A stretch of 62,360 nt of DNA, counting the filler, from Sphacelaria rigidula (taxonomy: Eukaryota): assembly GCA_964200075.2 (NCBI GenBank). It is 11 parts of 11 records of this genome, joined end to end, with 100 filler letters (N's around TTAATTAATTAA, not from the genome) between each part and the next. Parts side by side here need not be neighbours in the genome. Positions count along the whole stretch, not along the records: positions 51,105 to 56,682 come from CAXNAA020026161.1; 10 more parts are not named here. One strand, given 5' to 3'. Position 1 is the stretch's first letter. Every line of letters begins with the position of its first letter. Both the position numbers and the translations under genes were made by a program. Of this stretch, positions 1-62,360 are shown piece after piece. The notes beneath the pieces are model-generated. The model saw nothing but the letters and a program-made list of their open reading frames with translations, was not told where the DNA came from and did not search any database.

Positions 1-215
1 CTTCCTTCTGCGGTGCTTGCCTTTATTCTTTATTGCGAAAGGGGTTCAGCACTCCCTTTCCCTCGTCGACCGTTGCGTCGAAGTTTGTGTACCCACGACA
101 GAGTCGCTCTTCATTGTTGGGCATGGTGGGAGAAAAAATCTCAGATCGCTCCGAAAATTGAACCCACGACCCAACCGTCAGAAGGTTTCGAGGTTACCAA
201 CTGAGCCACCGGGGC
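1..215 (-). mobile_element. tRNA-derived SINE, 5' portion (truncated by window/contig start)
   Basis: The minus strand reads GCCCCGGTGGCTCAGTTGGTAACCTCGAAACC...GTCGTGGGTTCAATT, i.e. Pol III A-box and B-box motifs. The body is homologous to the copies at 20920-21379, 36912-37271 and 39026-39327. Confidence 0.8.
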
Positions 216-1496
216 GTACCAACTATAATCAGACACCAAGCCAAAATGACGTTGTCGTGGGAGTAGCTTTCACTCCCTTCTCCAATTGTAGGTTCACCCG
301 TTTTGTAGGAGCTACATGTCGTCTTCAGCCAAAGCCAAGATGAGAGAGGGACCCGCTGTGCCCAAAACACAAGAATGTGGTTTCATGCTTCTTTCTTTCG
401 GTATTTGTACTATACTTCGTATCGCCACGCACGAAATAGCACCCGTAACTGCTCTTGAAACAGCACTAAAAAAACCAAGACCGTCAGCCAAAAACCAAGG
501 GTGTAAAAAGGAGTGAAGCTCGCGGGGGGTGAGTGCAGAAAACCCTTCTGCCCTCACTCCTGTAGTTCTTCATCCCGTACTTGACCACCTAACCTGTGCT
601 ATTACTCTAAAAGAACTCACTTTTCAGTCTCAGAGTACACTCAACAGTCAGTTTTCCTTGCCTGTAGTCCAACGATAATCCACAGAACGTCGATTTCCTT
701 GAATCTAACCTTCAACATACTCCTACTGCTCTGACCTTCCGATCCGGGATACAAGTTTTTCATTACTTTCACCACTTTAACATCGAACATACCAACTGCT
801 CTTTAGCTCGAAACTAGGTTTATGCTTGTTAAGCCTTGAAACACTATAATTCCATCTCTGAACTCAGGACAAGTATTCGTTGATCATACTCTGTCCCGAT
901 TTACCCGTACACAAGTTCATATTTTCAAACTAGAACTAGTTCTGTACAAAACCAAAACGCCTCCGAGAGTTCGGCTCACCACATCAGCCCATTCTGTGAA
1001 CCTAGATTTAATCTTTTATTGAGATGATTTCCGTGAACAAACAAATTAAAAACGCCAAAAACTCTGATGAGCCTCAATATTTTCCATTGATACTCAGACC
1101 AGCCACCCCCAACTCAGTTGATTCCGATAGAAAAACTCAAAACCATGACTACATTCCTCCTCGTACCCTACGTTTACATGTATTATACTTCACAAATCGG
1201 CTCTTTTCATTGCAATTTGCTGCCTGTGTTCAACCTATACAATTATTACAACAGTCAACCCCAAGGTAAAGTAGAGAAAACATTCAAACCAAGATAAGAA
1301 AATTAGTCTAGCCATTTCATCGTACTCCTGGCACAGCTTCATCTCCGTCTCGTCATGTACCGATGCCAAACCACCCCAATCATATATATCTTCTGATGTC
1401 CGTCTTCAGATCCGATGATGGTCGCCGTTCTCCTCCAAAGGCTCCAGCTATAACGTGTGCGCAAAGATTTTCGAAATTCTCTTCTGGATGGTAGTG

Positions 1497-4400
1497 CTAG
1501 CACCAATCCCCTACTTGATTCCGAGAGGTGTTCAAAATTTTCTCCAAACGCTGAACATTATGCCTCCTGCCGATGTCTAACATCCTCAGGGTGTGCGGTC
1601 GTCTTTGCAAAGCCGCATCCTTCTGAAGACCCATCACTTGGGCCAATTGCCACCCCTTCGTCTGCGTCAAATAGTAAATATAACAGTCGACGAGTTGCGG
1701 GTCATATATATGAGGACCAGCGGTGACATTGCCCCTTAGTTCATAGCCTTGAGCCACAAAAATTTCACCTCTTTCCCGAGCCTCCGCCCGTCTCGCCAAA
1801 TTCACTCGGTACTTCCGATACTTCGCATTATCCGGCTTTTCCATATTAGGGTTCCCCATCCAGTATGTTGAAATTACCCGGCCATATTGTTCCAAGTCCT
1901 CCTCGTGCTCCCACCTGGGTCTTTCCAGACTCTCCCAATATATTAAATATTGAACTGAGAGTTTTCCACCCAAACCACGGTTAAATGTAACGGAGGTGAT
2001 AGTTCCGAACATTGATCAACACATACTGACTTAAAACCCAGGGTGGAGATTTCGGCGGTTCCGGTTCATCTCTTGGATTAAAGCACCGCTTACATCTCAA
2101 CACAGAAACCCGGGGACTCATGATTGCTCCCGGCTCATTTTTCCTCAGCCCAAGCAACAGTAGTTTTTCTCCCACGATTTCTCCTTTGTCCGAAATACCT
2201 GGCCTTACCAACAAGATCTTATATGGCCCCCTCCAGGAGTGAGACAGTTTAGACGATATAACTGTTTTCCCCCCTTCCCTTACCGCATTTCCCCCCGACA
2301 TAATGGTACCTTTCGTATCATAGACAAATACCCAATTGCCTACTTCCCACTTTGGCTTTCGATTTAGAGCTTCTTCCACCTGCTCGTTATTCGACTCATG
2401 TTTGGATTTGATCAAGTCGTTTTCTTGTTTAACAAGGTCGTAAGCTTAAATGTGGCGATCCTTCAGCTGTAAATATGCCAGTTGATCGGCCTTCAACCCT
2501 TGATGTCCATACACACCTCTTCTCTCAAGGATAGTCATGGGTAACCTTCGATATTTCCCAATGTGAACCTCATTCGGCGCTAAGCCGATCCCTCTGCTTA
2601 CATTGTTGTTATGCGCAGATGTTGCGTGTAGTAATAGCTTATCCCAATTTTTCTGGTCATCAGCCACCAAATACGACAACATTTGACATAACGTGTGGTT
2701 TAGTCGCTTTACCATCCCGTTCGTTTGCGGATGATACGCATTCGTGTATCGTTTCACGGCTCCCAACATCGCATATACAATTCTTGCTCCTTTTGCTGTA
2801 AATTCCGTTCCTGGATCCGACAATAACGTGTGAGAACATCCCCATCTTGGAATATAGTCGTGCACCAGAATGTCCGCGCAACCCTCCGCTGTTTCCTCTT
2901 TCTTAGTAAGGGCATATGCTTCTGCATGCCTACTAAAAAGATCCACAATCAAAAGTATGTATGTATTTCCTTTCGTTCGTTTTGGTAGCGGACCCGGCAA
3001 ATCGAACGAAACCATCTGCCCTGGTTGACTCGGCAGTGATAAGGAATTAAGTGGCCACCTTACTGTGTCTCTTGGATTTTTCCGAGATTGACATGAAAAA
3101 CGTGTATAACATCTCCTGATCCAGAATGTAGCACTGTCCTTCATCCCAATCCACCAGTGATACCGTTTCAACAAAGATAACGTGATACCTTCCCCCAAAT
3201 GAAAAGCTTCTTGGTGAGTTTGGTCCATTACCCAAGGTCTCAAAAGTAGCGGTACATACGTTCTGGTTGGCTCTTCTCCCAAATACCTCTCAAATTGTCC
3301 CGGGTTTCGGTTCAGTTGACTGGGCATCGGCGTCTGCTTCTTTGCTAATCATATATCTCCGTCCGATATTTCCAAAAGTGTTCCCTGTTTCAGTAATCTT
3401 TTTGAACTCGGACAGGTCAATTCGTGTGGGAACCCCCTTTTCTTGATCCTTCGTCAGTACCGTCACTCGTTTTTCAAATATTCGATGACTGTTCTCGACG
3501 TGAGATCTTCCTGCTGTATTTGAGCCCAATCGTTTGCCGATCTCTGACATGAACGTTCCCCACATGACAGGCTTATTCTGCTTCCAGAGTCGGTGATACC
3601 GTTGTTAATGGTTCCGCACTACTGCTTTCTACATCGGTTGTCGGTTCGATTACTGCCACGGTTCTGTGTTCATGCGGTTGTAGCAATCTCCTCCCTATTT
3701 CCGTGATCGGACATGCCTCCAAAATCAAACCTTTATCCCGTTGTCCCCTGACCATGTTGCCAATCTTTCGAGAAATTAACGGTGAGTCATCTGGTAACAC
3801 GTACGAAGACTTGTCCGCTTTTTCTCCTCCCACACGTGCATTTTCCCTGCCCTTCGCTCGTTGTAGCTTAATCCATCTTCGGTTAGCTTGTTCAGAGGTC
3901 GTGAGCGGTACTGCACTTACTTCCCTTTTCCCAATATTAAAAACCGATCCAGGGTCTAGCTCATTCAAGTTTGAATCGTGGGTACTCACTACCGATCCCA
4001 CGTGTCCATCCCCGGTCGAGTTTTTCAAAATTCTCGGCCATATTCCACCAGCGCCAATGAAATAGACATCCATGTCTCCCGGGTCCGTTATTCGGCCATC
4101 CCCAGATATATCATTATCATCCGGCGGCTGTAGTAAACGAGACAACATATCCGCATTCGCGTTCACGCGTCCTGGCTTGTACTTAATTTCATAAGTGTAC
4201 GCACTTAAGAAGTCATGCCAACGCTGAACCCTCGGAACCTTTTCTGCAAGGCTCAATAAATTTCGCAAAGGTTGATGACCAGTGTAGATTTTAAACGGCA
4301 CTCCGTAGAAAAGTGGTCTGCGTTTCTTGATGGCCCACACAATAGCCGCTGCTTCTAATTCGGACACACTCCAATTTCTCTCGTTGGGGAGTGTTCCTCT

Positions 4401-5548
4401 ACTTAGGAAAACAAGAGGTCGAACCGTGTTATCTTCCTGGTTTTGTGTCACCACCGCGCCCAGACCATCCAGTGATGTATCCGTGGTGGGCATAAACGGT
4501 CGTTTCCCTGAAACTGCGTTTTCGTAGTTTGGAAAAGCTAAAACATTCTCCCCAGTCAATGATGATAACATTTCCTTGGGGATAGATTCATGTTCTTGGG
4601 TAAACTCAAAACGAACCCCCTTCTTTTGCAAGTGCGTTATAGGTTTGAGTCTCGCAGCCATTCGCGGAATAAATTTACGGTAGTACCCCAAACCTCCCAC
4701 CAATGATCTGAGCTGAGATACATCAGACGGCACTGGCATTTGTTTCAAAGCCTGTACCTTGTCCTGATCAGGAGAAATTCCCTCCGCGGAAATGTGATGC
4801 CCCAAACATTTCGTTTCTTTCATCCCAACATGTGCCTTTTTCGGTGCCAACTTCAGGTTGTACTCGGTCAGTCGTTGAAAAAGACCTTCCAAGTCCTCTA
4901 CATGTTGCCTGCTTCTTCCGCTGAAAGTACAAACATCGTCAATATAGAGTCGACATCGCTCCAAACCATCACATATTCTCGCCATAATTGCTTGAAACCA
5001 ACCTGGACTTCCACTGCATCCCATCGGCATAACTAACCATTCGTATAGACCACTTTGCGTGCAAATTGCCGTCAACGGAATCGAGTCTTGATGTATAACC
5101 ACCTTAAAATACCCTGAGGTGATGTCCAAACATGAAATGTTCTGGCACCCCCCAGTTCATCCAAAAGTTCCTCCATTATGGGAATTGGCAATACCGGAAT
5201 TATTGTACAATCATTCAACTTCTTGTAGTTACACGTGATTCCAATGGATCCATCCGCTTTGTTCACCACTACAAGTGGACTACTCCAGTTGGAATAGGAT
5301 CTCCCCAAGATGCCTACTGCCAGCATGCGATCAATTTCCACTTGTACTTTTTTGTAAACTGCCGGGTTATGACGGTACGGGCGCTGTTTAACGGGCCTCG
5401 TTCCTGGATTAAGTTCAATCTTGAACGGATCTACAGTGTAATACCCCAAATCCATCTTGTTTTTTGAAAATCGATGTGAATATTTGCGCAACAGTTCCTC
5501 ATAGTTTCCAATGTCCTCAACTGAGTGATGCTGCGATAGGGTCTGCAC
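1497..5548 (-). mobile_element. Ty3/gypsy (chromovirus-like) LTR retrotransposon pol, frameshifted: RT-RNaseH-integrase-chromodomain-extra C-terminal domain
   Basis: RT motifs: WSSPLVVV, GLYEWLVMPMG, LYIDD. RNase H: TDTSLDGLGAV, ELEAAAIVWAI. Integrase: H-H-C-C zinc finger, VSFDL..LLSDPG..YHPQTNG. Also GPY motif WRGPYKI and chromo-like QYLIYWESLERPRWE. Split over ORFs 5072-5548, 3573-5129, 2446-3327, 1981-2415 and 1497-2012. Confidence 0.95.
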
Positions 5549-5579
5549 TTTTGCGGCCTGAGAGGAAATCGGGATTTAG

Positions 5580-5679
5580 NNNNNNNNNNNNNNNNNNNNN
5601 NNNNNNNNNNNNNNNNNNNNNNNTTAATTAATTAANNNNNNNNNNNNNNNNNNNNNNNNNNNNNNNNNNNNNNNNNNNN
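5580..5679. other. Artificial contig linker N44-TTAATTAATTAA-N44 (first of ten; others start at 11259, 16937, 22615, 28293, 33971, 39649, 45327, 51005, 56683)
   Basis: Identical 100-bp spacers carry stop codons in all six frames and separate segments of 5578-5579 bp. Confidence 0.98.
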
Positions 5680-6869
5680 CAGCATGGAGGCACCCTCAAG
5701 CGCCATGCCAGCAACACTTAAGTCACCACCACTGGTATCGTTTTTCACTCCGCATGGCAAGAAGGTCTCGACAAGTGTTTGATCTCTAATACTCCCTCAC
5801 AAACTGGCGTGTGGCACGATCTTGTCGTCGCGTACGCACAGGGTCACATGTCGGGAAAAATCAACAACTAATAACACCCCCCAAGTTGCGATTGGATCTG
5901 TTACTGCCGCAGCACCGTCCTAGCTGGCATGTGTGTGACAGAGAACAGTAACGGTGACGGGAACATCGCCCTGTTTTTGAACGATGGGTTCTGCAGCGCA
6001 CAGAGGCGCGTTCTGTTCAAAACGAGAGGCAGAGATAAATCGATACTTGCATTGGTAAGCTCCACAGGCAAGAAGAGACGACATCCCTCCGCACCTCGAT
6101 GTTCCTTGGGGGGCTGTGCAGCAATACAACTTACCAACCGGCACATGAGAAATCGGGTATATGCCGGTAGCATGCATGGTGCCAGTCTCTCGAGCGATCG
6201 GTAATCGCCGAGCGAAGACACATGAAGGACACGGACGAGGAGCTTCCTCTCCGCCGTTTCGTCTCCCTCTGGTGGTATCGTCATCAACACGCACGTACAC
6301 TGCATTCGTTCGATGCACCTAGCCACAGCTGCTTGGGTGCTGCAGACTTTGGGGAGGGGGAGGTAGTTTCGCTCGGGGTCACTATTTCGCGTCATTCCTG
6401 CAAGACGATATGCCACTTGAATCGCGCTTTAGCGTTCAACACCCTATGAAAGGAATTGATCGTCCTCAGTAAACTACGTGCTCAAGGAAAGGATGATGTG
6501 CCCTCTAGCGGCTTCGTGTACTGATCACTTCAGAGGCATCATGACCCACAAGAGGGTATTATATCCTCGCGAGGGCCATTTTACCTCTCACGGGAGAAGA
6601 GTGCGATAGTGAGATTCCAACGAGGAGCCGATAGGCCGCGTGTGTAATATAGTGCGAAGAGCTACCGAGTTAAAACTGGTGTAGATAAAGGTCCTTCACG
6701 TGTAATGTTCAGCGCTTGCTCTGGAAGTCTTTTATCGACAGGACGGGAAGGTCTCTCTAAGTACTTACATGGTATAATCGTATAACTCATTAGCTGTATT
6801 TACACATCGAAAGGACGCACCATCTGCCTGCGATACCGACGTCATTTTCTGAAAAGGTCCTGCACACAC

Positions 6870-8393
6870 CTGGAAAAGCTGCCCCCGAGCTGGGAATATC
6901 GCAACTCGTGCTCCTGTTACGTAGTCATCGTCGTCCATGTCCGACCCGAAAAAATGAAGAATGTTTTCCCTCGTGCCAACGTAGACGAAGTCGCTGTCGT
7001 TGAAGGCCACTGGCGGGTCGTTTTTCGCTGTGACAACTATACTCACCGTCGCGAGCCTACTGCGAGAAGCGTTCGCACTGTCCTCCGCGAAGTACTGGAA
7101 ACTCGTGTATGGGGTCCACCCATCCGGAGATGCTTCGTTAGGCAGTGGTCGGTATCTGACCGGGTAGAAACCATCTATAAGTTCCAGGGTAAACGGAGTA
7201 GACACTATCTGTGTACCTGATAATTCGTACAGGTATCCCGTATCAGGTAAGGTCGAAAGGACAACCGTTGGAAGGGAGTGGTTCAGTGGGTAGTTGGGGG
7301 TTGTTGGGTCTAAATCTTGATCGTACGCCCCGAGGTAGATCCTGTGGACGTCATCCAGTGGCACTGGTTCACGGTAGTAGTAGGGATTTTCATAGTGGTC
7401 CCCTTCCTCACCATCCTCAGCAACATATTCCGTTGTATTATACACGACAGGGGCGCTTTGCAAAATCAGCTCCGTGTATAAATCGTATATGTCGGTGTCG
7501 TTCATCGTGTAATCGTATAAGGCAAAACGCCACATCCTCCCTTCGAAAGGCCAAAACGATCCGGTGTAGCCGTCTCTCGGGCGATCGAGCAGGGTCAGAT
7601 GGTGTTCCCTATCCCATTTGAAGGCAGTATACGCTGGACTACGTTCCTCATGGTAATGAAAGTCTCTGTATGTACCGTTGACAAACAGGTCGTACGTTGC
7701 GGCTCCCTGTTTAAACGTAGATAAGTCCGTTGGCCCATATTTAAATGTCTCTGCTTCGTAAGGTTCCTCAGTTATGGTCATGACGACATGAAGCGGGCTC
7801 TCTGTGGCTTCTATATTTGAATCCCAAAAATTGTATTCCCAGCAAGAGTCCCAAAAGCCGCTCTCGGAGATCGTCTTGAATGAGAAACCAGGAAGGGAGG
7901 GTTTCCACACAAATTCAAGCTGATTATTTTGGCCACACCGATCATCTTCGTTGTAGTTGTTAGCGCCAAAGGATAAGAGCACGATGTGACAAGTAGAATC
8001 CGAGAATACCGGACAGGTGACTTGGTCTATGCTCAGCCAGAATTCGAAGGTCAATCCGCTCCACCATAGACCCGCCTTCCGGTTGTCATTATAATGAGCT
8101 CTAAATACCGTGATGTTATTCGCGGAGATGCCAATTGGGTGTCCGTGTTGGACGCCGACGGCGCCAACTCCGTTCCCGTCTAGACAACGGAAAGTATTGT
8201 TCACTGGGTCGAGAACAAGGTCGCCGATGCCCCCATCCCCGTAGCTCCCAACATTTGTTGAAAAGCCATCCAGGCAATCTGGTCGAGTAAGCTCGTACTT
8301 GACCACCGGGGGATCCGGAACCATCCCACCATCCCGGATCGGGCCAAATGCTGTAATTAAGATCAAACCCGTGCGCGAAGTTACCATCTTCAT
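6870..8393 (-). CDS. Large exon of a probable extracellular protein: LamG/concanavalin A-like domain followed by cadherin-like/tandem-95 (Big_9-type) repeats
   Basis: Lies within a 565-codon ORF. LamG-like motifs: GLTFEFWL, PLHVVMT, LFVNG, PFEGRMWRFALYDYTM..IYDLY. Tandem-95-like motifs: VRYRP..YTSFQY...ATVSIVVTAKNDPPVAFND..DMDDDD. Weakly hydrophobic N-terminus after ATG 8393, and a splice donor CAG|GTGTGT at 6870/6869. Confidence 0.75.
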
Positions 8394-8564
8394 CGAAGAC
8401 CTTGACTTGTTGGCAGAGCGACACACTTTTGTCCTCGGGATCGTATCGTGAAAAGATCGCACCTCATGTCCGGCCGATTGTTATTTTGCAATCATCACCT
8501 TGTTTTGTATCGTCATCATCTGCGTGTGCTCGTCGATGATTACCATTATGTTGGACCGACTTTC

Positions 8565-11030
8565 ATGGCAGTCACCAATCTCGACTTGTACGCATATCGG
8601 GGGACATACTATCGGGAGACGCATTTCATGGGCCCCAATCTAGCCGTAATCGGGGAAGCGAAAATCTAGATGTCAAGGTTTGAGAACGATTATTCCCGAT
8701 TTTCCGCAAAAATCGGAGAACGCTGAATTCCCCCTAATTTTGCGGAAGATGACGTGCGTGCTTTGACGGGTCATGGTATGGTAAGAGGCGTTTGATATTT
8801 TTGCAACCTCAGCAGCAGTCAGTCTCATGACTGTGCAGGGTGTGCTTAATTGCGCCGACTGCTGGAGCAGCTTTGTATGGGGTTTGACAAGCGGATGGTG
8901 AGTGTCGTTGACGTCCTACTCTGCGGCAATGGTAACATTTTTACTGCACTGCGCTACCGTATGTATCACCATAACGGACGGTACTGTACTATCATCCCAT
9001 ACTCTGTCAACTATGTTCTTGCAGGGTGATCTACGGCGCTCCACTACCCAAGTCTGTTCCATATGTATTACCACACGGAAGCATCGTGTGCTGTCATGAT
9101 GGAGTATCCTACACTGTATTACCCTACACTGTACTCGAAGGATTATTCATCGCCTGCTACTCTTCCGGTTCACTAGTATGCGATATCACGCGTGTGCAGA
9201 AAAGTAACCGTCCGTGTAATAACACCGCTTTGTTTGGCAACCAATCCGTATTTGTACAAGTACGGGGATTTCGGGCCGTCCACAGCCGATTTTCTCCCGT
9301 GGATGATTTTTCCGAATCCCATTCAGTCAGGCATGTTTTTCGCCTAGCTCTGAGGGAAGATCAATTCTTCGATTCTCTGGACGCTGACTTTTGGTTCATC
9401 ACCTTTGTGCTCAGATCGAAAGACTCTCACATCTCCCCCGAATCTGCGCGCAGAGAATCGGAGAATTGATCTGGTTTCCTCCGATCTAGGCGGAAACATT
9501 GCCCAACGGACTGGGTTCCGAGAAATCCATCCACGGGAGAAAATCGGCTGTACACGGACTGAAATCCTCATATTCGTACCAATACGGATTGGTTTCTGTA
9601 CAAAGCGGTCCGAAGAACTATTTCACAAATCTGTGAGACTTTAAAACGGTCCCCACGGATCTGACTTTCGCAACGGATTCCCCCGATTTTAGACGCGTTG
9701 GGGCCTTGACAGAATCGAGATGCGTTCCCATACGAGTTTTTTTTTTCGCCAATTTTCAATGGCAGTCACAAAACAAAACTCGATCTGGAAGGAGATCGGG
9801 GGACCTTGAATCGGGAAACGCCCACTATCATGGACTCCCATTCGGTCCAAATCAGGGAAGCGCAGATTTGTATGTCACGATCTAAGAACGATTATCCCCG
9901 AATCTGAGCGCGGATCAGGGGAAAATTGAGGTCTCTCGAATCTGTAGCAAGTGACGTACGTAAATTGACGTACGACGATAGAACAGCAGGCGCTTGATAT
10001 TTTCGTAACCGCAGCAACAGACAGTCTCGTGACAGCACAGACCGTGCCTGCCAGCGCCAGCTGCTGGAGCAGCTTCGCACGGGGTTTGACAAGCAGATAA
10101 GGAGTGTTTACGCCGTACCCTGCGGCGGTGATACAGTATGTTATGCTGCACTTCGCTACCGTATGTTTCACCATAACGACCGGTAATGTACTATCCTACT
10201 CCCTGCTGTTGCTGTACTTGCAGGGTGATGATCGGCACTGCACTCATGAACTCTTGTCGCACACTGTGCATTGTCCTCGCAATACCGACTGTACCATTAT
10301 GTATTAGCACACGACACTATGATGGTGGAGTGTACTGCACTCCAGTGTATGCTATAGGGCAGCACGGCACGACGCTGCTCTTGAAAGATGATTCGCTGCC
10401 TGCCTGTTCTTCGGCTACACCATGGTACCACACCTCTGCATAAAATAAGCCTCGGTATTTCAACAAATCTGTGAAGCCGTAAAAAATGGGGTACAGACGG
10501 ATCTGAGTTTCGTGAATCTTAGTCCCCCGATTTGGCGCAGATGGGGGTCTCTGCAGATTCGGGATTAGTCCCCTCAACATATGGTCATTTTTATTATCCT
10601 ATTTGTGACACCGAGTTCGTAGGTACGGGTCGGTATGAACTATTTGAACTGAAGTCGGCCATATTTTCGTTGTTTTCCATGATTCTTGAACAGATTTATT
10701 CGGAATCATTGCACTGACAGTCTACTCTCATGGCAGTCACCAATCTTGATTTTTACATAGATCGAGGGAAAGAATTGGGGAGCGTATTCTATGGACCCCG
10801 ATCTGGGTCAAAAAGTAGGGGGAAAGTCGGGGTGTCACGATTTCAGAACGATATTTTTTCGCAACAACCGGGGGAAAGCTGAGGTTCCCCCGATTTTGAG
10901 GAGATGACGCACGTACGTTGACCTACACTGGTAGGGTACGAGTCATTTAATATTTTTGCAAGCGCAGCAGCTTCACCCGGGGTTTGACAAGCGGGTAATA
11001 AGTGTTGACGCCGTACCCTGCGGCGATGTT
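8565..11030 (+). repeat. Three diverged head-to-tail copies of a non-autonomous element starting ATGGCAGTCAC (8565, 9759, 10730)
   Basis: The copies share starts and colinear motifs (GAACGAT, TGACG, and GGGTTTGACAAGC near 8880, 10082, 10980). AATCGGGG/CCCCGATT subterminal motifs recur in inverted orientation. Confidence 0.75.
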
Positions 11031-11913
11031 GTTGTTGTTGTCTTCACATTAAAAGCCGTTCCGATATCTGCGCGGTACATTAGTACTGGGCATCTTATGC
11101 GGACGCCTTCCGTGGTCACAGGCTATATATATGGACTCTCTGACTACTGCTAGCCCGGTGCTCGTCTTTTTTCACAGGCAGGTGCAACTCTCCTGCTCTG
11201 TCCGACTCTACTCCTTCCTCGCTCCTGGTGTGCGTACCCACGCGATGTGCAGCCCCTCNNNNNNNNNNNNNNNNNNNNNNNNNNNNNNNNNNNNNNNNNN
11301 NNTTAATTAATTAANNNNNNNNNNNNNNNNNNNNNNNNNNNNNNNNNNNNNNNNNNNNGAAAGAAGGACAGCATAGTTTTTGAGACGGCATGTAGCGGCC
11401 ACAGGGGAACACAGGGTTTCCCCTCTATGAAAAGGTCAGTCTTCCTATCTGCAAACACTTTTTCTCCTCTATGAAAATCCGCAAACCGGGCAAAAAGATA
11501 TTTCTTGCGAACAGCGTCAGCTGGGCATATCCCGCATACTGCACCATTATTAGCATATGGGATCCGACAAGCAGAAAAAATTGTTGAAAATAATTCATCC
11601 TTTTGCCCCCCGGTCCATGCACATGGGCTAAAGGATGATTAATTCTCAGCAGCTTTTGCTGAATGGAGATCCGACACACTGGTTACGATCGAGTGTATAT
11701 CCACACGCCTACGAGTTTAGATACGACGCTTCCGCTCAAGACGTGGATGTTGGGATGTCGGTATATACCTCGCATATGAGTCCACATTGCTTTTGAAACC
11801 CCCGTGGTCCGCAGTCTACCAAAATCACTCAACCGAGTATGCTTTTGTTTAGAGAGGTTATTGTTTGATACTTATTAGAAGCACAAAATAGTTTCGCCAC
11901 AGAAAAACGAAAC

Positions 11914-11978
11914 AGGTAGCTCAATAGGCAACCTAACGTACTTTCGAGTTCAAGTCGTGGGTTCGAGTATCACCCCTG
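11914..11978 (+). mobile_element. Isolated diverged tRNA-like SINE head
   Basis: GTAGCTCAATAGGCAACC...GTCGTGGGTTCGAGT contains A- and B-box motifs resembling the SINE family head; no complete cloverleaf. Confidence 0.5.
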
Positions 11979-12097
11979 CTACTTCTCCACCGTTTTTTTC
12001 TGCCAGTACCATGCCTATGCTGTACGGAGTATACTGTATGCGTGCTATAAAGGCTGCACGACATATTTACAGCGATGAATTCTACATGAAGTAACGA

Positions 12098-12270
12098 AAC
12101 CCTGTGAAGCGCCTTGTGTGGCACAAAATAATACCCTACAGTCAAATCCCCGCGAGCAACCCTGCACATTTTCCCTGAACCCTGCGAAGCGTCCTGTGGG
12201 GCGCAAAAATCAACTACAGCCAGATCCTCGCGAGAAACATTGCACAGTTTCCCTGAACCCTATAAACGTG
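12098..12270 (+). repeat. Diverged ~79-bp tandem repeat, ~2.2 copies
   Basis: AACCCTG(T/C)GAAGCG...CTACAG...CGCGAG...TGCACA.TTTCCCTG is repeated at ~12098 and ~12178. Confidence 0.7.
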
Positions 12271-12286
12271 CCCCACAGGGTGCTAT

Positions 12287-14213
12287 TTGTCCACGTGTGC
12301 CATCCGAATTCATGTACCGATGCTCCTGCGCCCATGGCTTCTACACGAATGCCATTCACAAGCATCGACTCATTTGGGCGCCACTGGGGCCTCCCAGATG
12401 TTGGGACGTTTTTATTGGTGGATTTGTATGAATCGGTGCGCTCATTGGTGGGTTCGGCCTTGTTTCTTGTGCCAAGCGCGCAAGACTTCACGCCAAACAG
12501 TTCGTTGGCCTATTGTTTCCATGCCACTCCCAAACGGGCCTGGGGAAGTAGTTTCGTGGGACTATTTGGTCCTTTGCCCCTGACGGATAGTTGTACTAAG
12601 TATATTTTGTTGTTTGCACATAGATTTATATCACACGCGGTGATTCACGCTGTCCCTGCCAGTAGCTATAACGCGGAAGGTACCGCCAACATTCTTGTAT
12701 ACATGTACATCCCACAGTGGGGTGTGCCCAAACGCTTACTGTCTGACAACGGCCCGCATTTTTCAGGCAAAATAATGGCCGCAGTCAGTGACCTTTTGGG
12801 TGCCCATCGCATTTCACTGGTTAATTCGTATCACCCTTCCACCAATGGTGGAACGGAGCAAATGATCCGTACGATGGCACAGATGCTTGCTGCTGTGGCG
12901 AATGAGAGACAGATGGACTGGGATCTGCATCTACCCCTTGTCCAGATTAACTAAAACAATTCAGTCAACGCCGCTACGGGATTGGCACCGAATGAAATTC
13001 ATATTGGTCGCATACCTTGGTTACCTTTAACGGTATTCGAACGCAAAAATACAGGTGGACATTAGAGTCTCGATCGGGATGTTGTAGAGTATCATTTATC
13101 GGTTAGCCATCGTCTTCGTCTTGCATATGAAGTGGTACGAGAACAGCACCAAATCAATTTGGCGCAGGTCACCGGGGCGAACTCGGTGTTGGATGATGTG
13201 GCATATAACCGCTCGGTGTGGAAGGTAGGCCAATGGGCATGGGTATATAACGATGTAAAGACCATCAACCAAGGGGCTAGCTTAAAATCATCATCTTTGG
13301 ACAAAGTGTCGAAGGCGACAATATCCTTGAATTGGACTGGTCCTTAGGAAATTTTGGCTGTCGGTCCAAGCGCTACCGCACCCGACAAAAGTCCGGTGGG
13401 AGCGAAATTTTTGTTTTTAGATTTCTCCACGGGTGAACCCGGTTTGAAACCGAAAAATTGCGTCTCGATGCTACGATGCAAACCGTGTATCCCCCCTCAT
13501 GACTCCTCGGACATGCCCAAACAACTGCCGCTGGGGCTTAGCCAGTATGTGTTGACCAAGTATGCGGTCAAAACTCCGCCGTATCATATGGCGGTCGAGG
13601 ATGCGGACGCACCCCTGGAACGCGTTGCGGTAGATAGGATTTCGGGCCATCAACTGGTCCGCGGCCGTGGTGGCAAGGTAGCGGTAATGTATCAAACACA
13701 TTGAAAGGGTATAATGCGTGTTACATGGGAGAAGTTGACTTGCGTAATTTTTGTCGGGAAATATTGCTGTACTGGGTAGGAGATGCTGTGCAACACCGCC
13801 CGTTGAATAAGAGATATAGATCTATGCGCAAGGGAGCTGCCGCTCGGGAACTGGCACGTGAGCACTCGGCGCGACTTGTCGTATCAGGCTTATGCCTTCT
13901 TTCGCGCTCACAATGCATGCAGTCTTTTCACGATCAACGTTTGCCGAAGGGGGCGTATTTTTGGTATAAGGCTTTGGATTCACTGTGGTGGTTGGATAAG
14001 ATTCATGTAATCGACCCTGCATCTGACAACTCGTACTTTATCCGTTTCCTCGATGACCCGAGCCCCCTTAAGATTCGCTTGGACGATGCCTACTACACCG
14101 AGGCGCCGACCGCCCGCCGGGGATCCTGGTGCCTCCAACGACACGGCCAAGGCGATCTCGACACAGCCGTTCTAAGCAACACGGACACCGCCTGGGATGC
14201 AGAAGACTCATGA
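12287..14213 (+). mobile_element. Ty3/gypsy integrase-chromodomain-C-terminal domain remnant (stops and frameshifts)
   Basis: Motifs: HVPMLLRPW..CH..THLG..FYWW..CFLCQARK, LLSDNGPHF, YHPSTNGGTE, LNWTGP, GHQLVRGRGGK and RGSWCLQRH. Homologous to 1497-3327 and 48860-50893. Confidence 0.93.
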
Positions 14214-17200
14214 TGCCGTATACGAGTCTGCTTCCTCATTCACCTTGCGTAGTGTACCATGTTCGAGTTGCTTGCCTTGCGCCGTAGCGTCGTTGGACAA
14301 CCATGTGTTCCCCCGTTCCGCCCCTTCATTTTTTTTCCGTACTGCTGTAGCCCCGTCCTTGTAGCGGTTGTATTTTGTATTTTGTATTTTGTGCTTGTTT
14401 CGTTTTGTTTTGGCTTTAGACCCCGTGTCTGTGTTTTGTTTTTGTTTTTTGTCGTTCTGTTTTCTCTTCTTCCTTATTATTATTTTGTCGTCCCGTGTTT
14501 CTGTTTTTTCTATTTTTGTGTTTGATGTATATATATTGTGATTTCTGGGTTCATATATCGAAGTATTACGTGACGACCGTTACATGACGACCGTTCGACA
14601 AACTTTCCTGACCGCGATTCTGGAACACTTGAACCTTCGTCCTCCGCGCCGTACACTCGCGACCATTCCGTACACTGGAACAGTTGTCACGAGTTGTTTC
14701 CTTTTCTTTCTTCTTTGTACGCACCTTTTGTCTTCTTTTGTTTATTATGCTGTTTTTTGTTGTTGCTTGTCTCATCGATCGGGAGTTTCCGGAGCGAGCG
14801 CTAGATATACCTGACCCCCCGTATGGAGTATCAGCGCTCTCGTCCAATCGCTCCGTACACGAATACCACCTCTCTCTTCGGGATCGGTCGTGACGTGTTT
14901 TTTTGTGTGCGTTCCACGGTGGGTTTTATGTTACCATAGGCGGTAGTAACCGAAGGCGAGAGTCCGAAATATTTTTACTTCCTTGTCTGAAACACTTGAC
15001 CCTACTTACTTCGTACACGTGACAACCGCTTCCGTTTACAGGAACGGTCGCCAAGTGTTATTTTTTTGCTTCCTTTAACGGCTATTTTATTTTCTCTGTT
15101 GCCAAGCGTACCCCTGGTTTTGTAGTTGTTTTGGTTTTGGTTTTTGCGTCTATGTTTTGGGAATTTCGCAATGAATGTTCCAACGTTCTACTTTTCTGCG
15201 AGTCCTGCACACGTGCGACCGACCTCGTTTACAGGAAGGGTCACGTGGAATGCGACGCAGCGGATGATTCATAGTATGGTGGTTGGTAAGACACAACGAG
15301 GTCACCACGGACTGCGCCGTACGTAACAATGTTGAGGATATGCCATTGAAGTAGTGGTATATGTGGTTGCAAACGCCTCCTCATACAGGACCATTACGTA
15401 TCATTCTACGATAGATTGCTCCTCCGGAACAGACCGTTCCGCTATGTCGATATTCGACAATTGGTACAGCCTACAGGCTCAGAGTCTGCCACTCGCTATT
15501 TTCTTGCCACTGCTTACACCAATGTTTTGCGTACGGTTACCCGCCCATGAAACCGGTCAGTGGTGTTTTGTTTTCATCAGGGATTATTGGACGAAGTAAC
15601 GTGACGGTCCGGCCAGCTGTGGTTTTTACTCCAGTTTGTGTGCGAGCCAGTCTCATTTGAACGGACAAATACCGTGAGGAGTGGACTGCGTTGGCCCTCT
15701 CTCTCCCGTGTATTTGTCGTGGTTCAGAAATGTGTTGGGTGATTCATCTCGGATCTACGTAGCAGCTCCAGTGGCTGTGTATTGACTCATTACGATTTTT
15801 TTACGTGTACGGATACCCGACCTCAAAAAATGCTGTACGACTGGGTCATCAACCAGACGTCCTCAGCAAGCCGTTGCTCTCACAAACATTTACCGACAGT
15901 TAACTCACGTCAACCGGGTTGATTTGTCCGTATCGTGCGTATTTTGTTTTTTTCAACGTATGGTTTTCCCGGCAAACTACTTTTTTCGCGACGAATCGGC
16001 TGTACGTTGTTGGTTTTTGCTGATTGACTGGGACGAGTGATTGGCATAAAATTGGTTATCGAAGTGATATAATACCTTGGCGGGCTTGCTTGTTTTTCCA
16101 CCGATGAAACTGAAACAAATCGGACTTCCGGATAGAGTGGACTGTTATGTTCATGATATAGTTATGGCAGTGTGATGGCAATGTATGATGATCGTTTCCA
16201 TGATGAGCCCCTGATTTTTTGTGACTATCCCGGAAATGCTCACGGCATTTTGAGGACACCGCATTTTTGGGTATATCGGTTTGATTTTTTTCATGTTTAT
16301 TTTTTATTTTCCATAATTCCCTCTGAGATGCTCACGGATTTCGCGAACACTGTATTCTTTTATCGGTTGATTTTTTTTCTTTTGCTTTGTTTTTGTGCTT
16401 GTGTTTTTTGTGTGTTGGTCGTACCTCATCGCTCCCCGTACCGAAGAATACTTGATCGTCAAAATGAGTCTCAGCTTTCTGTGGTGTGGGAGTGGTGTTT
16501 CTCGATGCAAGTTGGCCCCTTTTGAAAAGGAAATGCACTTGTTACGATCCAGGGTGGTCTATTGTGATGATTTATGACCGCGTGGAAAAATTAAACCAGC
16601 ACAGTGGGATATCACGATCGTTTCACAAACGATCGGCGGGTATGAAGAGATTCTAGTCGAATGTGTCCTTGTAAAGTAGATAATATATAAGTTGTGGGTT
16701 TCGGATATCACTGCTCGTCTTGAAGACTTTGTAGACTGGTCTGCGTATCCTTAGCCGTGCAAATACGCTCCTGCCACTAATCACACGTGGCCAACGGGGG
16801 CTCTGGAGGGTGGAATATCGGACCCTCCAGACCCTCTGCAAGGTACCTTGCCGTGGAGGGTCAGAAAGTTGACCTTGCCAGGGTATAGGTTGGAATCCAT
16901 CTCAGGTCGCAGGCACCTTCAAGGCAATTGTACCATNNNNNNNNNNNNNNNNNNNNNNNNNNNNNNNNNNNNNNNNNNNNTTAATTAATTAANNNNNNNN
17001 NNNNNNNNNNNNNNNNNNNNNNNNNNNNNNNNNNNNGCAATAAATCGATGGAAAGGTACAGGGGCAGGGGGGGGGGGGGGCGTACTCATTGGTTGCTTGC
17101 CTTAGTCATTTGACCATTGACCACGCATCCCTTTAGAGACGGAGAAAAGGTCCAGGGGGGGAGGAGGGTACATGGCCGAGAAGAATGATGGCGAGACGCA

Positions 17201-17219
17201 GTGAGCGGAAAGAGGAAGA

Positions 17220-17720
17220 GGGGGCGGGTGTACTCATGGTATATTGCAAGCCGCAGTCATCATGCCATTGACCTCGCATCCTTACGAGGCCGGGACAGAG
17301 CACGCCGGGTTTCGCCGGAGCACGCTCGTAATCAATCACCATGTATTCAGCGAGCCGCATGCGGGGTGGGCTGCATCTCGAAGATTGCTCAGCCTGAATC
17401 CTACTGATTATATTGCATTTGGATGACAGCCTGCTATGACTTGCTTCGTTCTCTGGTATCGCCTCCTCTAGAGACAGCCACAGCTTTCGCTGCTTTATGG
17501 GATTGTCAGCATTTGAACACTGCGTACGACGAGCATCTCGTGTGCGTGGAGTTGACGTTCTCTACCACGCACAACAGGATCTAGCTCGACCACCCACACG
17601 GCAACATGGTCCAGCAAAAAAAAACGCGAGCGAATCAAAAGCGGTAACTTGGTTGCCTAGCTCATGCAGTGCGTGGCGTGTTCTACAGCGTTGCTGCCAA
17701 CCGACGGCAGAGGGGGGGGG
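17220..17720 (-). mobile_element. Unclassified non-coding interspersed element (A-B-A-C family), diverged copy
   Basis: Colinear similarity with 18911-19461 and with the reverse complement of 32634-33205 (GTACTCATG..CCATTGACCTCGCATCC..GAGCACGCCGGG..CTGGTATCGCC.CT.C.AGAGACAGCC). Confidence 0.75.
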
Positions 17721-18910
17721 AAGGGGTGGCAAACAACCGCCTTGTGTTGAGTGCCAAACTGCCTCCTCGTTGCCGGTTGTTAATTTCCTTCATTGGTGGA
17801 CTGCAAGGAAAAAGTGGGGAACTGCGTCTGACTCAAGTGTTGACGGACGAACACACTAAATTCGTCCAACTGCGACATGCGGAGTAGCTTGTGTGCTGCA
17901 TACATCGGAGTTCGCGGAGTTCATGATGTTCGACAATTCTGTGTTCCACTGCCATTTTTGCCGTTTCAGTATATAGGCACAAGAGCATTGCTCGTGTTGT
18001 TCAACATTGACGTACGGCATACATTTAATCAACGGCACTCCGCCGCGTCCCAGTCTGGAGATGGGTACGCCGACAACAGCTTTGTTCGAGCCAGAGCAAA
18101 ATCGTGCGCTCGGACCTCAATCATGGGTATGGTCTTCGAGGTGATTTATTCCATTTTTTCATCTATTTTTCAGGTCCTCGTCGACCGAAGGTTGATGGGG
18201 AATGGATAGTGGGTTGGAGTTGAATTATTATTTTTTGGAAAAAGGGAACACGATAGGAAGCGGCGACATATGTTCGTGGAAGGTAGCTGGATTTCGGTCA
18301 TGGACGGCGGGAAATGATGGGGATTTCAAAGTAGAATTATGATACAGCACCTGTAGCATGTACGACTCGTTCGAAGTGGGCGTGGTATGGGCGACGTAGC
18401 AGCGCACGCGTGAGGCGGGGATGAATTCGCGTTGGCGAGGAATGATTATGGTAGGGAAGAGCGGGCGGGAACCTGGGCAGGCGATACGGTATGTGCTCAT
18501 AAAATGCCCGTCACCACCTGTTGGCCCCACCATTGAGAGATGAAAGCATTTTCGCCGTGACCTCCGAACGTGCGTGGTGTACGACGTATTACGTGAGGGT
18601 GAGCGACGTTTTGACGTATGTCTGAGAAACGCGGTGAGGATTTTTTTCGAACACCAGTCAAACTGAAGAACAGATTATTAGGAGGGGACGACGATAATAC
18701 AGGAGAGTTGGGAAGTGAAAAAATACATAATATACATTTACATATCAGCTAAAAAGTCGACGAAAGATGCCAATAGGCTGTGCCAGTCTTGATCCAGTTC
18801 TCAACAACAAAGTTCAATGCACGTACACGACGAGGGGAAGAGTGGCTAATATTTCGGCACCACGGAGCGGCAAAATGAAAGTGAGAAGTGGGAGACAAGG
18901 TCGGGGGGCG

Positions 18911-19461
18911 TGGGGGGTGTACTCATGATCATGCATGTCATAGCCATAGGGCCATTGACTTCGTATCCCTACACAGCCGGGACGGAGCACGCCGGCTTTT
19001 CGCCGGACCAAACTCGCGTTCAATCACCACGCGCCAAGCGCCGTGGTGTGTTCGGCGAGTCGTATGACGAGTGAGCTGCATTCTACCAAAATTGTTCTGC
19101 CCCACGCCTACTGATATCTTGCAATTGAACGGCAATCTAAAATGAGTTGCTTCAATTTCTGGTATCGCCACTTCCAGAGACAGCCTCAGCCTTTACACCG
19201 CCTCATGGATGTCTCACAATATAAACACTACGTAGTACAATCATCCCTTGAGTGCGGAGTTGAGGTCATTCCACGCCGCACAACATGATCCAGCTCAACT
19301 ACCTTCATGGCTACCGCAAAAAAAACGCAAGCGCGCGAAACAATCGATGACCTGGCTGCCTGGCCTATGCAGTGAGTGGCGTGTTTTATAGCGTGATCGC
19401 CAACCGACGCCATCCCCATCGGGGGTCCGCCCCTACAAAGCCGGGACGGAACATGTCTGGT
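18911..19461 (-). mobile_element. Unclassified non-coding interspersed element (A-B-A-C family), near-complete copy
   Basis: Both CCCTACA.AGCCGGGACGGA direct-repeat units are present (~18966 and ~19431); reverse-complement homology to 32634-33205. Confidence 0.8.
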
Positions 19462-19621
19462 TGCCGGACGACCTTGAGGGGTGGTGGTGGTGGTATTTAT
19501 TTCTTGTTTGACTTGGTGATTCGACCATTGACCGCGCGTCTCCTCTCAAGACGATCCACCCCATCATATCGCGGGTTCTCATCGGAGATGATGCTCTCTC
19601 AAAAAAACAAACAGCTGAAAA

Positions 19622-20344
19622 AACCGCTTCGTGTTGCCTGGGTGCTATTTCGTCCCCGTGAGAAAGCGGAATTACTCCAGCACATCGAACGGGAACATAG
19701 ACCTCCCGTAGACAACGGTACACGCGAAGGCTCCACACAGAGCCGAGCACAATCAGAGGTGAACCTGAGCAGCGCGTTGCAGTCGCAAACGAGAGCACAC
19801 AGCTCGAGCTGTTGCTGCTCATTAGCTGAGCATGTTGTGCGTAACCGTGCTCAAAGATGTCGAGATTTTAATCAGGTACGATGATTTGTGATAAACGCGC
19901 GCACAGCATACCCATACAAACCGCCAGCAACCGCACGTTTTCGGCTACAGGTGGCGACATCACTAAAAATGACCAGTTTAAAAATCGAGACTCAGTTTCT
20001 CAGATTCCAAAAAATTGACGAAGATTTTTTTCATCATTTCATGGCGAAAATAAGGATGAGAAATTGAGAGATCACGAGGCTCGGCGGATAAGAAATCTGT
20101 CATCGGCACTGCAGCCTTGGATAGTGAGAAACTGGCCCCAGACCCATCAGCATTTTTTCGTTGGTGTTTCGTCTCTAATATACCAGTATGTATCCTATCA
20201 TGTATGTATGATAACAGTATGATACTTCTATTGCGATTTACCCCGGTGTGACTGTTTTCATTTGCAGTTACTCTGCTCTAGTGCTCACCATGTTTTTCGC
20301 TTTCTCACGGGGACGAAATAGCACCCAGGCAACACGAAGCGGTT
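19622..20344. mobile_element. MITE with perfect 47-bp terminal inverted repeats
   Basis: 19622-19668 (AACCGCTTCGTGTTGCCTGGGTGCTATTTCGTCCCCGTGAGAAAGCG) is the exact reverse complement of 20298-20344. No coding capacity and no clear TSD. Confidence 0.85.
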
Positions 20345-20919
20345 GAGTACACGAATTTGAGTCCCCCCGATTTTTTCAAAATCAGGGTCCAAAAAAATCG
20401 GGATTCGTTTGCCATAAAAGTGGGTCTAACGTCCACTTCGAAACCCATCGTATTTTTGGACATGTGCGAAAGTCGGGGTTCGATCTGGACGAAAAATATC
20501 GTCAGCGAGATTCAAACCCGTCGTTGTGGGGGCAATCATTTCTCAAACCTCATGTTTGAACAACCAAAACATGTTTTCTTCGAGAAGATATACGAGCTGG
20601 GAAGGCTTCAAGGATTTTCAAGCTTCACAAGCTTTTGCACGACCCGTTTTGAGGGTTACAACAACGGCCTGTCGAGAGAAAACAATCGGACACGGGGCCC
20701 CGCCCCGCCCCCCCCTGCCCCCTCCCGAAGGAAACCTTTTCGAAACTCATCACTCTTGTTTTTGATTTCCGTTGTTGATATTGTTGGAGGAAGTTGATCA
20801 ACAAACACTGACCAGAACCGAAAAGTTTGGCGGGCTCTGCGAGGTTCGTATATATGCTTCTGCTCCTTGCCCGCCCTGTCCCGATGACCTAGGATACCAG
20901 CAACGCTCACGCACACTCA

Positions 20920-21379
20920 TGTGTGTGTGTGTGTGTGTGTTGTCCCATTTATTCTGGGCGCCAGCCTACACCTTTCGGTATATGTGGGCGCATCAGCCAG
21001 GGTCACACAGGAGGAAGGTCAGCACAGGTGCTTCTTTTTTATTTGTTTTCACTACCCCACCTTCCTTATGCGGTGCTCGCTTTTCTTTTTTTATCGCGAG
21101 AGGGGATCAGCAGCCCCTTTCCCCCTCGTCGACCGTTAACCCTTAGACCGCAAGGTTAGTTTATTGTTGAATCGGTATCAATTTCAAGTGAAAAAAAGTA
21201 TGCATGATCCAGAAAGACTAATCTCGCGGTCTAGGGTAAGTCGAATTCTGTGTACCCACGACATGGTCGCTCTCCGCTGTTGGGCATGTTGTGAGAAAAA
21301 ATCCCAGCTCGCTCCGGATTCGAACCCCAAAACTCAACCGTCGGAAGGTTACGAGGTCACCAACTGAGCCAACGGGGCG
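20920..21379 (-). mobile_element. tRNA-derived SINE, full-length copy with (CA)n tail
   Basis: A-box TGGCTCAGTTGG and B-box GGTTCGAATCC on the minus strand, a conserved body, a 3' tail ...TATACCGAAAGGTGTAGGCTGGCGCCCAGAATAAA, then a microsatellite. Confidence 0.85.
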
Positions 21380-22080
21380 ACCGGGTATGTGCAACACACA
21401 CGGGCGCACGGTAGCGACAGGCTATAGCCAAACTAGCAACATTGTCTCACACCTCGCCGAATTTGCCCCGACTAAGGGTGGGGTAGTCGTGGCACACGAC
21501 ACGGAACATGATCCCATGAATGTAATCATGGTAGTTGATGAGCTCAGAGGGGCTGTGTGTCCGTCGTCTGATCGGTATCCACGCCGAGGATCTCTGTACA
21601 CGGCACCTGACCGCATCCGTTCTGTACACGATAGCCAACACATCCGCCAACGCCTCGGCAATCAACTAGGGGACAGCAGTCTGGATGTCAACCCCCCTCT
21701 GAAACTCGGATTTTCGATCTTGGGGCCCACGTGTCCCGAAACATTTTTTGACAAGACTTCTTGTTACAAACCGAAATTTTGGTACAAAGAGGTAAACCCT
21801 TTTGGGACTGAAGCTCACGAACACCACGTTCACGACGTGTTCGTAAAATAATAACAAACAATTGTGGGAGTGACCTGTCCAACCAGGACGAGGCGAAATT
21901 TATTCACCACATCAGAGCGACCAGTGGGGGGGGGGGGGGGGGGGGTGCGGGAATGATGTACCCCGCAAGTTGGGGTGCCGTGTGTCTGCGCCCCAGAAAA
22001 GCCTCCACAAAAAAAAAAACAAAAGCGAAGGGAGCGCGGCACCACCAGCAACAGGAAGGAGAAACAACCACCCGACCCGG

Positions 22081-22115
<35 letters not shown>

Positions 22116-22714
22116 GTTGCCGGGAATGATATCACTGCAAAGTTGGTGTACCCTGTTCCTGGCCCACAGAAAAGCCTTCCAAGCAAAAAAAAGCCTACAT
22201 TCTCGGGGCTCGGATTCCCGAATTTTTATCATTTACTTGCATTTTATTTAGGCTCGACCTGCCATCCCCCGAATTTTTTTTGGGTCACCATCCCATAGTA
22301 CACCCTAGTTGATAGCACTAACATGTAATGCTCGGGGGAAATTCGGGAATAAATGTACCCCGCTATATATGTGGTCATGTTCACAAGGCGACTGAATCTG
22401 GCATTGCTGTGGGCCGAGAGACGGAGCTAGAGGCATGAGTTCTGCGTATCCCTCTGTCGAAGTGGTACAAGCGGCGGTGAGGTCGTATGTAGTCGACGGT
22501 AACGAACTTGTGTGTAGGCAGCTGATCTCTGTCGCGGAGAATTGCCCAGAAGATGTGAGGGAGTATGCAGCGGCAGCTGCTGCTGCATGCGGAAGAGCGT
22601 GCTGCAATATACTCNNNNNNNNNNNNNNNNNNNNNNNNNNNNNNNNNNNNNNNNNNNNTTAATTAATTAANNNNNNNNNNNNNNNNNNNNNNNNNNNNNN
22701 NNNNNNNNNNNNNN

Positions 22715-25700
22715 CAGAATCTTCTGGGCTGCCTTCCAGTGGCTCTTCTTTGGCTCGTGAGAGTGCCTCGCCACCGCCCGCACAGCATTCGAGATGTCGG
22801 GCCTTGTCTGGTTGGCGATCCACATCAGGCTCCCCACCACCTCTCGGAACGGCACATCTCCTGCCCCCCCCATCCTCCATCAAGGACCTGTTATCGTTGG
22901 CAAGGGAAGCAGAGATTGAGCTGGTGCGAGAAATGTTGAATCTCTCGAGAACGCTCCTACTTTCTTGAGAGATCTCAATCGTGCCAGCCTCGCGGTCGCG
23001 AATAAATGCGCAACCAAGAAAGAACTTGACCTCACCCAAATTCTTCGTAGGAAGAGAGTCGCCTAGCGATTTCACTACCACCTTGGCAGGACTCATAGTT
23101 CCTGCATACAGTATTTCATCCACGTGAATCATGAGCATACCTACCACCTCGTCTCCCATCATGAAAAGCAGGACACAGGGGTCAGACAGAGACTGCTGGA
23201 AACCGATCCTTTTCGGGTCCGACACTAGCCTCTTGTAAAATGTTCTAGATGCCTGCATCAATCCGTACAAGTTCTTGTTCAAACGCACAACCTTTCCTGA
23301 CATCGAACCGCAGCCAGGGAGCAATTTCATGAACACCTCATGATCCAATACCGACTGAAAAAACGCTTGCTCAATATCCCAGTGGAGTAATTCCAAGTTG
23401 TACTTGCACGCCAACGCTACTAGCAATCGCATCGATACAGCATTTGCAGTTGGCGAGAAATTTCAAGATAGTCCACACCATACTTCTGCTTGAAGCCCGT
23501 CGCTACAAGCCTTGCCTTGGCCTTCACTATCTTCCGTATTTCGTCTGCTTTGTATTTGAAAACCTATCTAGCATCAATCACATTACAGCCTACTGGGATC
23601 TTCACTGCGAACGTGAACGTTCCTGCTCTTATCAAGCCTTCAACTTTTGCAGACATGGCTCTATCTCAAATCTTCGCGTGCTTCGATTGCCGGGCTTCTC
23701 GATAGCTACCAGGCTCTGACTCAACATTCTGAACGAGTTTGCGCACGAGTTCTACCTTCTCTTACTTCATCATTCTCACGCGCATCAGTATTAAAAGTAG
23801 CAAGCGACATGCTGCGGACGACGAGTGGCTGAAGGAGGAGCCTCCGCCTCTACTTCCTGCTCTCCCGGCCCAATCGGCTCTACATCACCATGCCCTCCCG
23901 GTCCAATCGACTTTACCTCATCATCCCCTCCCGGATCCGCCGTTTCTACTTCCCCTGTCTCCAGCCCTCCCTGCCCCCCCCCGTCTATCTCAAGTGGTGA
24001 AGAAGACACGGAGGGAACCGTCATAGTACAGGAGTTGTTACGGGCGAAGACGGTATAGAGGGGGAAGATGGAACAGAAGGGGGCTGGCCTACACTGCCTG
24101 CATCAACACTGCCAACCTCATCGAATCCTGCACCACGGGGTAACACTGCATCGCGATTCACACGAATACGAATGTGTTGAATTCCCCTTCCTGTAAGCGG
24201 CCATACTTCAGCTTCTACATCGTCGTCACTTTCCTCCCCTCCCTCTTCCGCGATCTCAATCGGCAGAGGAGGCTGCGGTGGAGGGAGCTGTGACGGCAAC
24301 GCCTCTCACGTCACATCTCTCGTTTCCTGAATAATCCCAGCCCTCGTAAGTATTCTTTGACAATCACGCGGGTGGTCTCTCGAAGGACCGACATAAAAGC
24401 AACTCTCACCTTTCGGTAGCAGCTTAGACGGCCGCTGCCACCTGCAGTAAGCCGGCTTCAAAAAACGGATACGGTCTAGCAGGATGAGGTTCTCCATACC
24501 ACATCTCATACAGCGACTTAAAGTCAGGGTTAGCAGAGCACGCTGTGTGGTTAAGTACCTCGCAAGCCCAGTGCATTCCCACAGCCCAGAGTCTGTCAGT
24601 CTTGGATAACTGCGCATGTCCAAATAGAACTTTCGCCTAAATACGAGCCGCCATAGCGGCCTCCTCAATCAATCCCAATCCACGCACTGCAACACCGTTA
24701 TATTGGGGACTGTAAGCCGAGGTGAAGTCTTGTTTGATCAAAAGCTCATTTCACACGGATGCAAATTCCCCCCCGAAAAACTCCCCTCCACTGTCAGATC
24801 TAGTGATCTCAACCAATGATGGGATTCCATCAGCACGCACACTAGCAAGAAAACTTCGGAAAGCACTCCCAGCGTCTGATTCACTTCTCAGGAAATACAT
24901 CCATACACGCCTTGTGAAATCATCCTTCACAACCATGGGGTATTGTTTACCCCCTACGGACGCAACGTCCTTCCTCCCTCCCAGGTCAACAAAAACTTTG
25001 CCCAACTTTTTATCTGATCTACGTTTAGTTTCATGAGCAATTCCTTTCCTACGACATCGAACATCCCGTACAAGCATGCACGTCACCGGTCAACTCGGTA
25101 CCTCGTTGTTTTACAGTATTACGAAGTAATCCCTCGTGTAAATGAGCATAAATGTTATGGAACTCGTTCACATCCATCTTCTTTTCATGCTTGGGGTTCG
25201 AAGGAGTGAGGGCAGCCAACGCCGAACTAACAGAGTCATCTTCCAGACGATACGCAGTCGCAATTAGCATGCCACTGAAGTTCTGAAAAGTAACATGTCC
25301 GTCGTAAGCAGTCATCACACCATCAAGACCACCAAGACCATTCCATGACCTGCCATCAAACTCTGCGCTGGGGGGAAAGATGTTATACTCTAAGTTGGGA
25401 GAGCACAACACGTTCTCCAACTCTACGGAAAATTCGCTGTCAGCAGTCACAAACACCAGCTCCAGTGTTCCAGAAAGTGCTACCTCATAAGTCACGCCAC
25501 CAATCCCGTTTACGTTCTTGTGGCAAGGCTTTACATCCTTCGTACAATAGAGAGAATCAGTCATGTGGAACGCAGTACCCATGTCTGCATACCAATCTTC
25601 GACACACCTATCCTTCCTTACAAGAGAAGAGAATTCACGAACAGCATCATCACTGAACAAGCATTCACGCAGCATGGCATCGTAAAATGCCGCCAGACAC

Positions 25701-26881
25701 GTCAGATCACTCGAGTTGTTCAAGCTGGTTTGAGAGAGCAACACCAAACTAGACCTCTCGCCGTTCTCATCCTCGGCATTCTCGGATTTTCCGGTCTGGG
25801 TACGTAGGATTAGCGATCACGCGAGCCAGGCAATCCTTCCTCAAGTGACCCTTCTCTCTACGAACGATGGATCATTCGGACACAACACCACAAGAGTTTC
25901 ACGCAAAGTTTTGTACTCGTGCGACAGTCCCTCAAGCATTAGGTGCACACAACCATAATCTTTCTTGACTTCAATATGTCAACCATCAAGGGTCCACATG
26001 AAACGGTACCTCGCCCAGGGACATTACTGGGGTCGTATATAAACCGGAATCTATTGCGCCGCTATCTTGCTACAGTCAAAACCCATAACGAAACAAGCAG
26101 CTAGATTACTGGCAGTATAAAATTTCAACAACAGTATGATGTTGGTAAGTCGAAATCAATGTCTGCAATCGAAATTCAGCTTCAGAAACAAACGCCTCAT
26201 ACAGATTGTTGTATCACTCAACAGAAAGTTCTGCGACCATGAGGGGTACGACACGTCGTTACCGTCAGAAAACAGGAGCATTGGGAACTTTAAAAAGAAC
26301 CCTACCCAACCTTCCTGTATCAGAAATGTTAACCCCAGGAATCGGAGGAATGACCTAAAGTCCCACCTACAGTCCCGATCGAACCAAAGTTTACTGCAGC
26401 AACAGAGGAACGATTTAAAGAAGATGCGTGTGGATTCAAGCCTGAGTCTGCAAGACTGCTACTCCCAACCCACATGCTTGACACGCCCAAGCCTTGGGTA
26501 TCGCCACCCATACTTCCCGCGGTCCCACCAGTACCGAATTACAGTAGATGCATGAGGATTCAAGCCTAAGTCTACACGACTGTTACTCCCAACCCACATG
26601 CTGGACACGCCCAAGCCTCGGGCATCGCCACCCGTACTTCCCGCGGTTCCACCAGTAGCATCGTCAGAAAGATGCAGACTAGTCTCTGGCCCGCTGCCTC
26701 CCGGCGCGACAGCTACAAAACCAGAGGACTTCACTTTCCTTCCCTGTTGCTCAACTAACGACGATTCTACAGTCATAAGTTGACACAACTGTGTCTCTAC
26801 AGAACAAATCCTCTCACCAAATTCTTGCGATCCACCCTCAGCTGGGTCAACCGCAGGATCCTTGTTCCCCAGTTCAGCCAT
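22715..26881 (-). mobile_element. Ty1/copia retrotransposon, degenerate gag-protease-integrase-RT
   Basis: Domains are in copia order. Gag: zinc-knuckle remnant KGHLRKDC (~25830-25860). Protease: WYADMGTAFHMT. Integrase: VFVDLGG..VKDDFTR..RSDSGGEF. RT: WDIEQAF..LNKNLYGLMQA..IHVDE and PFREVVGSLMWIANQTRPDIS. Confidence 0.93.
26423..26660. repeat. ~124-bp tandem duplication within the copia gag region
   Basis: GATGC.TG.GGATTCAAGCCT.AGTCT..A.GACTG.TACTCCCAACCCACATGCT.GACACGCCCAAGCCT occurs at 26423 and 26547. Confidence 0.85.
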
Positions 26882-28415
26882 GATGAGGCAGGTTGATCAA
26901 GCCTCCGTCAATAGTCTCATGCACGGTCCAGGGGGACGAAGCAGCAGTCGACTAACACGCTATAGCGTGTTGATCAACTCGTGACTTCTGGAGAAAAATA
27001 TGTATTGCATTATTGAGACGTTGGTCCACAGAGACGGGCCGGGAAAGAGAAATGAACACGGTAGGCGAGCCCGTATCATCTACAACCCAGAGACTCTAGA
27101 AACCACATGGTTCCAGCAATGGAACTCGGACCAACACACTTCCTTACGTGCCACAAAAACCTCGGGGTGTTCCCCGCACCACAGATACCATGCTCGGACT
27201 GATGCAGTATCCACGAAGAGTATTCCTACATAACCAACAGAAAGGACCGCGAACGTTCTTCGCAAATCTCAGATATGTGGTAGTTCAGCAACCTAAAGAT
27301 GGACAGTTCCGTTATTCAAATCTTCCAATCAGATGTTCTACACAACTCAGTCGATACTACAGCAGCTATCACAAACAATTCTAACATTCTCAGACAGGCA
27401 TGGCCACATTAATGTACAGCTGGCCCGATCGCCGCTACCATTTCACTGCACTGAGGAGCAATGCCATGGTAGGGGTGCGCTTTTATTTCCTGGGGCTCTT
27501 TGCTGTAGGAGTCTCTCGATGACAAATATCTGGGCCTTGCTGTGCAGCCTCAGACAAGTTTTGGCCCAGAAAATGCACCCCTGCTGTGCCATTACCCTGA
27601 GATGGAAAGGTACTACGAGCTGGGCCAGCCTAGCAACGGATTTACGCTCTCAAAGCCATATCTCATCGATACAGACGAGTTGGACCATGATCCGCATATT
27701 GTATTTATCGTCTCATCAAGGGGTAGGTGCCCACCGGCTCGAAAGTGTGGGCCAATATTTCCTCGTCGATTGAACCCCATGTCTAGTAATTCCTATACCA
27801 GACGGAGATCGCGTCCATACCGAAATCTCCATGAAGCCCTGATCGATACGTTCAGCGGTTGACAACGATCTTTGGTATGGACATTCCCTGGAACACGGTG
27901 ATACGATGAATACCCTCACCTTCACCTAATTCGTCATATATCTCGATATATGGCGCACGTAAGTTTCCATACTAAAATCAATATATTACTAGCAGAGGCA
28001 CGGGAGAACTAAATCTGGATATCGCGTCTCAGTTTTTGAAAGTTATGCTATGAAACTTCGTATGGGGAACCGCTCGTGCACAATAAAGCTGAAGAAATAG
28101 CTTCTTCATTTTTTTTCATGTTTTTTCCAGGTTTTTACAGGCTGGGCCGCCCAAGAAGCTCACTTTCCAGCAGCCCGTTCTAACTGACAATGTATCGCGA
28201 GTTGTGCCCACTATAAATCCATGTAGCACTGCGATCCGACAAGGTCTCATGAAACGAAATACCAAACTGTAATCAAGTGTGAAAGTGTAGAGNNNNNNNN
28301 NNNNNNNNNNNNNNNNNNNNNNNNNNNNNNNNNNNNTTAATTAATTAANNNNNNNNNNNNNNNNNNNNNNNNNNNNNNNNNNNNNNNNNNNNGTATACAT
28401 CTGCATTAGGAGTAG

Positions 28416-28447
<32 letters not shown>

Positions 28448-28569
28448 CTTCCACGGAAGGTTGAAGAAGGAGGAGAAGATCAGAAAGGAGGACAGAGCGA
28501 AGAGCAAAGCGTGTACTCGTAGATGTGGACAGAGCTACAACTGGGTCCCGTGTTGGAGCTAGGCGATCT

Positions 28570-31400
28570 ACACACGTTCGTACGCTGTCCCTTACGGGAC
28601 AGAACGGCAGTGTCCATGCCAGGGTGGTTTTTGCCAAAGTCGAAGCGATGGGTTGTGGCGTGATTGGACTGCAAGCGGCAGCTCGACAAGGCAGAACTGA
28701 GTTAATTGCCGTGAGATACCATGTTTTCTGCTGCCGGGCGGAAGGGCTCAAGGACTGGGCGACATGAGGTTGGTTGGGCCGCCAGTCACGGAGACGGTCA
28801 TTAACAACGCTGCGTGAACGCAGTTATTTCGTCAGCGAGCGCCTCATGTCGATGACCTCCAACCTAGCACGCAAAATCGAACGATTTATCACGTCTGACG
28901 TTGCCTACGCCCCCTGAAACACGACTAAGTGAAAATACGAGAGGGGCATGTCCTGGACTGGGTTGGACTGCACCATGAGAGGAGTTCCCAACAACGACCA
29001 CCTCTTGGCTTCGATAGACGCTGACGCTGGCACCGAGGGAAGAGCAGGAAAAACGGATCCTGGAATTGTAGGAGCATACGGAAGGGACTCCCGGGCCAGC
29101 GACAGCAACGGCACCGCATGGCTAAGACTCGCGAGTAACAATAGGCTTCCCGTGGCCAATAAGTGTTTGTCTACCCCAAAAGGGAAGCACGTAACGTACG
29201 TTCATCGGTCTCGCGAGCCGTCCCGTGTACGAGAAACGCACTGACGACATCATCACACGCTAAGCCTACCGCCGGCTTGTTTCAAAATGTCACCGTCCAC
29301 CTTTAACCACCCAACTCGCCGAACTCGTGAAAAAAAAACGTATGTTGCGTAGTAGGGCTCGTTGACCGATTCGCACGAAACAGACATCGGCGAACCCCTG
29401 CCGGGCGCAAATCCATAAATAACGTCCGACGTCGAGAGACGTGAGCAACTTATACGACCCATCGTCAGCGAGCTCAAGGAGGGCATACCCGGAGGTTACT
29501 GTCGACGCAATGATTGTCAACTTCGCCGACATACTCCCGAGACCCGCCGAGACGGTGATGCCATGTCTGATCCGACAGTCCCGTGAACAAGGGTAGTTCG
29601 AGGATGCCGCGAGATATGGAAATGCAGTAGCATCTCTTTGCTTTGTTGAACAAGGCATTGGCAACTCTTAATCCAACTATCGTCAGGAGCATCACGCCGC
29701 TGCCGAATACAGCTGCGTCACTTGGAGACCCCCGCCAATTCTAGATGAACCACAACAGGTAGTGAATGCAATGGCTGACGGCAACGTGATGGAAGTAAGT
29801 GAATGGGCTGCTTGCCGAATAAACCCCTCAAGGTTGGATTGACCGGAGAGCCCTTGGAGATCCGGTACGACTCTTCTCAGCATCATCGTTGTGGACGTCA
29901 GGCGAGGTGCCGTAGGATTGGAAGGGCGCCAAGATCAAAAGCGTACATGAGAGGAGAGGAGAGATAGCGTCGAATGTGGCGACTATGGACCCATCTCCCC
30001 CGTGGCGCATATCGATGCAGTTCTCTTGTAACCATAGCCAACAGGCTCGGTAGTTGCCGCGTTTAGGCTGAGATTCTCCCGGCTAGACAGTAGGGATCCT
30101 CGAGCCGACGATGGGCCACCAACATGATGATCGTAAAACCCGGCCTGCAGAGGTTGGGGCGGGCAAGCAGTATCCCACTAACCGCGTGCTTCATGGACCT
30201 GCGGAAGGATCGACAAGCAGAAGGTGTACAACTCCGTAGATCCCACGCTCTCGTTGAACGTCCTTACCCGTTTCATCAGGATCCCGCCCTGGAGGACCCT
30301 GACCATTTACACGTTCCGCGATGGTATGCGAGCTCGGGCAACGGTGGATGATGACGAAATATTCTAATGATTCCGACGTCTGCCGATAAGTCAGGCGCGG
30401 CTACGCTTCGTCTTCGATATTGTTCAACACCTTCGGCGCCGCCGTGGTTGGCGTGGTCTTATAGCGTTTTGCGAGACCCAGCGATCTCTTCAATGGACTT
30501 TGTGTATCTAGATGATACGCTGAAGAATGATGGCGGTAACCCTGCAGGAGACACGCCGCTGGAGAGGGTGCAACACGCGATGTGAAGATTGCCGCGCGTG
30601 GATAACGCAGGCATAGTCTCAGGTCCTCACGCGTGCTTGCTGGTGCGATGAGTGACCGTGGTGGACTGTCAGGGGGTTGGAATGGCGGTATCGGACGGCA
30701 AGGCAGAGGCCGTGCACCTGTGGTCAGTCCCCAGCTCCGCGGAGACTACGCTGCACGTCGAAATGGCAGGCCAACTGTACAAGCAGATGGCTGAGTTTGT
30801 CGGCATTGGTGGTGCTGTGAGACGCAGATATTTCATCCGAATCGCGTGTCGCATCAGCCCTGCGTGGGCACACCTCCAAAGGTATAGGTCTCACCTCTAT
30901 AATACGATATACCCAATGCTCAAATATGGCTGAAAGCAGCGGTGATGAGAGCTATGCCGTATGGGTGTGCTGCGTGGACGCTGCGCTAAGAGGGCTTGGA
31001 TGGCCTGTGCAGTACCCACCACAAGCTGTTGCTGCTGAGCAGCTGGCTTTCGCAGGAAGAGTGACTGTGGGCACAAGACCCCCTCGTACAGAGCTGTGCT
31101 CGAGATGAGACCAACAAATGGGAATGTACTCCGAAGATCATCCGTAGGCGTCAAGATTGGTTCATGAGCGCCCTTTTCCGGCGGGACGAAAACACTTCTC
31201 CCGTAAGTCACCATGTCTGGGCGGTTAGCAGCTGAAGAATTCAAGGAGGCTGGCCAGCCAACACTGAGGGGGGACCGCCCCCGGGAGAGCCTGCGTGTGC
31301 AAGGGAGAACGAAGAGATTAATTCGTCTGCGGCGTCGACGTAAAAAAACTCGCAAGTTCGGGGTCACCGTAGCTTAGAGTGGGAGCAGATGGGAGCTGGG
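28570..31400 (+). mobile_element. Heavily decayed non-LTR retrotransposon (RTE-like: APE endonuclease + RT)
   Basis: APE remnants: HVRTL..GCGVIGLQ and WTGLD..VPNNDHLL..DADAGT..VGAYGRD..SNG..NNRLPVAN. RT remnants: CFMDLRK..NSVD..VLTRF, LFNTF, DNAGIVS, LHVEMAGQLYKQMAEFV and LKAAV..YGCAAWTLR. Confidence 0.85.
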
Positions 31401-32633
31401 AGTCGAGCAAGGGGCACAGGAGTTCGAGGAGATGTCCGCAAATGTAGCCGACGTCGCGAACAACGGGTTGTTACGCGGAGAGCCGCCGATAGGAGACCCA
31501 ACACCGCTGGCACAACAACGTGAAAAACGACCTGTGAGGGGATCCAAGATGGAAATAATCAAAAGTCGAAAAGATGGCGCGCCTGGTCACTGACTAGGGA
31601 GGAGGGCGGGGTGGGTGGAACAACATGGGAACAAATAGATACCCCCTGACTTATTCCCATCGGTTGCTGATTGGTTTTCTCCCCGTGCCCACTCGTGTCG
31701 ACGCGCGCGTACGCCGCTCATTCGCCATTCCAGTCGTTCTTCCACAACGGTTTCGCGCGTTTCCAGTGGGCGGGCAAAGCATTTTTCGCCTTCTCGGCCC
31801 TGGTTGGCGTGCTCTTGACGAGATGGCAGGGACTGTTTCTCGACGAAGGGGAGTCTAACAAGAGCTGGTGAGCGTGTTATTTTTTTTCATTCGCCTGCAA
31901 GTGCACTGGTGTCTTTACACGTAAGACCGAAGTCGCAGTTTCATTTTTTTTACATATATACAAGCCGCACGGGATCCGGGGCTGCGCCCCGGTCCCGTCC
32001 GTCTTTTTCGAGGGTCTCGGTATTCTTGCCTTGCCAAGCCCTCGTGAGAATAGATCCTCTCTCGAAATGTTCATGCCCGCCGGAAACATTCCAGGACCAC
32101 CGCGAACGCATGTGTACCCCCGCCCAAAGTAAAGTACGAATCCGCTAACCAGACCCCTAGCTTTGGCATTGGCCCGAACAATCATCTCCCGGGGCGGGTG
32201 TGGAGGAACTTGCACACTAAAATCAGCATTGAATCTCGTGGACGCCTCGTTACAAAGCATCCTTGACGCTCGTGAGTTCGAAATTTTCTATATATATACA
32301 TACTATGTATATATATGTTATTTGTCCCCCCCCTTCTTTTTATCTCTCTTGTATATGTCGCCCCATATTCACTCCTCCTTTGAGCTCTTGTGTTGCAGGT
32401 GTTTTGTTTTGTATTGGTTCCTTTGCTTGTTTGTTTCCGTAACTTCACTTGGTAAATTTCTTATCCCCCCTCTTGAGCTTTTAGCGTACCGTAGTTCCAT
32501 CATCCTAACCGTCATCATTCAGTTCTTGCATTCCCACTTCTTTTTTTTTGTATATTTACGTCCGACTAATTCCCTTTCGAAAAAATCGGAAGGCAGCAGC
32601 AGAAGCTATATCTACACCCCCGCCCTCCCCTTA

Positions 32634-33205
32634 GCCTGGTCCGGCGAGAACCCGGCGTGCTCCGTTCCGGCTTTGTAGGGGCGACCCCCCTATGGGGATC
32701 CCCTATGGGGTTGGCGTCTGTTGGCAATGACTCTGTAAAACACGCCACTGCGTAAGCTAGGTAACTAGGTTACCAATTTTTTTACGCGCCCGCATTTTTT
32801 CGCGATAACGATGATGCTGGTCGAGCTAGATCTTTTTGTGAGAGGTGGGAGAACCTCGATTCCGTGCAAAGGGGATGATCATTCCACGTAGAGTTTCAAA
32901 TGGTGAGACGCCCATGAGGCAGTGTGTAAGCCGTGGCTGTCTCTGGAAGTGGCGATACCGGAGAATGAAGCAACTCACTGCAGGCTGTCATCCTAATGCA
33001 AGATGTTCTGTACGCTTCGAGCCGAACAATCTGAGCAGGATGCAGCTCACTCTTCATGCGACTCGCCGAACACATGACGGCGCTTCGCGCTTGGTTGAGT
33101 GCGAGCCTGGTCCGGCGAAAACCCGGGGTGTTCCGTCCCGGCTTTGTAGGGACGCGAGGTCAATGGCCATATGACTACGGCATCATGATCATGATTGCAC
33201 CCCCC
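32634..33205 (+). mobile_element. Unclassified non-coding element with 47-bp direct repeats (A-B-A-C), flanked by oligo-C
   Basis: GCCTGGTCCGGCGA.AACCCGG.GTG.TCCGT.CCGGCTTTGTAGGG occurs at 32634-32680 and 33105-33151, followed by a ~50-bp tail containing CATGATCATG. Fragments also at 33867-33925, 39581-39648 and 50934-51004. Confidence 0.8.
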
Positions 33206-34117
33206 TCCCCTCCCCTCCCCGCTCCCCCACCCGCTACCACGTCACTACGCAAGTCGCTTGGCGCCGTCACGCAGCTTGCGCGTAGTAGATACGCGACCTT
33301 TGAAGGGACATGGCACTAGTGTCGAACCTGATGGGGGGATTTGATGCTATGTGACGTCATCTTTGTTTTTTTTCCCGAGGAGGGGGCCGTACTCATTCGT
33401 CGCTTGCCTCAATCGTTTGACCATTGACCAATATCCGGAGGAGGGGGGGGAGGGGGAAGGTGGAGAAGGAGCTCGTTTTCTTGTGTGTTTGCTTCCCCGC
33501 CATTTTTTCCCGCGCGTTTCATTTTAAATCGGCGGGGGGGGGGGGGGGAGGGGGTGAATCACTGCTCCGTGGGCTTTAGTTTTTATGATGTCGATTCTAC
33601 GCTTCTTCCATTTCTCTGCTCTTCGCCTTTCACTCTCCATCTGTTGACCGAGCTCTCCCGCGTTGGCAACGCGGACCTGAGTTAGCGTTCATTTTATATA
33701 AACACACACGGTTCAAGGCTTTCGTTTTTGGTGACTGTTGTGCAGGCTCAATGGTCAGGCGTCCATCCGGCGGGTACTGACGGTCTTGGGGGCGCTGTTG
33801 ATGTACATAGGCGTTTCTGACTCGGAGATCGGCGTGGTGAGTTTAACCCCCCCCCCCCTCCCCCCATGCGAGGTCAATGGTCTTATGACTATGGCATGCA
33901 TGATCATGAGCACACCCCCTCCCCCCCCGTGTAATGTATTGAAGAAACGTAATGAGCGCCGGAATGTCGGNNNNNNNNNNNNNNNNNNNNNNNNNNNNNN
34001 NNNNNNNNNNNNNNTTAATTAATTAANNNNNNNNNNNNNNNNNNNNNNNNNNNNNNNNNNNNNNNNNNNNCACTCTCAATCGTATCATCTACTCTCAATC
34101 TCACGAAAACACTGTTA

Positions 34118-36798
34118 AATACCGTAGAGTCAACAGTCAGAATCTGGGCTGAAACGTGGCAGGACCCCCGATGACCGAGGCCGTATGGCACTCAATATTG
34201 AGTGCATATGATTTTTTTTCTTGGAATGTAGAGCGGATACGAGTATCTTCAGATCCTCAATGTGATGAGCGGTGACAAGCGAAAGAAGCTGCTACAGCAA
34301 AATCGCCAATGACGAAGAAATTATCAATATTAGCAGTTCAGGCGCCCAGTAATGGAGTGCCAATGAGCAGAACCAATTGGGTCCGATTTTTTCGCTATTA
34401 TGCTGATTGTAGCCATTTTTTTGTGAAGGACAAATCCTGCGACGGCCATTCCCTACCGGAGCTGTACCTGAAATTGTCCCGAAGTTCGCAGGCACACCCG
34501 AACGTGACCGTTAAAATTTCTAAAATCACAAGACCTGCCCTACTGCACTGACTACGGTACACAATTGACTGCTCAAGAAGTACAAGGCATTGGCGCTGAA
34601 AACGCATGTGTAAAAGTAAAGCTGTCGCGTTTGCATGACCCCAGGTGATCATTTCGATTGCCGGTCAGGTACTACTGACAAACAGTTTGGTACCACCTGT
34701 CCTATCCTGTACCGCATCGTCTGATTTTTTCAGTGTTGCGGAGGAACACACACGAAATTCCCCACCACTTGTGTCGGCGTCAAAATACACGAGCGATCAA
34801 CACCCATGGGTTGACGAGTCATCTGTGGCTTACATTCCATTACTGCATCTGTCGATCTAATTGGCAAGAGGCGATTGTGTTGCGAGTGTGTAAATATACG
34901 AGCCCAGATGCTATGCGTAACGGTTGCTTTGTGGAGGTATGGTAAATCACATCAGGCGCCGGCCAGACGATCGTCGTCCCAGCCGTTGTGCGAGATCCAA
35001 GAACTGCGATCCCAAACCCTCAGTCTGCCCCTGGACACTACTGTTCTCGAAGCAGTATACACAACAGCCAACATTGAGAAGAGTACACGGAGTAACCACA
35101 GCAGCATACTATCAAAGGCAGGAGGTCTGTTACTGTAGCCATGTACCCTTTCCCACCGAGCAGGAGATCGAGGCTTGACGACTATCGGGGCATCACCTGC
35201 ACTACATCGCTGGTGGAAGAGAACATTGCGTCCACCCTGGTAACGGGTGCGGTAACCACAGCCAGCGCCGCTAATGCCGCCATTTTCACGATCCCTTTGG
35301 AAGAGAACCATCTTCTGGCTCCACCATTGCTGGTTGAAGCTGCGGAGACTCCCATCTTACTTGCTTTGATCGGTTCAGTGCAAAGGTTTCAGGATGAAAT
35401 GCAAAAGTGGTCGAGATCAAGCGAGATCGGACGGTTTGGAGTATGACCATTTGCTAGCGAACAAATGGCTCACTGTGATTGGCCGGGTATTTGTCTCATA
35501 ACCCTTCACTGTACTGTAGTGCAGCAGTGTCCCGATCGCGAAGTACAATGAACCCGCAGCCCTATTTGGCATTGTCCGCCGACAATACGCTAGCTCATCC
35601 GAGTGCACTATAAATTTGTGCCGAAAACCAGATATTTGCGAACCTGTCTCCGAAAAGAGGCGAAGTTCCCTAGGTCGGCTCGGAACGCTAAGTCGTCGTG
35701 ACGTAAATAATTGGAAACCGCATAAACCTAGCTGCGAAAATCCGAGAACGCAATAACCCTTCCTTTCTGTTCTACTGAAGACTCTGCCGCTGCTATACAC
35801 GCACGGCTGACAATAGTAATCCCAATTGAATACTTGATACAAAAAGGGGGTTGCTTATAATATCATCATAATAATGCCATTCATGAGCTCGTTCCGATTG
35901 TACATGATAGTTTTTTTTTATTGTAATTATGATAAAATAACATCATCAGTATAATATAGTAGTACTAGTGAAAAAATGCCCCCCCCCGCCCCCCACCCGT
36001 ACTCATTTGACCTAGATGATGAAACTAGAGAAGAGAGATATTATCATCGTGAATGCATGGAAGTAAATACTGATCCCCTGAAGAAAGTTGTACGCCGGGC
36101 TGGTGCACATTGTCTACAGCCCAGCTCATCGGCCGTGAATTCACATGTTAATTTTTGTTTCACCTGCCTACTCGTAGTCATACCACGTAGTATATATAAC
36201 AATGTTTTCGTTAGATTGGGAGTAACGCGTTGATTGAGAGTGGGCTCTATCATTCCCTAAAAGTTGACCATTTTTTTACTCCATCTGTGGTTTTCTTCGT
36301 CTGCATCACTGGCGTGTGCTTACAGCTACACGTCATCGATACCCTAGTCGGGGCTACCAAGGGCTTCAGTGGCAAGTTACCCCGGTTAGGACAAATCATC
36401 ACGACTCAAAATTACCAATAATTCCACGATTTCTTCCACCTGATTGCCCAAAAGGGAGACAAAGGTTGATCGCTGGTCCAAGGGGTATCCGCGCAACTTT
36501 TTTTGCGCCATTCCACTTGTCTGGGCTGCGTGTACCTGGGTTGCAACGCTGAAATAAAGAAATAAAGCCTAAGGATTGATTCGTCACGAGTTGACTCATC
36601 ATACTAAAACCAAGTAATTTTCAGACAAATCATCATTTGTCCGACCCTTGCAAGCTACTACAGAAAGCACATCGAGCCTCGTGGAGACGTATTTCGGAAC
36701 TAAAACGATTCATTCACTGATTGAGCGGTTTTTACTCTCAATCGTATCCTCTACTCTCAATCGTATCCTCTACTCTCAACCTCACGAAAACAGTGTTA
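34118..36798 (+). mobile_element. Putative ~2.7-kb non-autonomous element; its 5' part is shared with 51105-51852 (minus strand)
   Basis: AATCTGGGC.GAAACGTGGCAGGACCCCCGATGACCG...ACTCAATATTGAGT...CAATGTGATGAGCGGT is found in both contigs. The block at ~36753-36798 (ACTCTCAATCGTATC.TCTACTCTCAA.CTCACGAAAACA.TGTTA) also precedes it at 34072-34117. The 3' boundary is inferred. Confidence 0.5.
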
Positions 36799-36911
36799 TA
36801 TGCACTTGATCGTGCGTATAGTAGTACGCGAACCGCGAAATACTCTAATAATGAATGATACGACAGTGAGTGGTAGTGAGTGTGAGTGTCATCATATCAT
36901 CTGATAATCTG

Positions 36912-37271
36912 TTATTATTATTCTGGACGCCAGTCTACACCACTACTACGCCAGTCTACACCACTACTACGTGGGCGCATCAGCCGGGGTCACGCAGGAG
37001 GAAGGCCAGCACAAGAGTTTTTTCGGGGTTTTTTGTTTCGTACTCCACATTTCTTCTGCGGTGCTTGCCTTATTTTTTATGGCGAGAGGGGTTCAGCGGT
37101 CGTCGACCGTGACATCGAAATTCTTATGTACCCACGACATATTGTAGATGGTCGTTCTCCACTTTTGGGCATGGTGTGATAAAGAATCGCCGATCGGATG
37201 ACTGCACCAAGATTCGAACCCACGACACAACCGCCGGATGGTTTCGAGGTCCCCAACTGAGCCACAGGGGT
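36912..37271 (-). mobile_element. tRNA-derived SINE copy with (AAT)n tail
   Basis: A-box TGGCTCAGTTGG and B-box GGTTCGAATC; body and tail homologous to the other copies; internal 21-bp duplication ACGCCAGTCTACACCACTACT. Confidence 0.8.
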
Positions 37272-39025
37272 GACCAGCCACATATGATGTAGGCACTCGT
37301 AGTATGTGCATTTTGTTCCTTGTTTCCAAGGGTCGGACGAATTGATGATTCGTCTGAAAATTACTTGATTATATTGCCATTGATTCGTACCGTACGAATC
37401 AGTCGTTAGGCTTTGTTGCCAGCGTTGCACCCAGGTACGCGCAGCCCAGTCACGTGTAATGCCGCAAAAAATGCGTCGAAACGTTGTTGACCAACGGTCA
37501 ACTTTTGTTCTCTCTTTTTCGAGCAACCAGGCCTGAAAAACCGTGGATTTGGTGATTCGAACCGGCGATGATTCGTCCGAACCGTGCTTGTTTCGAGCGA
37601 CCATTAAGATCACAGACCTGAAATTCATTTTCGGTAGATTTGGGCGAAAGTGGACATGAGTACACCGGGTGCTTTCTAGCCTTCATGCTCCATGAAATCC
37701 ATGCAAACATAAATATCGGATACCGCGCCAGAGCTTGTGATTTCGTGGAAAGCTTGCAGTTCTACCAACACATGAGCCGCATCATGGGTCGCGCGCTGAC
37801 CCTTGCTTTCATCAGCGCTGCTAGCCAGCAGGTGAGAGCAGACTGTTGCAACACATGTTGCTATGATACAAGGTATGATGCACACAGACATACAACGTGT
37901 TTCACCCCAAGTACAGTACAGTCAGCAACACACCACAGAGAGGGTGTTGGGGCAGCCGTTCCATGGATGATTGCTGTGACTGCTTGATTTTCCCGCTGGA
38001 AGAGCAAGCAGCACTAATCACTTTTGCGAGTCGTGTCGCCAGGCCGCGCCTGCCTCCTCGATGCCTGACAACTATGCTAGGCTTCGATACTGTCCGAGTA
38101 CCCATCCTCCTTCTTCCGGCGTGTGACAAGTAAACTAAGTTGCCGAAAGCTCTGGCCGTTGAATCTGATGCTACGAGTAATCACAGTCACAGCGCTGCAT
38201 GATCTGCGTCGAGTGTAGCAGTCAACGATCGTAGTCCACAAGGTATTCATCACGACTGCTAAGCATTGCGACGTAACTCTTGTCAATTGTGACTGTCTAC
38301 GTCTCGGGAAGTCTACAAGTACGAACACCTCCGGCTTTGTTTTCAAAGACAACGGTGCACAACACCCCCAAGTACCTCATAAAGCTTCGGACAATCTCCT
38401 GGAAAAGGTTAACCTTGTGCATTTTCCCTACTCAAGGGCACAGACAATGGTCAGCTAGATTCAACAAGGTCAAGTAAAACCAAGCTATAATGTAGAATGT
38501 AGTGTAAACGACCCCCGGGTGATGACATTTTGGGACGCAAAAAGTTACCACCCGGGGGTAATATGGTTGTGCACGGGGGGGGGGGGGGGGGTCGTATTCG
38601 TGTAATACTTACCTCAATACGGTGCATACGACCCATCCGTAGTGTGCGACCCGTAGGGGGGTTTGTAGTATGCGGACCCCCCCCCGAATACGCGCAAAAT
38701 CCCTTGGTGATCTGAGCTATTTTTGGCACCATGTCGCTATCTGCAGTACTGGACTGTATTGGCAAGATATTGAGGTACGTATTGCACGTGACATATGACA
38801 CCCTTCAATACGGCATATATTTCGACACAATGGATTCGAAAAGTACGTATCACTGGTTGAAAAGCGTCATTTACAAACGTAGGGAGAGTCGTTCTGTGTG
38901 TGAGTGAAGAGGACGCCCGAGGAGAGCAACGTCGAAGAAGTTTACCTTGCCCTTTTGAGCCACTTACGGGTACAGATCAGGTGTCCTGAATCACCAGGAG
39001 CTTCACCGCTCCCTACAGTGGACCG

Positions 39026-39327
39026 GTCGCCCCGGTGGCTCAGTTGGTAACCTCGAAACCTCCTGACGGTTGGGTCGTGGGTTCAATTCTNNNNNNNNNN
39101 GTAGTGGGTACGAAAAATTCAACTTAACGGTCGACGAAGGAAAGGGACTGCTGAACCCCTCTCACAATAAAACAAAAAGGCAAGCACCGCAGGAGGAAGG
39201 TGGGGTACTAAAAACAAGTAAAAAAGAAAAAGCTCCTGTGTGGACCTTCCTCCTGTGTGCCCCCGGCTGATGCGCCGACATATATCGAAAGGTGTAGACT
39301 GGCGTCCAGAATAGATTGGACAACACA
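39026..39327 (+). mobile_element. tRNA-derived SINE copy (contains a 10-N gap)
   Basis: Head GTCGCCCCGGTGGCTCAGTTGGTAACCTCGAAACC...GGGTTCAATT and conserved tail GGCTGATGCGCC...GAAAGGTGTAGACTGGCGTCCAGAATA. Confidence 0.85.
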
Positions 39328-40592
39328 GTAACGCAATCTACGATTTCTTACTCCCATATTCCTTGGTGGTGCATGCGCAGATTGGAAGTAGCCCTTCGTA
39401 TTCGCGGCGAGAACACTGGAGATCGAGCCCAATCCACGCCTACTTGCACCTTAAAAAAACCTCGCTCCCCCCTTCACCCTCTGATGGCCAAACAAAGAAG
39501 TGATACCCTACCCTTTCCTGTTTACTGCGCTACGACTTCCTCTCGATGGTGACGGTAGATCATCCCCCCCCCCCCCCCACCCGGCTTTGTAGGGATGCGA
39601 GGTCAACGGTCTGATGACTATGGCAGGCATGATCATGAGTACACCCCCNNNNNNNNNNNNNNNNNNNNNNNNNNNNNNNNNNNNNNNNNNNNTTAATTAA
39701 TTAANNNNNNNNNNNNNNNNNNNNNNNNNNNNNNNNNNNNNNNNNNNNGGGTGTGGGGGGGGGTGGTCGGTGGTGGGGGGGGGGGGGAGGGGGGGAGTGG
39801 TCGAGCCGTTGGGGTTAGTATGATATCAGGAAAATCGTTCACGTTTTGTGGACCATCGGAAAATCATATCACTTGGTTCTAGTGGAAGGCTTCTGACTGC
39901 TTGAGGTTTTCATGGAGTTCATCTGTACTTACTTTGATGGGGCGATTGGCGCAAGACAGTACATAGCGCGAAGCGCACAAGCATAAAGAGCAAGGTCTAC
40001 AGACCGCAGCGTTCTTGGGTTGTGAGAGCATTGCAGGCGCCACTACTGCAGCCTGCAGCCTGCAGTCGATGTTCTGAACAGCCGTTTAGTAAATCAATAC
40101 GGAAAACTACACCGCAAAAAGTTGACACTTGGCTCGCGAACTGTTGTAAGTTGGCTCCCGAGTAAATCCTGTCGTATGTTTATCAAGACATTTTTCTGCG
40201 ATATTCACGTTCTTAATCCAGTGTAAAGTTATCGAGATGGCTCATCAGTGATACGATCGACACCACTAGGCGGAGATGGAAACAACATCTACTGCGTGCA
40301 GTGGAGGGCAATGCCACACTACCGATTGGTTTGCGCCGTTGTACGCAGTCACCTCTAATTCCCGACTCCAAAGACTTCTTCTTGCCGTCCTCGAGCAAGC
40401 TTTCAGCTCCAAGCATCACTTCAATCTAAAACCCAAATTCGAAGGGCTTTTCATGATCCGTGCATCCCACGTCAAGATGAATCAGCGTTACGAAATACAT
40501 TTCCTACGGTCAACGAAGGTCATCTGTACGACCTCTGTTGACGCGGTCTGGGTTCTGTCTTTTCATTGTATAACGATCTTCGTTTTTGCTAG

Positions 40593-40697
40593 GTTGGGAC
40601 AGTATGAAGCTTGGCGGTTCCTCGGCATACGGGTGAAGCTGGCCCTGCGCAAGTTCCAGCGGGCTATCCAGAAGATCGGAGCGGAGTTGGAGCAACA
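40593..40697 (+). CDS. Isolated 105-nt exon, possibly a lipoxygenase C-terminal segment
   Basis: Acceptor TTTTTGCTAG, donor GTGAGT and GC3-rich codons. The peptide LGQYEAWRFLGIRVKLALRKFQRAIQKIGAELEQ resembles the LGxY...F...A.xxFQxxLxxIxxxI helix region of lipoxygenases (by eye only). Confidence 0.4.
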
Positions 40698-41146
40698 GTG
40701 AGTCAGCCAAGAGTAGTCTTACACACTTCAATGTTCCGAATACCCTCCAACATATTCAGATTTCACAACCTTCACAGCTTGAGACAAAGATGAACGCACG
40801 TCCGTGATTTCAACTCCGTCGGGGTTCGACAAATGGCCAGACTTCGCGGAAACGTTCACATTTCATCCACCGATATATTGTAATCGTCAAAGTCCCAAGC
40901 AGGGCGATAGTGAAGCTACTCCTGAGAGTGACAACGATGTCATGGAGCTCACCGCGTCAATGCTGGCGTCTCCCGTAGCTTGACTGCAACACTTGTAGCT
41001 ATATATTCGTTGCTGCTATAAACTACTGTAAGTACACGGTTCCACCTGTACGAGGAGGATACATTAGTCCCCTTGTTAGAGATCATAACTCATCTTCCCA
41101 TAGACACATGCATGGAAGCATCCTCCCAGGCATTTTTAATTCCTCC

Positions 41147-41226
41147 TGTCCAGGGAGCGAACAGTCTACCCATTGAACTAGTGAGCGCTCACTGGTTCAA
41201 TGGGTAAACTGTTCGCTTCCTGGACA
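41147..41226. repeat. 80-bp near-perfect palindrome (40-bp arms, no spacer)
   Basis: TGTCCAGGGAGCGAACAGTCTACCCATTGAACTAGTGAGC|GCTCACTGGTTCAATGGGTAAACTGTTCGCTTCCTGGACA, with 3 transition mismatches. Confidence 0.95.
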
Positions 41227-44200
41227 CCGCCTTCCCTCAGCACCCGCCAGCTAAACTGCCATAACTTCCCCCATCCTGACAACTTCGCTTGCAACTGAGC
41301 AATTAATAAAAAACGCAATATGGGCATGCGGATCCTTCCCCTACTTGCCTCGCGGGTAAGCACCTGGCAACGAAGAAAGTATCTGACACATCATGCTTGG
41401 TTCCCAGTGAGTCTTATCCATACTTCGTTGTCATCGCCTTCGAATTGGTCAAGAGTCGGCGACGTGAAGTGAAGCGAAAAGAAAGCAAGGGAGCTCCATC
41501 AGCCCCCGCTTGCGGCTAAAATCACCCGTGCATGTCGGTAGGAAACGTTCCTCGAAAGCACACCGTACTATTGTATCAGACTGCCCTCGCGGGTGTTCCA
41601 GATTTTGTACTGATAAAAACGTCAATTTTCGTAGTGGCAATTGCTGTCTAGATTTCCTGTGCTTTGCAAAGAGATAACCTTGCAGGGCATTTGCAGCAAT
41701 AACCTGCTGTCGGTCAAGTAGGAAAGAAGCAGAGAGAATAAGTAGCATCATCGCACAGACTCGAAACCGTCAATACCATTCTGATCCCTTTTGTTTGCTA
41801 TACTAGTTTCGGTTCCGTGCACCGCAATTACTCCCCTGTTCGTGCGGTTTATCTCGATTTGATCGCAATAATGTGCGTAATTACATCGATGCTCTTCCTC
41901 TCCAGCTCCCTGTTTCGATCATCAATCGAACCATCAAAACGCAGAGCCCATTGCATACACTTCTGTGTATATCAGAGAGGAGGTATCACCTTTGCCCGCT
42001 CTTGCTGCTTGTAGGATATCTCTTTGTAGCGTGACAAACGGACAACATATACACGAACGATCCGCTCGGCAATACCACCCTCACGTCTACGGTCGGAATG
42101 ATACTTGAGTTCGTTATTGGCATGCACAAGTCTCCATCGACCTTTCCTTCACGCCGTTGTTTGGTACAATGCTGCAGGAACGCACGAGTGGCAGCTATCT
42201 GGAAATCCCGCGGCAAACCGACGGAGAAAGCTCTCAACTTCCGCTACGTTACTCTTCTGCCGCGGAATATTCCCCAATCTATCAACATCTAAAGTAACTG
42301 TGAAACTCAGCTTGTGTAAAATTCCACACGTCGGACACGCTCATGAGCTACCGACTTATTACTTATCAGTGTGCTGATCCAATTCATGAGCTAGCTCATT
42401 TGGGCCCTTTTTCCGTGGTTGCTCCCTTTAGCGCTGGACGCCGGACACTCGGAGTAGCGCAAAGGCACGGCGTTCGATTTCTCGTACCCTGATGTCACGT
42501 GGTTTGTGTCCCTGGGTAACGGATGCAAGAGTCCTCTTCGACTGTTTATTTTAGGTGGCTCATGAGCTGTCCGACGTGTGGAAAATTTGTCTACAGTTCC
42601 GCCGCGCCCCGTTGGTCTGAATTAAAATGGTACAATTGGCATCATTATCGCGGCGCGGGGAAAAGGCGGGCTCGCTCCGCGTTACTCTCTGAACTCTCGT
42701 TAGGTACAGTGTGGTCACTCTCCAACTCCTACTGAGAGAAATGGTCGGATATTGTGTGTAAAATGGGTGGAAATCTTGTAAACCGCAGTTTTGCACAACG
42801 TTATGATACTTTCATTGGAATATATGTCCGGACTGGATCCTTGGACATGTCGGTAATGTTGAAGGCGGATTGATTCAGGGTGCTGTACGTAAGTGGAGCA
42901 ATCAGCAACTCGGGGTTGTAGCATGGTATCTGTACCGCATATGTCACGAGGAATCCTCACGGCGTCACTTGTTCTTTACTTTCGGGGGACATTTGGGATG
43001 AATATTTGAGCTCTGGGGGAGCGTACGTGCGGTATGTGCGTGATTGATGAGTGAAGAGTGTAAGTGAAATTAATTCAAGAAGATTATGCCCTTTTCCCTC
43101 TGTGAAGAGTACCTCATGCAAGAGGCTATCGATTCGTACGGAAGGCGTCTTTTCGGGCATGGCAAATACCAAAGCGTTGTAACAAAACGTTGTGTTGGTG
43201 TATCCTTTTGTATGCTAGGCATGGGATCCTTGACCGAAAATGTGCTGATTGTGGACTAAGTACATACCGGCTAAAATGAACCCTGTTGCGGTGCACGGCA
43301 CGCGGTTGATTGAAAATAAGATTGGCTGGGAGATCCCGAGCTTTGGGTAGGTAAACGTTTTCGAGGAAATAATCGGAATGTGGCACATGGGTAATTTCGG
43401 AATGATTCCGCGGAGAAGTGCTGCTTTGTTGTCGTTGCTGTTGTTGTTGTTGTTATATATCGATAGGAACACGCAGGTTAACTGCGCATATACAGCTTTT
43501 GCCTTCGTAGTTCAATTTTTTTCATACGTCGGCCATCTCTTTCTGTGCGTTGTTTTTGTTGTTTTCCTTCTTTCTTTTTTTCTTCCACGCCTTAGTCTAC
43601 TATGTCGTTCTGTTCGACTTTTTTCTGTTCCTTCGTTTTCTTGAACGAGTGTTTCAGTTTTGGTTTTGTTGGGTACGTCTATCATGCCACCACGGCTGGA
43701 CCCATGGGTGGTCAGTTAAAGTGCAACAATCAATCAATAATCAAATCAGTCAAGCATCGAATCAATCAATCAGTTGCTATGTTTCCTTGTGTTCGAACGA
43801 CCGCATCATGTTACATAATTAACCCCATGATGGTTTGGACGGACGGATCCTCAGGTAGATACATTGCACGCTCCTAACAGTTGCTGGCGGCGTCTACCAG
43901 ACGCGCTCGGCGGAGTGCCCGTGTTTACGATGTGCAACTTCTTGAAGAAATCGTTCTGCGTGGTATGATACAGAGAGTTTTCCCATCTACGACGGGCGCC
44001 TCCTCCTTCAGAGTGATGCTACGGTAGGGTTGCAGTTTTTGAGCAAAAGTATTTCTCGGGGTGTTGCACGGATCATTTTGACAATCGGCATCATTTTCAC
44101 TTGAAAAAGACTGAAAATAATGCCGATTCACGAAAAAGCCCCTGTATGCATCTCCATGTCCGGTCCTCGGAGATTTAGGTCGCACAGTAAGCCCAATATA

Positions 44201-45426
44201 TTTGGGCTCCTACAAAAATGAGACCCAGAAACAAAAGGTGCAACCTCTATCCTAGCATTGCTCTTCAATGGTTCCAGTGGAGCGGACAGATTTGCGCCAT
44301 ACAACTTATTTATGTGCCGTATTTGTGAACCGGAGGATACTCGAACGCTCCTTGTCCCGCGCCTCCCTGTTTTCAGTACAGTTTGGCGACAGATTCAGCA
44401 CCACAACGGTCAGTGATATAAACCCTTCTGGGCTAGCAGCACCCTTTTCAGCTAGGCAACATCCATGAAACTGGGCGATATTCCAGCATCCCCTTCAGAT
44501 CTTCTGCGAAGGAACCCAAGATGTTGGCAGCTTGTCCCCGTCTCATGTCTGCACATACATGTCCGGGAGATATGCCCCCTTTACATCCCATCCCTGGGTC
44601 TGTAGTACTTGTACGTCGGCGACGTGTTTGTTATACCCGTTCTGTTTGATGAGTCTGAAGACGACCTGTACCCTCGCCCCCCTTGATTCTGAAAGTGGTT
44701 TGAATGCAACGGGACGTGATGACCAAAGAGTAGTTCACGTCCTCGAACTTTACCACATTTCAATGTATGCTGAGGCGGGCGGCCACTCTAGCGGTCATTT
44801 GTTTCCAGCAGAATCGCATCCCATTGTTTCTCTTCCGTCAGCCCTCACTGCTCAGTGTTGCCCACCATGCAAGTGACGCTGTATTTTGCTTTCACAAACA
44901 CTTGTGAACATCCCTGTGATGATATAATGAGAAGGTGGCTAGCTCTAGGCAATTCGTCAACCCAAACGCAATATACTGTAACAGCGGATTCTCAAAATCG
45001 GGTTGAGCAAAGGAATGAAGGTCAACTCAAGAGGACACTTTCTACGGTAGCCCCCCCCCAAAAGTGCATGGTTTTGGGAGGCAAAATCTTCACGTAAATC
45101 GAAATGGGAAAAGCGAAGCACAACGAGTAGCTGGAAGTTCCCATGCTTGGGTTCGTTCTAGCCAATGTCGCCAATATGAGGCGCTTCATGCAGCCTGGAC
45201 CCAAACATCAGGCAACAGGGGGTTCTATGTAAAACAACAAAGTGTGCGAATTGAGGTTTAACTCCGAGATGAAGTTCAAGCCTTTTACAGTGCTTTCCCC
45301 ACACTCTCAGCGATGGTGCCCAATGANNNNNNNNNNNNNNNNNNNNNNNNNNNNNNNNNNNNNNNNNNNNTTAATTAATTAANNNNNNNNNNNNNNNNNN
45401 NNNNNNNNNNNNNNNNNNNNNNNNNN

Positions 45427-46471
45427 CTTCGATCAGCATGGCCGCGCTGCCTCCCACCTCTGGTCCGGCTGCTGCAGTGATCAGCTCCGTCATCTCGCAC
45501 TTATCCTCTGCCATTCCATACAGCACAGTCTCCACTTGAGCTCTCGCCTGATTCCTCGCCAGCGCAGCGCGAAGGAAAATATCGTTTCTTTCCCTCGCCA
45601 TCATTCTGTCCAGTTCATCCTCTGCCACCGATGCTAGCTCGTTTTGGTCGGCTGCCGCTCTCGTCGCACTGCGCGTGTGACCTGCCGTTTGTGGAGGCAG
45701 AGACAATTTATCGTCGAGTGCAAGACGGCGTAGCTCCGTCCTTGGGATTTCGGGAGCTCCACCACCCCCCCCGTCGTTGCGCTCGGGGGTGTCTACGGTT
45801 GTCGGTGTTGTTGCTGTCGGCGTTGGCGGCGGCGTTTTTTCTGTCGGCGTCGGCGGCGGTGATGTTGCTGTGGGCGGCAGCGTTGCTGTTGGCGGCGGCG
45901 TTGCTGTTGGCGGCGGCGTTGCTGTTGGCGGCGGCGGCGGCGATGTTGCTGTCGGCGGCGATATGGCTGTCGGTGGCGATGTGGCTGTCGGCGGCGATCC
46001 CCCGTCATCAATGAGATGTCGGACAGGGTTGAGAAAAATCCCGCGCCCCCCCCCCCCGCCAATAGCGGGGGTCTGTTGTGCCGCTTCTGCGTCTAGCTCT
46101 GGGTTGGGGAGCAAGAACGACACGTGCCGTGAACCGCGGGGTGAAGCACGTGCCGCTGAAGTTTGCCGAACCGCGGACTCGCTGCCGGCCCTCCCTCCCT
46201 CGATCTTGTCATCCCTTGCTCCGTCGGGCGTCGGGATCGCTTGATCATCCTCGCTTTCGACGACGCCACTCCACCTCGCGCCTCCGGAGTCTCGACCTTC
46301 GGTGCCATCTACCCTACCCCGTATTACAGTTTGTGTAGATTATACATCTTTTACCATCTCTGTCAGTGTGTTAAACTGACCACTGAACAGCTTCATCATA
46401 CTTTCAATTTGACTTATCAGCCCGTCTAGCCTTTCTTCTGAAGACGGAGCGTTACCATCGTTCCTAGCCAT
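45427..46471 (-). mobile_element. Probable internally deleted Ty1/copia remnant: gag-like start (MARNDGNAPSSEERLDGL) joined to a Pro/Thr-rich integrase-RT spacer
   Basis: Low-complexity PPTAT repeats followed by ELRRLAL..GHTRSATRA resemble the spacer in the copia copy at 23700-24300. The contig ends before RT. Confidence 0.5.
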
Positions 46472-47136
46472 ACTTGCCCAATCGATTGATCACTCACTAG
46501 TGTATTCCTTGGCTCAGGCACAGGGTAATGGTTTCAGATCTTTTATTGAAGAGTACCCAAGTTCTACTATAACTTGGGAGAGTGCTGATGAGATGGGGGT
46601 AGATGAATGAGAATGATCAAGGGGGGCGGACTGCTCCGCTGCTCTCAGCTGTACTGTACCACATTTGCACACACTTGACTATCGGTACTCGTACGTCACC
46701 CCGACCCCCGGTTCTACGTAGATCCAGCATTACTGGGTATCTGAATCACTGGAACATTGACCCACCTCGATCAGTTACTGGGTTTGCCTTGGTCTTCTTT
46801 GGGCCATCACTACTCTCTGCTCCTATAGCTGCGCCGCGGCTGTGCTGAGGAAGAGAGCTGCTTGTAGATATAACATGATGCTATGAAACACGTGGATTCC
46901 CAGCCAGCAGCCTATACATGGATGAACCTACGGTGTGATTGTTCATGATGGATAGCTATAGGTCGTACGGTGTGCCCACGTGAGAGCTTGGTTAGCTGGA
47001 ACCAATGGTATCTCCTGGTACTCGTACTGAGAGACCTCAGCCAGTGCATTAGCTATCCCATCGTAATAACAATTGGCATCGACGGCAGGATCGCTTCTGA
47101 TTTTTTCAGGATGCTGACAGAGTCCCACTGACGGCC

Positions 47137-50100
47137 TTTTGTACCTCGTCCGGACTCTATGAGTGGGTTCGAATGCCACAAGGTGCCGCCACTGCCCCGG
47201 AATGCTTTCAACGCTTAATGCAACGCGTCGCCGAGGGCCTCGAGCACATCATTATATACCTGGATGACGCTATCGCTTTCGATGCCTCACCTATTGTACA
47301 TTTCCGCACTCTACGAGAATTTCTCTCTCGCCTACGCACGCACGATTTGAAACTGTCTCAATCCAAAGCTCGTCTTGGTGCGACTGACTTGGATTTTTTG
47401 AGGCATTCCATTTCGCCAGCAGGCCTGCATCCGGATACAAAGTTAAGACGATGACTGACTTGCCGATGTCAACTAACATTTCTCAACTTCGCTCATTGTC
47501 GGGCGGGCTATCCTACTACCGCATTTTTTGCCGAATTTATCTAAACGGATTCGCCCCCTTACTGAGTTACTCAAGAAAGGAGGTGTGTTTTCCTTCAGAA
47601 GCGAAATGGAGAATATCGCCCGCGAAATACTCAAGACGCTTACCGAAAAGCCAGTACTCTGCTTTCCTGATTGGGGGGCAGTACAAGATGGCTCCTGCCT
47701 TTTCCAACTCCACACAGACGCCAGCACAAACGGATTTGGAAGAGTTTTGAATCAACCTCAGATTGATGGCTCCGTCCGACCCATCCTCTATATCAGCCGC
47801 GCTACCCTGCCCAAGGAGGCCAATTGGAGCCCCCTAGAACTCGAAGGCTGAGTAATCACTTGGGCCATTGAGCGTTGTTGACTGTATCTATTTGACGTGC
47901 CCTTTGAGATCTATGCAGATCACGGAGCACTCGAACAACTCGCCAAGGTTGGCTAACACAACCCGCGTGTACAACGATGGTTGGAGTTTCTCACAGGATA
48001 CCGGTATACCATTAAGCACCGTCCAGGCAAAACCAACGGGAAAGCTGATCTCCTTTCTCACTTATCCCTACCGCCTACGGCCGCAGATTCCAGCCCGGCT
48101 TGCCGTTTGACGGAACCCGATGGACCTGGAATTTACGCGATTGGACGTTTTTCAACGCCCGTTTACGCCCTCGACCTCCAGTGCCCGGAAACCGGTATGC
48201 ATATGGGAGGACCTCGCCCTCTACGATATGACGCCGTCTTGGGTGGGTTAAAGCCCACTACCTCCGATTTTGCCGATTTCCGCACTAACGGTACTCGCGC
48301 GAAGCTCTTCGCGGAGACACCTCCAGTCACCCACCTAATCTCCGACAACATCCGCTCCCAGTCTGCCGCCCGCACCACCCCGAGTGTGCCGCCGCCGCCG
48401 GTAACACCTACAAATTCCACGAGCCACGCAGCACAACTTCCACGGACCAGCACGCAACGCTCCGCGAAAACCCCTGCAAAGTGCACCACGCGCCACGGAC
48501 AATCTTCGCCGCGCACTGATACAGCCCCGCCGCCCATAACGGCGCCGCCAACATCTACCGCTCCCGAGCACGGAGCTGACGACTTAGCTCCTGCTTCCGG
48601 GACAGATATTGACGTCGGTATTCCTGCCCCGTCGTCTATTTCCCCGCCGCCTGCCCCACAATGTTTGGTCGGCTCGCCAGCGGAAGGTCAACTTCGCGAG
48701 CTTCTCGCCAGCTACTCTCACCGCGTTTGGGCTCCCGAACAAAACGCAGCAGCGCTATGTCGCGCAGCCATCCGGTACTTACAACTCGACCGTCTGGTCC
48801 AGTCCCGTTTCCATCCACACATCTGGCCCTGATTGGCACACTGCCACCACCAGTTATTTCTGACGTATACGAGCTCGTGCGCAAAGGCACTATTTTTACT
48901 ACGGATGACGGTGTGCAACTACTCGTGCGCCGGCACACGCCTTTGACAGGCGCAATTTCCGCCTCAACCACGGGACGCCACGCACGACTACTCGATAACG
49001 AGCCAACGCGCATATATGTCCCATTATTAATGCGCCCCTGGGTCATAAAAGGCTGCCACACAGACTTGTCATGTCACCTTGGCGTCACCCACATCCCAGC
49101 ACTCTTGGAACGCTTCTCCTGGTGGGTTGGCATGGAAATTTCCACCCGCTTCTGGATTCAGCGATGCTTCAAATGCCAAGCCCGAAAGACTTCACGACAG
49201 AAAGTACGCTGGCCCGTCATCTCTATGGGACTCCCCGACGAGCCAGGCCACCTCGTGTCCTTTGACTACTTTGGCCCTCTACCGACCACAGGTCGCGGCA
49301 ACACCTACATCTTACTCTTCACTGACCGCTTCAGCCGCCACGCGTCCATGTACGCGGTAACCGCCGCAGATTTCACTGCCGCCAGAACGGCCGACATATT
49401 GGTCCACGATTACATTAGTCACTACGGTTGCCCAAAGCGACTCCTTTCAGACAATGGTCAGCAATTTTGCTCAGATCTCTTTGATAAGCTTTACAAGCTC
49501 CTGGGCATCCGCAAAATTGCCACGAATGCCTATCACCCGAACGGTAACGGTGGTACCGAAAGAGTTGATCACACCATGGCCCAGATGCTCTCTATGGTTG
49601 TCAATGACCGCCAAAATGACTGGGACCTACATCTCTCGCACATCATGTTGTCCTACAACAACTCGATTAACGCCGCCACAGGCCTTTCTCCGAACGAAAT
49701 CCATCTTGGACATTACCCTCGGCTGCACATCACCGTGTTTGAGCGCTACACGTTCGACGGCCACCAAGGGTTGGATCAGGATCAGATATCCTACCACGAG
49801 CTAGCGCATGCACGACAACGCAAAGCGCTAACCCTCGTGCGCGAACAACACGCTATCAACGCCTCGCGCCTAGAGAGGTCTAACACTGCTCTCTATAACC
49901 TCATGCACAAACGCCTCAAATGGAAAATTGATGATTGGGTTTGGATCTACAACAGTTTGTCGACCATCCGCCAAGGCACCAGCAAGGCAGCCAACGAAAC
50001 AACTTTGAAAACAAAATTGTCCCTCAATTGGACAAGACCATTCAAGATCCTGACAGTCGGACCATCGTCATCACCACTGGATATAAAACCCGTTGGTGAC

Positions 50101-50893
50101 AAACTGCTCCATCTCGACTTGCCTCGCGACCTCCATGGCAAGGACACCAAGCCCCGCGTCTCCGTGCACAGATGCAAACCCCGCACGAACCCGCCTGATA
50201 CAACTGAAATGCCCAAGTACCTGCCTGCCGAACTCACACAATATGTTCTCAACAGCTACTCGACCAAGTCCCCGCCCTACCATGCTACAACCGACGACAT
50301 GACGGAACAGCCCCTTCGATTGACCGTGTCCACCATCTCTGGCCAACAGATAACCCGTGGTCGAGGTGGCAAAACTGCTGTCATGTACTTCGTATAAGAC
50401 ACGCTGGCAAGGTCTCCGCAGAGCGTCTTGGGAACGCAAATCCGACCTTCAATTGCACCGCCGTGCAATCCTCCTTTACTGGACGCAATCCCAACATCAG
50501 CATCTTGCTCACAACAAGAAATACCGCAACATGCGTCGTGGCGCACCAGCCCGCGAACTTCACTGCGATCAGAGACTACGCTTCGTCGCCGATGGTTACG
50601 AACTTGTACTCACCAAGACTTGTAAGGCTAAGTTCTTCGCAAACCAGCGAATACTGCCCAAGGGAAGCTACCTTTGGTTCAAAGGCAGCGATAACCTCTG
50701 GTAGTTGGGTCAGACCCACTCCGCTAACCTGGTTTCGGCCGACACATACATCGTGCGCTTCATCGATGACCCTGGACCCATGCAACTCAAGCTTCGGCCA
50801 GCACTATACACCACCAGCCCATCTGGACCACGCGGATCCTGGTGCCTCCAGCGCAACATCGATCGCATCCACGACGTCCGCGCCCCGCTTTGA
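47137..50893 (+). mobile_element. Ty3/gypsy (chromovirus-like) pol, degenerate: RT-RNaseH-integrase-chromodomain-extra C-terminal domain
   Basis: Motifs: GLYEWVRMPQG, IYLDD, LHTDAS.NGFG, NWSPLELE, CH..CHLG..CFKCQARK, VSFDYFGP, LLSDNGQQF, YHPNGNGGTE, NWTRPFKI, YKTRWQG..SWE and RGSWCLQR. Confidence 0.95.
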
Positions 50894-51104
50894 ACCACGC
50901 TCCTTCGTCGCAACTGTTCCCCGCCCCCATTTGCCTGGTCCGGCGAGAACCCGGCGTGCTCCGTCCCGGCTTTGTAGGGGTGGACCCCCGATGGGGTTGG
51001 CGTCNNNNNNNNNNNNNNNNNNNNNNNNNNNNNNNNNNNNNNNNNNNNTTAATTAATTAANNNNNNNNNNNNNNNNNNNNNNNNNNNNNNNNNNNNNNNN
51101 NNNN

Positions 51105-51852
51105 CGTCACACAAACCCAGTCGACTACTTTGTTCACTCACGTTCTGACGCTTTCCACGGTGGAAATCATATATTACGAAGAAAACACCGAACGCACCGG
51201 GAATCGGACCCCCGTTCTCTCCACCCTAATGGCAACAGTCGGACCATAAATCCACCGGGGCGCGGCGGTTGTAGCCTGCGACCACGGATGGCGTCTGCAT
51301 TAGATGCCCAGTACGAATGTACCGCGCAGATATCGCAACGGTTTTTTGATGTGAAGACAACAACATTTGTAGAAGTTGTCAGGCGTCTACCGGTTTCCAC
51401 GAGGGCTGTAAAGGGAAGGACTTCTACGGCGAAGATTACCGTCATGTAGAATGTTTGCACCAATCGTGTTGAGTCGTGATATCCTCATCCAACAGATGTG
51501 CAATGCACTGTACTGAAAGTATTGTTTCATCTCCCAACAGTCTCTCGCTCTGCTCAACTTCTGACGCTTTCCTGTCATGGCACTCTGACCCTGGCAACAA
51601 CAAGCATGTACTACAGTAGTGGGCGATCAAACTATTGATTTTGTGGCATTGTGTGATTTTTTCGTAATTGGCAATTTTCGTGGGCTCTTTTCGCTTGCTA
51701 CCGCTCATCACATTGGGAATCTGAACATATTTGTATCCGCTTGGCATTTCAAGAAAAAATTAAACACCTCTACTCAATATTGAGTAAGTTAAGGGCTAAC
51801 CGGTCATCGGGGGTCCTGCCACGTTTCGGCCCAGATTATTGCTCCTCGGTAT
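51105..51852 (-). mobile_element. 5' part of an interspersed element homologous to 34118-34650
   Basis: Reverse-complement colinear match, including the ACTCAATATTGAGT palindrome and CAATGTGATGAGCGGT..CAAGCGAAA. Confidence 0.65.
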
Positions 51853-52967
51853 TTCGGTCGATCGAGCCTGTCCCGATCATATTTAGGAAGAAATGTACAG
51901 TTTTATTTTTTTGAAATTCTACCTACCTATGGAACTAGAGCCGAAAAACTGTGTATCACGGTCAATAACACTCCTGAAAACGGGGAATATACCCGTTTTG
52001 CCCGGTAACACTAACTAACATTGGCGTGAGCGTTGTGTTTCGAGGATAATCTATGGATTGTACCAAAATTTACCGACGCTAGCAATTTCGAGTTCTATCG
52101 AAGAGTGGTACGCGAGAAAATCAAAAACATCCCTAAATAGTTAGACCGCCCACTACTGTACCACGCACACCATGTACACGCGATACGAGCCGAAAATTAT
52201 GTCGTGGAAGTGGCTAAAGCAAGCATCAGGTAACCCGACATATGAACTCACGTGTGGTTGAAGTGGAAACTAGAACAATACATAACTGTCAGCTCCCACG
52301 GTACCCGATATGACAAGACAGATGATGACATTCAAGCATAGGAGCACGTGTGCGCGTGTAATACGATTCGGCAGATATGTTTCCTTTTGTCGCGTGTACA
52401 TATACCAACTTCGGTATCGAAATCGATAGATCTTGCTTTCGACGGTCGCTTGTACCGCTGTTGAGAACGAAGGACATCCCTCTTCTATTTATATCTTGTA
52501 ACCGTGAAATAGAACAGGATCAAACCAGGCCAGTAGCTCGGAACGTGATCAGGCATCTTCGAGTTCAGGACGATTTCCCTAACTTTGTTGGTGTATATGA
52601 TCTCCCTTAACGTCGTCAGGCATTCTGCCGGTGTGGAGCAACTTCCCGAAATGTTCGCAGGTGTTCCTCAAGGCCTGAACTGTGTAATACTGCATGTATC
52701 ATGTCCGGTGAATCACGACTTGGTATTATGCGGTCAAGCTCGTCTGCTTTCCTTGACCTCTTGTATCCTTTCAGTGTTATATGTACTTCAGATCCATACT
52801 GCCGTATTGGTGAGGAAGTCCCATTCGCTCAAATCACCTTGGGCACTAGAGTTGTAGTCGTGACGATCAATGTATGTAAAACGTTATTCCAGTAGGTGCA
52901 GGTAGTTCCTCTCCTTCCCGTTGATGTGCGACGATGGCGTTCTTTTTCAACCCGCTTTCTCCTGCAG

Positions 52968-55906
52968 CTGACAGGAGAACCCTCCGGTGTTTTGCCAACT
53001 GTGCTACCGCGAACGATAACTTCTCTTCAGAACCACCGCGCGACCGAGCTGATGGCCCGCGTGCCAGAGAGTGCATCAACGAGGGCTGCTCGAAGCGCCC
53101 GAGGTATGGTGTAGCGGGAAGCAAAAACGCGGAGTTCTGCTCTGAGCATGCCAGGGCGGGGATGGTTGATGTGGTGAGGAAGAAATGCGGCGACGAGCGC
53201 TGCCTGAAGAAGCCGTCGTATGGTGTAGCGAGAAGCAAAAACGCAGAGTTCTGCTCTCAGCACGCCAGGGCGGGAATGGTGGATGTGGTGACAAGGAAGT
53301 GCGGCGACGAGGGCTGCTCAAAGCAGCCGTCGTATGGCGTAGCGGGAAGCAAGAAGGCGAAGTTCTGCGCCCAGCATGCCAGGGCGGGAATGGTGAATGT
53401 GGTGAGCAGGACGTGCGGCGATGAGGGCTGCTCGAAGCAGCCGTCGTATGGCGTAGCGGGAAGCAAGAAGGCGGAGTTCTGCGCCCAGCATGCCAGAGCG
53501 GGAATGGTGAATGTGGTGAAGAAGAAATGCGGCGACGAGGGCTGCTCCAGTAGGCCGTCGTATGGTGTAGCGAAAAGCAAGAAGGCGGAGTTCTGCTCTC
53601 AGCATGCCAGGGCGGGAATGGTGGATGTGGTCCACCAGACGTGCGGCGACGAGGGCTGCTCGAAGAAGCCGTCGTTTGGTGTAGCGGGAAGCGAGAAGGC
53701 CATGTTCTGCTCTCAGCATGCCAGAGCGGGGATGGTGGATGTGGGGAGGAAGAAATGCGGCGACGAGGGCTGTTTTAAGAACCCCTCGTATGGTGTAGCG
53801 AGAAGCAAAAACGCGGAGTTCTGCTCTCAGCACGCCAGGGCGGGAATGGTGGATGTGGTGACAAGGAAGTGCGGCGACGAGGGCTGTTTTAAGAACCCCT
53901 CGTATGGCGTAGCGGGAAGCAAGAGGGCGGAGTTCTGCGCCCAGCATGCCAGGGCGGGAATGGTGGATGTGGTAAGCAGGACGTGCGGCCACGAGGGCTG
54001 CTCGAAGCAGCCGTCGTATGGCGTAGCGGGAAGCAAGAAGGCGGAGTTCTGCGCCCAGCATGCGAGGGCGGGAATGGTGAATGTGGTGAGCAGGACGTGT
54101 GGCGACGAGGGCTGCTCCAGTAGGCCGTCGTATGGTGCAGCGAAAAGCAAAAACGCGGAGTTCTGCGCCCAGCATGCCAGGGCAGGGATGGTAGACGTGG
54201 TGACTAAGAAATGCGGCGACGAGGGCTGCTCGAAGAGGCCGTCGTTTGGTGTGGCGGGAACTAAGAAAGCCGAGTTCTGCTCCCAGCATGCCAGAGCGGG
54301 AATGGTCGATGTGGTGACTAAGAAATGCGGCGCCGAGCGCTGCCTGAAGAAGCCGTCGTATGGTGTAGCGGGAAGCAAGATGGCGGAGTTCTGCTCTCAG
54401 CATGCCAGAGCGGGGATGGTGGATGTGGTGAGGAAGAAATGCGGCGACGAGGGCTGTTTTAAGAAGCCGTCGTATGGTGTAGCGAGAAGCAAAAACGCGG
54501 AGTTCTGCTCTCAGCACGCCAGGGCGGGGATGGTGAATGTGGTGACAAGGAAGTGCGGCGACGAGGGCTGCTCAAAGGAGCCGTCGTATGGCGTAGCGGG
54601 AAGCAAGAAGGCGGAGTTCTGCTCTCAGCATGCCAGGGCGGGAATGGTGAATGTGGTAAGCAGGACGTGCGGCGATGAGGGCTGCTCCAGTAGGCCGTCG
54701 TATGGTGTAGCGAAAAGCAAAAACGCGGAGTTCTGCTCTCAGCATGCCAGGGCAGGGATGGTAGACGTGGTGACTAAGAAATGCGGCGAGGAGGGCTGCT
54801 CGAAGAAGCCGTCGTATGGTGTGGCGGGAACTAAGAAGGCCGAGTTCTGCTCCCAGCATGCCAGGGCGAAAATGGTGAATGTGGTGAGGAAGAAATGCGG
54901 CGCCGAGCGCTGCCTGAAGAAGCCGTCGTATGGCGCAGCGGGAAGCAAGATGGCGGAGTTCTGCTCTCAGCATGCCAGAGCGGGGATGGTGGATGTGTTG
55001 AGCAGGACGTGCGGCGACGAGAGCTGCTCCAAAGGGCCGTTGTACGGTGGAGCGGGAAGTAAACAGGCGGAGTTCTGCTCGAAGCATGCCAGGGCGGGAA
55101 TGGTGGATGTGGTGACAAGGAAGTGTGGTGACGACCGCTGCTCGAAGATGCCGTCGTATGGTGTAGCGGTAAGCAAGATGGCGGAGTTCTGCTCGAAACA
55201 TGCCAAGGCTGGGAGGGTTCATGTGATGAGCTACAAGTCTAGCATAGAGGCACGCTTGAAATTGGATATTCTCAATAACGACAACCTTGATAAGGCAATA
55301 GTATGCCGACAGTATCCCACTGCGCATGAAGTAGCTAGAGTATACGACATGGAACACCCCAGCTCTGAGGAGGCCACCTTCACCCGCACCACAAGCGGCG
55401 GTGGTGAAGGAAGTAGCAGCACAGCCGACGGTGGGGGAGGAAGCGTTGCTGGCGTCCGAGGAACAAAACGTAAGCGCGCACCATGCTTGAGTTCTTGTAC
55501 AAGCAACGTCATTGATACTCGACGTAGTGTGTACCCTCTTGCCGGGCGTAGTGGTGTAACACCACTGTCACTTCCGGGCCAGCTACCCTCAGGGACGGAT
55601 CGTGAGGTGTCTTCCATGCCAAGGATACAAGCAGGAATAAAGATGGAGATGACAGCTCCCTCTCCTACACATGGTGGCACTGGAAAGGGGGAGTGTAGCG
55701 AGCATACTGACCCTTTGAAGGGTTGGAGCAGTGCAGGTGGTAAGAGTAGCTCCAGCAGCAGCAGTTGTGGTGTAAGTGCGGGACGGCTATGTGGGTCGCC
55801 GGCAGTTGTATGTGGGTCTGTTGGCGGATCTGTCGGTTTGGAATCAGTAGAGACGTTGGGGGGTTCAAGCGTGAAGTTGGAGCTAGGAGTGGCGTCCGAC
55901 AGGTGA
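52968..55906 (+). CDS. EsV-1-7 cysteine-rich repeat protein (19 x 38-aa C-x4-C-x16-C-x2-H repeats) with a low-complexity C-terminal tail; probably a terminal exon
   Basis: Intact 990-codon ORF (52934-55906). The repeat consensus CGDEGCSKxPSYGVAGSKKAEFCSQHARAGMVDVVxxx matches the EsV-1-7 family. A polypyrimidine tract plus CAG acceptor at 52965-52967 suggests ATG 52934 is intronic. Confidence 0.92.
53072..55237 (+). repeat. Coding tandem array, 19 x 114 bp
   Basis: Exact 114-nt periodicity without indels, from TGCATCAAC (53072) to TACAAG (55237). Confidence 0.97.
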
Positions 55907-57699
55907 CGGACAGTGCTGTTCCTTGTACTGATCTTGTTTAGATTACGCGGGGAGTATGCTAAACGCCAGCTTGCACGGCCCGCCCCCTCGACCGGAACGT
56001 GGCTGGTACGGATTGGTTTGCTCTCTCGATGCGGAGGAGCTCGTGAAGCTGTGGGGTCCTGATATCCCGATTCTATGTTCCACCAGTGTGTCGTAGATTT
56101 TTGGTTTGGACACGTGTGATCGCCATGTGTCTTGCAGTCATGTGCCGAGAGCTGCCCGAAGGTAGATGCACTATGGAAGTCGACCACCCAATGAACCGTG
56201 ACACTGCTGTTTACGTACAACTCATGCAGCAAATATGTCCAGCTCTCTACAGATGATGCAGTGCGATTTTCGAGGTATATGTCTCAAGCAACACGATAAA
56301 AGCACACGGAGAGAGTCCTTCGACTCGTCATCCTTGTTCATTTCACACTTGTATCCCAAACCACAGCGCAGGTAGTGTCTCACATGTATGTACGGACGAT
56401 GTAGCCTTATTTCGTCGTTCCCGTGGAGGTATACCGAAGCAGTGCTGTAAATAGGCTCCAGGCTGTATTTGCGGGAACAGCGACATTTTGGAGATATATT
56501 CCAATCTTCAAATTGGTTGTTGTCTCAGTCTATTCCAGATTCGGCTATAGATTTCTGTGACAGAAAACGCTCTCGTTTTTTCGGAATACTTTTAAAAAAA
56601 CAAGAGAACTCTTTGAAAAACGAGCAGAACGTTTTGAAAAACTGCTAGAACCATGACCCCAATGTCTTGAGGCCAGGCCAGTNNNNNNNNNNNNNNNNNN
56701 NNNNNNNNNNNNNNNNNNNNNNNNNNTTAATTAATTAANNNNNNNNNNNNNNNNNNNNNNNNNNNNNNNNNNNNNNNNNNNNGTTGTGTTTTCGAAAAAC
56801 ATCCACGAGTGCACTCGTCTCGACGAGTGATGACTCGTCCGACGTATGGAAATTTCGAACATGAATGACGGGTGCCTCGGTCATCAATTGTTCAATTTTC
56901 CCGACGGCTTCATCATGTTCCGTAGTCTAGAGTTTTGAAACTTGTTTCGCCGCTTTTTGTTTTGCACAACATCCAGGTGCTACGTCTCAACCAGATGTGA
57001 CCGGATGAACTCTTGGAGGGATAATAGGCGGTTTCAATTTGGAATCAACAGCAACTGCTTATAAAATTGTTGTTGATTCTGGCGGCAGGTTGAACATGAG
57101 TCAACATGGAATGTAGCGTTACCGATTCAATGGGGATACGGCGCAGAATGTAGCATGATATGATCCTTAACAAGTTGAGCTTCATTTTTTACGATGATGA
57201 ACCCTTGTCCGGTGTATCGCTTTCTGGACGGCTGTAATAAAGGCTGCTTAGGAACCAACTCTCATCGTGCTCTTCTTCAGCTTCTGCTTTATCCTAGTTG
57301 TGTACTTTCACGTCACAACTGGGGACTGTTTTGGTGCCTCGCCGGAGGAGTTAATGTACTGACTAGGAAACCCGCTTCTCTCCGATATTTTTCACCAGAT
57401 TGTTGGCACTTTTTCTCCATTGCATGCGTACTGAGGTGTGAAATATTAACCTGTCTGTAGTTTTCAACTCCTCTCAACTTGTGAGCTGGGATGCCGTAAG
57501 ACTGTCCGATACACCTCGTTCTAGAGCTTGCTAAATGGTGGGGAATGACAAGGTAGTGCATTCGCAGGTTGGGTATAATCTTTGTTTTTGCTATTTCGAG
57601 TCACCGCCTTTCCAGAGGTCGGCCTGTTTGATTAGTTGCCGTGCTTATTGCACTATGGTGGTCAAAAGCTGGTAGATAAGTGTGGCTTCCCTGCTTGAC

Positions 57700-57873
57700 T
57701 AGCCGTGCTGGTGACATATAACGCACGCTGATGAGACTAATTTCGCGTTTCGCTGTATGACTAGCCATGCAGGTGACATATAATGCACACTTAGGAGTCT
57801 AACTTCGCGTTTCACTGTTTCATTAGCCATGCGGGTGACATAAAATGCATACTGAGGGGGCTAATTTCGCGTT
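57700..57873 (+). repeat. 62-bp tandem repeat, ~2.8 copies
   Basis: TAGCC.TGC.GGTGACATA.AA.GCA..CT...G...CTAA.TTCGCGTT at 57700, 57762 and 57824. Confidence 0.9.
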
Positions 57874-58463
57874 GACCCAAACACAGTACTCGAATAACTT
57901 CTCAACTCGAATAATTGTGCACATGCATGGCCCATACATTTCACCTGCAGTAGTAGCAGTGCTTCGAGGACCCTGGTGTTTCTAGCGTCGGATCAATCGA
58001 TTGTCGTTCTTCTTTTTTACTTCTACGGCCTGTCTTGCCTGAGTTCTTTTTCTGGTGTCACCAATGTGAGGAAGGCATATCGCTAGGGTACACAGACACA
58101 TACGGGAGAGACTGGCGTTGGAGATGTCGTCCTGATGCCGAGGGAACTCCGAGGCTGGTGACGATATCCTCTTGTGATATGTAGGCAAGAATTGGGTCAA
58201 ACGTGAAGTGATCACGGTGATGTGATTCGTTACCTCGGGGAATGCAGGGTCGTCCTGGGGTCCCGCTCTTCTTGGCATCACCCCGAGTTGTCTAGTATCG
58301 TTGGCATCACAGGGTCACGGTAATCTGGTCCTCTCGGACCGTTCCCATCTTGTACCTACATGCGCTGGTTCCTGATACATGTGTGGCATCAATGGCTTAT
58401 ATGCCACTGCCAAGAGGTGCTTGCACATATGGACAGTTGTTGCAAATGAGAAAGCGAGAGTCA

Positions 58464-59774
58464 GGCCGTTTCTTCCGGTTAGTTCTTTCCCCTCGTTTTT
58501 TGCAAATAACGGGGGAAAAATACAAGATGGCTAATTACGGTTCGTTTTTTCACAAGATTCTCGGGGAAAAAATACTAGACGAGGGAAATTTTACGAGATG
58601 GGCCACCCTGGCTTGTATTTTTCGAGAAAACACAAGACGAGATCGACTTGTAGTTTTCTCTCGTTCTTTTCAATCGCGGCGCGACGAGACTAGCAACACC
58701 CGCCAGCCCTGAATACGTTTGTGCCCTTCGACATCTGCGGGGCTCTCCCGACAGAAACTTCGAACATCCCCAGCGCCGTTTACACACAAGACTAAACTTT
58801 GCTTCGCCATCCCGGCGTACTCGAGATGTCGTCAAGGGTTGATGATCGAGTAGCATCGACCGTGCTCTCGAAAACCTGCAGCACAGACAGTACCCAGCGC
58901 AGAGATTACAGGATACTGTCTGCGATGTCTCATGCAGCGAGTTGTAGGTGTCAGTTTGCACACAACAGTAGTACGCACGGCTGTAGTAAAAATGATGTGT
59001 ACAACGTGATATATGTGGACAATGTGCAATACAGACAACACCAGGCAGCACTGTACTGTCTGCACTGCCGCATTAAACACTAAGATGCGCATGCCATGCA
59101 TGCTGCACCCAACGGCTGCCGAAAATGATTTGGACAACGTCCAGTGCAGACATTACATGGGTTGCACTGCCGCATTCAACAGTACAGGAGGATGGAAATG
59201 TTAGTTTGCCTGTACAGTAGTACAACGGCTGCACTAAATATGATGTGGGCAACGTGCGGTACAGATAGAACTAAGCAATACAATACTGCCTGTTTTGCCT
59301 GCCGCATACGGCAGTATACATGTACACATGTCAGGTTGGGGACGGTAATATACAACGGCTGCACTAGATTCGATGCGGAGGAGTGCAGTACAGACAGTAG
59401 TAGACAGTAGTAGACAGTACAGTGCATACGGGATTTGACAGTTTAGATTCAAGATGTCCGTTTGCACACAGTGCGAGCTGGGCCAGCAGCGATCGGGGGA
59501 GGTCTATGTTTCACGTCTCCTTAGACAAACACAGGAAGCTTAGCATGGCGAAGTCTTTGGGTCTTTGTACCTCGCCTTGGCATGCACATCCCTTTGAATC
59601 CCGCTGACCGTACTTTTGGTATTTCTCCACTCTTTTGGTACCCCACCCCCCTCAAAAATATATCTGCAACCGTAAGCTACGGTCAACATCTCTCATAGTA
59701 TTTCCCGAGCGATATGTTTCCCTCATGATTTGTTGCAAAAAACGAGGGGAAAATACGAACCGGAGGAAACGGCC
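58464..59774. mobile_element. PIF/Harbinger-like non-autonomous element (1311 bp)
   Basis: ~40-bp imperfect TIRs GGCCGTTTC(T/C)TCCGGTT..T..TTTCCCCTCGTTTTTTGCAA; 3-bp TSD TCA at 58461-58463 and 59775-59777; internal degenerate repeats. Confidence 0.85.
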
Positions 59775-61251
59775 TCACGACGAAACCACGTGCAGCAAAA
59801 ATCACATCGTTTTGTGAGGCTAAGAGCACAAACGATGACCTTAGAAGATAGTTGCGAGCATGCTCTACCCGTGTGCAAAGTGGAAGCATATGTTACGCAG
59901 TACAACGCGAGTTTTGTGTGATTGCATTATGGAAAATAACCATCGCATGTGTACAATACTAGTATTTGTTTCGCCAGCTGCTGGAAAGTCTTTCTTGCGT
60001 TTGTGCGCTGCGATGAATAGAAATGAGGTAGAACTTTTGGGAGGAGGTGACCGTCGACATGGTCTATCGCTGAAGGCCAAACATATTGGGGTTTAACGAT
60101 TCATCGAGTCTGCTGACCCCACCGTGAGTTGCTCTATGGAGGAGTGGTGGAAAACGTGACACTAAACCACACTGATTCGTCCGCTGACTGTCACACCAGT
60201 ATGGAGGATGGCTTCTGTAGACGCGATGGGCGCCAGATGGACATGAAAGATCCGCAGGCTTACTTTACTGTGAACTGAACGAATCAGCCAATAAGAATAC
60301 AGCAGTCTTGTGTTCGGGTTGAGGGAGATGGGCGCACCCTCATTTTGTTTTCTCACCATTTTGCTGCATGTGCTGACATACTTCGTATGTTTACATGGAT
60401 GATTGCAGGTATTGCTGGCAATATCACTGCTACTGCTTTCACCACCGTGACGGCCGATGTACTCTCCTACTGTGGGATATGCACACATGACTTCAGCGTG
60501 GAGCACACATGTGGCATCGGCCTGTTCTGTGTAGGTGCTGTCTCTCCACAAGAATAACTGTTCCGAACATCTCGCAAAAGCCTGTCTTCTCGGGGAAAGT
60601 TACAAGTGAGGGGTTTGACGGTGTTCGGGTAAATTCTTTCAAGCTCTTGAAGAGGACCCACCGGAGTTGCTCTATGGAGGACACACTCAGCTGTCTCGAC
60701 AACAACGACACCGGTGCTGTTGTATCGACCAACAGGCTCGTCAATGAACAAAAGCCCGGGAGACTTCCTCCACGATACCCCTCGCAGGCTTCGTTTGTTC
60801 TGCAGCACCGTATCCTAGTTGCCAAGATATTCGCGCATTCTCGAAAATGTCCGTCTCTGTGCGTGCCGTGTGATGGAGGACAGCTGCCATGTGCACAGCG
60901 GAGTATCCAGTATTCCCGCACCGACAAAGGCACTGCTATTCCACGGCATTTTGTCCAACGCGGATGCCACATACTACGTCGATGTTTTCCAGAGACACAC
61001 GGAGTGCTACCTCATGCATGGGCACGAGAATTGATGGCTGTGTAATTCGAAAATCTCACGAGAAGAACTGTTGTACCTCAGACCGCACCCACAGAAATCC
61101 CAGGCACGCGGCACTCCCGTATCACACTAGATCCACAGAAGTAACACCCAAAAAATGACATCCGAAGCGCTGAAGGAGTGAGAAGCAGGTATAGAACCAG
61201 ACAGGTGGACATACAGACATACCGAAAGACTGGCAGGTGTACTGAGCTCAC

Positions 61252-61476
61252 CTGCTCCGTGGCTTCCAGGTTCCCGTTTGTGCCCTCTCCCCCCTGCTTA
61301 GCTCCCTTCTCGTCGCGAACCCGCAAGTAGTAGGTCGGCGGCGGAGACGGCGGGCAGTCATCTGAGTCCTCAGCATCCAAATTGAGCGTTTCATCATCGA
61401 CGTACATCACCTCCACTTCCCGCAACCTGCGTCCCGCGATCTCCGCACCCCCATCGAAGTGCGCCGACATGGTTGT
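61252..61476 (-). CDS. Probable internal or first coding exon of an unknown protein
   Basis: Acceptor ACACACAG and donor CAG|GTGAG bound a 225-nt open, GC-rich frame (MSAHFDGGAEIAGRRLREVEVMYVDDE...EATEQ). Confidence 0.5.
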
Positions 61477-62360
61477 CTGTGTGTGTTCTTAACGTTCGTT
61501 TGGTTGTATCTCAGTCGGTCTTCAGTCCTCCGCGCTAGGATACACGCTGTAGGTGCGAAAATTTGGTCATTATCCAATATACCAAAGCTTTCCCGGTTAA
61601 GCCAACGCCGGAGCAGACAGGGCGTGATTTCTATGAATGCAGTTTCTTATGCGTCATTTCAGTCTTCTTTCGACATGTTATGTTTTGTGGGGGATGTACT
61701 TTGAACAAAGCAGAACCACCGCAGCTTCTTGTGATCGCGGGTCTGAATGATGTCCTGGGGACAATCCGACGCCGCACCCTAACACCAAGCCGGACAGCGG
61801 AGCCCCGAAGCTCGTATCTGCGTGGGTTGCGACAGGACAGTGAAAATGTCGTCAAATCCTGCAAGAAAATCATTGCGGTCATCCGTAGCTCAACTGCGGC
61901 GAGTGCATGTTTCGTATCATCATTGTGGCGCTAGCAGCGGTCGCACTTCCTCTTGGAACACGACGTGCGGTGTGATTACCATCAACAGCAAATTGCACCG
62001 CGTGTTCTCTGCACGTTGTGGTCAGGATCATGGAGAAATTCTAGGTCGTGGTGCTACTGTCAGGTGTGACTCGACCCTATCGTTCCTTTGAGGGCGTTCC
62101 CCGCACCATATATACACTATTATAGTAGCGGTAACAGCAGGCGCACATGTTGCGCATGTTGTTCTAAAAACTCGGAGGAATCTTGTTCAACATGGTCGTT
62201 ATTTCTTCGACGAGCGACAAACCCTGTTTTGACGGGCGAAGAAACGAACAGGCAATCCCGGGACACCAAAGTTACTTGGTATCAGTATCGTGATTAGAGC
62301 CATGCTGCGATAGGGGGGGGGGGGAGAATTTGGGCCATTTTTTCCGTGAAATACCACTTC

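Follow-up and report, generated by a model that had tools for sequence, protein, structure and literature searches.

EsV-1-7 proteins occur in brown algae and in Nucleocytoviricota (PF19114 / IPR043822) and are built from tandem units with a period of about 38 amino acids (aa) and the spacing C-x4-C-x16-C-x2-H. According to published accounts, no orthogroup of brown-algal genomes is larger than that of the EsV-1-7 genes, which has as many as 335 members in a species. The family, which includes the developmental regulator IMMEDIATE UPRIGHT (IMM) of Ectocarpus, is described as a possible novel zinc finger of unknown function. A Tc1/mariner transposase of Ectocarpus with an N-terminal EsV-1-7 domain has been reported (PMC12477816). 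No binding data for EsV-1-7 arrays were found in the literature searched, nor any paper naming a ligand, which agrees with what the preliminary description of the present locus had said of the family.

Two other types of tandem array serve here for comparison. TALE repeats (Xanthomonas effectors) have a helical fold and almost the same DNA sequence, with variation essentially limited to two neighbouring residues. The linker of C2H2 arrays (e.g. KRAB-ZNF) is constant and of the TGEKP type. We analyzed a stretch of 62,360 nucleotides (filler included; hereafter the window) from Sphacelaria rigidula, in which the preliminary description had seen an EsV-1-7 array with hypervariable residues at fixed positions and had proposed a modular, TALE-like or zinc-finger-like reader of nucleic acid.

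Gene, repeat array and C-terminal tail

The open reading frame (ORF) in Table 1 is an intact gene of the known EsV-1-7 family, a new member with an unusually long array of 19 repeats. Pfam PF19114 (EsV_1_7_cys) matches the encoded protein in 19 stretches (E 1.2e-299, 966.1 bits against a cut-off of 25), which confirms the family assignment first given to it. A six-frame HMM scan returned no further EsV-1-7 copy elsewhere in the window, and the Pfam rows for Phe_ZIP, DUF1490 and Response_reg were rejected as repeat-driven noise, with no stretch passing alone or with scores below the cut-off. Tandem Repeats Finder (TRF) reports a single array (53079-55238, period 114, 18.9 copies, 83% matches, 0% indels, score 2730). 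Read in frame with the 990-aa ORF, 53072-55237 holds exactly 19 units of 38 aa, and the C-x4-C-x16-C-x2-H spacing is present in every one of them. The array has a net charge of +58 and a pI of 9.35.

Table 1. Features of the 19-repeat EsV-1-7 gene, in positions of the window
Feature	Positions	Strand	Basis
ORF, 990 aa, ATG to TGA: 46-aa N-terminus, 19 repeats and 222-aa tail	52934..55906	+	ORF list, Pfam
N-terminal 46 residues ahead of the array; predicted start, in-frame stop codons upstream	52934..53071	+	
Array, 19 x 114 bp (38 aa), C-x4-C-x16-C-x2-H	53072..55237	+	TRF, Pfam, translation
Repeat 1, diverged edge repeat	53072..53185	+	18-28 nt differences from every other repeat
Repeats 2-6, superunit copy 1	53186..53755	+	nt distances 2-7 = 7, 3-8 = 10, 4-9 = 9
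Repeats 7-12, superunit copy 2	53756..54439	+	nt distances 7-13 = 4, 9-14 = 7, 10-15 = 5, 11-16 = 11, 12-17 = 7
Repeats 13-17, superunit copy 3	54440..55009	+	nt distances, linker exchange
Repeats 18-19, diverged edge repeats	55010..55237	+	18-31 nt differences from all others
C-terminal tail, 222 aa, kept in an EsV-1-7 subfamily	55238..55906	+	BLASTP, alignment
RGTKRKRA, basic NLS-like motif, kept across the tail subfamily	55457..55480	+	alignment
IKMEM, conserved hydrophobic-K-x-E motif; MKVEL or IKVET in relatives	55637..55651	+	alignment
VKLEL, second conserved hydrophobic-K-x-E motif, close to the C-terminus	55871..55885	+	alignment

As a family member the gene is ordinary. Its unit of 114 bp without indels accords with a family period of ~37-39 aa, in which most EsV-1-7 relatives fall, and it resembles the family, IMM included, in having no other Pfam domain and in lineage-specific expansion. 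It differs in its number of repeats, 19 as against five in IMM and at most 14 stretches among the 150 best of 3611 library representatives, in the unusual homogeneity of its array (mean column identity 84%), and in a tail that is common to a subfamily only. Library protein P0081 is this same protein with its start set at an internal Met (tail identity 100%), and no orthologue of the 19-repeat gene was found in the protein libraries searched.

The tail is low-complexity in character, matches no Pfam family and carries an NLS-like motif. BLASTP finds it in P0207 (67% over 222 aa) and, at 33-37%, in P0082, P0097, P0106, P0080, P0083, P0084 and P0180; it is conserved in at least 8 relatives, with a motif of the RG-KRKRA type in most. 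By the classical K-K/R-x-K/R pattern, RGTKRKRA is a putative nuclear localization signal (NLS), and the conserved motif IKMEM is a candidate likeness to the SUMO-acceptor consensus. Because this conserved tail carries an NLS-like motif, the protein most likely acts in the nucleus.

The gene sits among decayed retroelement fragments, namely integrase, RT and RNase H ORFs. Contigs of four runs over 55238-56682 cover the tail without any joint. Contig depth in X5 and X9 is flat over that interval (~13-29). In X1 and X2 it is 50-72 within the coding part and down to 8 downstream, which is no more than a hint of expression.

Scaffold, predicted fold and growth of the array

Thirteen columns are invariant in all 19 repeats (C1, C6, P10, G13, A15, A20, F22, C23, H26, A27, A29, V32 and V34), and C1, C6, C23 and H26 are near-invariant family-wide as well (404-490 residues per column in 494 family repeats). 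Each unit is a small Cys3His module, whose invariant ligands suggest that it binds zinc. Per-site entropy peaks at positions 9 (2.47 bits), 36 (1.98) and 19 (1.92), followed by 16 and 37 (1.48 each), 3 (1.34), 7 (1.22) and 33 (1.17), and exceeds 1 bit at eight or more positions (3, 5, 7, 9, 16, 19, 33, 36 and 37). Position 9, the residue before the proline, reads R,K,Q,Q,R,K,N,N,Q,R,R,K,K,E,R,K,K,G,M in repeats 1-19, and the triplets following the second Cys are SKR, LKK, SKQ, SSR, SKK, FKN, FKK, SKE, SKG and SKM. The residue preceding AEF is N in six repeats, K in eight, M in three and R and Q in one each; the linkers are RKK, TRK, SRT, KKK, HQT and TKK, with SYK in the last repeat. Position 11 hardly varies (S in 17/19). 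The preliminary description had read this part of the sequence well: its 19 indel-free 38-aa repeats on a shared C/C/C/H, P and HA scaffold agree with the 0% indels of TRF and the 13 invariant columns, its view that variation is position-specific agrees with the entropy peaks at 9, 36 and 19, and to its lists of residues, triplets and linkers, all correct, only SYK has to be added.

AlphaFold2 returned a mean pLDDT of 76.6 and a pTM of 0.28 for eight repeats, and a mean pLDDT of 82.9 for a two-repeat model. DSSP places strands at 12-14 and 31-33 in 6-7 of the 8 repeats and in both units of the two-repeat model; the models consist of short strands and coil, with helical turns of 3 residues only and no helix of 4 or more. 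The repeats are thus predicted to be confident small beta/coil modules without a confident superhelix or inter-repeat geometry, and the superhelix on one face of which the preliminary description had proposed to look for the variable sites did not emerge with confidence from the eight-repeat model. Placed by sequence order and DSSP, these sites fall in loop and linker segments. Foldseek found no match in the PDB at E <= 0.001 with either model, its best (E 0.86-1.0) being a weak match to the nsp13 zinc-binding domain; the best result of a wide VIA-align search was the RING of IDOL, also weak (Z 2.2, rmsd 3.4-3.9 over 49-50 residues), and a sequence search of solved structures with six repeats returned nothing below E 0.88.

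With TALE repeats the array shares long same-length tandem units without indels and variation at fixed positions. The repeats differ from one another by a mean of ~20 of 114 nt (~18%; ~82% DNA identity), with a synonymous divergence (pS) of 0.33, and vary at eight or more positions, the linker included; their predicted beta/coil fold is not helical. A TALE-type reader was rejected on both counts, namely strands and coil (pTM 0.28) in place of a helical superhelix of ~34-aa units, and diverged repeats in place of near-identical ones with two variable residues, and the likeness to TALE repeats drawn earlier does not hold. C2H2 arrays are similar in being basic proteins of tandem small zinc-type modules with a constant ligand scaffold and a few variable positions that grow by repeat duplication. 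The present array differs in its Cys3His ligands with a 16-residue gap, as against C-x2-4-C-x12-H-x3-5-H, in its linker, which is among its most variable parts, and in its predicted beta/coil fold without a recognition helix; a C2H2 array was rejected on the spacing, on the lack of any helix of at least 4 residues in the models and on the lack of a C2H2 Pfam match.

The mean nucleotide distance between repeats is 13.1 at lag 5, against 17-21 at other lags, and repeats similar in nucleotide sequence form the groups {2,7,13}, {3,9,14}, {10,15} and {12,17}. Linker triplets have been swapped as blocks between otherwise near-identical repeats (e.g. 12 vs 17, 3 vs 4). The array consists of a block of 5-6 repeats present about three times and therefore holds far fewer independent repeats than 19.

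Between repeats, the whole-repeat pN/pS is 0.38. At the 28 less variable codons pN is 0.057 against a pS of 0.314 (pN/pS 0.18), and the scaffold codons are under purifying selection. At the variable sites, which were chosen post hoc, pN/pS runs from 0.82 (ten sites) to 1.17 (four sites). Since this is about the synonymous rate, neutral evolution at the variable sites is possible, an outcome that the preliminary description had itself set against its proposal. Position 9, with a pN of 0.475, is the sole site above the bootstrap range of pS (0.24-0.43); because this excess is marginal and the sites were picked post hoc, it is not evidence of diversifying (positive) selection, which was rejected as an explanation. 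Every residue seen at position 19 is a one-step neighbour of AAG, a Lys codon, and so, with two exceptions, are those at position 9. The spectrum of R/K/Q/N/E/M, of which the preliminary description had called R/K/Q/N/E typical base-contacting residues, is for that reason no evidence for base contact. Array entropy is weakly related to an index of identity in the family (rho 0.33, p 0.10; 26 non-scaffold positions) and does not track the drift rate in the family (rho 0.03, p 0.87; 26 positions).

Positions 9 and 36 across the family

Position 9 ranks in the top three for variability in 19 of 39 arrays with at least 7 repeats, which makes it the commonest top-variable site, and in 7 of 11 arrays with at least 55% internal identity. 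The homologues P0019-P0022 all read Y,R,I,L,Q,H,R at this position and differ at positions 7, 25 and 29. Across 10 close pairs of homologues, three of them from one four-protein set and all compared as protein sequences only, identity between homologues is 0.80 at both position 9 (63/79) and position 36 (43/54), against 0.16 between repeats. The corresponding values are 0.47 (37/79) and 0.14 at position 7, and 0.54 and 0.24 at position 29; retention at position 9 differs from that at position 7 with p = 3e-5 (Fisher's test). Position-9 identity is low in three pairs (P0026/52 3/8, P0065/69 3/8 and P0080/97 1/4).

Neighbouring repeats share residues well above expectation at positions 2, 14, 17, 21, 28, 7 and 29 (+0.19 to +0.28) and near expectation at positions 36 (+0.04) and 9 (+0.06). 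Position 36 of one repeat and position 9 of the one after it have a mutual information of 0.305, a value reached by 0 of 1000 shuffles (maximum 0.264) that ignore the relatedness of the sequences; between the same two positions within one repeat it is 0.219, not above shuffles. Among the pairings of 36 with the next repeat's 9 that recur are N with Q and H with R. Compared in this way, positions 9 and 36 behave like repeat-identity residues family-wide, in that they show the pattern expected of specificity (0.80 vs 0.16), differing between repeats and being kept between close homologues.

Viral relatives were not found by a single-protein scan; a degenerate motif scan gave 125 loci. The giant-virus arrays examined have 5-11 units each, and 23 of 24 are fused to one conserved C-terminal domain of ~185 aa with the invariants RPD, E-x-D-E-x-x-H and F-x-R-x-N-P-D. 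Searches with this domain gave no consistent Pfam family, no PHROGs match and a best PDB profile E of 0.47, and one cluster of the ESM Atlas bears for it the automatic name 'Endonuclease (Fragment)' (score 0.91). The repeat itself is the same as in the 19-repeat protein, and in the viral arrays the most variable positions, 9 and 11, which are in the top three in 8 and 12 of the 24 arrays, respectively, flank the conserved proline. The 19-repeat protein differs from them in its nearly constant position 11 and in having, in place of the conserved C-terminal domain, an unrelated low-complexity tail with an NLS-like motif. Together, the transposase fusion and the fusion to the giant-virus domain are hints at DNA as a ligand.

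Possible roles of the array

It is very improbable that the gene is a decaying or transposon-borne pseudogene without function. Its retroelement surroundings and the lack of any RNA run on record among the 9 runs containing the stretch would fit such a state, against which stand a frame open for 990 aa across 2.1 kb of repeats, the purifying selection on scaffold codons (pN/pS 0.18) and a tail kept in at least 8 relatives. Plain drift, under which the variable positions would be the least constrained surface loops of a young array, and the protein a generic polycationic or protein-binding scaffold without per-repeat specificity, is a possibility that we regard as rather unlikely. The pN/pS of about 1 at the variable sites is what drift would leave, as are states at 19 and, but for two, at 9 that neighbour AAG and are of mixed chemistry (K, R, Q, N, E, M, G), variation lying in loop and linker segments by DSSP, and recent amplification by block duplication. 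However, the sites at which homologues elsewhere in the family drift apart fastest (7, 25, 29, 2, 14 and 28) are nearly invariant here (pN 0-0.21; 0.35 at 7) despite a synonymous divergence of 0.33, so drift alone fails to predict where the array varies; its entropy does not follow the family drift rate, and positions 9 and 36 are kept between homologues elsewhere in the family.

A programmable reader of the TALE or C2H2 kind, in which each repeat would address one or a few nucleotides, possibly with transposons or viruses as its target, is unlikely for this gene. The position-specific variation is real by entropy, position 9 comes out repeatedly as the top-variable site of independent arrays and is retained in homologues, the coupling of 36 to the next repeat's 9 would suit a two-residue specificity patch, the array is basic, and the repeat is fused to the reported transposase and to the giant-virus domain with its automatic endonuclease name. 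Against such a reader, the variable sites of this gene have a pN/pS of about 1, the residue spectrum is the mutational neighbourhood of AAG, the sites that vary number at least eight and take in the linker, in contrast to TALE RVDs and to C2H2 arrays with their constant linker, the models show neither a helical solenoid nor a confident superhelix, and the only tie of the gene to transposons or viruses is its location among decayed retroelements. The repeats are, moreover, three copies of one block, and any target would therefore be quasi-repeated. What survives of the modular-reader idea is the family-wide behaviour of 9 and 36 as repeat-identity residues; what does not is a TALE-like code in this gene, in view of the block copies, the pN/pS and the AAG spectrum. 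We also think it unlikely that the identity of repeats is a structural matter, with the linker of one repeat packing on the post-knuckle loop of the next, and 9 and 35/36 setting the geometry of the array in place of contacting a ligand. Position 36 does covary with 9 of the next repeat and not within the repeat, and the two flank the same C-x4-C knuckle in sequence, but polar or charged residues (R, Q, H, K, N, S) predominate at these positions, the model places the repeats relative to one another without confidence (pTM 0.28), and the very young arrays P0079 and P0010 diverge first at position 9 without a matching linker change.

The repeat identity carried by 9 and 35/36, together with the coupling of 36 to 9, makes a multivalent recognition scaffold the most likely role, and we consider it reasonably probable that the protein is a nuclear, block-duplicated scaffold of Cys3His modules without a TALE-like one-repeat-one-base code. 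Each 38-aa unit would comprise a C-x4-C knuckle, two short strands, a C-x2-H turn and a basic linker, and would bind zinc; the array would have reached its 19 units through recent duplication of a block of 5-6 repeats, along with some exchange of linkers among repeats; and the strongly basic protein, with the NLS-like motif in its tail, would act in the nucleus. Its repeats would differ mainly in the post-knuckle loop (9), the hairpin turn (16, 19) and the linker (36-38), where sites in this young array may have drifted about neutrally through single-step mutations from Lys codons. Family-wide, position 9 and linker positions 35/36 would give each repeat an identity that is then retained, with a coupling across the same knuckle between position 36 and the next repeat's position 9. 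An extended ligand, for which nucleic acid or chromatin is the most plausible candidate, may in this way be contacted a little differently by each knuckle-flanking patch.

A bolder proposal, that EsV-1-7 arrays are a further natural modular DNA/RNA recognition system whose unit is position 36 with position 9 (and 11) of the next repeat, seems to us improbable. If it were true, the target read by the 19-repeat nuclear protein would be long and quasi-repeated, and the EsV-1-7 module would serve giant viruses and the Tc1/mariner transposon to aim enzymes at DNA. Position 9 and linker positions 35/36 are nonetheless a concrete, testable lead for the whole EsV-1-7 family, and they are its key candidate residues because they vary from repeat to repeat, are kept in homologues and show coupling across the zinc knuckle. 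If they are specificity determinants, the EsV-1-7 family would amount to a modular recognition scaffold of a new kind; otherwise its repeat probably serves as a basic zinc scaffold of a generic sort.

Gene structure and genomic context

The feature truly belongs to the known EsV-1-7 family, within which it is unusually long. Tandem Repeats Finder reports a single tandem array (period 114, 18.9 copies, 83% matches, 0 indels, score 2730), the whole of which is contained in one plus-strand ORF of 990 aa. Cut in the register of the preliminary description, it gives 19 units of 38 aa, and Pfam PF19114 (EsV_1_7_cys) matches the window protein in 19 stretches (E 1.2e-299). The 19 indel-free EsV-1-7 repeats described earlier were thereby confirmed, and translation with per-site entropy reproduced every residue list given for them. 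Thirteen columns are invariant, including C1, C6, C23, H26, P10 and A27 (numbered 1–38 within a repeat). As had been proposed, variation is concentrated at fixed positions, foremost 9 (2.47 bits), 36 (1.98) and 19 (1.92), then 16 and 37 (1.48), followed by 3, 7 and 33. The array has a net charge of +58 and a pI of 9.35. A six-frame scan with an HMM built from the repeats found no further copies elsewhere in the window. Library searches returned 78 relatives of comparable length, with identities up to 52%, and at E <= 0.001 they gave 3611 representatives; the maximum among the best 150 of these 3611 is 14 PF19114 stretches, so 19 repeats is long. Three antisense ORFs run through the array and share its period; they appear to be artefacts of a repeat lacking stop codons rather than genes.

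N-terminal to the array lie 46 residues and C-terminal to it a 222-aa tail, in which no Pfam family was found. The tail, which is 67% identical to library protein P0207 and 33–37% identical to seven further EsV-1-7 proteins, is real coding sequence. Its alignment contains a conserved basic motif, RGTKRKRA in the window protein, which resembles the nuclear localisation signal consensus and is probably such a signal. Two hydrophobic-K-x-E motifs conserved across the tail subfamily, IKMEM and VKLEL, resemble the SUMO-acceptor consensus. A public gene call of the window protein, P0081, comprises residues 571–990, starting at Met31 of repeat 14, and covers repeats 15–19 and the tail at 100% identity; many library relatives likewise open with 'MVNV...' inside a repeat. 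EsV-1-7 arrays are thus often cut short by gene callers or collapsed during assembly, so that database repeat counts are underestimates.

The gene sits in transposon-rich DNA. The sequencing runs that contain this stretch derive from one organism and from an algae metagenome. ORFs near it are decayed retroelements encoding integrase, RT and RNase H, and the LTR retroelement fragments include an integrase core with an H2C2 zinc domain, RT/RNase H, a copia-type RT and a Pol beta-barrel. Just downstream of the gene, summed contig depth reaches about 120,000 in sequencing run X9 and 2,400 in run X1, versus tens nearby, suggesting a dispersed element of about 100–150 bp present in very many copies. 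A search of 55900–56682 revealed no inverted repeat. The N runs, 21 in all, come as pairs of 44-base runs at intervals of about 5678 bases, plus a single 10-base run, and look like regular masking, not assembly gaps.

Coordinates of features in the window and of fusion ORFs in viral contigs (L0xx)
Feature	Position	Strand	Detail
EsV-1-7 ORF	52934–55906	+	990 aa
Tandem array	53079–55238		Tandem Repeats Finder
19 repeat units	53072–55237		register of preliminary description
IKMEM motif	55637–55651		tail
VKLEL motif	55871–55885		tail
Antisense ORF	53318–54517	-	399 aa
Antisense ORF	54572–55357	-	261 aa
Antisense ORF	53827–54378	-	183 aa
LTR retroelement fragment	2446–5129	-	
LTR retroelement fragment	22659–23432	-	
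LTR retroelement fragment	25049–25747	-	
LTR retroelement fragment	48661–50397	+	
Depth peak	56463–56609		
N runs	5580–56782		21 runs
Extra N run	39091–39100		10 bases
Viral fusion ORF	L023:1905–3275	+	409–621 aa, 6–11 repeats + C-terminal domain (all loci)
Viral fusion ORF	L014:1424–2794	-	
Viral fusion ORFs	21 more loci		

Growth of the array and rates at its variable sites

Nei-Gojobori counts over all repeat pairs of the window array gave pS 0.329 and pN 0.125 for all codons. The 28 quieter codons have pN 0.057 and pS 0.314 (pN/pS 0.18), the 10 variable codons 0.310 and 0.377 (0.82), and positions 9, 19, 36 and 37 together 0.394 and 0.337 (1.17); the bootstrap range of pS is 0.24–0.43, which position 9 alone (pN 0.475) narrowly exceeds, the sites having been selected for their variability. 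The rates at variable sites are thus neutral-like (pN/pS 0.82–1.17), an outcome that the preliminary description itself had set against its proposal, and neutral change may account for the variation in the window gene. Position 9 is encoded by AAG, AGG, CAG, AAC, GAG, ATG, GGG and CGC, and position 19 by AAG, AAC, ATG, AAA, AGG and CAG; apart from GGG and CGC, these are Lys AAG or lie one mutational step from it. The R, K, Q, N and E residues earlier taken as a sign of base contact are explained by this neighbourhood, and hence provide no evidence for such contact in the window gene.

Mean nucleotide distance between repeats is 13.1 at lag 5 versus 17–21 at other lags, and the tight groups {2,7,13}, {3,9,14}, {10,15} and {12,17} show 4–7 nucleotide differences versus about 20 on average. 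By this difference matrix, the array is a higher-order repeat of about three copies of a 5–6-repeat block, and repeats 1, 18 and 19 at the array edges have diverged. The whole linker triplet can differ between near-identical repeats (12 versus 17, 3 versus 4), which argues for segment exchange. Given block duplication and exchange, the 19 repeats are far from 19 independent samples.

Repeat identity across the family and the predicted fold

Across 494 repeats from 78 proteins, C1, C6, C23, H26 and M31 are invariant or near-invariant, some 20 positions are variable, and 8, 18, 19 and 37 are predominantly basic. Position 9 is a top-three variable site in 19 of the 39 arrays with at least seven repeats, position 7 being next (15/39), and in 7 of the 11 arrays with at least 55% internal identity. 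Through the 11 almost identical repeats of library protein P0079 (2055 aa), position 9 toggles between Q, H and R with nearly all else constant. P0079 also carries ubiquitin hydrolase (UCH, DUSP) and zf-MYND domains, and may either be a true fusion protein or result from gene models having been merged.

Four related proteins (P0019–P0022), two of them from named Ectocarpus species, all read Y,R,I,L,Q,H,R at position 9 and differ among themselves at 7, 25 and 29. Ten close pairs were then compared, nine being all those among 214 proteins at 60–93% identity over at least 75% of length and one a cross pair added by hand; three of the ten come from a single four-protein set. Position 9 is better retained than position 7 (Fisher's test, p = 3e-5), with three contrary pairs (3/8, 3/8 and 1/4 identical at position 9).

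Residue identity in close pairs and between repeats
Position	Between homologues	Between repeats
9	0.80 (63/79)	0.16
36	0.80 (43/54)	0.16
35	0.75	0.15
11	0.75	0.21
25	0.59	0.17
29	0.54	0.24
7	0.47 (37/79)	0.14

Among the 1065 adjacent-repeat pairs left after removing redundancy from 1257, residue sharing exceeds expectation by +0.19 to +0.28 at most variable positions, and hardly at all at 36 (+0.04) and 9 (+0.06). Position 36 and position 9 of the following repeat (9') have a mutual information of 0.305, a value reached in 0 of 1000 shuffles (maximum 0.264; the shuffles ignore relatedness) and ranking 46th of 2701 pairs after correction; between 36 and 9 inside one repeat it is 0.219, not above shuffles. 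Enriched 36-9' pairs in this set are H-R (51, 2.0x), N-Q (80, 1.5x) and D-I (14, 3.5x). Since 36 covaries with 9' and not with its own-repeat 9, the functional unit may straddle the Pfam repeat boundary. Overall, positions 9 and 35/36, on either side of the same knuckle, act as repeat-identity residues, as would be expected if they determined specificity or formed an inter-repeat contact.

The most variable positions of the window array (9, 36 and 19) fall in this identity class, and the fastest-drifting family positions (25, 28, 29, 2 and 14) are almost invariant there despite a synonymous divergence of 0.33. Over 26 non-scaffold positions, however, the entropy of the window array correlates weakly with the family identity index (rho 0.33, p 0.10) and at rho 0.03 with family drift rate. 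The libraries searched contained no orthologue of the window gene, and extension of the pattern to this gene is suggestive only.

AlphaFold2 modelled eight repeats (42-row alignment) with a mean pLDDT of 76.6 and pTM of 0.28, placing short strands at 12–14 and 31–33 in most units and no four-residue helix; two repeats (77-row alignment; pLDDT 82.9, pTM 0.53) gave the same strand elements. The module fold is thus predicted with fair confidence and the inter-repeat arrangement without confidence, and the superhelix considered in the preliminary description cannot be claimed. By sequence order, positions 7–9 come after the C-x4-C knuckle, 16 and 19 lie in the turn that leads from strand 1 to F22, and 36–38 are the linker into the next knuckle. 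Sequence and fold searches found no solved structural relative.

Ligand and interpretation

The literature searched names no ligand for EsV-1-7 repeats, in agreement with the preliminary description. It describes the family as a possible new zinc finger class and reports an Ectocarpus Tc1/mariner transposase with an N-terminal EsV-1-7 domain (PMC12477816). The repeat occurs in many giant-virus genes, and a motif scan located 125 EsV-1-7 loci in viral contigs. All 24 complete giant-virus ORFs examined are PF19114 arrays, and 23 share a conserved C-terminal domain of about 185 aa in which RPD, E-x-D-E-x-x-H and F-x-R-x-N-P-D are invariant, as are four cysteines ahead of them. Pfam, PHROGs and PDB profiles gave no identification of this domain; one Atlas cluster is automatically named "Endonuclease (Fragment)" (score 0.91). 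Position 11 is among the top three variable positions in 12 of the 24 viral arrays and position 9 in 8. The transposase and giant-virus fusions hint at DNA as the ligand.

We consider the window gene to be, somewhat probably, a multivalent Cys3His recognition scaffold of a known family, grown by block duplication, rather than a TALE-like code. The programmable TALE/zinc-finger-like reader proposed earlier, as a true modular nucleic-acid code, appears improbable, several of its arguments in the window gene being undercut by neutral-like rates at the variable sites, residues drawn from the AAG mutational neighbourhood and the origin of the repeats by block duplication. Its core idea, that fixed positions confer identity on repeats, finds real, if limited, support at 9 and 36 at the family level, where sequence comparison singles out the patch of 36, 9' and 11' (the latter two in the next repeat) as an experimental target.
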